A stretch of DNA of 64,000 bases. Source: Octopus vulgaris. Lineage: Eukaryota. A model generated the notes under the pieces. It was not told the DNA's origin, did no database searches, and saw nothing but the letters and a program-made list of their open reading frames with translations. Within the stretch, counting starts at the first letter, position 1. The number at the start of each line of letters is the position of its first letter. Made by a program: the position numbers and the translations under genes. The stretch lies in NCBI GenBank assembly GCA_951406725.2, contig OX597821.1:98332001-98396000 (forward strand), in the 5' to 3' direction. This document shows positions 1 to 64,000 of the stretch, piece after piece.

Positions 1-939
1 ATGTAAAAGACATATATTATTAGATTTATGTATGTTTATATATGTGTAGCAGAGCTATGTTTGTGCACACATGTAAATGTAATGGAGTTATACATGTGTA
101 GTTTTGCTACATATTCATACTTATATACATTTGTGCATACATGTAGGTAATGTGGTAGAATTTTATAGGTATGATTTATCTATGTAAGCCACTATCCCCG
201 AAATACTGGGAAAATAAATAATGATCAAATCAGAGATGTGAGTAGGAGAAGAGAGGTTAAAGTAAGCGGAGGGGGACTACACCTGTATACCCATATTATT
301 GATTGAGCAATTTTTACACCTTGATGTGTATGTGTGCATTTCTAAGAGTGAGTGACTGAGTATGGATACATTTTTGTTTGTCTTCTCTACAAAAATACCA
401 ACCCGCTCCCACTATTTTATCAACAGGCAACTCCAGGTATATTATACTTTTGTAATGTTATATCTATTTGGCAATCAAATAAATTATCTGTCTATCTGAC
501 TTGTTCAGATTGCCTGTACAATCAGTGTGTGATAATGGAGAAGTGTGTTTGAGAGAGAGAGAGAGAGAGAGAAAGAGATGCTGAATATTTCAAATTCATT
601 TTCCCATGCTAGTATGAAATAGCGAGGTCCCATAGCAGTTTGTCATAGTAATCATTTGTCATCTGACACACAAACAGCTGTGCAAGTCATGTTTTGTGAC
701 ATAGATTTTACAGTTGGATGCACTTCTTAATACGAACCCCTTTGCAACATGAAGCGTGTGTATTTCATCATTACATCAGTACCAGTTGTCGGTAGCAAGT
801 GCCTGCTGCAGTTTTAGTAGTATTACTGCTCTTGTTGACAAATTGCTTTTACTGAAGCTTACAGAGTTCAAGTCTCCTTCATAAAACGAGGGCATAACCC
901 TTTTTGAATACTGCAAGCCTAATGCCCAGTTCGAAGTGT

Positions 940-1975
940 AACAGAGGACCTTAATGAGGCAAGTGGTCTCTACATCTGATGCTGTCTGATGGCAACTATT
1001 CAACTTGAGGCAACCACAATTCCATACCAAGATAATAGAAAAGCCCATGCAGGAGCTGCTTTATGGCCCTGGTGCTGTGCTTGTTAAACAGAAGTTGCTG
1101 AATTCTTTGTCACTGTGAAGACAGAAGTTTCTCACCAGCCCACAGCTCCCCTTACATTACCATCAGTGAAACAGAGCTGAAGACAGTGCACCAGTTGAGC
1201 TACCTGAGGAGCATCATCTCGTTAGATGCAGGTGCAAGATCAACAAAGTTATTAATAAGAGATTGGCAAAAGCAAAGAGCAGTTGACTGTACTAGAAGGG
1301 TCTGGAACTGCAAGTAACTGAAGGATTGTACAAAGATCATTGTGTATAAAGCCTGTATACTGATCACCCTCCTATAAGGCTCTAAGTCGTAAGTTACCCA
1401 ATTGCCAAATCTGGCTCCTAGATCACTTCCATAATCACTGTTTTTGTACCAAGTAACTTTGCTATCAATATTAAAGTCATTAAAGCAGGTGTAAGTCACC
1501 AGAATGATGGTCATATTGATGAAGTTGAAGCTGTACTGGGCAGAGCACATGTCCAGTAAGGAGGATCACTGCCTGTTTAAGATTGTGTTCTATGGAAAAC
1601 TCCCTACTGGTCACTGTAACAGAGAGGCACCAAAGAAAAGAAAGAAAGATATAAGAACTCTCTGAAGAAATCTCTTGGTAACAATCACATTGGTCATTTC
1701 TAGTGATCTACTTCAACTTCCACTTCAAAGCCTGGAGAGACACCATTCACCAGTTATTCTCAACTGAGAATGCATGCCAGCATGACCTTGATGGAAAGAG
1801 ACGTTTGAGGAAAAGCAATAACACAGTAGTACCAAACCCAGAAGAGAATCTTCCTTGCAGACAGGCCTGCCTGTCTTGTATTGGAGTCCACAGCACCTCA
1901 ATGAGCCTGCAATCAATGTGGACAACCCTCATCAAGAATTTCCCTTCATTCACAAAACCAAGCCATCATTGTGAT
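940..1975 (+). mobile_element. Decayed RTE-clade LINE, 3' part of the reverse transcriptase ORF
   Basis: Hand translation across frameshifts gives RTE-like blocks in the expected order: LFNLRQPQFHTK..ELLY (~1000-1070), YLRSIISLDA..RLAKA (~1200-1275), TKIIVYKACILITLL*GS (~1330-1385), LYWAEHM..LFKIVFYGKLPTGH (~1530-1615), AWRDTIHQ (~1730). Many stops. Confidence 0.8.
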
Positions 1976-2150
1976 GAGAGGTTTATTCAGAGCTCTCAAC
2001 ATTCTAGATGGACCAGCCACCTTCCTTAGACCTTAGAAGGTTTTTCCATGACTGTAGAGGGATAGAATCAACTACCAAGGGGACTCATAGTAGTGTCTAA
2101 AGCTGTTGAGAATAACAGTTGCTACTGTGATGCAAGAATGGGGAACTTAA

Positions 2151-2372
2151 CCCTTTAGTGTTCGCATTATTCTGTCAAAATTAATGTTTCTTCATCTGCA
2201 TTGTTTTGAATTAATCATGCATTATCTTGTAGCTATGAGATTTTGATAAGGTAGTTGTTAATTTTTTTAAACAATATTGCAGAGTTGGTGTGGGAGACCA
2301 GATCTGGCCAGTTTGAACATAAAACAGGTAGAATATTTTTGGCCGGATATGGCCTGTTTAAATGCTAAAGGG
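2151..2372. mobile_element. piggyBac-like MITE family P1 (~220 bp)
   Basis: TTAA|CCCTTTAG...CTAAAGGG|TTAA ends. Other copies: 5463-5682, 10943-11163, 20646-21199 (interrupted), 24400-24620, ~26360-26585, ~28080-28860 (tandem, interrupted), ~54555-55020 (interrupted). Confidence 0.75.
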
Positions 2373-3527
2373 TTAATTACAACTATCACATGGAAGCTTA
2401 CGGTGGCATCTTTCTTGGGTGCTATCCACTTCCATCTATCACTTTATTTTTTAATGATTAATATCATCCTAGAAAGGGTGCATTTTCTTCAAATTGTGGA
2501 GTTCACGTGCCCCTGCTATTACATCAGAACCCTTATATACTGCTTATCTTCCCTATAGCTGAGAAGCAAAGCCTCTTCACAATGCAGTGAAAGAGTTTAG
2601 TTACCATGGAAGCTCCCTAAGGTTGTTGGGAATAAAATATTGTTTCTGCAATGTAGACAGAGGAGAGGAGGTTTAGAGCAGCAGTCTGAAGCAGCTGGGA
2701 AAGAGGCTTGTTTCCATGATGTAAGTGGAGGGGAAGCCTAGCTACCAAAGGAACTTATTGTGATAGGCTATAGCCAGCCAAGCACAAGTTTGTTGATGTT
2801 TTTGTTTTAGATCAGAGGCATGGCTGAGATGGCAGTTATTCCAAATATTATGTAATTAAATACATTAGGCTCATAAACTTAATAATGACTCAATAGGGTA
2901 GAATATAGCCATAATAATAATATAAGTTGACTGTGTTGTTCAAAAGTTGTGCCTCCAGACCACTGAGTCATAGCCATTAGTGTTTTTGTCTGTGTGTGTG
3001 TGTGTATTTTTATGTGTCATCATTCACTCACCTATGTAGCCATCTACCTACCTACCAAGCAAAACCAGGAATCCTGGATCTTGAATTATTCAATAATATT
3101 TTTTGCTAGTCTATTTTGTCCCTCTGTCTTATCTCATGGTATGATATGAACATTTAACGTGGCTTTTAAAGTCAGGGTTTTGACTGCTATTTCGGCATGG
3201 TGGTGTCTCTCAGACACCCTTATTTTTAGTTGTACCTACCTATTTGTGTATCTATCTACAAACATGTGTGTTTGTTTATCTACTTACCTACATCTATTTA
3301 TCTTTCTATTACATCGTATAAAAGTCAAAGACACGAATGCCGTACCTCTCCCCAGTGTAAAATGCTGTGTAGGAAATCAATTATATTTAATGAACTGGGA
3401 TGTGTTGGTGAACTAGTTTACAGCTACTCTGTTGGTCTGGTACAGGGTGTGTTTATATGTGAGAAACTGTATCTGTGAGAGAACGAGAGACAGTACAAAC
3501 ATGTGCCTAAGCGCGTGAATGAATTAA

Positions 3528-3745
3528 CCCTTTCGTTACTGCATTTATTTTGAGATGTTCTGTTTTTTTCAATTACTTTAAATATAACAAAGAATTTAGT
3601 AAAATAACTCAGTTTTCATTCAGCTAGTGTTAGGAACATAAATTGTGACTAAGGTTTGGTGGAAGATTTTAATTAAAAACTTATGAAAACAAGGCATTTG
3701 TACTCAGAACCAGAGGAAGTTTCAGGCAGGTTGGTAACAAAAGGG
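3528..3745. mobile_element. piggyBac-like MITE family P2 (~220 bp)
   Basis: TTAA|CCCTTTCGTTAC...GTAAC(G/A)AAAGGG|TTAA ends with near-identical internal sequence in copies at 8975-9193, 18979-19198, 21452-22563 (interrupted), 35011-35230 and 48134-48348. Confidence 0.8.
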
Positions 3746-6700
3746 TTAAAGTGTATACATGACAGAGTGTGTATGTGCACGTGCACACACGCACACACAG
3801 GGATAAAGTATATGTGTGTGTGTGTATGGTCAAGTTGTGTAAGGGAAAATATGTATATGAGGAAGTGTAAACATGTTGAACATGTGCAAATGGAAGCATG
3901 AATGAATGGATGAGAAATGTGTTGTGTGTGTGTGTGTAAGTGCGTGCATGTCTGCACTCAAATACATGTGTACAAATATAAGTGTGCGTACATTGTTACT
4001 AACAAAGGACGATGTGACCAGATCCACTTGCAACCACTATCAGCTGGAAGGCATACGGAAACAAAACACACATCGCAGGACTTAATCATTAAACCAACCA
4101 GCTGATATTTTAGTGAGTCACACCTGCTCTTGTGTACTTATTCCCCACCCCCAAAGCAAGGAGAGAGAGAAAAGCAGCAGTAGTAATACTCATGGCAGTA
4201 ATATATCCATGCACAGTCATACATACATACAATATATATTACACAATACACACGCGTACACACACACACAAACGAAGGGGGATAACTGAGTCAGACCTTT
4301 GTAAGGCTTTCTTTCTGTAAATGACTCACCCAGGAAAAAACTTTTAGTCATACAAGTAACCCCTTCTTCCTCATGCCCTATTCGCCAATCCTACAAGATA
4401 TCTTGTGTAATAAATCACTAAACTACCTGCCCTGCCCTTCCCCGACAAACACTGTTGGCTGTCAGTCAATTTCTCTCACTCAGGCTCAGGATGGTGTCAA
4501 AAATATTTGATGAGTAACAAAAAAACAATCAAAATTGGGGTTAAGTTTCCCACGAGAAGTGTTATGTAATAATTTCAAGCTAAATCCTTAGTTGGAGATT
4601 GACTTTTCTAATTCTCATTCAAGGAGAATACAGGGCCTCATTATCTCTGCACTCTCTTTCCAGACTGGCGGGGTCAATGTATTTGATATTCAGTTCAAAC
4701 AGCCGCAGGTTGTTATATTTCAGTCCTAGATTGGACCTGACTGAGCAGATCTGTTATTTAAGTTGTTACAGCCATAAAAATCCCATCTTTTTATGACAAG
4801 AATAATGTATCCAAGATTAAATTATCCAATGAATCCACTTCTTTATCAAGAGAATAGGAGAGAAATTTAGCTGTTATTTTTAGTAAGTCAAGTATCTACC
4901 AAGAAGCTTCAAGTAATAAATATGTGATGGTGATATTTGCAATGCTTTGAAGCTTTAGATAAAAATATTTGGTAAAGTGTATGGCACAGAGGTTTTGTGA
5001 GGGTGGTAACAGGGTAAGAAGCAGATTGGTCAAGTGAGCTTATCTGGTGGACACTAGTTCTAATTGTTTTTAGTAGTAGTAGTAGTAGAAGAGGAGGTTA
5101 GTGGATGATACTCTCTGGTCTACTAGTTGTAGTGTGTTGTTGCATAGAGATTCCTGACAGCCTTTGATTCACTATGGTGAAATAGGGAGAATTGTGGTAG
5201 TTGTAGTAGAAACAGAGAGAGAGGTTAGTTGTTGGTGGGCTGATGGGAGAGTGAAGGCTTACTAATTATTCAGATGGCTTTCCTTCAGAGAAGTAGGTAC
5301 CATTGTTACATTCGAAAGTTGAAATGGTGAGATGATGCACCAAGTCAGTGAGCTGTTGAGGGAAGGTTTGGTAATCAACCATATGAAGAGCTATCCAAAA
5401 ACAAATTATCTTCTTTCTTTGTGATGAATATACCCTAAATGTTGCTTTTATTTATTCCTTAACCCTTTAGTGTTCAGATTACTCTGTTAAATGTAATACT
5501 TTTTCACTCAAATTGTTTTGAATAAATCATGCATTATCTTAGAGCTTTGAGGTTTCAATGATGTGATTGTTTATTTTTAGAATGACATTGTAGGGTAGGT
5601 GTGAGAGGCTAGATATTGTCAGTTTGAATATAAAACATGTGGAATTTCTGGGCCTGATATGGTCGGTTTAAACACTAAAGGGTTAAATGTTGACTGTAGT
5701 AGATAAAAACAACTGGTCATTTCAAATTCTAGTGAGCCAATGATTGTGAGGTTAGGATACTGAACTACTGTTACGACAGAGTCATAAGTTTAAAGCTTAC
5801 CACAAGAATCATTGCATTGTGTTTTTTTGATATTCAGGCTATCAAAGGTGGCAAACTGGCAGAATCGTTAACACGCCGGCCAAAATGCTAAGCAGCATTT
5901 CAATCTGGCACTACATTCTGAGCTCAAATTCCACCAAAGTTTATTTTGCTTTCCATCCTTTTGGTGCGGTTGATAAAATAAGTACCAGTTGAGCACTGGG
6001 GTTGATTTAATTGACTTGGCTCCTGCCACCAAACTGCTGTCATTGTGCCAAAATTTGAAACTAATATTCGGGCTATCTAGGAGAATCAGCCCGCAAAGTT
6101 CATGGAAACTGCCCATTTTCCCATTACTACCTTACAGAGGGAAAAAGATGGGGAAATGGACACAAAAATGGTTTTAATAATCATCTTAATGTCCCCTTTC
6201 ACATGGGTTAGAAGGTATTTGTTAAGGTAGATTTTCTACAATGGGATATCCTTCTTGTCACCAACCCTCCTGTTTCTAACCATAACATTTCCCCCAAGAC
6301 CAGACATGTTTTCATGGAAGACTGGAAACAGAAGACAACACTTGCATGAGAGTGACACTTGTTTATAATTATTATGCGATGTCAAGGCAAGGAGACAAAC
6401 ACTTTCAGCTTCTGTCTACCAAATCCACTCACAAGGATTTGGTCTTTGCAAAGTTTGATTATATGCACAGATATGATTTAACTGTTATCTATGTCTACTG
6501 GGCAATATATCAACACTTTAATGTAAGAACAGTTAAGAAGTGATAATTATAATGATGCACCTAACGAAGTACAGGACAACGACCTGGCCACAATCATCTC
6601 TCCAACAAAGCGATTAATGTAATCCATATAGAAATAATTGTCAAGAACAGGAAAGAACATCTCCATAGTCTGATAGACATTTCAATTCCTTCTAACCAAA

Positions 6701-6803
6701 ACATCATTTAGAAGTAAGTTGAGAAACAATCAAAATACAAGCATTATGAGAACTACCCACTTCAATGAAACCAAGTTCTGAAAGTGATGTGTATTCCACT
6801 TAA

Positions 6804-6990
6804 ATCATCATCATCATCGTTTAACGTCCGTTTTCCATGCTAGCATGGGTTGGACGGTTCAATTGGGGTCTGGGAAGCCAGAAGGCCCGCCAGGCCCAGT
6901 CTGATCTGGCAGTGTTTCTACGGCTGGATGCCCTTCCTAATGCCAACCACTCCATGAGTGTAGTGGGTGCTTTTTACGTGCCACCTGCAC
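6804..6990 (-). mobile_element. SINE family C fragment ((ATG)n tail, AGGAAGGGCATCCAGC core)
   Basis: Same sequence recurs at 20814-21144, 21499-22388, 37659-38003, 49562-49927 (all minus) and 48837-49152 (plus). Older degenerate copies lie near 6180-6400, 18625-18850 and 32185-32400. Confidence 0.75.
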
Positions 6991-7049
6991 AACACGCAAT
7001 ACAATTTAAATTAGCGTGCAGAAATGGAACAGTCCAGATGGAGCTGTGC

Positions 7050-7975
7050 ACATACTGTTTACCACGGCTTTTACATTAGATTATCTGCTAATTAGTTAGC
7101 ATTAAGTATCTATATGAAGTTTGGCTGTATGTAATGTCTGTTTTCTCGAACAGCTGCTTCTACTGAGTACTGCTGTTGGTTTATTTATTATAAAGGACTA
7201 TAGCTTCAACTGCGTACTGCTTTTTGATTCACTGTAAGGTTTGTTGCTGTTATTATTACTGTTTAACTATTGTTATCACGTTTGTTGATTCCTCGTAAGG
7301 GAAACGTTGTTGTGTTGCATTTGTTAAATAATTGTAAACTGTAACCCTCCCCTTTGGGAGAAGGAGCTTTGGTTATTGTTTAAAAATTGAATTGTGTCCC
7401 TGTTTAGGGAAATTGACAATATTTTCACCATTTATACGAAAGCATCTTTGTTAAAATGCCTTCGATAGAAGAAAGTCCAAAAATGAATTTCGCTGCAGCC
7501 GTTGGCAGGCGCGAACTCATTAAAATTAAAATGGAAGAAATACAAACCTATTTCAGAATGATCACCGACAAAGACGGTGAATCTAGGATTACACCACCAA
7601 ACGAAATAAAAATTAAATTAAAGAAAAGACTATTGTCTATAAAATATACAATGTAGAGAAAAAAGATTTGAACACCTGGAGGAAAGCACCATCGAAAAGT
7701 GTCTTGGTGCGACTATGAAAGATATCTAACCAGAGGCGGTAAATTCGCCACAATAGAAGCAAGTTTTGAGTCAACGGAGCGTACAAGGGAGTACTCGACT
7801 CGAACCTTGCAAAGTGGAAATATTTTATTTTTACCTTTATATCTGGGACATAGGACATCCCGGATAAAAATTTAAAATGTTCCCCCAGAAGTAGATGTAG
7901 GCTGGATTGTAGCCACACTTCTATACAAGAGGGAGGACAAGATACGATTGATCGAAATTGCAAGAGACGGGCCTA
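7050..7975 (+). mobile_element. Probable 5' UTR plus broken ORF1 of a non-LTR retrotransposon (L1/Tx1-like)
   Basis: A T/G-rich leader is followed by an ATG at 7456 and a purine-rich, frameshifted ORF with the segments HLEESTIEKCLGATMK, YLTRGGKFATIEASFES and YLGHRTSRIKI*NVPPEVDVGWIVATLL. These resemble ORF1 RRM-like regions. Family assignment is from resemblance only. Confidence 0.4.
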
Positions 7976-8117
7976 CAATTCCAGTCTGTTATATATTTTG
8001 AGTATTGTTATCACTAGCGATATCAAGATATAACTTTGTATTTTGTATTTATGTGTAGATGTATATATAAGGATGTGCATGTAATATGTACACATATATA
8101 TACACATATATACATGC

Positions 8118-8158
8118 ACTAGCACTATGACCCGGCAACGACGGGTCATAATGCGAGT
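8118..8158. repeat. Short palindrome, possible Helitron/Helentron subterminal hairpin
   Basis: ACTAGCACTATGACCCG-GCAACGA-CGGGTCATAATGCGAGT folds into an imperfect ~17-bp stem. Confidence 0.35.
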
Positions 8159-8279
8159 ACTCTATAAAGTGGTCAGTGTTAAGCAAGGCATCATTACCAA
8201 AATATAACTTCTGAGCAAGATATGGTCTTCTGATTCCCAGCCTATACCTGCACGGAAAGCAGGTGTGAAAATAGGTGCA

Positions 8280-8535
8280 GGTATGTGTAGTATATAGGAG
8301 ATGTAGATAGTGTACTATGAGGTATACAATGCACCTGGCTGTAGGTTGGTGTTCTATTGTATACCTAGTTGTCAGGTGTACTGTGAGATATGTAGTACAT
8401 TTAGTTGAAAGTAGTGAACTATGAAACATAGTTCTATGAAAGATATAGTGCATCCAGCTGTAGGTAGCTGTATTATGAGGCATATAGTATTCCTAACTAT
8501 ATGTAGCTGTATTATGTAAGACATAATACTGCTGT
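8280..8535. repeat. Degenerate minisatellite
   Basis: Recurring GTGTACTATGAGGTATA / GCTGTATTATGAGGCATA-like units with irregular spacing. Confidence 0.45.
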
Positions 8536-8791
8536 TAAGTGTAAGAACAGAAGTAACCTTGTAACCATAAAGAGCCAAGTCTAATTCTTCCTGAGTAAAA
8601 AAAAAAAGAGCTTGTCATGATTATCAGGACTTTTAATCAAGATTCAGATTGATTTTCCATTGATTTAGAGATACAGAAAAACCAGAGATAACAGCTAAAC
8701 CTGTACTTTCTCATAATTTGGAAGAAGTGATATTATATGGCAAGCATGACATCACAGTGCAGTGATTGGAAAGAGTAGAGGAGTAACATAC

Positions 8792-8879
8792 CTGATCATA
8801 GAGGTAGTCAAATGTCACTTTATCCTTCTGCTGGAGAGTTTTGTAGGAATCAGGCATATAACGTACCCGGAGTTCAAAC
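8792..8879 (-). CDS. PTK2: Focal adhesion kinase, FERM-domain exon (88 nt)
   Basis: Acceptor ttatgcag| at 8881-8880 and donor CAG|gtatgt at 8791-8790. Encodes (R)FELRVRYMPDSYKTLQQKDKVTFDYLYDQ, matching vertebrate FAK [29 protein letters not shown]. Its phase-2 start completes the AG|G codon left by the upstream exon. Confidence 0.93.
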
Positions 8880-9819
8880 CTGCATAATGTAAACAAAAAT
8901 AAAAGTTAACATATGAGACAGACAGAGAGAAAGAGCACCATGTTAGATGGCATTCTAGTACTGCTTAACCTTAACCCTTTTGTTACTGTATTTATTTTGA
9001 GATGCTTTGGGCTTCTTTCAATTACTTTAAATATAACAAAGAATTTCGTAAAATGACTCGGTCATCATTCAGCTAGTGTTAGGAACATAAATTGTGACTA
9101 AGGTTTGGTGGAAGATTTTAATTCAAAACTTTTGAAAACAAGACATTTGTACTCAGAGCAGAGCCGGTTTCAGCCGGGTTGGTAACGAAAGGTTTAAGTT
9201 GCAGTATGATGGCTGAATTGTTAAAAAGTTTGCTTCACAACTATGCAGCCCCCCCCCCCATGGCACCTGGGACAAATGTAATTTTTTTATAGCTTCAAGT
9301 TGACCCATAACTTGTGAATGAAGCTGGGTAGATAGAAACTGCATAGAAGCCAATTGGATGAATCATATGAGTAATATAAAGGTACAGCCATGTCACACTG
9401 TGCCATGTTGACTATACTTGGGAATTACATTGAGTGTACATTTGTCTGTAGAATACTCAGTCACTTACATGTTAATCCAATGTACATTTAATTCAGTTGG
9501 TCCAAACAGTTGAATCCTCATCATTGAAACTGGCAGAAATCATTTTCCCATCCAACCATCTTACGTATACTGAGCATCAACCTTTCAACCATTTATTTAG
9601 CCATAGATTAGATCTAACCCATCAGACCTATTATTAAAAGGTGCTCCAGTTGATACTATACATCTTTATTTTTTTAGATATAGTTTACCTAGGGTTACAT
9701 TATCAAGTCTATTCTTCCTTTTTTTAAGTTGGGTACAAAAAATTCAGGGTGAATACTAGATAACTGTAAGCACCTGTATATGCCAGTTAGTGGTGTAGGT
9801 GATAGGGTATATTTATCAA

Positions 9820-10076
9820 AAGAAAAACAGGATGCAAAGGATTTAGTGGTACATATGTTTCTGGCTTTATTAGACAGTTTATATCAATGCATAATTGATG
9901 TAACATGTATGTCAATAGCCTTCCTCAGCCGCGCACAATTACCACACCAAAGACATGTATTACATTATAAGTTTGGGAAAAAGACATACATATTACATTG
10001 ATTATGCATTGATATAAACTGTCTAATAAAGCTAGAAACATATGTACTGCTAAATCCTTTGCATCCTGTTTTTCTT
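9820..10076. repeat. Long inverted repeat (94-bp arms, 69-bp spacer)
   Basis: Arms 9820-9913 and 9983-10076 are reverse complements with 6 mismatches by hand count. Confidence 0.9.
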
Positions 10077-10221
10077 CCTTTTTTTAAGGTAGGTAAGTTA
10101 AACTTGAGACAGCACACATTCTATATGGTTAATACAGTACACCTAGCAGTAACAGAATATATGGTCTCTCAGAATATAAGTATAACATATAGCAAAATAG
10201 TAAACAGCGTTAAACACTTAC

Positions 10222-10397
10222 CTCCACACTTCGTAAGGATGTTTCAGATTATATTTCTCTTGAACTTGGAACATGGTCAGGTCATTATGCAACCAAAAGC
10301 TCTCTCGCGATTGTGTATGTACCAACTTCAGAGCATAACATCGGGAATAAACTGACTCACTCACATTTAGACGACCAACAACCAGCCGAATTATATC
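10222..10397 (-). CDS. PTK2: Focal adhesion kinase, FERM-domain exon (176 nt)
   Basis: Acceptor (T)n-ccccc-aag| and donor AG|gtaagt. Encodes DIIRLVVGRLNVSESVYSRCYALKLVHTQSRESFWLHNDLTMFQVQEKYNLKHPYEVW(R), homologous to FAK GIIQKIV..CYGFRLSHLRSEEVHWLH.DMGVSSVREKYELAHPPEEWK. Phase 0 in, phase 2 out. Confidence 0.93.
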
Positions 10398-11924
10398 CTT
10401 GGGGGAAAAAAAAAAAAAGACATAAATGAATGAAGCATTTATAACGGTAAGATCCCACCTGGTTTTCTTCAACTTGATCACCCACCCTTCGTCTGTTGTA
10501 AGGTAATCAAGAAAATTTCTAGACCTTTTGTGATTAAGTATATCCATCAGTGAGTGAATGAGAGATCAAACATTACTGAGTTCAAGATGAGACCAAGTGG
10601 ATTATTCAACAACTCTGGTCACTACTCACAGGAAGAACTGAGGTTAGCAAGCCTCTTGTGCATTCTACAATGTTACCATCACCAAATTTTAGTTCCATTA
10701 ATTTCATATGAATATATTAACATATTTAATATGATTATTCTTATAATTGGTAAAGTGTTAAACAGACAAGAAACCATACTATTCTATGAATGCATCAATA
10801 TATCTAACACAGAATTATAATAAACTAAAGTGTTAAACCTGAGACAACATATATCATTCTATACAGTTAGTATATCTAAAAGTAACAATGTTTCCTAAGC
10901 TATAAGAATGAGGGACAAGTCAAAGTGTTTCATGGTCTTTAACCCTTTAGCATTTAAACCGGCCATATCCAGCCAAAGGTATTCTGTCTGTTTTATGGTC
11001 AAACTGGCCAGATCTGACCTCTCACACCAACCCTACAATATGGTTTTAAAAATTAATAGCTACCTCATCAAAATCTCAATGCTACAAGATAATGCATGAT
11101 TAGTTCAAAACAATGTGGATAAAAAATAATTAATTTTGGCAGAATAATGCGAACACTAAAGGGTTAAGGGGGTAATTGTTTCTCAGGATGCTAGACCATC
11201 AAAAAAATACTCTCAAATGATTTTGTACTTATTTCTCAGACAAATAGGTCAACTGAGATTTGTAGAATCAAATATACTTCCACAAATGGGTAACAAAAAT
11301 GCCTGCAATGAAATTTGAAACCCTGTTTATAGACAGTTCAATACAGAACCAATGTCACCAATTAACTTCCATGGTTGTGATTGTTTAGCCCTAGGTGAGC
11401 TCTGATTGATTAGACCCTAAGATCAAATCTTTCCAGATATACCATTTTGTCTTATTTACAGGAATAAGCATTTTTGATACATTATTCAAAGTGTCCTCAA
11501 TTTTTCAAATGGCAGGATGTGACATGGGGGAGATTGGACTGTTATTTTTAGCATACAGAGGTTCCTACAGTAGGTTGTAATGCTGACAAAACAACAAATA
11601 TAAGTGATGGCAGTGGGCAAATTCATTAATCTGTTAGTTTACTGAAGCATCTATGATCGCTTCCTATTTATGTAGAATGTCTCAGAAGTAAATCAGTCAA
11701 GACAGAGACAGCTGCCATTTCACAAGCTATACTCACAGACTGAGTTAAACTCATCTGCTAAATAACCACTTATCAAATTTTGCAGTACTTTGCCACTACT
11801 TAAAGTGATGAGTGGTTCCAATGTGTGATACCCGTTTTCTGCACAATGGACTGAACCTGCATCTTGGCCACAGACACAACACACTGGAGACAAGATCAAA
11901 ATAAATCAGCTCCAATTATTTCTC

Positions 11925-12266
11925 TATTCTTGCTCACAACATCATAAGCAGAAAGAGTAATCTCTCGAAAGAGCTGTTCTTCACTCCTGCTCCAGAGCGT
12001 CAGCTGCGAGGTCACTCCGAAAAGCTCTATCTGCGACGATTTCATCTCAATCGAAGGAGAGGAGCTTTCTCCGTCCAGGTTGCGGATCCATGGAATAAGC
12101 TGCCGGACGAGATAGTGAAGATGCCGACGACCGCTAGGTTCAAAGTCTCTCTTGACCAGAAATGGCCTGAACTCTTTGCATGAACACCCTCTCTGTACAT
12201 AACTCCATGTCCCCCTACATGGCCTTGCTTTTTGCTTTTTGAGCCAAAAAATTAACTAACTTAACT
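11925..12266 (+). mobile_element. CR1/L2-group LINE 3' fragment
   Basis: Encodes LRGHSEKLYLRRFHLNRRRGAFSVQVADPWNKLP, a typical RT C-terminus, then a 3' UTR and a (TAAC)n-like tail. Confidence 0.8.
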
Positions 12267-12326
12267 TAGTCCCTTATTTACTCAACTACTGGCATTCTTC
12301 AAAGAAAGATGGAGAAAGCATTAGAA

Positions 12327-14820
12327 CAGCGGTTCTCAAATTGGGGTTCACAAAGTGATTTTAGGACGACCGGGAAGGAACGCTGAATTGTCATGAAAAC
12401 AGGTGGCCTGAGACAGCTAAGTTTTAAAATTTCAAGACTTTCTCTTTTTGCATGCTATCATCCTTTCTTGCTGTTGACTTCAAAAACGCATGCCACTCAT
12501 ACGCACTCATTTGCTAATCACACTTGTTGTACAAGTGTGACTGGCCGATGGAAAATATGCAGCTATAATGGTTGATCATGCATGTGCTGTCGGTATTCTA
12601 TGCTCACATGATTCACCACTCCACTCATTGGTGCATGTTCCTGCATGACTTTGCCCTTTGCCAGACACCCATTCTCATCCCACATGATGGCTGGGCTTTA
12701 TAAGGCATGGTTGTTTTTCATGGCAACGAGTTCTGACAGAACTGTCTTTTTGATGGTTATCACTTCACAGACAATAACAATGCTCATATGCACTTTGGAT
12801 TTCTTCTACAATTAATAGTGAGAGGCAAGCTTTATTGTTAATTAGTGCACCTCATGGTAAATGACAAATGCAAAATAAATATAAAATGTGGTTATATTAA
12901 ATTGATTTGCTGAATTTTATGTTTTTTATAATGCCTCCAAAAATGAAAAGAAAATATGACAAATCTTATTTGAAATTCAGTTTTACTGTAATAAAGTATG
13001 ACGGAGAAGGAAAGCACAGCGTATTCTGTGCTCCGAGATTTTGGTGTCTACTTCACTAAAGCCCAGCGAGTTAAAGAGGCTCTTCGAAAACAAAGCAGCC
13101 TGAATCAATAAACAGAAATGTCAACTTCTTCAGACATGAAACCGACAGATGGACAAAGTCCAAACTTGATGACACAGGAATGTTTGTTGCTGGACATTAC
13201 AGCTGGTTTAAAAGCATCCTATGAGATTTCAAAGAAAATAGATGTTGCCAAAAAGCCCCACAATACCGGTGAGGAGTTGGTATTGTCTTGCTGCAAAGAT
13301 ATATCTAATGTGCTAGGAAGTTCAGAATTTCAAAAGCTGAAGCATGTCTCCCTCCCAAACAATACTGTTAGCAGATGAATAACTAAGCCATCTGATAAAC
13401 ACTCTGTCGCAGTTGATCTCTAAGATTCACAATTCGCTTCTTAACTTTTTCATGATCCTACTTGGGGAAACAACAGATGTTTCCAACTTAAGCCAACTTT
13501 GCATCTTTGTACGTTAACCATCATCTGGAGGACGAGTTCCTATTTTGCGGACCCCTTAGCACCAAAACAACTGCAAGGGAAATATCTAACAAAGAGGACA
13601 AATTTTTTGAGACACATAATATCAACTGAGAGCATGTCATTGGTGTGTGCACCGATGGTGCTCTGGCAATGCTTGGTTGCCATTCCGGTTTTCAGGCTTT
13701 GGTGAAAGAAAAATCTCCAAGTGCTATTGGTACACACTGCATAATTTACTGACAAACACTAATGGTGAAAACCATGTCTGGTGAGTTAAAAAAACGTTCT
13801 GAATTACATGTTTACAGTGGTGAACTTCATCAAAGCGAACATACTCTACTTGTGTCTGTTTGCTGAGTTGTGCGAAGAAAGTGATTCTGAATTTGAAACG
13901 TTTCTATAGCACTTGAGAGGAAAAATAATGAAGAGGGTCTTCCTTCAGGGAAAAGAAGTCCACTATATTTTACAAGATATCAATTGAGATTTGCACACCA
14001 GATTCTCTGATGTTCATTTTCTGAACTGCTTGGCACTTTTGGTAGTCATATTCAAGTCAGTAAATGCCATCAATCTTTCACTGTAAAGGAAAGATATAAT
14101 CATGCTTCATTTCTCATAAAAAACTGTTTTCAAAATGAAGCTTGAACTTTGGCACTCCCAGTTGGATAGAAAGAACTTTGCATCTTTTCCTCAACTAAAC
14201 ATGTTTATTGATGAAAACGAGCTTCAAGTCAATGACGATATCATTGATCTCATGAAATATGTCAATACTTGGCAGAGAAATATTCTCTTTATTTTCCTGA
14301 TTTTCATGACTTTGACAATTACTTCCACTTTATCAGGAACCCCTTTGTACTCTGTTAGTGATCTGCCAACAGAAGACAATTCAAGAGCAGTCCATTGATT
14401 TAATCAATGATCGAGGTACAAAATATTTTATCCATGAAATGTGCTGTTCTGACTTTTGGATTGAAATGGCACAGTACTTTTCAGTGTATGATCTATGGTT
14501 TCTTTCTACCAAATGGGCATAAATGGGTCTTACGCAGTTGTTCATATTGGATGCTGGGAATATTTTCAGACTGTTTTCATTTCTCATCTGTTTTGTAACA
14601 AATTGATCAACTGATTCCCCATATTTTCATGTCTATGTATTGTATCCCAATGGTGTATTGTGTGGAATGGGCAGCGCAGTTCATAGTCTGCAAATTACTA
14701 TACACAAATGTATGTCATTTTTTCCATGTTAATTATCCTGCATTTAGTAAGGACCACGAATCAACAAAAAAACTAAAGGGACTAGCATATAAAATTTTTT
14801 GGAAAATTTGAGAACCACTA
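12327..14820 (+). mobile_element. Full-length decayed hAT transposon, Buster/Charlie (ZBED8/SCAND3-like) family
   Basis: TIRs CAGCGGTTCTCAAATT (12327) and AATTTGAGAACCACTA (ending 14820). Perfect 8-bp TSD CATTAGAA at 12319-12326 and 14821-14828 with the Buster central TA. Confidence 0.9.
12931..14480 (+). pseudogene. Buster-type transposase pseudogene
   Basis: Starts MPPKMKRKYDKSYLKFSFT. Later blocks: LKASYEISKKIDVAKKPHNTGEELV..LPNNTVSR, VCTDGALAMLG, AIGTHCIIY, MKLELWHSQLDRKNFASFPQL. Multiple stops and frameshifts. Confidence 0.85.
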
Positions 14821-16321
14821 CATTAGAAAGATAAAGGTCCTTTTGTTGAAACAAGTTTATCATAATTATTATTATTATTATTATTATAAATTACTAATAA
14901 GTGCTATATAGTACACATGTTAATGAATGAAGAAAAAATACCAAAAGGAGAGTAGATTTCTATGAATAATATAATTAATGGAAAATTTAGTGCACACTAA
15001 TTATAGGCTTCATGAGAAAATATACAATTAAGCACTTGTGGATTAATTGTAATTAACCCTATATTGCAAGAAGAACAAAAAATATTTAAAGAAACACCCA
15101 AAGTAACACAAAGATCTGAACCTCGTAATCAAACTTTAAATTTGAAAAAATTCAAATGGAAAGAAATTAGCAGCTTGTAAATTTATAAATGAGCAACAGG
15201 TGTGAGGAAATTTTAGGAGGGGCATGTTGATGATAATTAATTAAACCAGAATCGAGCTGAACTGGCCAATATAATTTGTATGATTATGCATCATTAGTAA
15301 CATGATTAATTAAATACACAAACTGTGTACTTTGGGTAATATAAGATTTATACCCAGAATTTCAAATTATAAACCTTGTCATGAAATGTAAACAAATGTT
15401 TGTTTGAGGGCAACAAAAATAGCGGCATTGTCCTGACTGGTTTCATCTCTGGAGATTCACTGGAAGACAAGTAAATGCTTACAAGCCAAAAGCTGTTAAT
15501 CACTCTCTGGTGAGAAAATGAGGGTACAAGTTCTTCAATTAATCTCCAAAAGAGATGTAACTTGTCAGGACAAATCTAATATTTTCTCACCCACAAAAAA
15601 AAAAAAAAAATCAATAGGTTTACATATTTCATTGAAGTTTATTACTTTAAACAAAAATATATAGCGTGGTATATCAGTATGTTTGCACAAAAAATGCTAG
15701 TAATTTTTTGTCTCTTCTTTGAATGGGTGGAAAATTTTTATAACAATATAAAATAAGGAACAATATTTCATCTCATTTCAAGGACTCCTAGACCTAGAAA
15801 TGCAGTTGAAACATTTTTGCATCACAAATTGATTTTGCAAAAACTGTGAAATAGGTATACAGATAAACTGACTTTGAATTTAAACATTATATAGAATGTT
15901 AAAAACCATTAGTCATAAAAGAGATTATGAATGTTAAACCATAAGTCACTCTTCCTTATCATAACAAGCATTATTACATTCCCAAAGACTGAGCCTTTAG
16001 ATTCGTTTTTGTCACAGTCCATGTATTAAGATTTGTTATATCTAAAATATAAAAAAAAAATACAACGAAAAAGGAGCAAATGAAAGGTACCAAAAGTCAC
16101 AACCAACCGACTACGTAATGTTTAAAGTTCAGACACCACCACCTCCATCACAATTTTATGATTGCAAGATCAAATATCCTAACCTATTTCTTTACTACCC
16201 ACAAGGGGCTAAACACAGAGGGGACAAACAAGGACAGACAAATGGATTAAGTTGATTATATCAACCCCAGTGTGTAACTGGTACTTAATTTATCGACCCC
16301 GAAAGGATGAAAGGCAAAGCC

Positions 16322-16589
16322 GAACCGCTAAGTGACGGGAACATAAACACACCAGCATCGGTTGTCAAGCAATGCTAGGGGGTCAAACACAGACACACAC
16401 ATATACATATATATATACATATATACGACGAGCTTCTTTCAGTTTCCGTCTACCAAATCCACTCACAAGGCTTTGGTCGGCCCGAGGCTATAGTAGAAGA
16501 CACTTGCCCAAGGTACCACACAGTGGGACTGAACCCGGAACCATGTGGTTGGTAAACAAGCTACTTACCACACAGCCACTCCAGCGCCT
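16322..16589 (-). mobile_element. SINE family A, partial, joined to a family B fragment (16183-16320)
   Basis: Reverse complement of the element at 35479. Confidence 0.75.
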
Positions 16590-17789
16590 ATTTGCAATCT
16601 TTCATGAAAATACACTCTGCCATTGTGTTGTATCATACATTTGAACAAGACCTAACAGAGTGGGTTTTTTTTTTATGTTACTTAACCAGAAGAGGAAGAG
16701 TAGTTTCCCTGATCCTCATCAAAATCTTTGAGATTGATAGGGGAAAGGAGGAAGTCATCTGCAAACTTGAGACCTAACCTGAATGTTATTAAGTCTACCA
16801 CTTCAGAACAGGAACAGTCTCTCTGATAGATTTCTGTATTGTTTTCACTCATGAGGCTTTGATAGACTAGAGACTATGGTAAAAGATTCTTGACTAAGGA
16901 GCTATGCACTGATTTGAAACCTGAAATAACATGTTTACAAAGCAAACCTCTTAATCACACAGTCATGGAAACAGCATGCAATCATAAAAAACAAAAAAAA
17001 AACAAAAAAAAAACCAGCTACAACCATACGAGCTATCCCGACTGTGATAGTATGAGAAAACGTCATCACCACAACGTCACTGTTTTAATGCCCACTTTTC
17101 CATGCTTGCCTCAGTCAGACAAAATTCATTCAGGTAGATTTTCTATTAACAAATACTCTTCTTTTCACCAGACTTAACCTGTTTCCAATCTAATTAATAT
17201 TTCCCTACATCCTTCAGACACAACCAGCACAATGACGCAACAGATTTTCGTGAGAGATTACAACTGGACAACGACACTTGAATAACAGTGACATTTATTC
17301 ACAATTAGCACGTAGAGACACAAACAACAAATGCACTCTCTATCTCTGTGTCTCTTTCTCTCTCTCACACACATATTAATAGTGAAAGCACGTGGCATAG
17401 TGATTAGGCTTGCAATCAATAAAATCCTAAGTTTGGTTCCTAGACTGGGTGGCATGTCGTGTCCTTGAACAAGCTACATAATTTCACATTGCACCAGTTT
17501 ACTCTGCTGGAAATGAGTAGTAGCAGGCTGCAGTTGTCATATCTGCTTTGATAGGTCAAGAATGGGAGGGCTGAGAAAATGTTTGTCTGCTTCTGACCAG
17601 GCAGGCACTGAAAACAATTAGTACAAGTGTGGTACTAGCTGTCAGGGACATACTTACTGTTAAGCACCCCCACACAAACCAACTCACAAGGCTTTGGTCA
17701 ACCTATCGCTATAGTGGAAGACACTAAGCCCAAGGAGCTCCATTGTGGGACTGAACCTGAAACTACTAGATTGTGAAGTGAACCTCTTA

Positions 17790-18023
17790 CCTATTTCTTT
17801 ACTTCCCACAAGGGGCTAAACATAGAGAGGACAAACAAGGACAGACTAAGAGATTAAGTTGATTATATCGACCCCAGTGCGTAACTGGTACTTATTTAAT
17901 AGACCCCGAAAGGATGAAAGGCAAAGTCGACCTCGGCAGAATTTGAACTCAGAACGTAGTGGCAGACAAAATACTGCTAAGAATTTCGCCCGGCATGCTA
18001 ACATTTCTGCCAGCTCGCCGCCT
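17790..18023 (-). mobile_element. SINE family B
   Basis: Same sequence as 27449-27676, inserted into an older family A remnant. Confidence 0.75.
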
Positions 18024-19530
18024 TACCTCTTACCGAACCTAAAACTACTTGGTTGTGGAGTAAGCCTCTTATCCACACAGCCATGCCTGTTTACAAAGGA
18101 AGCACAGTTACCTAGTAGATAAAAACAATTACTAAATTTGTACAAATTATCCCCAACCATGCTAACATGAGAAAGCATAGATGTAAAACTTTTTTTTTTT
18201 TTTTTGACCAAGTGTCCCCAATATCCATTGATAGATACTTCTAATCATGCAATGTTTAGCAACTATACTTATAATCTGACAACAGATGCATAATATATAC
18301 AGTAGGGCACACAGCTAATCTATGTATACACTGAATGTGTATAGCACAGTGACAAAGTAGGGCACACCGTTAATTTATATAAAACAATCTGCTTCAAAGA
18401 GCAATTTGTGATAATTAAGATAAAAAAAATTTCAGTTTCTGACTGGTGGAATCCATGACCTCATCTCATTACTGTAATGAACAAAGTGAGACCAACGTAT
18501 AATTAGTGACTGGCGAAGGAAATATTTATTTCAGACTAATTTACTCATTATTTTTGTTTTTAGAAAAATGTTACAAGCAGTTTGGCCTCTATTTGTTATC
18601 AGGTGCTAAATTTACTTTACACATACATCATCATCATCACTTAATGTCTACTTTTGCATACTTGCATGGATCAAACAGAATTTGTTGAGGTAAATTTTCT
18701 ATAGCTGGATGCCCTTCCTGTTATCAACTTTCACTTGTTTACGAGCATGGTAAAATTTCCCATGGCCAGATATGTTTTTCACAGAAGGCTGGAAATGAAC
18801 AACACATGATGGAGACGCTCATCTACAACCATCATGTGATGTCAGAAGGAAGGTACGCACAAGTACTCACACACGCACACACACAAACACACACAAACAA
18901 ACACACACACACAAGGGGTGGTCTGCAAGAGTCCTGTACCGATGCCATGTAAAAGTGCTTGTGCTGGTGTCACATTAACCCTTTCATTACTGTATTTATT
19001 TTGAGATGCTCAGTGTTTCTTTCAATTACTTTAAATATAACAAAGAATTTAATAAAATAGCTTAGTTATCATTCAGCTAGTGTTAGGAACATAAATTGTG
19101 ACAAAGGTTTGGTGGAAGATTTTAATTCAAAACTTATGTAAACAAGACATTTTTACACAGAGCCAGAGCCGGTTTTGGCCGGGTTAGTAACGAAAGGGTT
19201 AAAGGCACACACTGTAAAATGGTTGGCATTAGGAAGGCAGCATCTAGCCAGAGAAACCAAGCCAAATCAGACTGGAACTTGATGTAGCTCTTCCTGCTTG
19301 CCAGCACTGGTCAAACCATCCAAGCCATACCAGCATGCAAAATGAACATTAAACGCTGATCACACACACACACACACACACAAAGCTTCTTTCAGTTTCT
19401 GCTTACCAAATACACTCTCAAGGCTTTGGTTAACCTAGAGCTACAGTAGAAGACTTGTCCAAGACATTATACAGTGAGGCTAAAACTAAGACCACATAGG
19501 AAACAAGCTTCTTAACTCCTCCCTCTCATT

Positions 19531-19575
<45 letters not shown>

Positions 19576-22500
19576 CCACATGTTAGAAGAATAAAAAAAA
19601 TAATTGTTTTTATTCTTTATGTTTGTGTGTTTATGTCAAGTTACAATAAAACAGTTTAATATTAAACTGAAGGATTAGTCACCGATTTTAGTAGAGCTCA
19701 TATTATACTTTCACCCCTCTTCGTTTAAGAGTATAGGAGTGCATGTCTATGCATGCTGGCATGTGTGTATATAAGACCTCATAAATGGATGTCTAGAACA
19801 TATGTACAAGCGTGTTCAGGCTAGGACTGAACTTCAGAAACATTTTTTTTATATGCATCTCAGTGATATAATAGATAAGAATGTTACAAAACTTAATATT
19901 CCTGACTCTTTAATCTAATTTGGAGTTTCATGTGACTGCAGCCATCAACCACCACCAAACAAGACACAAAATAATAAGTCTTTATGCAGGTGTTCAACTT
20001 GCTAAAAGTAGCAGCCAAATTTCCCTCAAATCATACATCATCTTAATAAGAATACACTGCACGATGTAGTCCCTAACATATACACAAAAAGATGGGATGA
20101 CCAAGGTTGGAACACTGTTTGATGCAGGTCAACCAAGGGTTAAACAACAACATACCTATTGGATCAATGATAAAGGAGCTAAAAATAGCAAACCCCGTCT
20201 CCTTCAAATGATCCCCCCACCCAACTTACCAGTAATGCGCCACTCATGTCTTTATTCAAATTTGTTAAGTACTCACATTTATAACATCAATTAAATTCAG
20301 ACATTTCCCAACCATAAATCTACAGAGGACCAGTACTCATATCGTATTAAGAAAGCACTTAGCATTGGATTATTACAAAGAAGTGTTCCTATGAAAAGAA
20401 TTTAACTGGACGCTTCAAGCCAAGGAAGTGCAATGCATTGCTAGAATGGCTTACGGCAGTGAGTCATACCGCCAGAACTCACCTCTTCACAGACACAAGA
20501 TAGCGTTGGCAACAGGATATAGTAAACAACTTGCAGTTAGTTTTCCAATATCTGAACTGAATTCCCAACCAAGATATCCGATCTCACATAAACATTAATA
20601 GGCATGAGCAAGAGCCAGAGTGACAGTGAAATTTAACAACCTTAACCCTTTAGCATTTAAGCCAGCCATATCAGGCACCAAATATTCTCCCTGCTTTATG
20701 TTCAAACTAACCAGATCCAGCTTTTCATACCTACCCTAGAATGTCATTCGAAAAGTAAACAATAAAATCATCGAAATCTCAAAGTTACAAGGATAAAGCA
20801 GGATTAATTCAAAACATCATCATCATCGTTTAACGTCCGTTTTCCATGCTAGCATGGGTTGGACGGTTTGACCGGGAATCTGGGAAGCCAGAAGGCTGCA
20901 CCAGGCTCCAGTCTTATCTGGCAGTGTTTCTACAGCTGGATGCCCTTCCTAACGCCAACCACTCCGTGAGTGTAGTGGATGCTTTTTACGTGCCACCTGC
21001 ACAGGTGCCAGGCGAGGCTGGCAACGGCCACGGTCGGATTGGTGCATTTTACGTGCCACCGGCACGGAAGCCAGTCGAGGCAGCACTAGCATCGGCCACG
21101 ATTCGGATGGTGCTTTTTACATGCCACCGGCACGGAAGCCAGTCAAAACAATGTGAATAAATAAGCATTACATTTGACAGCAATCTGAACGTTAAAGGGT
21201 TAAAGTCTCAAATGAGATCACTTATGTAAGTTACCAGGCTTTCAGTGGAATGATATGCTCTGAGTAGAAAGATCCATCTTGAAAGGTCAATGCTCCTCAG
21301 CTGCAACGTCAATGTTTTAGTCAGAAAGGGAGGCAATGCCCATGACCTTTTACAGGACATCCAAGACTGGGAAGGAGGGTCTTCAAACCAGAAACCTACC
21401 TCAAATACTTGCAACAGAGTGAGGCCTTCTAATGGCACTCAGGGTATTTAACCCTTTCATTACCATATTTATTTTGAGATGCTCTGTGTTTCTCTCAATC
21501 ATCATCATCATCATAATTTAACGTCCGCTTTCCATGCTAGCATGGGTTGGACGGTTCAACTGGAGTCTGGGGAGCCCGAAGGCTGCACCAGGCCAGTCAG
21601 ATCTGGCAGTGATTCTACAGCTGGATGCCCTTCCTAACGCCAACCACTCCGAGAGTGTAGTGGGTGATTTTATGTGCCACCGACACAGGTGCCAGATGAG
21701 GCTGGCGAACGGCCATGCTCGGATGGTGTTTTTTATGTGCCACCAACACAGGTGCCAGACGAGGCTGGCAGACGGCCACGCTCGGATGGTGTTTTTATGT
21801 GCCACCGACACAGGTGCCAGATGAGACTGGCGAACGGCCACGATCAGATGGTGTTTGTTACGTGCCCACAGCACGGAGGCCAGTCGATGCGGTACTGGCT
21901 ACGGCCACGTTCGGATGGTTTTCTTGTGTGCCACCGGCACTGGTACCACAAAGATACAAATTCCATTGATGTTCATCTATTTGATTTGTTTTGATTTTCA
22001 CTTGCCTCAACAGGTCTTCACAAGTGTCACAAGAAGGAAGGTATGCACAGGTGGACTGACTACGTCCCATGTAGGGGCCACGGGTTATGGCCTGACTAGT
22101 CTTGCCGGGTCTTTGGATGGTATTTTTATGTGTCACCGACACAGGTGCCAGATGGGGCTGGCAAACGGCCACGATTGGATGGTGTTTGTTACGTGCCCAC
22201 AGCACGGAGTCCAGTCGATGCGGTACTGGCTACGGCCACGTTCGGATGGTTTTCTTGTGTGCCACAAAGATACAAATTCCATTGATGCTCATCTATTTGA
22301 TTTGTTTTGATTTTCACTTGCCTCAACAGGTCTTCACAAGTGTCACAAGAAGGAAGGTATGCACAGGTGGACTGACTACGTCCCAGGTAATTTTAAATAT
22401 AACAAGGAATTTAGAAAAATAACTTAGTCACCATTAAGCTAGTGTTAGTAACATAAATTGTGACTAAGGTTTGGTGGAAAAATTTTAATTCAAAACTTAA

Positions 22501-23167
22501 GAAAAACAAGACATTTGTACTACAGAACCAGAGACGGTTTCGGCCGGGTTGGTAATGAAAGGGTTAAACTGGTCATATCCATCCCAAATATTCTACCTGT
22601 TTTATGTTCAAACCAGCCAGATTCAGCCTCTCACACCTACCTTACAATGTCATTCTAAAAATAAACAATGATATCACTGAAGTCTTGAAGCCATGAGACA
22701 ATGCATGGTTAATTCAAAACAATGTGAATAAATAAACATCACATTTGACTGAGTAATCTGAATGCTAACGGATTAAGCCTACTGCTCAAATAAGCCACAA
22801 TGGGATTTGAAATCAGAATGCAAAGGACCTTATTAAATACCACAAGGCATCCAGTCAAATTTTCTTATAGTTCCACTAATTCATTGCCCTGGATTGGTAC
22901 TTTTTTTCTTATTGACTCCAAATGATGAAGTCAAAGTAGATCTTTAATGTCCTTTGAATTCAGAATTAATAGAGTGGGAATAAATGTTGCATGAAGCAAA
23001 ATGAAAACATTTTCTCTGGATAGGACCCCAGTGTAGACAGGTAACATTCCCCAGATTATCTAGCACCTATTCTTACCAATAGATAAGTGAACTCAAGGTG
23101 ATATAGTTAAAAAACACTAGAACTAGAGATAAACTTCCTCCTCCCGCTCTTATACAAGACACGAGTA

Positions 23168-23208
<41 letters not shown>

Positions 23209-23270
23209 ATAAAACGGTAAGATAACAAAAGAAAGAAAGAGACCTCAATATTATGTAAATAGAGGAAATT

Positions 23271-23442
23271 TATACAATAATATGTTACATTACTCGGTAG
23301 TCAAGATAAAACTCTGAGTTTCAGATGCCGAAGTGGAAATCCACAACACCATCTCTTCGGTTATCTGGTGTTGTGGATTTCCACTTCGGCATCTGAAACT
23401 CAGAGTTTTATCTTGACTACCGAGTAATGTAACATATTATTG

Positions 23443-23446
<4 letters not shown>
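23271..23446. repeat. Perfect 81-bp inverted repeat within a (TA)n-embedded, probably Penelope-like element (~23205-23446)
   Basis: Arms 23271-23351 and 23366-23446 with a 14-nt spacer TCTCTTCGGTTATC. (TA)n lies on both sides of the element. Confidence 0.85.
23304..23366 (-). ncRNA. Variant minimal type I hammerhead-like motif
   Basis: Minus strand reads AGAUAA-CCGAAGA-GAUG...CAUC-U-GAA-ACUC-A-GAGU-U^UUAUCU. It has a 6-bp stem I, a stem II and a near-palindromic stem III. The core has U4C and an extra U before GAAA. Confidence 0.45.
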
Positions 23447-23489
<43 letters not shown>

Positions 23490-25319
23490 CCAGATAATCT
23501 GGTGCAACCTAATCCTACCAACATTACTGAGGTAATGTAGAATATAGAGTTCTGCATAAAAACAATGAAATGACAATGGTGAAGTCAAATACCTGGGGCC
23601 TGATAAAACACCTCATTGCTCTAATAATGACAACAAACCACAAATTAAGGTGGACATCACACCTAGCTTAGTTTGTTTCATTCATAAAGCCAGTTCCACA
23701 CCTATTTCACAGTTGAGTGGCTTGCAATAGGAAAGAGCACTCAACTGTGAAAACAACAAATTAACCCAAACAAACCAAAAGAGAACATCCCACCTATGTT
23801 ACCATGGAAACCATGTAACATTGAAATGAATAAATAAATAACTAGGATGTATATAATAGTTTTTTCAGGACACAATTACAGTGAGATAAAAGTTCTGAAT
23901 ATCTGCCCACATGATTTTAAAGTTCAAATACTACCATTACTGCATAAGGGCTTATTGTGTCCTAACCAATCCCCTAACTGCTTGACTGGTATGTACACAC
24001 ACATACACATACACACCCACAGAAAGAAAGAAAAAAAAACATCCTATTCCCTCTTCATAGTTGAGTGGTTCATAGTTAAATCGGTAGTAAGTTATTGACA
24101 TTGAATACACACACACAAGCAAGACTTAAGTTGATATACAGACACAAACACAACAGCTTACATCATATGTTATGTCAGCAAAGACATACATTAACTTTGA
24201 TTGCCTTTTGTTCAAACATTACCATATTCTATATGTAACAGTTTATATGTAACAGTTGTCTATTTAGCTCTTAACCAAGTCTGGTTGAGAACAGAATGCC
24301 TAATAAACAAAGACATCCAGACATTCTAACCACACCCATACCACCATTTCAGGCATTCTATGGCTATTTTGGTCAATGAAAAGGTTCTTTCATTTTTAAC
24401 CCTTTAGTGTTCAGATTACTCTGTTAAATGTAATGCTTTTTTATTTAAATTGTTTTAAATTAATCATGCATTATCTTATAGCTTTGAAGTTTCAATGATG
24501 TGATTGTTTATTTTTAGACTGTCAATGTCGGTTAGGTGTGAGAGGCTGGATATGGCCAGTTTGAATATAAAATATGTAGAATATATTGGGCCAGATTTGG
24601 CCAGTTTAAACACTAAAGGGTTAAAGATGATAGTGATTTAAAAGATATTTGGCTGTTATGACTAAAAGGTCAAATAACCACATGGAGGGCATCCAAAGCA
24701 TCCATGTTGCCATAGATATAAGAAGGCCTATTGAAAGTTTATGGAGGCTCAACAGAGGTTTCGACTCAAAAAAAGTCACAGGATCTTGTTTTTAATAATT
24801 CCCAATAAGTAATAAAGACTCAAATTGTGAAGTCAGTTATGTAATAACACGAAATTAGTTACCTGATGGTAAGAATTCAAATAAAGTAGCCCCAAAAAGA
24901 GCTTTAATACGTTCCCCGAGTATATAGAACTTAGCAGGAAATATTAATAAGATATGTATACTAAAATTGTGAAGCATGTTTACGTAATAACAGGCTTAAT
25001 AAGATATGAGATAATAACAATTCAAAGTAAATAACTCTGAAAAGGGCTTTTGTGCGTTCCCATAGAATATTATCCTCAGCAGCGTTAGTGTTGGTATATT
25101 CGTGAATAACTCACTAACCAAAATAAGTGGAGCTATTGTTTAGGAAAATACTATTTACTTGCTTAAGGGTTGTACTGGACAAATTGCGAAAATAACTCAA
25201 ATAGTTCAAATACTAAGAAATAAGCATACTCAATTTGTTTTATACCAAATGATTTAGGAAAATGAATGGGTTATTTTCCTTGGCTGTTAAAATGAAATAT
25301 ATTAGATGTATATAAGGAT

Positions 25320-25502
25320 CCCTTCCAGGGGCCCTATTATAAATTTTTTTTTTTAACAATCTGAGTATGCCATGAGGTTTCCAGACATAAGTTCTATTCA
25401 CATGTCAAGTTTCACCGAAATCGATAAAATGGTGTAGAAGGAGTTCGCTAACAACTCCTCAAACACACCCACATACAGAATTTCCCACATATGTAGTAGA
25501 TA
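25320..25502 (+). mobile_element. Possible non-autonomous Helitron/HINE-like 3' end
   Basis: AAGTTTCACCGAAATCG...GTGTAGAAGGAGTT-hairpin-AACTCCT...ACACAC...GTAGTAGAT layout resembles such elements. Resemblance only. Confidence 0.3.
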
Positions 25503-26019
25503 TATATATTGTTTATATATAACATAATACATACATATATAATTTCGCTGTGGTGACTTTAAATACATATATAATGTAGTGAGTTCAAATCCTGGACTGG
25601 GCTGTGTGTTGTGTTCTTGAGTAAGACATTTTATTTCACATTGCTCCAGTTGACTCCAATGTAGAAAGGTGTTGTGACATTACTGATGCCAAGCTGTATT
25701 GGCCTTTGCCTTTCTCTTGGATAATAAGATCAGTGGCATGGAGAGGGGAGGCTGACATGAATAGGTGACTGCTGGTCATCCATAAACAACCTTGCCTGGA
25801 CTTGTGCCTCGGAAAGGGAATTTTCTAGGTAGAATCCCATGGTCATTCATGACTGAAGGGGATCTTTATATAATGTATATCAACATTAACTGTGGCATAC
25901 TGGGCTTGATGAGTATCAATGATACACTTAACTTGGGCTCCACCATCTTGTAATTTTCACAGCATGACTGGGTATGATTTATATGTATATATTAGAGTGT
26001 CTTGTATGTGATGTGATGC

Positions 26020-26220
26020 TAGTGCTTTTCAAACTTTTTGCTGGAGCGGAACCCCAAGGAAACATTCCACTGGCTTGAGGAACCCCTGTGCAATAATTTA
26101 ATAGTCTTATGCACACATATCTGCACAGGAGAATTAAAAATTACTGCCGATTTTAGCAGTTTTGTAACTTCTTGCAGAACCCCAAGACTGTACTGGTGGA
26201 ACCCTGGTTGAAAACCACTG
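26020..26220. mobile_element. Non-autonomous Buster-type hAT MITE
   Basis: Near-identical to 30373-30572, with TIRs TAGTGCTTTTCAA / TTGAAAACCACTG. No TSD recognisable. Confidence 0.8.
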
Positions 26221-26699
26221 CCTTAACACCTGATATAAGTCATCAAAATATCAATATATTTAGTTAATAAGATAATGGTTTGTAGTGTTTGTCCTTTTTC
26301 ACCTTCTTTAGAATAATTTTTTAAAATGGTACCATGAGGAGGTGAGTGAAAGACATTGTTTAACCAGTTAATATTTGAACTGAGCCTTATCTGGCCAACA
26401 TATAGTTGTTTTTATGTTCAAACTGGTCAGACATGGGTTGTCACACCTACCTTAAAATGTCATTCCAAAAATAAAGTATCATATAATCAAAATCTCAAAG
26501 TTACAAGACAATGTGTGGCTAATTCAAAACAGTGTGAATAGATAAGCAATACACTTGACAGAATAATCTGAATGCTAAAGGATTAACAGTATCTTGTCTA
26601 CATCCTTTATCACTGGCCCTACAGACACTCTGATTTGGAGACAGATTCAATTTTAACTTTAAAGACAAAAAGAAGAGAGTGAAATAAACATATATTTAC

Positions 26700-26921
26700 C
26701 TTAATGTCGGTTGCATCGCCATATTTCACCATACTGAATCCTCCATTTGGAAGATGGATGCGAAGTATATGACGCTCCATCAGAAAACGCTTCACTCTGT
26801 GATCAAGCTCTTGATCTAGCTGAGAAGAAGCACCACTGGGTGCCAAGTCAACACCCAAGTCTCGACATGTGTCACAGTCACTGCCCTGAATCAAACGCCA
26901 CAGTTTACTCCATTGAGCAAT
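26700..26921 (-). CDS. PTK2: Focal adhesion kinase, first FERM exon (222 nt, open in frame throughout; first in-exon in-frame ATG at 26780)
   Basis: Acceptor ttttccatttcag| at 26923-26922 and donor AAG|gtaaat at 26699-26698. Encodes ...MERHILRIHLPNGGFSMVKYGDATDIK, matching FAK MERVLKVF...IIRHGDATDVR. Phase 0 joins the 10397 exon. Confidence 0.9.
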
Positions 26922-27448
26922 CTGAAATGGAAAAACAAAATAATAAATATTGATTCATAACAAATCATGTATCATAAAATCAAATGTAGTTTAGCCCGAG
27001 ATCAATAATGATCAAACAGACCTATGATCAAACCATATTTCAACTGTAATCAGCCTAATTTTTTAGGAGTATCTGCAGCTATGCTATTTGTACATAGACA
27101 TGTGTTTAGAAAGTGAGCAAGAGTGAGGGAGTGAGAAATATTAGCTTAAGAGAAAGAGGATGACAAATGGGCTGAACCACTGAGCAGATGACATTGTATC
27201 ACATAAAATGCTAAGAACAGCCTACGTATATAACAGCATATAAAATGTAAAAAGCAGCCTTATGTATAACAAACCCAACAACCATGAGAAGAAAACTTGA
27301 TTATGTTTATCTCATTATTGCTTTTTTTTTCTTTTTTTTTATGATATGTCACAGAAATGTCATTTTGATTTTAGTTTATATTGAACATATTTAAGTTATT
27401 TGAAAAGAAATTAGTGTAGCACTGTTATTCACAGATGAGTTGTAAACC

Positions 27449-27676
27449 TATTTCTTTATTACCCACAAGGGGCTAAACATAGATGGGACAAACAAGGACA
27501 GACATAGGTATTAAGTCGATTCCATCAACCCCAGTGCGTAACTGGTACTTAATTTATTGACCCCGAAAGGATGAAAGGCAAAGTCGACCTCGGCAGAATT
27601 TGAACTCACAGCGTAACGACAGACGAAATACGGCTACGCATTTCGCCCGGAGTGCTAACGTTTCTGCCAGCTCGCC
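27449..27676 (-). mobile_element. SINE family B (tRNA-like head, GCCTTTCATCCTTTCGGGGTCGATAAA central block, Meta-SINE-like)
   Basis: 12-bp TSD GAGTTGTAAACC at 27437-27448 and 27677-27688. Other copies: 40649-40877 (plus, TSD GGTATTACTGGGTC), 56683-56913, 57298-57528, 58706-58920, 63362-63592, and a variant at 5845-6065. Confidence 0.85.
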
Positions 27677-28396
27677 GAGTTGTAAACCATTTGATAAAGC
27701 AGTTAAAAAATACCAGTGTTAAAAAAAATTTTTAATACATACTTTATAAGACTATTTAAGGAATATTTTTTTGTGATATAAGACCTAATTATTATGAAAA
27801 TTTTAACATTTGCTACCCAAAAGGTCAGTGTAGAAGTAGAGCATAGATCATAGATTTAAGCTTTTTTTTTCTTCTTTTTACTGGAGGACAGAGATAGCAC
27901 ATTATCAACATCCCAAATCATCTGGTACCTATAGTATTGTTGCTATTAATATCTGATGATCTGGTATCTTTAGTATAAATTTTTAGGTGAACAGAGGCTA
28001 TGGTAGGACAAAATGCCTTGTTTCAAATGTATAAAACATCAGTTGTATTAGGAATTTTATTCCTGGTTATTTCACTGTTCCTGACCCCTTTAGCATTCAG
28101 ATTATTGTCCAATGTAATGCTTATTTATTCACATTGTTTTGAATTAAATCATACATCTTCTCATAGCTTTCAATTTTTAATGATATGGTTGTATATTTTT
28201 GGAATGACAGTGTAAAGCAGGTGCAAGAGGCAGGACCTGGCTAGTTTGAGCATAAACCAAGTAGAAAATTTGGACTGGATATGGCTGGTTTAACCCTTTA
28301 ACATTCAGATTACTCTGCCAAGTGTAATGCTCATTTATCAACAATGTTTTGAATTAATCATACATTATCTCATAGCTCCGAATTTTTAATGATATG

Positions 28397-28731
28397 TTAG
28401 TTAGTTAGTTAATTTTTTGGCTCAAAAAGCAAAAAGCAAGGCCATGTAGGGGGACATGGAGTTATGTACAGGGTGGTATTCATGTAAAGAGTTCAGGCCA
28501 CTTGTGGTCAAGGGAGACTTTGAACCGAGCGGTTGTCGGCATCTTCACCATCTCGTCCGGCAGCTTATTCCACGGATCCGCAACCCGGACGGAGAAAGCC
28601 CCTCTCCTTCGATTGAGATGAAATCGTCACTGATAGAGCTTTTCGGAATGACCCCGCAGCCGACGCTCTGGAGCAGGAGTGAAGAACAGCTCTTTCGAGA
28701 GGTTACACTTTCCGCTTATGATGTTGTGAGC
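28397..28731 (-). mobile_element. CR1/L2-group LINE 3' fragment inserted in a P1 MITE
   Basis: Reverse complement of 11925-12266. 8-bp TSD ATGATATG at 28389-28396 and 28732-28739. Confidence 0.85.
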
Positions 28732-29371
28732 ATGATATGATTGTATATTTTTAAAATGACAGTGTAGAGTAGGTGCAAGAAGCAGGATCTGGCTAGTTTG
28801 AGCATAAACCAGATAGAATATTTCAGCTGGATATGGCTGGTTTAAATGCTAGAGGGTTGATGGACAAGTTAGAGCAATGTCTGAAATGTTAAGGGTTTTA
28901 GAACATAGATGTGTTTGGCCATGTCTACAAATAAAATGTATCACCCCACTCTTCTCAATCCTGCATCATCTCATCTGTGACCCAACATACATAACTGCCC
29001 CACCCAAATCTGCTGCCTTTGTCCTAAGTCACTTTCACTGTTAGATATTGACACTTTGCACCCAGTAGCAACTGATCAACAATGCTAGACAATGTTCTAT
29101 TGCTGTTTAGCTGAAGTCAGTCCTGGTCCAGCAGACCTGCAGTAGGTGTTGTGACTGTGACAGTCTAATTAGAACAGGAGGTGACAAAATGGTTAGTATC
29201 TGGGGAGGGGGGGTCTTTGTGTCACTATCCAGGGGTCAATAACTGTGAAATAATTTTGAGCTTTAAGGGTGCTGAATTATTAGTGAAGTGAATCAGGAAA
29301 AGCACAATAATTTAAGTCTAAAACTCACAAATTTTCAGCCATATATTGATGTAGTAACTAGTATTCACCAA

Positions 29372-29420
<49 letters not shown>

Positions 29421-30372
29421 GTCCAGGTATATACAGTCTGTTATCCTTTCCTTTGTCAGTTGGTGATTATAGTGTTTAATACCAAGACTTTAGATTCTCA
29501 CAGACTTAGCAGAGCAAGGAACAAAATGCTGTGAAATATTTAGGTCCAGAGTCCAAATCCTATCATAGCCAACATGCCTTCAATGACCCTTAGGGCCAAC
29601 AAAATAATGTACCTGTCAAGTACTGGTTTAAATAAATATTCCTTTTCCACCAAATTTCTGGCTTCATGCTTATTTTAGAAATTATTATTAAGGCAGCAAG
29701 CTAGCAGAATTACTAACATGCCAGACAAAATGCTTAGCAGCATTTCTTCTAGCTCTACATTCTGAATTCAAATTTGGGTGAGGTCAACTTTACTTTTCAT
29801 CATCCCCATAACTTAGCGGTTCGGCAAAAGAGACCGATAGAATAAGTACTAGGCTTACAAAGAATAAGTCCTGGGGTCGATTTGCTCGACTAAAAGGTGG
29901 TGCTCCAGCATGGCCACAGTCAAATGACTGAAATAAGTAAAAGAGTAAAGAGAGAGTACTACAAAAGTAATATCACATCTGAAGATGATAAAATAAGTCA
30001 CTAGTCATACACTAGGATTGATGTAATTGACTTAAGCCCCTAACCCGAAATTGCTGGCCTTGTATCAAAATTTGAAATTATTTTTATTCAGGCAGTGAGA
30101 GCTGGAAGAATCATTAGTACATCAGACAAAATGTTTATCAGCATTTCTTTCAACTCTACATTCTGATTCAGATGCTGTTAAGGTCAACTTTGCTTTCAAC
30201 CTTTTGAGGCAATGAAATAGGTAACAGTTGAGCATTGTGGCTGATGTAGCCAAGTAGCTCCCTCCGCCAATATTTCAAGCCTTCTGCCTATAATAGAAAA
30301 AAAATTATCATTGCACAAACACATACCTGGTGACTGAGCCTTTGTATTCCCTTGTACTACATTCCCCTATAC

Positions 30373-30572
30373 CAGTGCTTTTCAAACTTTTTGCAGGAGT
30401 GGAACCCCAGGAAACATTCCACTGGCTTGAGGAACCCCTGTGCAATAATTTAATAGTCTTTTGCACACATATCTGCACAGGAGAATTAAAAATTACTGCC
30501 GATTTTAGCAGTTTTGTAACTTCTTACAGAACCCCTGGACTGTACTGGCAGAACCCTGGTTGAAAACCACTG
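30373..30572. mobile_element. Non-autonomous Buster-type hAT MITE (200 bp)
   Basis: TIRs CAGTGCTTTTCAA / TTGAAAACCACTG with a perfect 8-bp TSD CCCTATAC at 30365-30372 and 30573-30580. Confidence 0.9.
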
Positions 30573-31728
30573 CCCTATACCCACTCTCACTGAGCAGAAA
30601 GGTGTTCAAGAGGGCTTCTGAGACTGGTAGAATGGTACGAAGAAAGTATCCTCAAATGGGGAGAGCTGGACCTGCCAGTTCAAGTGACAAATACTAACCT
30701 TCACAATCATCCAATACAGTGAGTACACTTGGATTTTTCCACATATTTTCCCCCACCCAACCAAAAAACGAAATCTTGGGGAATATTTGCTAGAATAAAA
30801 AAGGGGAAGGAGATCATGTGCTTTGTAGCCTTACTAGTAGGACACATTCATGCAGACTCACATATACACCACAGGCAAGCACATACACAGACATACATGG
30901 ACATAGACTGACATACACACAGAGGCATATGCACAGCCATACACACGTCACTGATACATGAATATGGAAAGATACATACATATATACATACAATGTACTG
31001 GTGCACACACACACACACACACAGAACTTTACACAAACAAATACAAATTCCACTGCCGCCCAGCCAAAGGCAAAAAAAGGTGTGGTTTCTGTCTGACACA
31101 AAACAACAGGCTGCAGTAAATGGAGAGTCAGAGAAATATACCAGAAGTTCAGATTAGATTGTCACTATAGTGACATTTAGCCACACACACACACACACCA
31201 GTCCCCCCCCCCACCCTGGCAATTTCATACAAATGTACCACTACTATACAATGACAAAAGATTAACATTTCTGGTAATGGTGATGATGGATGGAAAGTAG
31301 AGATGTGGTGGGAAGGAGGATGGGGGGGTGGCAAGAGAGAAAGAGAGAGAGAGATACTACGAGGTGGATGGGGGTGAAGAGGACAGAGAATAGGTTGTCT
31401 GACTAGAAATGCAAGAGGGTAGGTAGGGGGAAGATAAGTCTCTTGTCTCATTGGCTACAAACAGTGTTTGTAGTCATGGCACTTTGACAGACTGGGCCAG
31501 TCCACCTAGCTGTATATAATATAGATACTAGGTGATAGTTCAGTCTACCAAGATGTAAACATGTACCATGTGACTAAGACAGTCCAGTTTGTTTAGTGTG
31601 TTCCCAACCTTCCCTATGCTCTCCCACCTGCATCCTTAAGAAATTAATTTTTTTCTTTTTACATACCTACTACAAAAGTAATATCACATCTGAAGATGAA
31701 AAATCAATTTTTTGATAACTAATTTATT

Positions 31729-32104
31729 GAGATGGCAAGTATACCTCACATTGTCGTGCAGTTACTGTTTATATCTCGTTCAGAGATTTATTATTGTTTG
31801 CATACAGTTTTTCGAGATCAGTGACGATAAGTTACTGGAAAAACGATATAAGGATTTGCATTGGGACCCCTTTCATCGAAAACCGGTGATTGTCGTACGC
31901 TGATGACAGGCAAATACCTAGAAACTGCAGTCCGTGCGTATCACTTAGGTTGACGAGGGAAGGATGACCTCCCTTTGCAAATACCATAAGGGCACAGAAA
32001 GTGTGCCTAAAGCCAGCTGGAGACGATGTTCTCCTGCGGCTACAAGCTACAGTAACACCCACCCTTAGTGGTTAGCCATATTGAGATGGCAAGTATACCT
32101 CACA
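31729..32104 (+). mobile_element. Retrozyme-like element: 354-bp hammerhead-containing monomer with terminal direct repeat
   Basis: 27-bp direct repeat TATTGAGATGGCAAGTATACCTCACAT at 31725 and 32079 (period 354). 9-bp TSD TAATTTATT at 31720-31728 and 32105-32113. Internal hammerhead and several GC-rich hairpins, no credible ORF. Confidence 0.75.
31881..31951 (+). ncRNA. Type I hammerhead ribozyme, predicted cleavage after C31932 (GUC)
   Basis: Stem I CGUACG/CGUGCG, extended past an internal loop by GUGAU/AUCAC. Core CUGAUGA at 31900-31906. Stem II (C)AGG-CAAAUA-CCU(A), then GAAA at 31921-31924. Palindromic stem III ACUGCAGU and a GUC triplet. Confidence 0.85.
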
Positions 32105-32565
32105 TAATTTATTCTCTTATTTTAAAAGTGGACTGCGCAACAGTACTGTGGAATAATAAAGTTCTTAGTGTGCTTATGAAATATCATCATCATCGTTTTA
32201 ATGTCTGCTTTTCCATGCTTGCATAAGTCGGACAAAATTTGTTGAGGTGGATTTTCTACAGTTGGATGCCCTTCATGCTGCCATTCCTCACCTGTTTCCA
32301 AGTAAGGTAATATTTCCCCCGTCACCAGACAATGTCTCGGAAAAATTAGAAACAAAGAACACTACTTGCATAATGGTGACGCTCACAACCATCACATGAT
32401 GTTAGGGCAAAGAGAGAGTAGCATGCATGTGCGCATATACACAAACATACATCAGGCTTCTTTCAGTTTTCTTCATTTACCAATTTCACTCACAAGGCTA
32501 TGGTAGAAAATACTTGCTCAAGGTGATTTTTAAAAATCTTTTGATGTTATTCTGGAAAGTGATTC

Positions 32566-32596
<31 letters not shown>

Positions 32597-32763
32597 CCAA
32601 ATAAGCAACAAGGATATCCAAGTACAATTGTTTCATGCTACTTCATTTTATTAAACACTAAGTATTACATCAGTTTTAAAATGTCGAGCAATCTTCAGCC
32701 ACACATAGAATTTTCCAATTAAATGGACAATGCACATTGTTATCCCTATATATATGTAATAAA

Positions 32764-33000
32764 TGTGCCCTTTTAAAGCCTAGCCAGGTTCATGGGCCCG
32801 GTTTCCATGGTGTATGTGTTCCCCAGCTGGATGGGACGCCAGTCCATCGCAGCGTTACTCATTTTTGCCAGCTGAGTGGAGTGGAGCAACGAGAAATGAA
32901 GTGTTTTGCTTAAGAACACAACATGGTGCCCGGTCCAGGAATCGAAACCAAAATCTTACGATCATGATGCTGACACTCTAACCACTAAGCCACGCACCTA
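32764..33000 (-). mobile_element. SINE family D (tRNA-like head, V-SINE-like GCGATGGACTGGCGTCCCATCCAG block)
   Basis: Minus strand has A-box-like TGGCTTAGTGG and B-box-like GGTTTCGATTCC. Related heads with a different tail occur at ~25580-25865 (+), ~50190-50400 (+) and ~62720-63040 (-). Confidence 0.7.
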
Positions 33001-35478
33001 CACACATATATATATATATATATACTTTCCTTCTTTATCACACAGCCTGAAGTGTCAGTTTGTGGTTCTGATTGGAAACACCTGACTTAATTGCAAACAG
33101 ATACTATATAATAGGGCTTTCTATAAACTGGCTGTAAATTACTCTATTCCTGATTTCAGCTATTTGGATGTGACTGTGCTGGGGCCCTGTCATGAAGTCA
33201 ATTTCATCTTTCACTCTGGAGGGTGAGAAGAGAGAAAAAGAAACAGACAACTGGGTGCATAGTTTTGTAAAAGTAATCTTTAGAGCTCTGATAGTATTGT
33301 TATAGATACAGTATTATGTCTGTATGGTTGTACAAAAAAATTTGTGCGTGTGCATATATATATATATATAGGTAAATGTAAAAAAAACACAAACTGGGAC
33401 AAGAACGCAAAACATTTAGAAGACGATACAAAAAAAAACGGACGGGACATTCGAAGCCTTCGATCTTCAGTCAAGAACCGGATCATCTTCGCAATTTCGG
33501 CTGAATATATATATATATAAGTACATACATGTACACAAAATATTTGATTCTGATTTTCAAAAGCATTTCTGGCTTTTATTAATATGAAATTTCAAAACAA
33601 GTTTTCTATAAAAGTGATTTTTTAATTCATTCTCTACCTGAATCAAGTATATTGAGCCTGAGGTGAGTGCAAAGTGGTCAACTCCATTCTTTTGGAGCTC
33701 AATGAAAAAAGAAAAAAAAAAAATCATAATCCAAAATAATAGATTGGTGGAACTCCATTTTGGATTTGATGCCTTGCAATATTTGTTCTGGCTCTTAGTG
33801 TTCTGAGTTCAAATCCTACCATGACCTACACGGTTATCATATGACTTAGTGCATCATATGATTTAACACCACCATGTGGCACCTTGGATGTTTTTAGTGG
33901 TGTCCACTCTGTTGCTTGTGTTTGGGACCAGATTCCATTTTATGGATACCTTCTTCCCCAACTCTCACCAATCTCAGAAGCCCTTCTACTAAGAAATCAT
34001 GATAGTCCAGCTGTTAGATTAACATTCACACAATGTTTCCATTGTAGAAACCATGTACATGTATCTGGTGATTATGAAAGTACTTTCATATTCTCCATGT
34101 AACAGCAAGCATGTTTATAAGTTTATGTCTACATCAGAAAGTACATAACATGGATATTATTAAGCAAGATAAGGATTATATAGAGACAAAGTATCTCTCT
34201 CTTTCCTTATCCTTAATAGTTTTCCCAAGGTTGCTTCAAAGTTACTGGTGATTCCATTTCCCAGAGCTACCTTAGTAATCAGTGTGTATGCGTAGGTCTC
34301 CTCTATGACATAACAACTATACTATAATAATAATCTAGTGAATGGTTAAAACATTTGTAGTTCGGATGAATGGGAGTGACAGTAGTTTCAAATAAAGTAA
34401 ACCAACTAGATAACCTGTTTTGTCACTCCCACTTTTCTTACAATCAATAAGTCGTATAAATATGAGACACTGGTAGTCAATTATTCCATTCATTCAGGCA
34501 GGTGAAAGCAATTACTACTTATGCACCTGAAGAAACTTAGATTTTTTTTTTTATCAATTGCAAGAAATCTTGCTCCACTTAACACAACTAAATTTTATTG
34601 TTCATGAAGCAAATAGAAGAAATGGCAAAACAAAGGATTTTTGTTTGCAATGTCACATATTCACTGAATTTATCAGGCCAGATGGAATGAGGTCATGGAC
34701 TGGATATGGCCTGCAAGTTGTAGTTTACCACCCCTGGTGTAGTAACAGTACATAGTTAATGTGACTGTATATATATATCAATTGGTAACCTCATTCTAGT
34801 GGATAATTAAAGGTATGATTTGGTCATCAACTTCACTAGTATAGTGAACTGAAGATGTGCCTACAAGACTTAATAAATTTGACTGTTCAGCTTGATGCAA
34901 TCATTGTGATGGATAACTGAAGATTTGTCTAATTGTTGGCCCAGATACCTACTTTCCCAACAGAAAGTGAACTAGCTCTAAATTAAATCTGACTGTCCAC
35001 TAACTATTAACCCTTTCATTACTGTATTTATTTTGAGATGTTCTGTGTTTCTTTCAATTACTCTAAATATAACAAAGAATTTAGTAAAATAACCTAGTTA
35101 TCATTCAGCCAGTGTTAGGAACGTAAATTGTGACTAAGGTTTGGTGGAAGATTTTTATTTAGAACAAATGAAAACAAGACATTTGTACTCAGAGCCAGAG
35201 CCAGTTTCAGCCGGGTTGGTAACAAAAGGGTTAAAGTGTTTTTGCTGAAGACTAGGGTTTGATGATGTGGTATGAACTGAGAACCTTTAAACTGACACTT
35301 GCATCTTATTGTCTCAGCCAAGATGCACAATAACTGTCACATCATTGACCATGTGGGTTATGAATTCAAGGCCTTACAACTAATACATTTATGCCACTGG
35401 GAAATCAGTTACCGAGCAAGATCTATTTGGAATTATAGTAGACCAATTAACAACAAGATTGGAAGAAAGGTCTACCTA

Positions 35479-35643
35479 GGCGCAGGAGTGGCTGTGTGGT
35501 AAGTAGCTTGCTAACCAACCACATGGTTCCGGGTTCAGTCCCACTGCATGGCATCTTGGGCAAGTGTCTTCTGCTATAGTCCCGGGCCGACCAATGCCTT
35601 GTGAGTGGATTTGGTAGACGGAAACCGAAAGAAGCCTGTTGTA

Positions 35644-35713
<70 letters not shown>

Positions 35714-35930
35714 TTTGTGTGTCTGTGTTTGTCCCCCTAGCTGTGTTTGACAACCGATGCTGGTGTGTTTATGTCCCCGTAACTTAGCAGTTCGGCAAAA
35801 GAGACCGATAGAATAAGTACTGGGCTTACAAAGAATAAGGCCCGGGGTCGATTTGCTCAACTAAAGGCGGTGCTCCAGCATGGCCGCAGTCAAATGACTG
35901 AAACAAGTAAAAGAGAGTAAAAAAGAGAGT
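35479..35930 (+). mobile_element. SINE family A, full length (tRNA-like head, internal (TA)n(TG)n, AAGTAAAAGAG tail)
   Basis: A-box-like TGGCTGTGTGG and B-box-like GGTTCAGTCC. Copies at 39265-39625, 53583-53965 and 29806-29956 (+), and at 54025-54410, 54592-54919, 55478-55888, 59050-59393 and 60080-60412 (-). Confidence 0.85.
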
Positions 35931-38541
35931 ATGAAGGCAACTGCTTCAACAATATGTAAATATCTATACTTTGCCCCAAAAGAATACTCCCACCCAAGTT
36001 ACTACAATAAGCAAGATGTAACAAGTAAAGGGTTGTGCCCCTAGATAGGGTACATGACTGATTACCCCAGTTTGCTTGGTTGACAAGGGATTACATTCTA
36101 AATTGAAATTTGAGTAGTTTTTAGTATAAAAGGGTATTTAAATATGAAAATAAAAACAGTCATCATAGTATGATTAAAAAAATAAAGCAAAAACTAGATT
36201 TTTTTTTAAAATCTAAAATATTGATTTATTTCTAATTCTTGAGGAAAACTCACATCCTTCACCCGTCTTTCTCACTCATTTCTGTTTTCAGACTTGGAAC
36301 TTGTACAACATTGGCTGCAACTCACATGGGACTTCATTCAGGCAGATCAATACTAACCTCACCTTAAATACCTTACGCATAAAAGAAAACAAATATTATA
36401 TAAAATGGTGGAAATAGGGTGAAAAAAAAAACCGGGGGAGACTAAGATTTAAAAAGAAAAGCTTTTTTTTTCCCTCATTTTGTTTAAAACCCCCAAAGAA
36501 TAAAATTTAAAAAAACATCTGCCAAATTCCTGCTAAAACATCTTCAAATATAATTTTAATAGATTTGAAACTCCCTTTACATTATGTGAGTGTGTGTGTG
36601 CATTTTCTTCCTCATCCAGCCATTAACCATCTTTTCCATATTATTGATCCAACTTTCCTACTAATCTTCTATACCATCATCACCATATAGGACATCCAAC
36701 CCCTACCACAGCTGCCACCCTATCCTTTAAGATCTGCTGGATTGAGTAACAATGGTATCAACTAGCTCTCTCTTTTCTAGTTGCTACTTTAGAATTGTTC
36801 CATATGGAATGAGGGGGGGGGGGGGTGAAAAGCAGAAAAATTGATTTCTACCATGAAGAATCAGATGCTTCAAGGAAGAAGCGCATTTTTTTTTCTTTCT
36901 CATTTATTTACTTTTTAGGTCATTGAATCCCCCATCCCCACTGCTGAGTCCCCTTCAGCTTTCCCAACCAAACAGAAAAAAAAAAAGAGGAAAAAAAAAA
37001 CTTGGGGTTTAAATGTTTTCAATTCAGTCATTCAGGTTTCATCACTCAATTTTGGGATTTTAAAAAAATTCTTATTATTTCACTTTTTTTTTTTTTTTTT
37101 TTTGCATGTTAGCATGGACAGGATGCATTTGGAAAATTTATACATTTACACACACGTATATATATATATACATATTTCTTGAGGTCTTCTGTTTCTGATA
37201 CCAACACAATTTAATATTGGTATTGTCACTGTTTATAGCTCCAGTCACACCTGATCCAGCAGATCCATGATCAAAAGGGATGCAATCAAACCAACTCTCA
37301 ATCCTACATTATCCAACATGTTTGAGCTGTTGTTTTTCTTTTCTTTTTCTAAGACATTAAGGTTATAAAATTTGAGACAGATTTTGCTGCTATTTCTAAC
37401 AAATTAAGCAACCATAATGATGCTTCCTGTTTGTATTGATTGCACACTGCAATATCATATCTTCCTAATTAGAGTAAAATCCCCAATCAATGCCAGGATG
37501 AGTCATTGAACCCAGTTTTAGATTTCAAAATTTTCACAGGAAATTGTAAACTAGTAAAAAGTATTGAACTTGTGTTGATAAGTGTTCGACATTTCTTCAT
37601 TTTTCTGGGTTTTAAATGAATCCTGACTAAGCAGACCTCAAATCAAAGCTATTCCAGCTATCATCATCATCATCCTCATTTAGCGTCCGCTTCCCATGCT
37701 AGCATGGGTTGGACGGTTCAACTGGAGTCTGGGAGGCCAGAAGGCTGCACCAGGCCCAGTCTGATCTGGCAGTGTTTCTACGGCTGGATGCCCTTCCTAA
37801 CGCCAACCACTCCGTGAGTGTAGTGGGTGCTTTTTACGTGCCACCCGCACAGGTGCCAGACGGAGCTGGCAAACAGCCATGGATGGATGGTGCTTTTTAC
37901 GTGCCACTAGCACGGGGGCCAGGCGAGGCTGGCAACGGCCACGATCGGATGGTGCTTTTTACGTGCCACCGGCACGGGGGCCAGGCGAGGCTGGCAACAG
38001 CCACAAATTGTTTACTCAGGTAGTGTACATAGTACTGTATTATCCAAGGTGTCCATTTTTAAGACACTAAATAGAGTTCAATTTGAGAGATTTGGCAACC
38101 ATTTCTAGCAAATCAAATAGCCGCATAGAGGCTCTGTAGTTGGTTTGACGCAGGAAGATGAAATGGTGCCAACAAGCATTTGTTTTTAATTAGAAGTTCT
38201 TACATTCTTTTATAAACATAAATTTATGACAAAAAGCAAAAAAACAGCTGAATCTTTCCACTACCAATTTATAATTCAATATTCGAAGATACTAAAGCAT
38301 CAATGAATTACATTCATTTATTATTTTGCTTTTTAATACGTCAGCATGAATGGAAATGGCTTTTCAGCAAAAAGTGTACATATATTGGTGGTGCAATTGA
38401 TTTTTAGGAAAAACTAGATGTCTGCTACCCCTATCCCACCTGCTGTTCTCCTTTGCTACTCAACCAGCAAACAAAGCTTTAACTTCTTTTTGGTATTTAG
38501 ATAGGACAAGGTTTGTTTGGCTGCATGGCTACAACCATCTT

Positions 38542-38893
38542 AGTTAGTTAGTTAGTTGGTTAATTTTTGGCTCAAAAAGCAAAAAGCAAGGCCATGTAGG
38601 GGGACATGGAGTTATGTACAGGGTGGTGTTCATGTAAAGAGTTCAGGCCACTTGAGGTCAAGGGAGACTTTGAACAAAGCGGTCGTCGGCATCTTCACCA
38701 TCTCGTCTGGTAGCTTATTCCACGGATCCGCAACCTGGACGGAGAAAGCCCCTCTCCTTCGATTGAGATGAAACCGTCGCAGATAGAGCTTTTCGGAATG
38801 ACCCCGCAGCCGACGCTCTGGAGCAGGAGTGAAGAACAGCTCTTTCGAGAGGTTACACTTTCCGCTTATGATGTTGTGAGCGAGAATGAGATC
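38542..38893 (-). mobile_element. CR1/L2-group LINE 3' fragment
   Basis: Third copy of this family, with TSD ACCATCTT at 38534-38541 and 38894-38901. Explains the ORF 38630..39019. Confidence 0.85.
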
Positions 38894-40919
38894 ACCATCT
38901 TGCTGTACCCAGGAACACAACACTATGATTGTAGTGAAACTTGAAATCAGGATAATAATCTTGTAATGGGTAACAAGAAACATAATAGTGAGAAGTATAA
39001 ATAACTGAGTGGTAAACACTTAACAAAGTAGCACCAATGAACAGAGAATACGGCTGTCGATAGATCTAAAAACTATATGAAACTCATGAAACCCTAACCT
39101 TCTAAATCCTTAAAATAGTTACAATTCAATATTCTGCTCCCTTCTCAGTTTGGATTGTTTAGAGAGAGAGAAAAAAAAAAAAACTAACAAGGGAGCGGAG
39201 AAAGATTGGTTGCAATCTACAAATCCAACATTGGTGTAATAATAATTACAAAATACACCAATAAACCACATGGCTCTGGGTTCAGTCTCACTGCGCAAGT
39301 GTCTTCTACTATAGCCTCGGGCCAACCAAAGCCTTGTGAGTGGATTTGGTAGACGGAAACTGAAAGAAGCCCGTCGTATATATGTATATATATATATATG
39401 CGTGTGTGTGTTTGTGTGTCTGTGTTTGTCCCCCTAGCATTGCTTGACAACCGATGTTGGTGTGTTTATGTCCCCATTACTTAGCAGTTCGGCAAAAGAG
39501 ACCGATAGAATAAGTACTGGGCTTACGAAAGAATAAGTCCCGGGGTTGAGTTGCTCGATTAAAGGCGGTGCTCCAGCATGGCCGCAGTCAAATGACTGAA
39601 ACAAGTAAAAGAGTAAAAGAGAGTAAACCAACCAAACCAATAAGAAACCTCTCTTTATTCAATGATTGGTGATATAGAGATTTTTTTAAAGTTATTTCAG
39701 TTCTATCTGTACGTGTAGCTGACTAACAGCAGAAAATGGGAAGAGGTGTACCTAAAAAGGCAACTGTCTTAACAATATGCAAAATAGTCGTAATTTGTCC
39801 CCAAAAGGAATCCTCCCACTTATGTCAGTATAAAATAGATGCAGCATCATGTTCTGAGCAGCATCCTTATAGAATGTAATATGTAATATATATATTTCTT
39901 TATTGCCTACAAGGGGCTAAACATAGAGGGGACAAACAAGGACAGACAAAGGGATTAAGTCGATTACATCGAACACCCCAGTGCGAAACTGGTACTTTAT
40001 CGACCCCTATAGAATGTAATATGTAATATAGGCCCAGACATGACTGTGTGGATAAGAAGTTTGCTTCCCAACCACATGGTTTCAGGTTCAGTCCCACTGT
40101 ATGACACTTTGGGCAAGTGTCTTCTACTAAAGCCCTGAGTCAACCAAAGCTGTGAGTGGATTTGGTAAACAGTGTGTGTATTGATGTCACCTTGTCTCAA
40201 CATCACAAGATAGAGTTGTAAATGTGGCCAGTGCCAAACTAGCAATGCACTTTGTTCCCAATCCTCCATATTAATATGTCTGGACATGGGATACTAGTAC
40301 CTTACTTGGAAACATATGAGGATTGATGACAGGAAAGGCACCTGGTCATAGAAAATCTGTCTTAATGAATTCAATACAAGCATAGAAAAGTATACATTAA
40401 AATGATGAAAATTGAGATGTGTGGAAGGACACTGCTTCCTTGGTCTATGACAAAACATGTCAACATGGGAATTTATAGGAAGATAAAAGCATCTTAGACT
40501 GCATCTAAATATAAGATCACCTGACTCATTATCACAGAGCTACTTGCCAATACAAACAAACCTCTGGCCCACAAATCTCTTCTCACTCTGCTTTTTCTAA
40601 CATTGTCACAGTGGCATCTGTTCCTCAAAAGGTATTACTGGGTCGTAAGGCGACGAGCTGGCAGAAACGTTAGCACGTCGGGCGAAATGTTTAGTGGTAC
40701 TTCGTCTGCCGCTACGTCTTGAGTTCAAATTCCGCCGAGGTCGACTTTGCCTTTCATCCTTTCGAGGTCAATAAATTAAATACCAGTTACGCACTGGGGT
40801 CGATATAATCGACAATCCGTTTGTCTGTCCTTGTTTGTCCCCTCTGTGTTTAGCCCCTTGTGGGTAGTAAAGAAATAGGTATTACTGGGTCATCTTGTGT
40901 CATCTTCAACCAAGCCCTA

Positions 40920-42080
40920 ATTATGGTTTCAAATTTTGGCACAAGGCCAACAAGTTCAAAGGAAGGGACAAGTCTGTGTAATCAACCCTAGTAATCAACT
41001 GGTACTTATTGTATTGACCCTGAAAGGATGAATGGCAAAGTTGATTTCAGTGGGATGTAGAACCTAAAGACAAAGGGCCTCTAAGTATTTTGCTCATTGT
41101 GCTAACAATTCTGTTAGCTCACTGCCCTCACTTAAGCCCTAATAATGATTTCTAAGCATGAATTTGTAAGAAAAGACTAATCAACCATGACACTGAACGG
41201 AACTATTTTATCGACTCAATGGAAAAGTGTGTAATTAAAATTCCCTTGGGCATTCATTAATACTGCACACTCGCCACCAGATTAATAACGGTTTCTAACT
41301 TTAGGCACAAGGCCAGTAATTAATTATGAAGTGAGAGGATTAGTTGATAGCCTCAAACCTAGTACTTGGCTAGTAATTTATCTTATCACTCTTTAAAAAT
41401 GAACATTGTCAAATTTGACCTCTGAGTGTAAATAATAATTACAATAATAATAGGTTTTCATTTGGTATAAAGCCAGTAATTATGAGGGAATAAGGTTACT
41501 TGATATCAATGACTCCAGTATTAAAATAATTTATTTTATTGACCCTGAAAAGATGAAATGTAAATTTGGCCCCAACAGAATTTGAACTCAGAATGCAAGA
41601 ATCCAAAACAAATACCAGAGGGTATTTTTGCTAGAACTCTAATAATTCCACCAACCATCACTCTTAATTGTTTCTAATTTAGGGACAAGTGCCAGCAATT
41701 TTGAGGTGATGCGGTTAATATGATTACTCCTTATGTTTGATTGATACTATATATTATCAACCCTGAAGGGATGAAGGACATAGCTGACCTTTGATCTGAA
41801 CTCGGAATGTAAGGAGCCAGAATAAATACCTCAAGGTATTTTATCCAATACTAATAGTCCTGACAATCAACCATTCTAATACTAAAACTGTTTTCTAACA
41901 TAAGAAGAAGACCATAAATTTCAAGGGTGAGATATAGTTGAGAAATCAATCCACTCACTTAACAGGCACTTTATTTTATTGACTTTTGAAACGATGACAT
42001 TTAAAGCTGATCTCAACTGGATTTGAATTTAACAAAGTGATGACAACTAAATACAGCAAGGTATTTTATTGATTCTGCTA
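40920..42080 (-). repeat. Head-to-tail array of degenerate SINE-B-like units
   Basis: The motif GTTTC(A/T)AATTT.GG.ACAAGGCCAG restarts near 40925, 41290, 41453, 41670 and 41890. Most units are followed by GACCC.GAAAGGATGAA and GAATTTGAACTC-like blocks. Confidence 0.65.
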
Positions 42081-45000
42081 TTGCAAGTGATACGAAGAAA
42101 CACAGAGCAGGACCAAAAATCACTTACAGCATTTAATTACTAAATCTCAGTTACATTCTGAGTTTACATTTTGTCAGTGTTGATATTTATCCCTCTGGAC
42201 TTAAAAATAAAAATACATTATCAGTCAACTACTAGAAATATATTCTCCCCTAAAACGTGTGGCCTTGCGCCAATTGGAGAAATTATTATTTTTAAGTGTT
42301 GTCAATTTTGGCAAGTTATTTTCAGAACATTCCAGACAATAATGTCAGTTAATTATTTCAAGCTTTCCTCGCAAAGGTCATGGGCACTGACCCTCTTCTC
42401 TCCCCTTTCTAAAATAAAAAAAGAAACAAAGTTATGCCAACATCTAAGGCCTCTATTTCATCCCCTAACACAAATGAGTCGTCTACTGAGAGACTCATTG
42501 CTGGTCAGAATAAAAATTTTTCCTAATTATCAGGTAATTTTTGTAATTACCAGATTCATCATTTCTCATCTAAATTTTTACTTTATTTTATGGTATCATG
42601 TGGTGTGGAGTTATACATTTATTTTACTTATTTCAGTTATTGGACTACAACCATGCTGGGGCACCACCTTGAAGGATTTAATTGATTAACTTGACTCCAG
42701 TAATTAAGTGTGGTACATATTCTATCAATCTCTCTGCTAAGTTACAGGAATGTAAACAAATGAACAACTGTCAGGTGAGAAACAAACACAAAGATGTGCA
42801 CACACAGTGTACCAAGTGCAGACCTTACCATGGGCCCAGAGAAGGCAAAATGTGACCATTACTGTATAACTCTCACTTGCATTTCTCATATCAGTACATG
42901 AAGGCCAAACATTCAGTAATGTCCCAACGACTCAATGAAACATTGAATCTAAATATATAATTCGGATATTTATAGCTCTAAAAACAAAAAGGTCCAAAGA
43001 ACAACAGTTTGTGGCATGCATCTGGACAATCTGGTTTGGTTTGTTGTAGACCATTGCAGGTGCTAACATTTCCTTCAGTTTTTCTTTTCAAGTGTATTTT
43101 GGACATGAAACAAAAATAGATTTGGTTTTTTGCCATAACATTTGGAGAAAAAGCTGAGGTGAGAATTAGATCCAACAGACCCATCATTAAAAGATTTCCA
43201 GTATTGACTTGCCAATTTATTTAATTTTAGATATATTGTGTATCTGAACACACATTATGTGAGAATAGTTGTTCTCTACATCAGGTAGATACTCCCCTGG
43301 CCCCTCCTCTTTCAGATTACATGCAAAAACATTTAGAAAAAGGCAGAAGCAAAACAACATTTTATCAAAGTTCTATGATAAACAGTACATTTGCTTGTGA
43401 ACAATTAAGCAGAACCTCTCTCTCTCTCTCTCTGTTTCTCTCACTCACACAGTTCTGATTCTGTCAACTGCAGTGTCCTCGGGGACTTCAGCTGCCAAAT
43501 CAAATTATAGCATACTATATACATAGCATACTGTGTTCTGTCTCCAAAGCTCTCCATCTTTGTAACTGACTGAACTGCAGGGAATGCCCTACTAGATTTT
43601 CTAGATATCACTGAGATTAACTTAAGGCCTTGCAGTAAGTAGTGACAACTACCTGGCTGTCCAATCAGCTCATAGATAGTTCAAGTTTAAGTGTGCCACA
43701 GGTTGGCATGAAAATAAATGTGACCAAGGCAAAAACGTACCCACTGGTATCTCAAGAAAATGTCCCTATTATACTTCAAAGGTGAAATTCTGGAACAGTC
43801 ACGGATTACATCAAGTATCTTGGTATTACTTTTAATACTCCTGACCAGTTTTAAGAGGAGATAAATATCTGAATGAACATGCATGGATGGAAGGCACTAA
43901 AGATGGTGTAAACAGTAAAGTGGGCAACTGGAGGCATGGATTCAGATCAGGCCCTTGATTTGAAATTAACTTTCTTCAGTCTTGGAAGACATGATAAAAA
44001 AAATTTAAAAAAAGATGGGGAGAGAGATCATAGGTGTTGTTCTTCCATTCCCAATTAGGAGGTTTGAAAAAAATGGAAAATTAGAAAAGCTTTTTTTTTT
44101 TTTTAAAGTTTTAGCTTCAACCACTCAAAGAGGAAAGAGCAGTACACAGGATCTTATTTTTTTTAGGACCTCCGACACTCTTTAGAGGAAATGAGGAAAT
44201 TATTTCCAACGAGAGATCTCAGCTGATACTTGCAACAGAATGAACCCTAACCCAAGCACTACGTAGCAGTGTTAAATTGAACAATGAATTAAGTCTAGCA
44301 TCCAAGAGGTTAAAACATAAAAGAACCAGAAGAAGTAACATAAGGCATCTTGTCCAATGCAGTATCAATTTTGCCATTCCACCATCTTGTACTGGGACTT
44401 TCAAAATGACAAAGTTGTCATTATGAGGATTTGAACTCAGAATCATTAGAACAGAGGGACAAAATGCATTACAGTATCTGTTCAGGCTTTGTGCTCTTGG
44501 TCCCTAAGTGTGTGTATATTGTCTGTCACTGGAATCACAAAAATGGCTGATGGTCTCTGTGACAGGTGTCTGTAATCAACAGGTGTGGTTGTCTACTGTT
44601 GCAATACTGTGGATTCACTTGTAAGAGATGGTTCAAGTTATCATGGGAGAAAAAGCAACACTTGTATACAATGCATACCATTTCAACATGTGTATAATGT
44701 AACAATTTTAATACAAAACATTGGAGCCTGCAATGGGTGGGTGGGAGAGGCTAGCATTATCGCTGACTAAAAACAAAAAAAATATTGATTTTTTTTTTGT
44801 TCAAGAAATAGGTGGCATTGTATTTTGAGGTTGCATTGTACATGTAAATACAGCACACAAGTACACACACAAAACATGCATGCACACATACACATACATA
44901 CACAGTGAGTGTGTGTGTGTGTGTATACACACACAAACATGCTTACAGATATCTACACACACACACACACACACACAATTCTCTTAGTTGTCACAAAGGC

Positions 45001-45306
45001 AAAAAACGCAGGGACGTCACAGAGACAAACAGTGGGAGGGAAGGTGTTACAAAGAAACAGTTATGAAAAACCAATCATAAAAAAAAAACCCCAATGATTT
45101 TGAATGCACAAGCAGTCTCCCATAGCGATACGTCAATCTTCTTTTTCTTTCTTTTCATTGTCCAACTACAGGTGTTGAATCACTCTTCTGGTAACAGAGA
45201 GCACCAAATTCTCAGCATATTGGAACTGTTTACAAAATACCCAAACTTGATCGTATTCATATACATTAGACATCACAAGAACTCGATCGTATCATTAGAG
45301 ATCTCT

Positions 45307-45309
<3 letters not shown>

Positions 45310-45375
<66 letters not shown>

Positions 45376-45551
45376 TGTGTGTGTGTGTGTATATAGGGAT
45401 TATTACATTATTTTTTTTCATCTACAATAAATGCTCATTTATGATACGCCCACACACGAGAGGATATCAGCATGTATTCTCATATACAATGGATGTGAAA
45501 TATCCATTAGCAGATTCTGATATAACGCGTGTTTAGTTCGTGATGAAAACG

Positions 45552-45596
<45 letters not shown>

Positions 45597-45736
45597 GAAA
45601 TAGGTAGATAGATAGATGAGTGTGCATGTAAATATCAGTGTATATCCCATATATATGCAATACGTGTGCATAGTGTCTCTCGCGACTTGAGTCTCACGCC
45701 CATATATGTGTATGGGTGTATAGTATAGTATGTGAG

Positions 45737-45796
<60 letters not shown>

Positions 45797-45815
45797 TGTG
45801 TGTGTGCGCGCGCGC
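45310..45815. repeat. Microsatellite cluster (TA)n, (TG)n, (CG)n; representative of many in the window
   Basis: Directly visible. Other long tracts lie near 19535, 23173, 59755 and 61240. Confidence 0.95.
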
Positions 45816-45982
45816 GTATATCCATCTTATATCCATTAGTAGATACGATATAAAATGACAGATGTGACATTCATTTATCATAAACATACCCCGAGGAATC
45901 CCGTTAGCAGACACGATATAACATGTTGCATACAATCAATGACATGTGACTTTAGCGTGTGTGAGTGTGTGTGTGTGAGAGA

Positions 45983-46018
<36 letters not shown>

Positions 46019-46952
46019 CAAATGATGTGCAGCAGGTCAATTTATGTGATGAACTTAGAGAAGACAGAAACAAAGCGAAGGCAAAATGTGCCCACCCTCC
46101 TAATTTGTATTTTACATTCCACCAAGCCCAACGGCAATTTTAATATAGAACTGGCAGGGAATTTTTAGACTGTAGCGTACAAGGATTGCAACATCAAAAT
46201 GAATGCAAAGAACCCAATCTTCGGCGAAAATACTGCCTAATAATTATTATAATAATAAATGCATAGAGTCCGTGCGCGAGCGAGTACACACACACACACA
46301 CAATTTGCCTCGGCTCCGAGGAGTATATTGAAAAGTGAAATTGAACTTGAAAAAAAACACAAAAATTAACGTTATTATGATTGACGAATCAGTAGTATTC
46401 AACATCGACAACATATAATATTTATAATACATATAAGTACGTATGCTTATTTACAGTGTTGTTGTGAATACACATAAATGCGCGTGTGCCAATATATGTA
46501 TTATTAATTGTGAGTGCAAATATATATTTCACACACACACACACACAAATGAATGAATGAATGAATGCGCGCGTGTGTGTTACGATAAAAAAAAAAATAT
46601 TTAATGCAAACAATATGAAACTCATTTAATGTAGTGGATTGGTCGAGTCTCGTTTTTCCTATATTCATGTTTACATGGGTATAAACGTTGAACAGTGTTT
46701 ATATGCACTCATAAAAGCCACATACACAGATGCCATAGAAAGACATGCAATATAAACAGATATTTACAAAGAGTATATATATATATATATATATATAGTA
46801 TACATGCAGAGTATCAATCAGATATATTAAATATGAAATAGAAGATGTGTAATATAATTATGGTTTGGTGTGCGTGGTGGTGTCGTAGGCTGGTTTAGTT
46901 TGTAAGGTAAATGAAATGTGGGGTGAAATCTTCACAAGACATCTTTTCCTAC

Positions 46953-47021
46953 CTGACATTGAAGAGGGAAGAAAAAACATGACTGCGTTGACGAAGAAGA
47001 CATACATGGAAGAAGACCCAT
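46953..47021 (-). CDS. Candidate upstream coding exon of FAK (MGLLPCMSSSSTQSCFFFPLQCQ)
   Basis: First in-frame ATG after a stop, 23 codons, ending CAG|gtagga in phase 0. This is compatible with the open 5' part of exon 26921-26700. No homology support. Confidence 0.3.
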
Positions 47022-50000
47022 TGAAAGTTCATCGTAGCAAAATGTAAAGCTGTGATTCGAACAACATAGCCGAAGGTGGTGGTGGTGGTGGTGGTGGTGA
47101 TGGTAGTGGTAGTACTATGATGGCAGTGGTGGTGGTGATGATGATAGTGGCGTCGATGATGGTGGTAACAGCTGTGGTGGTGGTGGTGACGATGGTTAAT
47201 TGTTGTATGTGAGACAGAGAGAGAGAGATGAACAATGCAAACTGTATTTTTCAAAACAAAAATCCCTAATTGCAGAAATTATTCCTTATCGTTGTTGCTC
47301 AGATTATTAACAACAGCGGTTATCAAACATCAATGACATCCTGCATAAAATGTCTTATATATTTGTCCGTGTGTATGTGAGACTGAATGTGTAATAAACA
47401 GGAATACAAACAGCAACAGAAAAGCGAGTGGTCACCATTGGAAAGACAGAGCGAGAGGGAGAGAAAGAGGGAGGCAGAGAGATCAGCCAGACCATCACAA
47501 CCAGTAATAGTAATAGTAGTAGTAGTAGTAAGAGCAGCAGCAGCAGCAGCTTAGGTGACACCTCACCTAACAGCTGGAACAGAGAAAGAGATAATGGAGA
47601 GGTGTGAATTGAGGTGATTGCAGTAGGCAACTAGTGTGCGTGTGTGTAAGGAAAGGAGAATGAAAGCATGTAACAGTGCTTATACAATAATTCGAAGATA
47701 AGGCTTTTATTTCACTCCATCCCAAAATACAGAGTTTCTTCAGTTTCTAACACCTCAAAGCGAGAGAGAGAGAGAGAGAGTGATATGCATAGGTGCATGT
47801 GTAAGTGAATAGTTATGATGTGGAGAAAATAGTGTGTGTGTGTGTGTGTATGGAGATAGAGAGAGAAATTCGCAAAGGAAAATGAAGTACTCAATAAGTG
47901 AAGCAGAGTTGTGTATATTCTATTAGAAGCTGAGGTTTCTCAAATCATTTTATGTTGCCGATTATTGGAATAATTTCCAAAGAGAAGCCTTATGATACAT
48001 GCTAGCAACTGTTTTGACAACCAATCAAATCCTGATGACTAATCATATATTGATGTGTTTGTGAATATTTTTGCTTGTACATTGTCACACTACCTTCCAT
48101 GATCAACTGTTTAATCAGCATTGCAAAACTTAACCCTTTCGTCACTGTATTTATATTGAGATGCTCTCTGTTTCTTTCAATTACTTTAAATATAAACAAA
48201 GAATTTAGTAAAACAAGCTTAGTTATCATTCAACTAGTGTCAGGAACATAAATTGTGACTAAGGTTTGGTGGAAGATTTTAATTCAAAACTTAAGAAAAT
48301 AAGACAACAGAGCCAGAGCTGGTTTCAGCCGGGTTGGTAACAAAAGGGTTAAAGTTGACAACCATAAGTATCAGTCCAAGATAGTGGAATGGTGGTGGAA
48401 TTGTTAAAGCTTCATGCAAGACATTTTGCAGTATTTATTTTGGCTCTCTGCTTTTTGATGACTATTCCAGAGGACTATGCTGGTGCCAAGCTGCACTGGC
48501 TTTTGCTTTTCCTTTGGACAATATGGCATGGAGAAAGATGACTTGCATGCATGGGCAACTGCATGGCTTTGATACCACTACCTGGCACCTTTAGTGCCTT
48601 TCATGGAGTCTACTCTATAGCAAGTATTCAGGCTAGCTTTCCAGTTTGAGCATACCTGCCAGTCGATAGGCACCACCTTTCCTTATGATGAAAAAGATTC
48701 ACCCTCATTACACTTCATACTGTATTCCAATTACTTACTCTACCTTAATCTCTTCCTCTCTGACTCGCTCTTATTTTCATTTCCTTTCCTCAAACTGGTA
48801 TTTACTGCATCCACCTAATTCCCATCTCTAATCATACCAGTACCGGTGGCACATAAGAGAACCATCCAAACGTGGCCGTTGCCAGTGCCACCCCAACTGG
48901 CTTCTGTGCCGGTGGCACGTAAAAAGCACCATCCGATCGTGGCCGTTTGCCAGCCTCGTCTGGCACCTGTGCCAGTAGCACATAAAAAGCACCCACTACA
49001 CTCATGGAGTGGTTGGCGTTAGGAAGGGCATCCAGCTGTAGAAACACTGCCAGATCAGACTGGGCCTGGTGCAGCCTTCTGGCTTCCCAGACCCCAGTTG
49101 AACACGTCCAACCCATGACAGCATGGAAAGCGGATGCTAAACGATGATGATCACACTCTTTTTACACTCTAGCACATTTATCTACCCACCCACCTTTTCT
49201 GTTCCTCTATCCCTATTCTCACTTTCTCTTGTACATATCCATTGTACCTTGAGGGTATTCCCCCACCATATCTGACTCTTTCCAATTGTATTCACCTCTT
49301 CACCAAGACACCTGTTCCTCATTCATGTTCTCACATCTTTCAATATTATCCCAATACACTCTGTGAAGTGGTTGGCACTAGGAAGGGCACTTAGCTGTAG
49401 AAATCATGCCAAAGAAGACACTGGAGCTCAGCACAGCCCTTTTGCTAATTGGTTCCTGTTGAACCATTCAACACCTGCTGGCATGGAAAAAGGGGGTCAT
49501 TAAATGATGATCACATGCAGAGATTCTTCATTAAACTGAACCAACTGCCCAAGCTAAATGAATCATCATCATCATCATCATTTATTGTCCGCTTTCCATG
49601 CTAGCATGGGTTGGACGGTTCAACTGGGGTCTGGGAAGCCAGAAGGCTGCACCAGGCCCAGTCTGATCTGGCAATGTTTCTATGGCTGGATGCCCTTCCT
49701 AATGTCAACCACTCCGTGAGTGTAGTGGGTGCTTTTTACATGCCACCGGCACAGGTGCCAGGCGGGGGCCAGGCCAGGCTGGCAACAGCCACAATCGGAT
49801 GGTGCTTTTTACATGCCACCAGCACGGGGGCCAGGCAAAGCTAGCAAAGGCCACGAACGGATGGTGCTTTTACGTGCCACCAATATGGAGGCCCGTCGGG
49901 GCGGCACTGGCAACGGCCACGTTGGAAGGCCATTGAGTCACAGAAACTATGCAAAGTAGACATTGGAGCTCAATGCAGGCAATGGAGCCATCAGATCCTG

Positions 50001-50479
50001 TCAAAACATCCAACTCATGCCAGCATGGAACAAGCACGCTAAATGAAGAAAAATGTATAAAACATCATCTGCTATTTCTTCTTTTAACACTTGGTATGTG
50101 TCTTCCAGCCATGTTCTGAACTCCTCTTCTTTGACATGTATTTCATCTGCCCTCTGAGAATATATTTCATCTGCCCAATGAGAATACCAGTGAAGGCTCA
50201 GTGGTTAGAGCATTGTGGTCAGAAACACGAGGTAGTGGGTTTGATTCCTGGACCAGGCTCTGTATTGTGTTCTTGAGCAAGACACTTTATTTCACATTGC
50301 TGGTCTTCCATAAAAAAACAACCTTGCTTGGCATGTGCCTGGGAGGGTAGCTTTCTAGATGCAATCCCATGGTCATTCATCACCAGAGGAAGTCTTCTTA
50401 CTTTACTTTGTCTTGAACTCCACAAAATTGTATTCTACCAATACACCATCTAGAAATTCTTTTCAGAGATGGCTAGAAT

Positions 50480-51250
50480 GATTATCTTTAGGACCTTCCA
50501 TGAAGCTACTAAACTGAATATTGCAAACTTGAAGTTATAGCACTTGATGTTACTGACAGTTCCCTATCTTCATCTGTCTTCTCATAGGTCAGCCTCTTCT
50601 ATGACCACAAGAACTTCATCCAAATATCTTTGTTGCTGTAATTTCTCGCAGATTACAGTTATACACTGATCCATTGACTGGACTGAGTGGTAAAAATGCA
50701 CTTTATTTCAGCATAATCACACACAAGCTGGTGACCATCAGGGTGGACAGTGTGGACACTAACCCAAATCAGCAGAAAATTTGGGGACAGCAATCACCAA
50801 TACAACCTAGTTCCACAAGTCGTTTAACCACTTCTTGAAGTGTTTGTTTCCTTGGCAAATGCATTTCTGGTTTCATCATGGGTGGTGATAAGTCACTATC
50901 TTCAAAGTTCTTGAGGCTCATATGCCTTGCTAGCTTTGCAATGACACTGAATCTCTACACCACAGAATCACTGTTGGGTAAACCATTTCATTTCTTTCTC
51001 AAGATCTGTATTTTTTGCATCTTTCATATGCTTCATGCCAACACATGATGATTCAGAATTTACATCAATATTATCTTTCAAAGAAAATGCAACAATTTCT
51101 TATCTTCTCTTATGTCCAAAACAGTTTGCTTTCTGACATCAAGCTCTTCACAAACTTGTGCTACCAAAGCACCAACCACTAACTTTTTTCTAAGTTCCAT
51201 TTTCTAACACACAGATGCTTTTTCTTTAGATTACTACTCTCCCTAAATTG
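50480..51250 (-). mobile_element. Decayed Tigger/pogo (CENP-B-like) transposase
   Basis: Minus-strand fragments MELRKKLVVGALVAQVCEELDVRKQTVLDIREDK (HTH), HMKDAKNTDLE..KWFTQQ, and a remnant resembling VHFLP....QPMDQ. Confidence 0.7.
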
Positions 51251-54200
51251 TACAGTAACACAAGTTATGTTGCGTTGCATATGTAGGTTGCTGTCATATT
51301 GTGTGCACTATGCTACCATGTTGAACCAAATGTTCCGACATAATTAAAATACAAGCTTCAAGCTAATTCAATCCGATTTTATCTTTGTTCTTAAGTGCAT
51401 AATTTTTAATTTGATAAGAATTACAGCCAGATTATATCAAAATACTTCACAATACTTCAATTCAACTAAATTATTCTAAAACATATCAGATTCAGTAACT
51501 AAATTTTTCAGGTTTATACAATCAACTTCTCACCATGAAAACTTATGGCCTATTAGAGTGGAGTGTGAAGCAAATACAGAAGAGTATATCATATATAAGT
51601 GACCGACTGAATATAGAGTTTAAGGGGCAAATAGATTTAAATAGTAGGTAAATTAAGAGGCCAAGTAGTTAAGGATGCTGGAAAAAAGCAGTGTATATCT
51701 TAGAGAGGGGACAGAAAAATTAGCTCCCTATTATATTATTGAGCTTACTTAATATTTGATAAATTTATGGAGAGTGTACAATGTTCACCTAGAACACCTA
51801 CAGCATATACACTAACACTGATAGCTACTCTCTAACTCAAATTCCATCTGCTTTATCCAATATCCAGTTTACAATATACAGTTTACTGGCTTAACAGAGT
51901 AAGATTTAATGAAGGTTCCCTGTATAACAGCAGAGAAAACAGTTGGAAGGCTTCCTTGGTATATTTTGTCAAGAACATAACCTCCCTAATGCAGATCTCA
52001 AGATAAAATTCACCAAATACAATCAGTAAATTAATTGTGGATAAGAAAGGCACTGAACCATAGAAACCATGCTGTCCTGCTTTATGAGAAAAATGACCTT
52101 TGCTAATTTACAAGCCACACACAGGCCTTAAAAATTTAGTACAAAATTTCTTTTGATGATATGAAGTTGTCTTTATATCTGCACTTATATTTTTTTAAAA
52201 ATCAAAAGGTAAAAAGAGAGACAGGTGAGGAGAAAGGAAATGAGAATTGTTTTGTATTTACTAAAAAAATTGTACTCTACACTCTTGTGCTTCATGTAAT
52301 AACTGCTCTATATTGTCTTTCCAAAGCACCTGTCCATTCAACAATCAAGACTTTTTTTTTGCTAAGTCATACATCCTTATTGCAATGTAACTTAGGAACA
52401 TGACCACTTTGTTTAAATAAACCCATGTATGTCTCATAAAAAGTAAGTTGGTGAATTTCAGATACTAATTTGATAAAATAATCCTGGTTTGAGGCTTTGT
52501 ACAAAGGAGAATCTGGTAGAAGCAGCAATTTTTACTAAAAACAAAATGTAGTATACTTGGGATTTGAGTATTTGATTTTACATCTGTTCTACAGATATAA
52601 TCTACAATATATTTGTGAAAAGGGCAGAAGTTGTTTCACAAGCAGTTGTGCAGGCAAAAGTGTTAGTAAATGTGGTCAGATTGACTTGAAAATTTGCACA
52701 TCTATGTTAAAAGTGCTGGGGAGTTTGCATGGCAACTTTGAGTTTGCTCAATTGAAAGGTGTGGCCTCTAGGGCAAAATTCCTTATCTTTAAAATGTGGC
52801 CCAAGTAGACCCGAATGAAATCTGGTTATAATACTAGTATTTACTAAATTCTGTAAGGATAAACTTTTCAATCCTTTTACAATATAGTTTTTATTTCATT
52901 TAATGGAATCTTTCATATTACATTCACTGCAGTTTTATAGTCCAATAATGCTTTAATCACAAGAAGGGTTACGTATCTAATCAAGTTTTTTTTTTTTTTA
53001 AATGATTTTTTTTTTTAAAGTTGTTTTAAGTATTCAATTTTTGATTTTTAATTTTTAAGATACTTTAGATTTTTGAAATGAAAAATAAAGATGCACCTGA
53101 TTTTCTTTTGCAGTATTTTTATAGTTCATTTCTTTTTATACTCTTTTACTTCAAGTTTTATTTTTTTAATATTTATTTTGCTAAAAACAGTCTCTTCAAT
53201 TTTGTAAGGTTTGTCTTACACTTAATTGTCTATAACTGCTTTAATAACATGCAGGAATTTACAGTAGTAAGGCTATGGCTTTTAAACCCTAAACTTTTAC
53301 AGGTCACAGTGACACAAAAGTAACCTCATGATTCACACTGACCATGTATTTTGTGTGCTTTCAATCAATGTATAATTAGTCTAATTACAAATATAAGAGT
53401 CTGTGTGACTGTCAACCAAAGTTTGGGACTTGAGGATTGTGTGAACTGATTCTACACACACATCTAATATAAGCATACGTATCCATCGACACATGCTCAC
53501 ACACAAAGTAGATGGCCTGTTATTTTACAGATGGGATAAATAATAGTTTCATTGAAACATGGCTATATATTAAAAAAAAGTTAGGTGCAGGAGTGGCTGT
53601 GTGTTAAGTAGCTTGCTTACTAACCACATGGTTCTGGGTTCAGTCCTACCTTGGGCAAGTGTCTTCTACTATAGCCTTGGGCTGACCAAAGCCTTGTGGG
53701 TTGATTCTGGGAGACGGAAACTGAAAGAAGTCTGTCATGTATGTATGTGTGTATACATATGTGTGTATGTGTGTGTGTGTGTTTGTCCCCCCCCCATCAT
53801 CGCTTGACAACTGATGATGTGTTTACGTCCCCGTAACTTAGTGGTTCGGCAAAAGAAACCGATAGAATAAGTATTAGGCTTACAAAGAATAAGTACTGGG
53901 GTCAATTTACTCGACTAAAGGCAGTGCTCCAGCATGGCCACAGTCAAATGACTGAAACAAAAAGAAAAAAGAAATTGGAAAAAAAATACACATTTACTTT
54001 TTATATCTTGGTATATATATATCTCTTTTACTCTATTACTTGTTTCAGTCATTTGACTGCGGTCATGCTGGAGCACCGCCTTTACTCGAGCAACTCGACC
54101 CCGGGACTTATTGTTTTTTTTTTTTGTAAGCCCAGTACTTATTCTATCGGTCTCTTTTGCCGAACCGCTAAGTAACAGGGACATAAACACACCAGCATCG

Positions 54201-54707
54201 GTTGTCAAGCAATGCTAGGGGGACAAACACAGACACACAAACACACACATGCATATATACATATATACAACGGGCTACCAAATCCACTCATAAGGAATTG
54301 GTCGGCCCGAGGCTATAGTAGAAGACACTTGCCCAAGGTGCCACGCAGTGGGACTGAACCCGGAACCATGTGGTTGGTAAACAAGCTACTTACCACACAG
54401 CCACTCCTATCTATATACAATATCATATACATGCATCCAAGCTCATGTACTTGACTAAAGTGGGCTCCATCTTCATTGATATATAATTTCTATTAAATGA
54501 TTCATGGATTCCCTAGGCACAAGTGCTACAGCACTCATCACATCCACCTACCTTAACCCTTTAGCATTTAAACTGACCATATCAGGCCCAAATATTCTAT
54601 CGGTCTCTTTTGCCGAACCGCTAAGTAATGGGGACATAAACACACCAGCATCGGTTGTCAAGCAATGCTAGGGGGACAAACACAGACACACACACACACA
54701 TACATAC

Positions 54708-54752
<45 letters not shown>

Positions 54753-56305
54753 TACGACGGGCTTCTTTCAGTTTCCGTTTACCAAATCCACTCACAAGGC
54801 ATTGGTCGGTCCGAGGCTATAGTAGAAGACACATGCCCAAGGTGCCACGCAGTGAGACTGAACCAGGAACCATGTGGTTGGTACACAAGCTACTTACTAC
54901 ACAGCCACTCCTGCGCCTATTCAATATTTCAAAGCTGCAAGATTAACGCAGGATTTATTCAAAACAATGTGAATAAATACGCGTTACATCTGACAGAGTA
55001 GTCTGAATATTATAGGGTTTAAAATAGCACAGATCATTACATAGAGCATGCATTCCGTATCAAACTGGTAAAGCTCACCCTTCGTCAAGCTCAAATACAG
55101 CAGATGTCTTCCAAAGGAAAAAGAGAATTAAAGATTGCAGAAACACTGACTGGTGTTTATTTATCAACACCAAAGGAGAAAAAAAAGAGCAAAGTCCATC
55201 TCAGCTGGATTTGAACTCAAAGTGAAAACGGCTAAATGAAATACCCTAAGGCATTTTTATCTGACACTAATGACTTTACCAATTTGTGTGTGTGTGTATA
55301 ATATATAAATCAGAGAAAGAATGGGTGAGAGAGAGCATGCAAGAAAAACCTGACCAATAAGCTCCATATATGTAGAGGGACACGGACACACATACACACA
55401 CACACTTATGTTGCTTAATGCTGGAAGAATGAAAAAGGAACGCTCAAAACATGTGGTAGGGGATATCTCTCTCTCTCTCTTTTCTCTCTTTTACTTGTTT
55501 CAGTCATTTGACTGCGGCCATGCTGGAGCACCGCCTTTAGTCGAGCAAATCGACCCCGGGACTTATTCTTTGTAAGCCCAGGACTTATTCTATCGGTATC
55601 TTTTGCTGAACCGCTAAGTGACGGACGGGGACGTAAACACACCAGCATCAGTTGTCAAGCAATGCTAGGGGGACAAACACAGACACACACATACATATAT
55701 ACATACATACATATATATATACATACGACAGGCTTCTTTCAGTTTCCGTCTACCAAATGCACTCACAAGGCATTGGTCGGCCCGGGGCAATAGCAGAAGA
55801 CACTTGCCCAAGATGCCACACAGCGGGACTGAACCCGGAACCATGTGGTTGGTTAGCAAGCTACTTACCATACAGCCACTCCTGCGCCTGTTTTGTTTTT
55901 ATTATTATTATTATGTTTTGTTTCTATTATCATTAAAAGTGAAGTTGAGAGCCTGACATCGTGATCTTGCTGCAACTTCTGTTGCAGGATAAGCTCTCAG
56001 CTTCAATTTTAATAAATATATATATATATATATATATGCCCATGTTTGCATGGATGTTAGAAGAATGTATCAGTGAGGCATTGTTTTACAGCCAGGTGCC
56101 CTTCCTTTCGCAAACAGTTGTTTTACAAGTAAGAGATCTCTTATTTGAAACGTCTTTGGAAGGCACGAAGTCGGTGGATGATATATTGATGTGAGAAAGG
56201 ACAATAGCATCACTGCCTGTAGCTCACATTATTTGGGGTGGAGTGACACACATGAACGCATGTATACCTGTATATATTATGTCACGTCAGGCGAAATGCC
56301 TAGCG

Positions 56306-57690
56306 GTATTTCGTCTGCTGCTACGTTCTGAGTTCTAATTCCGCCGGGGTCCACTTTGCCTTTCATCCTTTCAGGGTCGATTAAATAAGTACCAGTTACA
56401 CACTGGGGTCGATATAATCAACTTAATCCATTTGTCCCCTCTATGTTTAGCTCTTTGTGGGTAGTAAAGAAATAGTATATATTATGCCAAGCCCATGCTG
56501 GCATGAAATGATACGGACATTAAATGACGACTGCAATAGGTTTCTTTTCCGTTTCTGTTGACCGAATCTATTCACAAGGCCCAAATTGTCATGTAGTAAG
56601 ACTGAACCGAAAGCCATGTGAGTGGGAAGTGAACTTCATAACCACACATCCATGCCTACGCCTATATATATGCGGAGGGAAAGGCAGTGAGCTGGCAGAA
56701 ACGTTAGCACGCCGGGCGAAATGTGTAGCCGTATTTCGTCTGCCGTTACGTTCTGAGTTCAAATTCCGCCAAGGTCGACTTTGCCTTTCATCCTTTCGGG
56801 GTCGATAAATTAAGTACCAGTTACGCACTGGGGTCGATGTAATCGACTTAATACCTATGTCTGTCCTTGTTTGTCCCCTCTGTGTTTAGCCCCTTGTGGG
56901 TATTAAAGAAATAGGTATTTTGTCTGCCACTACGTTCTGAGTTCAAATTCCGCCAAGGTCCACTTTGCCTTTCATACTTTCGGTGTCGATTAAATAAGTA
57001 CCAATTACGCACTGGGGTCGATATAATCAACTTAATCCATTTGTCTGTCCTTGTTTGTCCCCTCTGTGTTTAGCTCTTTGTGGGTAGTAAAGAAATAGTA
57101 TATATTATGCCAAGCCCATGCCGGCATGAAGTAATACGGACATTAAATGACGACTGCAACAGGTTTCTTTTCCATTTCTGTTGACCGAATCTATTCACAA
57201 GGCCCAAATTGTCATGTAGTAAGACTGAACCAAAAACTATGTGAGTGGGAAGTGAACTTCATAACCACACATCCATGCCTATAGATGCGGAGGTAAAGGC
57301 GGCAAGCTGGCAGAAACGTTAGCACGCCGGGCGAAATGCGTAGCCGTATTTCGTCTGCCGTTACGTTCTGAGTTCAAATTCCTCCGAGGTCGACTTTGCC
57401 TTTCATCCTTTCGGGGTCGATAAATTAAATACCAGTTATGCACTGGAGTCGATGTAATCGACTTAATCCATTTGTCTGTCCTTGTTTGTCCCCTCTGTGT
57501 TTAGCCCCTTGTGGGTAGTAAAGAAATAGGTATTTCGTCTGTCTTTATGTTCTGAGTTCAAATTCTGCTGAAGTCGACTTTGCCGTTCATCCTTTCGGGG
57601 GTCAATAGATTAAGCACCTGTTGCGTACTGGGGTCAATCTAATCGACTGGCCCCCTTCCCCAAAATTTCGGGCTTTGTACCTAGAGTAAA
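56306..57690 (+). repeat. Local tandem duplication of a ~610-620-bp unit made of SINE B pieces and a spacer
   Basis: The ~185-bp spacer at ~56475-56658 recurs at ~57098-57281 with the same flanking SINE junctions. Confidence 0.8.
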
Positions 57691-58210
57691 AAAGTATATA
57701 TGTGGAAGGAGAAGGGAGGAAGAGGGAGACACTGGCTTTATATATATATATAAACTCAGCTGTGACAAGAAGATATGACATCTCCCACATGTGGTCGCTG
57801 AATATGCTAGAAGTATCAGTCAATTCACCCACCAGTTCATACCCTATTGTATTAAGTGGAGGGGGCAGCACGCTAGATAATATAGTCATAGGTAAAAAAA
57901 AATACTTAACACGAGACGATCAGGGATGGAAAGCTTTATAATTATAGGCCTTACTCGACACAAGAAAAAAAAATGCAAATGAAACAAATACAAACATTAA
58001 TAATAACAGCCCTAAATGCATTTAATAATCCGCATGACAATATTTGCAATCATCTCATGATGCGCGCGCATTTCCTTGTTTACTTGATAGGAGCACCTGT
58101 TCTCTGTCCAGTATACATATGTCTGTGAGAGCCATATAATAGCAGGCCAACAGGTAAATCCATGCCATGCAAGATAATTTACATTCCCTTTAAACGCATA
58201 TGTAGAACAG

Positions 58211-58243
<33 letters not shown>

Positions 58244-58356
58244 ATTTTATAGAAGGAGCTTCTACAGGACTACAGGACTTCTATAAAATAAATTAATATA
58301 CTCTGCTATGTATTGAGTACCTTATTTACTGTGGTTAACCCCGACTCAACCCAGGA

Positions 58357-58391
<35 letters not shown>

Positions 58392-58395
<4 letters not shown>

Positions 58396-58462
58396 AAATA
58401 AGCAACAAGAATGACTCCAGTAATTTGGTACGATCGGAGTCATTCTTGTTGCTTATTTTGAT
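58392..58462. repeat. Perfect 27-bp inverted repeat in a (TA)n-embedded element
   Basis: ATCAAAATAAGCAACAAGAATGACTCC (58392-58418) pairs with 58436-58462 across a 17-nt spacer. Confidence 0.85.
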
Positions 58463-59751
58463 TATAATCACCCCACGGATTTTTATGGATAACACCATAC
58501 AAAATTCTGGTGCATCTAAATTAAGTACCATATTCATTTGAATCTAAATTTTTGCTGAACTTATATATATATATATATATATAGATATATAGATAAGATA
58601 ACGCAATCAAACATTTTTTTCTGTATAATAAAAATTTATTGAAAAGGAAAAGAAAAAGGTTTTAAAAACCAAAAACTATGTCAGTAAATGGATACATATC
58701 ACATACCTATTTCTTTATTACCCACAAGGGGCTAAACACAGAGGAGACAAACAAGGACAGACAGACGGATTAGGTCGATTATATCGACCCCAATGCGTAA
58801 CTGGTACTTAATTTATCGACCCCGAGAGGATGAAAGGCAAAGTCAACCTTGGCGGAATTTGAACTCAGAACGTACTGCTTAGCATTTCGCCCGGCGCGCT
58901 AACGTGTCTGCCAGCTCGCCACATGTAAATGGGCAAGGTACCTAATGAGCACTCTATATTAATGATGAGTGACATTTTAAAATATACTTGTTTTGCAAAT
59001 CCCACTTCTACAACAACAAACCACACACACACACACAATGTATCTCACTGGTTTTAGTCATTTGGCTGTGGCCATGATTGGGCACCTCCGTGAGGGTTTT
59101 AGTCAAGCAAAACGACCCCAGGATTTTTTTTTTTTAAGACTAGAACTTATTCTATCGGTCTCTTTTGTCAAACCGCTAATTTATGGGGTCGTGAACACAC
59201 CAACACCGGTTGTCAAGCGATGGAGGGGGAGACAAATACTGACATATATAGATATACACGATGGGCTGCTTCTTTCAGTTTCCATCAACCAAATCCACTC
59301 ACAAGGCTTTGGTTAGGTGCCACGCAGTGGGACTGAACTCGGAACCATGTAATTGGGAAGCGAGTTTCTTACCACACAACCACGCCTGTGCCTATGATGA
59401 TAATTGAAGGATGGTGGTAGTCGTATGTATGTATGATTGTACGTATGTAACACTATGTATGTATGTATGTACGTACGTACGTTTCCAACACTAACGCCTT
59501 TTATCATTTAACACATCTTCATAACTATCTCACCACGATCTATATAATAACATATGCACGATAGATGGACGCACATGATCCTAAGACAATTTAATCACAG
59601 AGTGAGTGCACAACGCTTCAACAGGTAGTTGGTGCTATGGTTATTCCGTTGCGAGCTAAACACATGGAAAGAATTGGGCCTCAAATAAATCACAAAAATT
59701 TAATATCTATTGTTTACAATTTATTTGTGGTTAGGTAGACAGACAGGCATA

Positions 59752-59808
<57 letters not shown>

Positions 59809-61235
59809 CGAGAGAGAGAGAGAGAGAGAGAGAGAAAGAAAGAGAGAGAAAGAGAGAGCGGTGGGGAACAAAGAGAGATCCATACTCGCATCATCTTTAC
59901 ATTAAAGTAAGCGGATAGGTTGAAGAAACTGTTTGAGAGAAGTCAGTTGGTTTGACATGGTGGAGAAAGTGACGGTCGTGTTTAAGAGCTGAGCGAACAC
60001 AATATAGTGTGTGTGTGTGTGTAGACATCTACAAAAACAAATCGGTGTATACGTTTAAGTATGGAAACGTGCATCTTATATTTTACTTGCTTCAGTCATT
60101 AGACTGCGGACATTTCTGGGGCAACAGCTTAAAGAATTTTTAGTCGAACGACTCGACTTGATAATAATTCTACCGGACTCTTATGCCGAACCGTTAAATA
60201 ACGGGGACGTAAAGAAACCAACACCGGTGGTCAAGCGGCGGTGGACACACAAACACACACACAGGACGCGTTTCTTTCAGTTTCTGTCTACCAAATCCAC
60301 TCATAAAGGCTTTGGTCGGCCCGAGGCTATAGTAGACAGTTGCCCAAGGTACCACGCAGAGGGACTGAACCCGGAACCATGTGGTTAGGATGCAAACTTC
60401 TTACCATACAGCTGTGTGAGTGTTTGTGTGTGTGTGTGTGTGTGTGAAGAACTATATCATATGGTGAAACTATAGTTCCTTTATTAAAACAAATAGATAT
60501 GTTAAAATAGAAATTATCCGGTCTATATTCGTCAATATGTCGAGTATTGAAGTCGCTTTATAGTTTTACTTCCTTGATCACGGAATCAAGTGCTTCCTTA
60601 TCAATCTGTGTGTGAGTGTGTGTGTGGGGGGGATTAAAGATTTCAATAAAAAGGCTGTTACATATGATATCTAGATGCGCGCGCTAGTGTGTGTGTGTGT
60701 GTGTGTGTGTAAATATGTATGTACATATATCATGGGAGAAGGTACGGAGTTGTAGTGATTGTGAGAAGAGATAGCGATGTTGTTGCGATAACACATCTCT
60801 CCCGATAAAGAAAGCAGCTGCAGTGACGACTACTACTACATTCCTTCATTTGGCCAATGGTGTTTGGAAGGAAATGAAGAGTGTGGAGGGCGAGACGGGG
60901 GGAGATGAATTATATTACGTGAGAGAGAGAAAGAGAGAGAGTAATAGAAGTAAAAATGAAAATCCAGGTCAGATTAAAAGAGAAAGGGAAGAAGGAATGT
61001 AAAGACAGAACAAACGAAATGTAGTGAGTGATAGTAGTATTACATCTGTATTTGAACATTTAACATAGAAGAAGTCACGGTGTGTGTTACCTTCTAGGAT
61101 CAGATAAAATACAAATGGTGGGGAGTTTAGAAATGATAGAAGCATATTTCGGGAAGAGAGAGATTGAGGAAACGAAAGACGGATAATAGAGGAGTGCGTA
61201 TAAATACACGTACATGCACGCGCACACACACACAC

Positions 61236-61302
<67 letters not shown>

Positions 61303-64000
61303 CAATTAAGGATAAAATCTTAATAAGGAATCTTAATGATTAGTTAAATTTGGGTAGTAATGACTTATGTCCCTCTTAGCGTGTGGCATTTATGTGTAAT
61401 AATGCCCTCTATACAATATATATATATATATATGAGATGAAAGATGGAGGGGTTTGGGGGGGGATCTGAGTGGTGTCATTTATTAACTCATCACTTAATC
61501 GGAGAAAAAAGAGTCCAATCGAACATTACAGAGAGAGAACCAAGTGTTGCAAGAAGGCCCTTAGAATTAGTCCCACCGACTATCTCATTACCAAAATCAC
61601 GAAAGAAAGATCTGAAGAAATCAGGAACAAGGTTGATGCCATCATTAGTAGTGCTTAGTGATTTGTTAATTATAAGACGATGGTGGTGGTGGCGCCGGTA
61701 GCAGCGGTGGTGGTGGAATAGTGGTATACCGAGTAGAGTGATGGATAAAGAGCATTATGGTGTTTAGTTACATCCCTTTACACCTTCCAGCGAGCAAGGG
61801 GGAAGAGAGGAGGTCGATAATAAAACATCGCCAATGAGAACTCCTTGTTATTTCATTAGTGTTAACATGTTTAATGCAGTGAGCATTAAAAGGCTAACAA
61901 GGAATAATTTTGTGGTGGAGGAAAATAAAAACAATATTAGTCACAATGATCGTCAATGGCAAACGTTCTATTAGATAGAGTATAGGAGACAACCCCCGGA
62001 ATGTTTTTATCTAATTATGACTTCATCAGCAGTGTAGATTTCGCTGTACTTCCTGAAGTAGTGTTTAAAAATTTTTTAAATCACTGAGTAAATGTCTCAG
62101 CAAAATAGAATTGTGCCGCACTACTGCCATTTAGTCACTCTGTCACAATGATTATTTCTCTCCAACATCCAGCACCTCTTGTGTATCTGTGTTTTTTTTT
62201 TTGTTTACTCTTCCTCTCTCAAGGTTGGAGAATTCAACCGACATATGTCAGCTGTTATTGTATAGCGATTGTAAGGATGATTGTATTGAGAGAAGCAGTA
62301 CTTAACAAAGTAGCGGGAACTGATATCATCCACACGGCGTTTCAGCTGATACTAACGTTGTCATCATTCACTGCTCTAATCTAGTACTATAACTGACTCC
62401 AAAAGGATGAAAGGCAATGTTGACCATTGTGGGATTTGAACACAAAGAGAGAAATTCCAAACTTAACTAGTTCTTTCATTAACAGAGGGTCACAATATTG
62501 TGAGAATAGTCAATCTGAACTGAACTTCAATATGTAACAGGCACATTCTTTTTAGTAAATCCTGGGTAGTGAAGTCATCACAGATAGCATTTGACTCAAA
62601 ATATTGAATGAAAACTGTAAGGTATTTAGTCCAGCTAAATACTCCACTACTTCTAGCAATAGTTTCTTACTGTCACCATGTCACCATAAATGATCACAGT
62701 GCTTATTGAGACCCCCACCCCTCATTTGGTGGATTGCACCTAGAAAGTTACCCTCCCAGACACAAGTCCGGGCAAGTTTGTTTATGGAAGACCAGCAGTC
62801 GCCCATGCATACTGGCCTCCCTTCTCCACACCACCAGTGTTATCCAAGGGAAAGGCAAAGGGGCCGATACAGCTTGGCACCTGTGATGTCACAACTCATT
62901 TCTACAGCTGAGTGAATTGGAGCAACGTGAAATAAAGTGTCTTGCTCAAGAACATAACGTGCAGCCCAGTCCGGGATTCGAACTCACAACCTCACGATCG
63001 TAAGCTCGACGCTCTAACCATTGAGCCATGCACCTTCACAGTGCTTAACTAGTAATAAATTTATCAAATTCAGGAGAAAAGTGAAAGATGAGACCACTAG
63101 CAGGATTTGAACTCAAAACACAGAAGGCAACTAACTTAATTACTAAAAAGTATTCTATCCATCATAAACAACTGTGTCAAGCTCGTTAATAATAATTATC
63201 CTTTCTACTACAGGCACAGAAACTGAAATTTTGAGGGAGGGGATTAGTTGATTACAGCAACCTTAGTGTTCAATTGGTACTTATTTCATTTACCTCGAAA
63301 GGATGAAAAGCAAAGTTGACCTCAGTGGAATTTGAACTCAATGTGAAAATGCAAGAAATATCTATTTCTTTACTACCCACAAGGGGCTAAACACAGAGAG
63401 GACAAACAAGGACAGATAAACGGATTAAGTCGATTATATCGACTCCAATGCGTAACTGGTACTTATTTAACCAACCCCGAAAGGATGAAAGGCAAAGTCG
63501 ACCTCGGCGGAATTTGAACTCAGAATGTAATGGCAGATGAAATACCGGTAAGCATTTCACCCGGTGCGCTAATGTTTCTGCCAGCTTGCCACCTTATAAT
63601 GGAAGAAATATCATTAAGTATTTTGACCAGTGTGCTAACAATTCTGCCAGCTCGCCGCCACTTTATAATAATAATTAGAGCTGGCAGCATTGTTAGCATG
63701 CCAGACAAAATGCTTAGGGGCATTTCATTCGTCATGTTTTGAGTTCAATTTCCACCAAGGTCAACTTTACCTTTTATCCTTTCAGGGTAGATAAAATAAC
63801 TATCAGTTGAATACAAGTGTTGGTGTAATCAATTCCTTCCCACCCACAAAATTTCAAGCCTTGTACCAACAGCAGAAAGGATTGTTGCTATAATTTTTTT
63901 CAACTATTATTTCAAATTTTGACAAATGACCAGCAATTTTAGGGAAATGGTGATTAGTCAGTGACATCAACCCCAGTTCTTAGCTGGTACATTATTTTAT

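Follow-up and report, generated by a model that had tools for sequence, protein, structure and literature searches.

What left a 376-bp insert with a predicted hammerhead ribozyme in its middle, and from what template was it copied? The locus lies in a 64,000-nt stretch of Octopus vulgaris contig OX597821.1 (positions 98,332,001 to 98,396,000; hereafter the window). Our comparison of the insert with its relatives makes it likely that it is a copy of a high-copy 354-nt hammerhead repeat, that an autonomous Penelope-like element (PLE) supplied the enzyme that pasted it from RNA, probably a circle formed by self-cleavage and rejoining, and that the repeat family is the specific target of an L1/Tx1-type LINE.

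Layout of the insert and its predicted hammerhead ribozyme

A preliminary description of the window had read the insert as one 354-bp monomer plus 22 bp between two copies of a 9-bp target-site duplication (TSD), and we found this layout at the positions given in Table 1. The insert also proved, as described, to have no poly(A) or simple-repeat tail and to be non-coding, with no open reading frame of at least 100 aa in the window overlapping it. We numbered the unit 1-354, corresponding to window 31752-32105. The 27-nt repeat at 31725-31751 and 32079-32105 is 100% identical at a spacing of 354, and the last 4 nt of the left TSD (TATT) also match the element, producing a microhomology at the 5′ junction. 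The 354-nt monomer folded better than all 100 shuffles (z −4.9); folds around the 3′ end sites A and B were not better than shuffles. Other dispersed repeats in the window carry 62-63-bp and 184-bp tandem units (21668-21948, 37826-38004, 49763-49882, and 56731-57098).

Table 1. Coordinates of the insert and its parts in the window
Feature	Position	Strand	Basis
Left TSD, 9 bp, TAATTTATT	31720..31728	+	sequence
5′-truncated second turn (unit 332-354), equivalent of the PLE upstream pseudo-LTR	31729..31751	+	sequence
One full 354-nt unit, ending 3′ at 32104/32105 (family end A, the putative first reverse-transcription start)	31752..32105	+	sequence, end census
45-nt tail sequence; elsewhere an optional 3′ extension up to family end B	31752..31796	+	54/125 arms end at B
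Target site of the L1/Tx1-type LINE; empty in the window copy	31875..31888	+	~14-bp TSD in occupied copies
Type I hammerhead	31886..31944	+	sequence, covariation
Right TSD, TAATTTATT; first T common to the element end	32105..32113	+	sequence

The type I hammerhead that had been noted inside the insert could be read directly, with core elements CTGATGA (31900-31906), GAAA (31921-31924), and GTC (31930-31932) and a predicted cut at 31932/31933 (unit 181/182). Stem I is bulged, stem II is short with a C-A mismatch at its base, and stem III consists of 2 bp with a palindromic loop. Rfam gave no hammerhead match in the window, either at the gathering threshold or at E up to 10, and the minimum-energy fold of the 65-nt motif differs from the active fold (z −1.26); we therefore tested the hammerhead by variation among copies. 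In 26 genomic copies chosen for diversity from 121, 89% of cells were paired, compared to 22-49% in controls with slid partners (the rows are related to one another, and the paired fraction is not a probability), and two-sided changes were seen at 8 of 20 pairs. Among the 121 distinct hammerhead stretches, a few of which are possibly chance matches, the tertiary 3-8 pair was C3-G8 in 81, U3-A8 in 28, U3-G8 in 11, and the broken C3-A8 in one. Stem III and its loop were palindromic in 108 of the 121, and the palindrome differs between subfamilies. Judged by the conservation of the 3-8 pair and of stem III, the predicted ribozyme of the 354-nt repeat is under selection.

A short palindromic stem III is described in the available text of PMC4209133 as the dimer-dependent form of the hammerhead. 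Cofolding of two hammerheads did not yield an active dimer. For Xenopus retrozymes, the accessible portion of bioRxiv 10.64898/2026.07.22.740005 reports that only one of nine dimers cleaved in vitro, so self-cleavage by the predicted ribozyme cannot be assumed.

Copies of the repeat end at two fixed 3′ sites

The family has more than 1,300 copies: a 28-mer near the 3′ end of the unit has 1,312 exact matches in the 2.8-Gb genome and a 38-mer at the ribozyme has 204, and backward-sequence controls of both returned none. A protein from this genome had its nearest named relative in Argonauta hians, pointing to an octopod. The exact-match counts include passive copies, since another dispersed repeat, common to two loci (L198:384-791 and L232:906-1314), contains a 62-nt piece of the 354-nt repeat.

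We followed the ends of all 90 matches of the 28-mer on one contig (C1), which fall into 71 loci; one LINE-interrupted locus was dropped, and the repeated fragments of a local array were counted once. Of the resulting 125 arms, 63 ended at site A (unit 343-354), 54 at site B (unit 38-62), and 8 elsewhere, such that two fixed sites, separated by 45 nt, account for 117 arms. Site A is unit 354 (window 32105), and site B is mostly unit 43-48 (window ~31796). The 5′ ends were scattered, showing variable truncation. An inverted arm was present in 43 of 70 loci, and 40 of these 43 paired an A-ending arm with a B-ending one. The same ends were recovered in 60 loci picked by the ribozyme region instead of the 28-mer. 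With 10 complex loci left out, a TSD of at least 7 nt flanked 15 of the 33 loci lacking (TA)n, compared to 7% of shuffled pairs, and 28 of 61 loci had (TA)5 no more than 25 nt from an end, against a background of 3.6%.

The preliminary description had predicted copies with variable permutation points, which is not what we observed: 3′ ends are fixed at unit 354 or unit 45-48 in those 117 arms. It had also proposed TATT as the microhomology that primes reverse transcription, but TATT lies at the 5′ junction, where the cDNA ends, and the end where the reverse transcriptase (RT) starts has a 1-nt overlap. Entry of the RT into a circle at arbitrary points, primed by such target microhomology, would account for the monomer-plus-overlap length and for the TATT overlap; given the two fixed sites and the position of TATT, we regard it as hardly tenable.

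Tandem multimers were likewise expected, and these do occur. Loci with two hammerheads are few (20 exact pattern matches at 11 places, including a 10-unit array and a trimer), and the window copy carries one hammerhead. The long array (L251, G000:C4:13619900-13625200) comprises 10.2 units spaced 0-5 nt apart, has a U3-A8 core, and shows an ordinary A end and 5′ truncation. Its units are near-identical to each other and only 87-88% like the window unit; it is a candidate source locus or a candidate recent local amplification.

Several other arrangements of the repeat were observed. At L168 (G000:C1:11167244-11170271), a 119-bp tandem array alternates a repeat fragment (unit 302-43) with (TA)n. 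More distant related hammerhead repeat families (profile E 1e-7 to 1e-9) were seen at L136, L344, and L109:23-181, two of which have the LINE described below at the matching offset. What looked like an extended 5′ part of the repeat was rejected after it proved to consist of LINE insertions. Contigs from 4 of 24 listed runs, all presumed to be RNA, cover the repeat and lack the unique flanks; they are deeper over its 3′ half and tail, and contain one joint that goes back 354 nt, as any tandem junction would give.

The repeat as a probable non-autonomous Penelope-type element

PLE copies are described, in the accessible parts of PMC8557442, as partial tandems with an inverted 5′-truncated arm and a tail on one end, and the tail lies between two RT start sites (PMC11167929). 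The repeat has fixed 3′ ends, one of them extended by an optional tail, together with variable 5′ ends, partial tandems, and inverted 5′ arms; this is the published PLE footprint. The repeat has no open reading frame, and the RT and GIY-YIG frame of an autonomous PLE is absent from it. Each unit is a non-coding stretch of a few hundred nucleotides with a hammerhead and no LTR, and tandems with several hammerheads exist, as in retrozymes. Given the footprint, the missing reading frame, and arms that run round into the same unit, we conclude that the 354-nt repeat is a non-autonomous PLE-type element, that is, a non-LTR retrozyme, an already known kind. Non-LTR retrozymes have been proposed to be PLE-derived and non-autonomous (PMC7229834; bioRxiv 10.64898/2026.07.22.740005, both in the text available). 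The initial assignment to a multicopy retroelement of this kind, mobilized in trans, is supported; the family has TSDs, dimers, and one array. By contrast, a length of just over one turn, which had been read as a fit to a 354-nt circle, does not single out a small circle: an autonomous 4.7-kb PLE in the same genome shows the same structure, a 504-bp partial tandem that is 100% identical.

The preliminary description had named shared ends together with an abutting PLE reading frame as the mark of a solo pseudo-LTR. The first part was found, and the second was absent from every copy examined. Solo pseudo-LTRs, or 5′-truncated pieces of an autonomous PLE, would explain the shared 3′ ends and the tail, which are PLE features. 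However, the arms run on into further turns of the 354-nt unit, as many as 10, and the only reading frames found joined to copies are those of LINE insertions, which contradicts this reading for the window subfamily. With a period of 354 and no abutting PLE frame among the copies examined, we consider it very improbable.

Also improbable, if a shade less so, is a SINE-like element that relied on an APE LINE for its movement, for example the LINE that targets the repeat. TSDs of 7-14 bp and a young LINE physically associated with the repeat are compatible with this possibility. Nevertheless, the repeat has no 3′ end in common with the LINE and no poly(A); its optional tail, its A/B inverted arms, and its (TA)n bias match PLEs; and the LINE is itself site-specific, whereas the repeat is dispersed.

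Autonomous PLEs are present in the genome, with open 781-aa RT and GIY-YIG frames in 9 of the 17 PLE regions fetched. The repeat profile found no pseudo-LTR match in 37 GIY-YIG loci (~4 families), a small sample of 6136 candidates. Repeat copies near three PLE loci (L109, L120, and L123) were considered as a link to a parent and discarded, as they were inserted separately and lie outside the pseudo-LTRs. PLEs are described as single-ORF elements. In a young PLE family with the 781-aa frame (L117:1768-5468, G000:C6:133342000-133351900; also L114, L115, L116, and L121), a second open frame lies upstream and overlaps the 781-aa one; it reaches up to 479 aa and matches nothing in Pfam.

Circular or linear template

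A cut linear monomer would halt the RT at the cut site, 173 nt from A. We observed that 44 of 110 arms cross the ribozyme cut site, that none ends within 5 nt of it, and that 12 exceed one turn. Overall identity within a copy is uninformative (~5% divergence), and we used subfamily-diagnostic positions instead. Two turns within one insertion disagreed at 27 of 314 such positions, compared to 3841 of 9000 between loci, and inverted arms within one insertion disagreed at 53 of 584, indicating that both turns and both arms come from one haplotype. Conserved catalysis combined with the lack of a stop at the cut site is most simply explained by cutting and rejoining, and circles have been shown for coral, mussel, and axolotl retrozymes (PMC7229834, in the text available). 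We put an RNA circle as the template at somewhat better than even.

The same PLE mobilization could instead have used an uncut linear dimer or multimer, produced by read-through of a tandem locus, with no circle copied; we regard this as a serious possibility, though one short of even. The 10.2-unit near-identical array and the trimer would also give turns of one haplotype. The 5′ ends were not enriched at exactly one turn, where 6 of the 33 at risk stopped, a count like those of other bins, and, for an anole PLE in vitro, ribozyme cleavage was not needed and unprocessed RNA was the dominant substrate (PMC11167929). On the other hand, a linear multimer leaves the catalytic and stem III covariation across subfamilies unexplained, its progeny would shorten with every round while long sources are few, and the single long array found is the one that resembles the window unit at only 87-88%.

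With an RNA circle as the preferred template, we propose that the GIY-YIG nuclease of a PLE would nick AT-rich DNA and that the RT would start at site A or B and run back through the ribozyme site. For the window copy, the RT would have started at A, completed one turn plus 22-27 nt, and then joined the target at TATT. The circle would be made from two-hammerhead transcripts of dimer or array loci, a step to which we give the same better-than-even standing; otherwise, an uncut multimer would serve. The window copy itself would not give rise to a circle, as its single hammerhead has a stem III of the dimer type.

A LINE inserts at a fixed site upstream of the hammerhead

The first sign of a second element was three repeat copies with a LINE 3′ end joined at unit 121. 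In larger stretches, the LINE inside the repeat measures 5.0-5.3 kb. ORF1 matches PF00098 and has a CCHC motif; ORF2 has an APE endonuclease (PF03372), an RT (PF00078), and a C-terminal zinc finger, features of the L1 group, and the nearest solved structure is LINE-1 ORF2p (E 9e-53) versus R2 at E 2e-23. Its domains and its target specificity suggest that it is a putative Tx1 element; no named Tx1 reference was among its protein matches.

We located LINE copies by exact 3′-end patterns, a census that misses diverged copies (396 candidates). Of 51 exact ends, 44 lay at one site just upstream of the hammerhead, 6 at the target motif before another element, and 1 elsewhere. Subfamily 1 contributed 37 ends, with 32 in the repeat family, 2 in a distant hammerhead family, and 3 at the motif followed by another LINE. 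Subfamily 2, which is ~80-83% like subfamily 1 and uses the same site, contributed 14: 10 in the repeat, 3 at the motif with a further element after it (recognizable as a LINE in one case), and 1 elsewhere. A LINE is counted as target-specific when more than 20% of its copies are flanked by one target (PMC4494074, accessible text); here, 44 of 51 are directly in a hammerhead repeat and 50 of 51 are at the target motif.

Of 18 long stretches, 14 include the 5′ start of the LINE; the host target motif immediately precedes it in every one, and their TSDs match exactly over 7-17 nt, most often 14 (unit 124-137). The remaining four comprise two 5′-truncated copies, one interrupted copy, and one (L238) without coverage of the 5′ junction. 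The landing site is 12-25 nt upstream of the catalytic core, and the hammerhead stays whole 3′ of the LINE end.

If a single LINE insertion had later been amplified together with the repeat as a composite, all junctions would lie at the same offset, as seen, and one locus has an inverted duplicate of the LINE end and repeat. However, over 28 loci the LINE ends are 94-99% alike while their hosts are 44-98% alike, with a correlation of −0.09; TSD letters follow the host subfamily on both sides; and the second LINE subfamily uses the same site. The host-specific TSDs and uncorrelated identities argue for independent insertions, and we see almost no room for composite amplification.

The target motif is loose, with 2-8 matches in the 64-kb window and, by extrapolation, ~10^5 genome-wide, which argues that something beyond the motif must aim the LINE. 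One idea, which we consider doubtful, is a chain of parasites in three tiers, in which a PLE copies the ribozyme-made RNA circle and the LINE evolved to land just upstream of the ribozyme because it makes use of it. Transcription would come from the repeat, and the hammerhead would cut ~45-60 nt past the LINE end, leaving a target-matching RNA 3′ extension that would help to aim the next insertion. The LINE's use of the hammerhead cut is speculation; if the chain were true, it would explain specificity for a loosely conserved DNA motif.

Rfam returned nothing at the LINE 5′ end. LINE relatives in metagenomes are only 23-37% identical; in their 80 loci, the repeat profile had no match and one weak hammerhead-like motif was seen. 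At L237:1097-1130 and other 5′ ends, the LINE start resembles the repeat's own unit 113-127, just upstream of the target. At L345, L350, and L354, a sequence with a T-rich start follows the target motif past the second-subfamily LINE, and at L354 the hammerhead cut site is exactly where a similar sequence starts; this sequence is possibly a third targeting element.

Significance and comparison with known systems

The copies offer direct evidence, at the level of junctions, that PLE machinery pastes retrozymes, a proposal that had so far rested on co-occurrence and on similarity to pseudo-LTRs. With its start sites mapped, the 354-nt substrate allows the question of circular versus linear templates in PLE transposition to be tested. 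The LINE adds a self-cleaving retroelement, a target class that we did not find in print, to the targets of such elements, with high site fidelity across diverged hosts, and the means by which it is aimed is relevant to programmable retrotransposon insertion. In a repeat annotation of Octopus vulgaris (PMC13282606), L1-Tx1 and Penelope families are listed as active, and the available text does not contain the word ribozyme. We found neither a cephalopod retrozyme nor a hammerhead-targeting LINE in the portions of the literature accessible to our search; Repbase, Dfam, subscription papers, and supplements, which lay outside it, may list such families.

Compared to metazoan non-LTR retrozymes, as presented in the available text of PMC7229834 and bioRxiv 10.64898/2026.07.22.740005, the repeat shares a 150-450-nt unit with GC below 50% and no ORF, long TSDs, a canonical type I hammerhead with a palindromic stem III, and the occurrence of monomers, dimers, and arrays. 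In contrast to them, it consists mostly of dispersed partial copies, its self-cleavage is predicted and its circular RNA putative, its PLE start sites A and B and inverted arms are mapped directly, and no homologous pseudo-LTR was found in the 37 PLE loci.

With PLEs (PAc, PMC11167929; PMC8557442; PMC4209133, the comparison covering the text available), the repeat shares two 3′ ends that define an optional tail, partial tandems, an inverted 5′-truncated arm with the tail on one end, AT-rich and microsatellite targets, and the U3-A8 core variant. Unlike PLEs, it has no RT/GIY-YIG ORF, its 45-nt tail is slightly above the reported 30-40 nt, and the distance from its cut site down to the first start site is 173 nt.

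Tx1 families target transposons, snRNA genes, satellites, and microsatellites (PMC4494074, PMC4640811, and PMC8869645, in their accessible text). Similar to target-specific Tx1 elements (Tx1L in Tx1D, Keno in U2, and Tx1-Mar in Mariner-N4; PMC4494074), the octopus LINE has a fixed site in a multicopy target, an APE endonuclease, an RT, a zinc finger, a CCHC ORF1, and tandem stacking. It differs from the Tx1 families described in the available text of that paper in that its target is a hammerhead retroelement, entered across subfamilies with little common target sequence.
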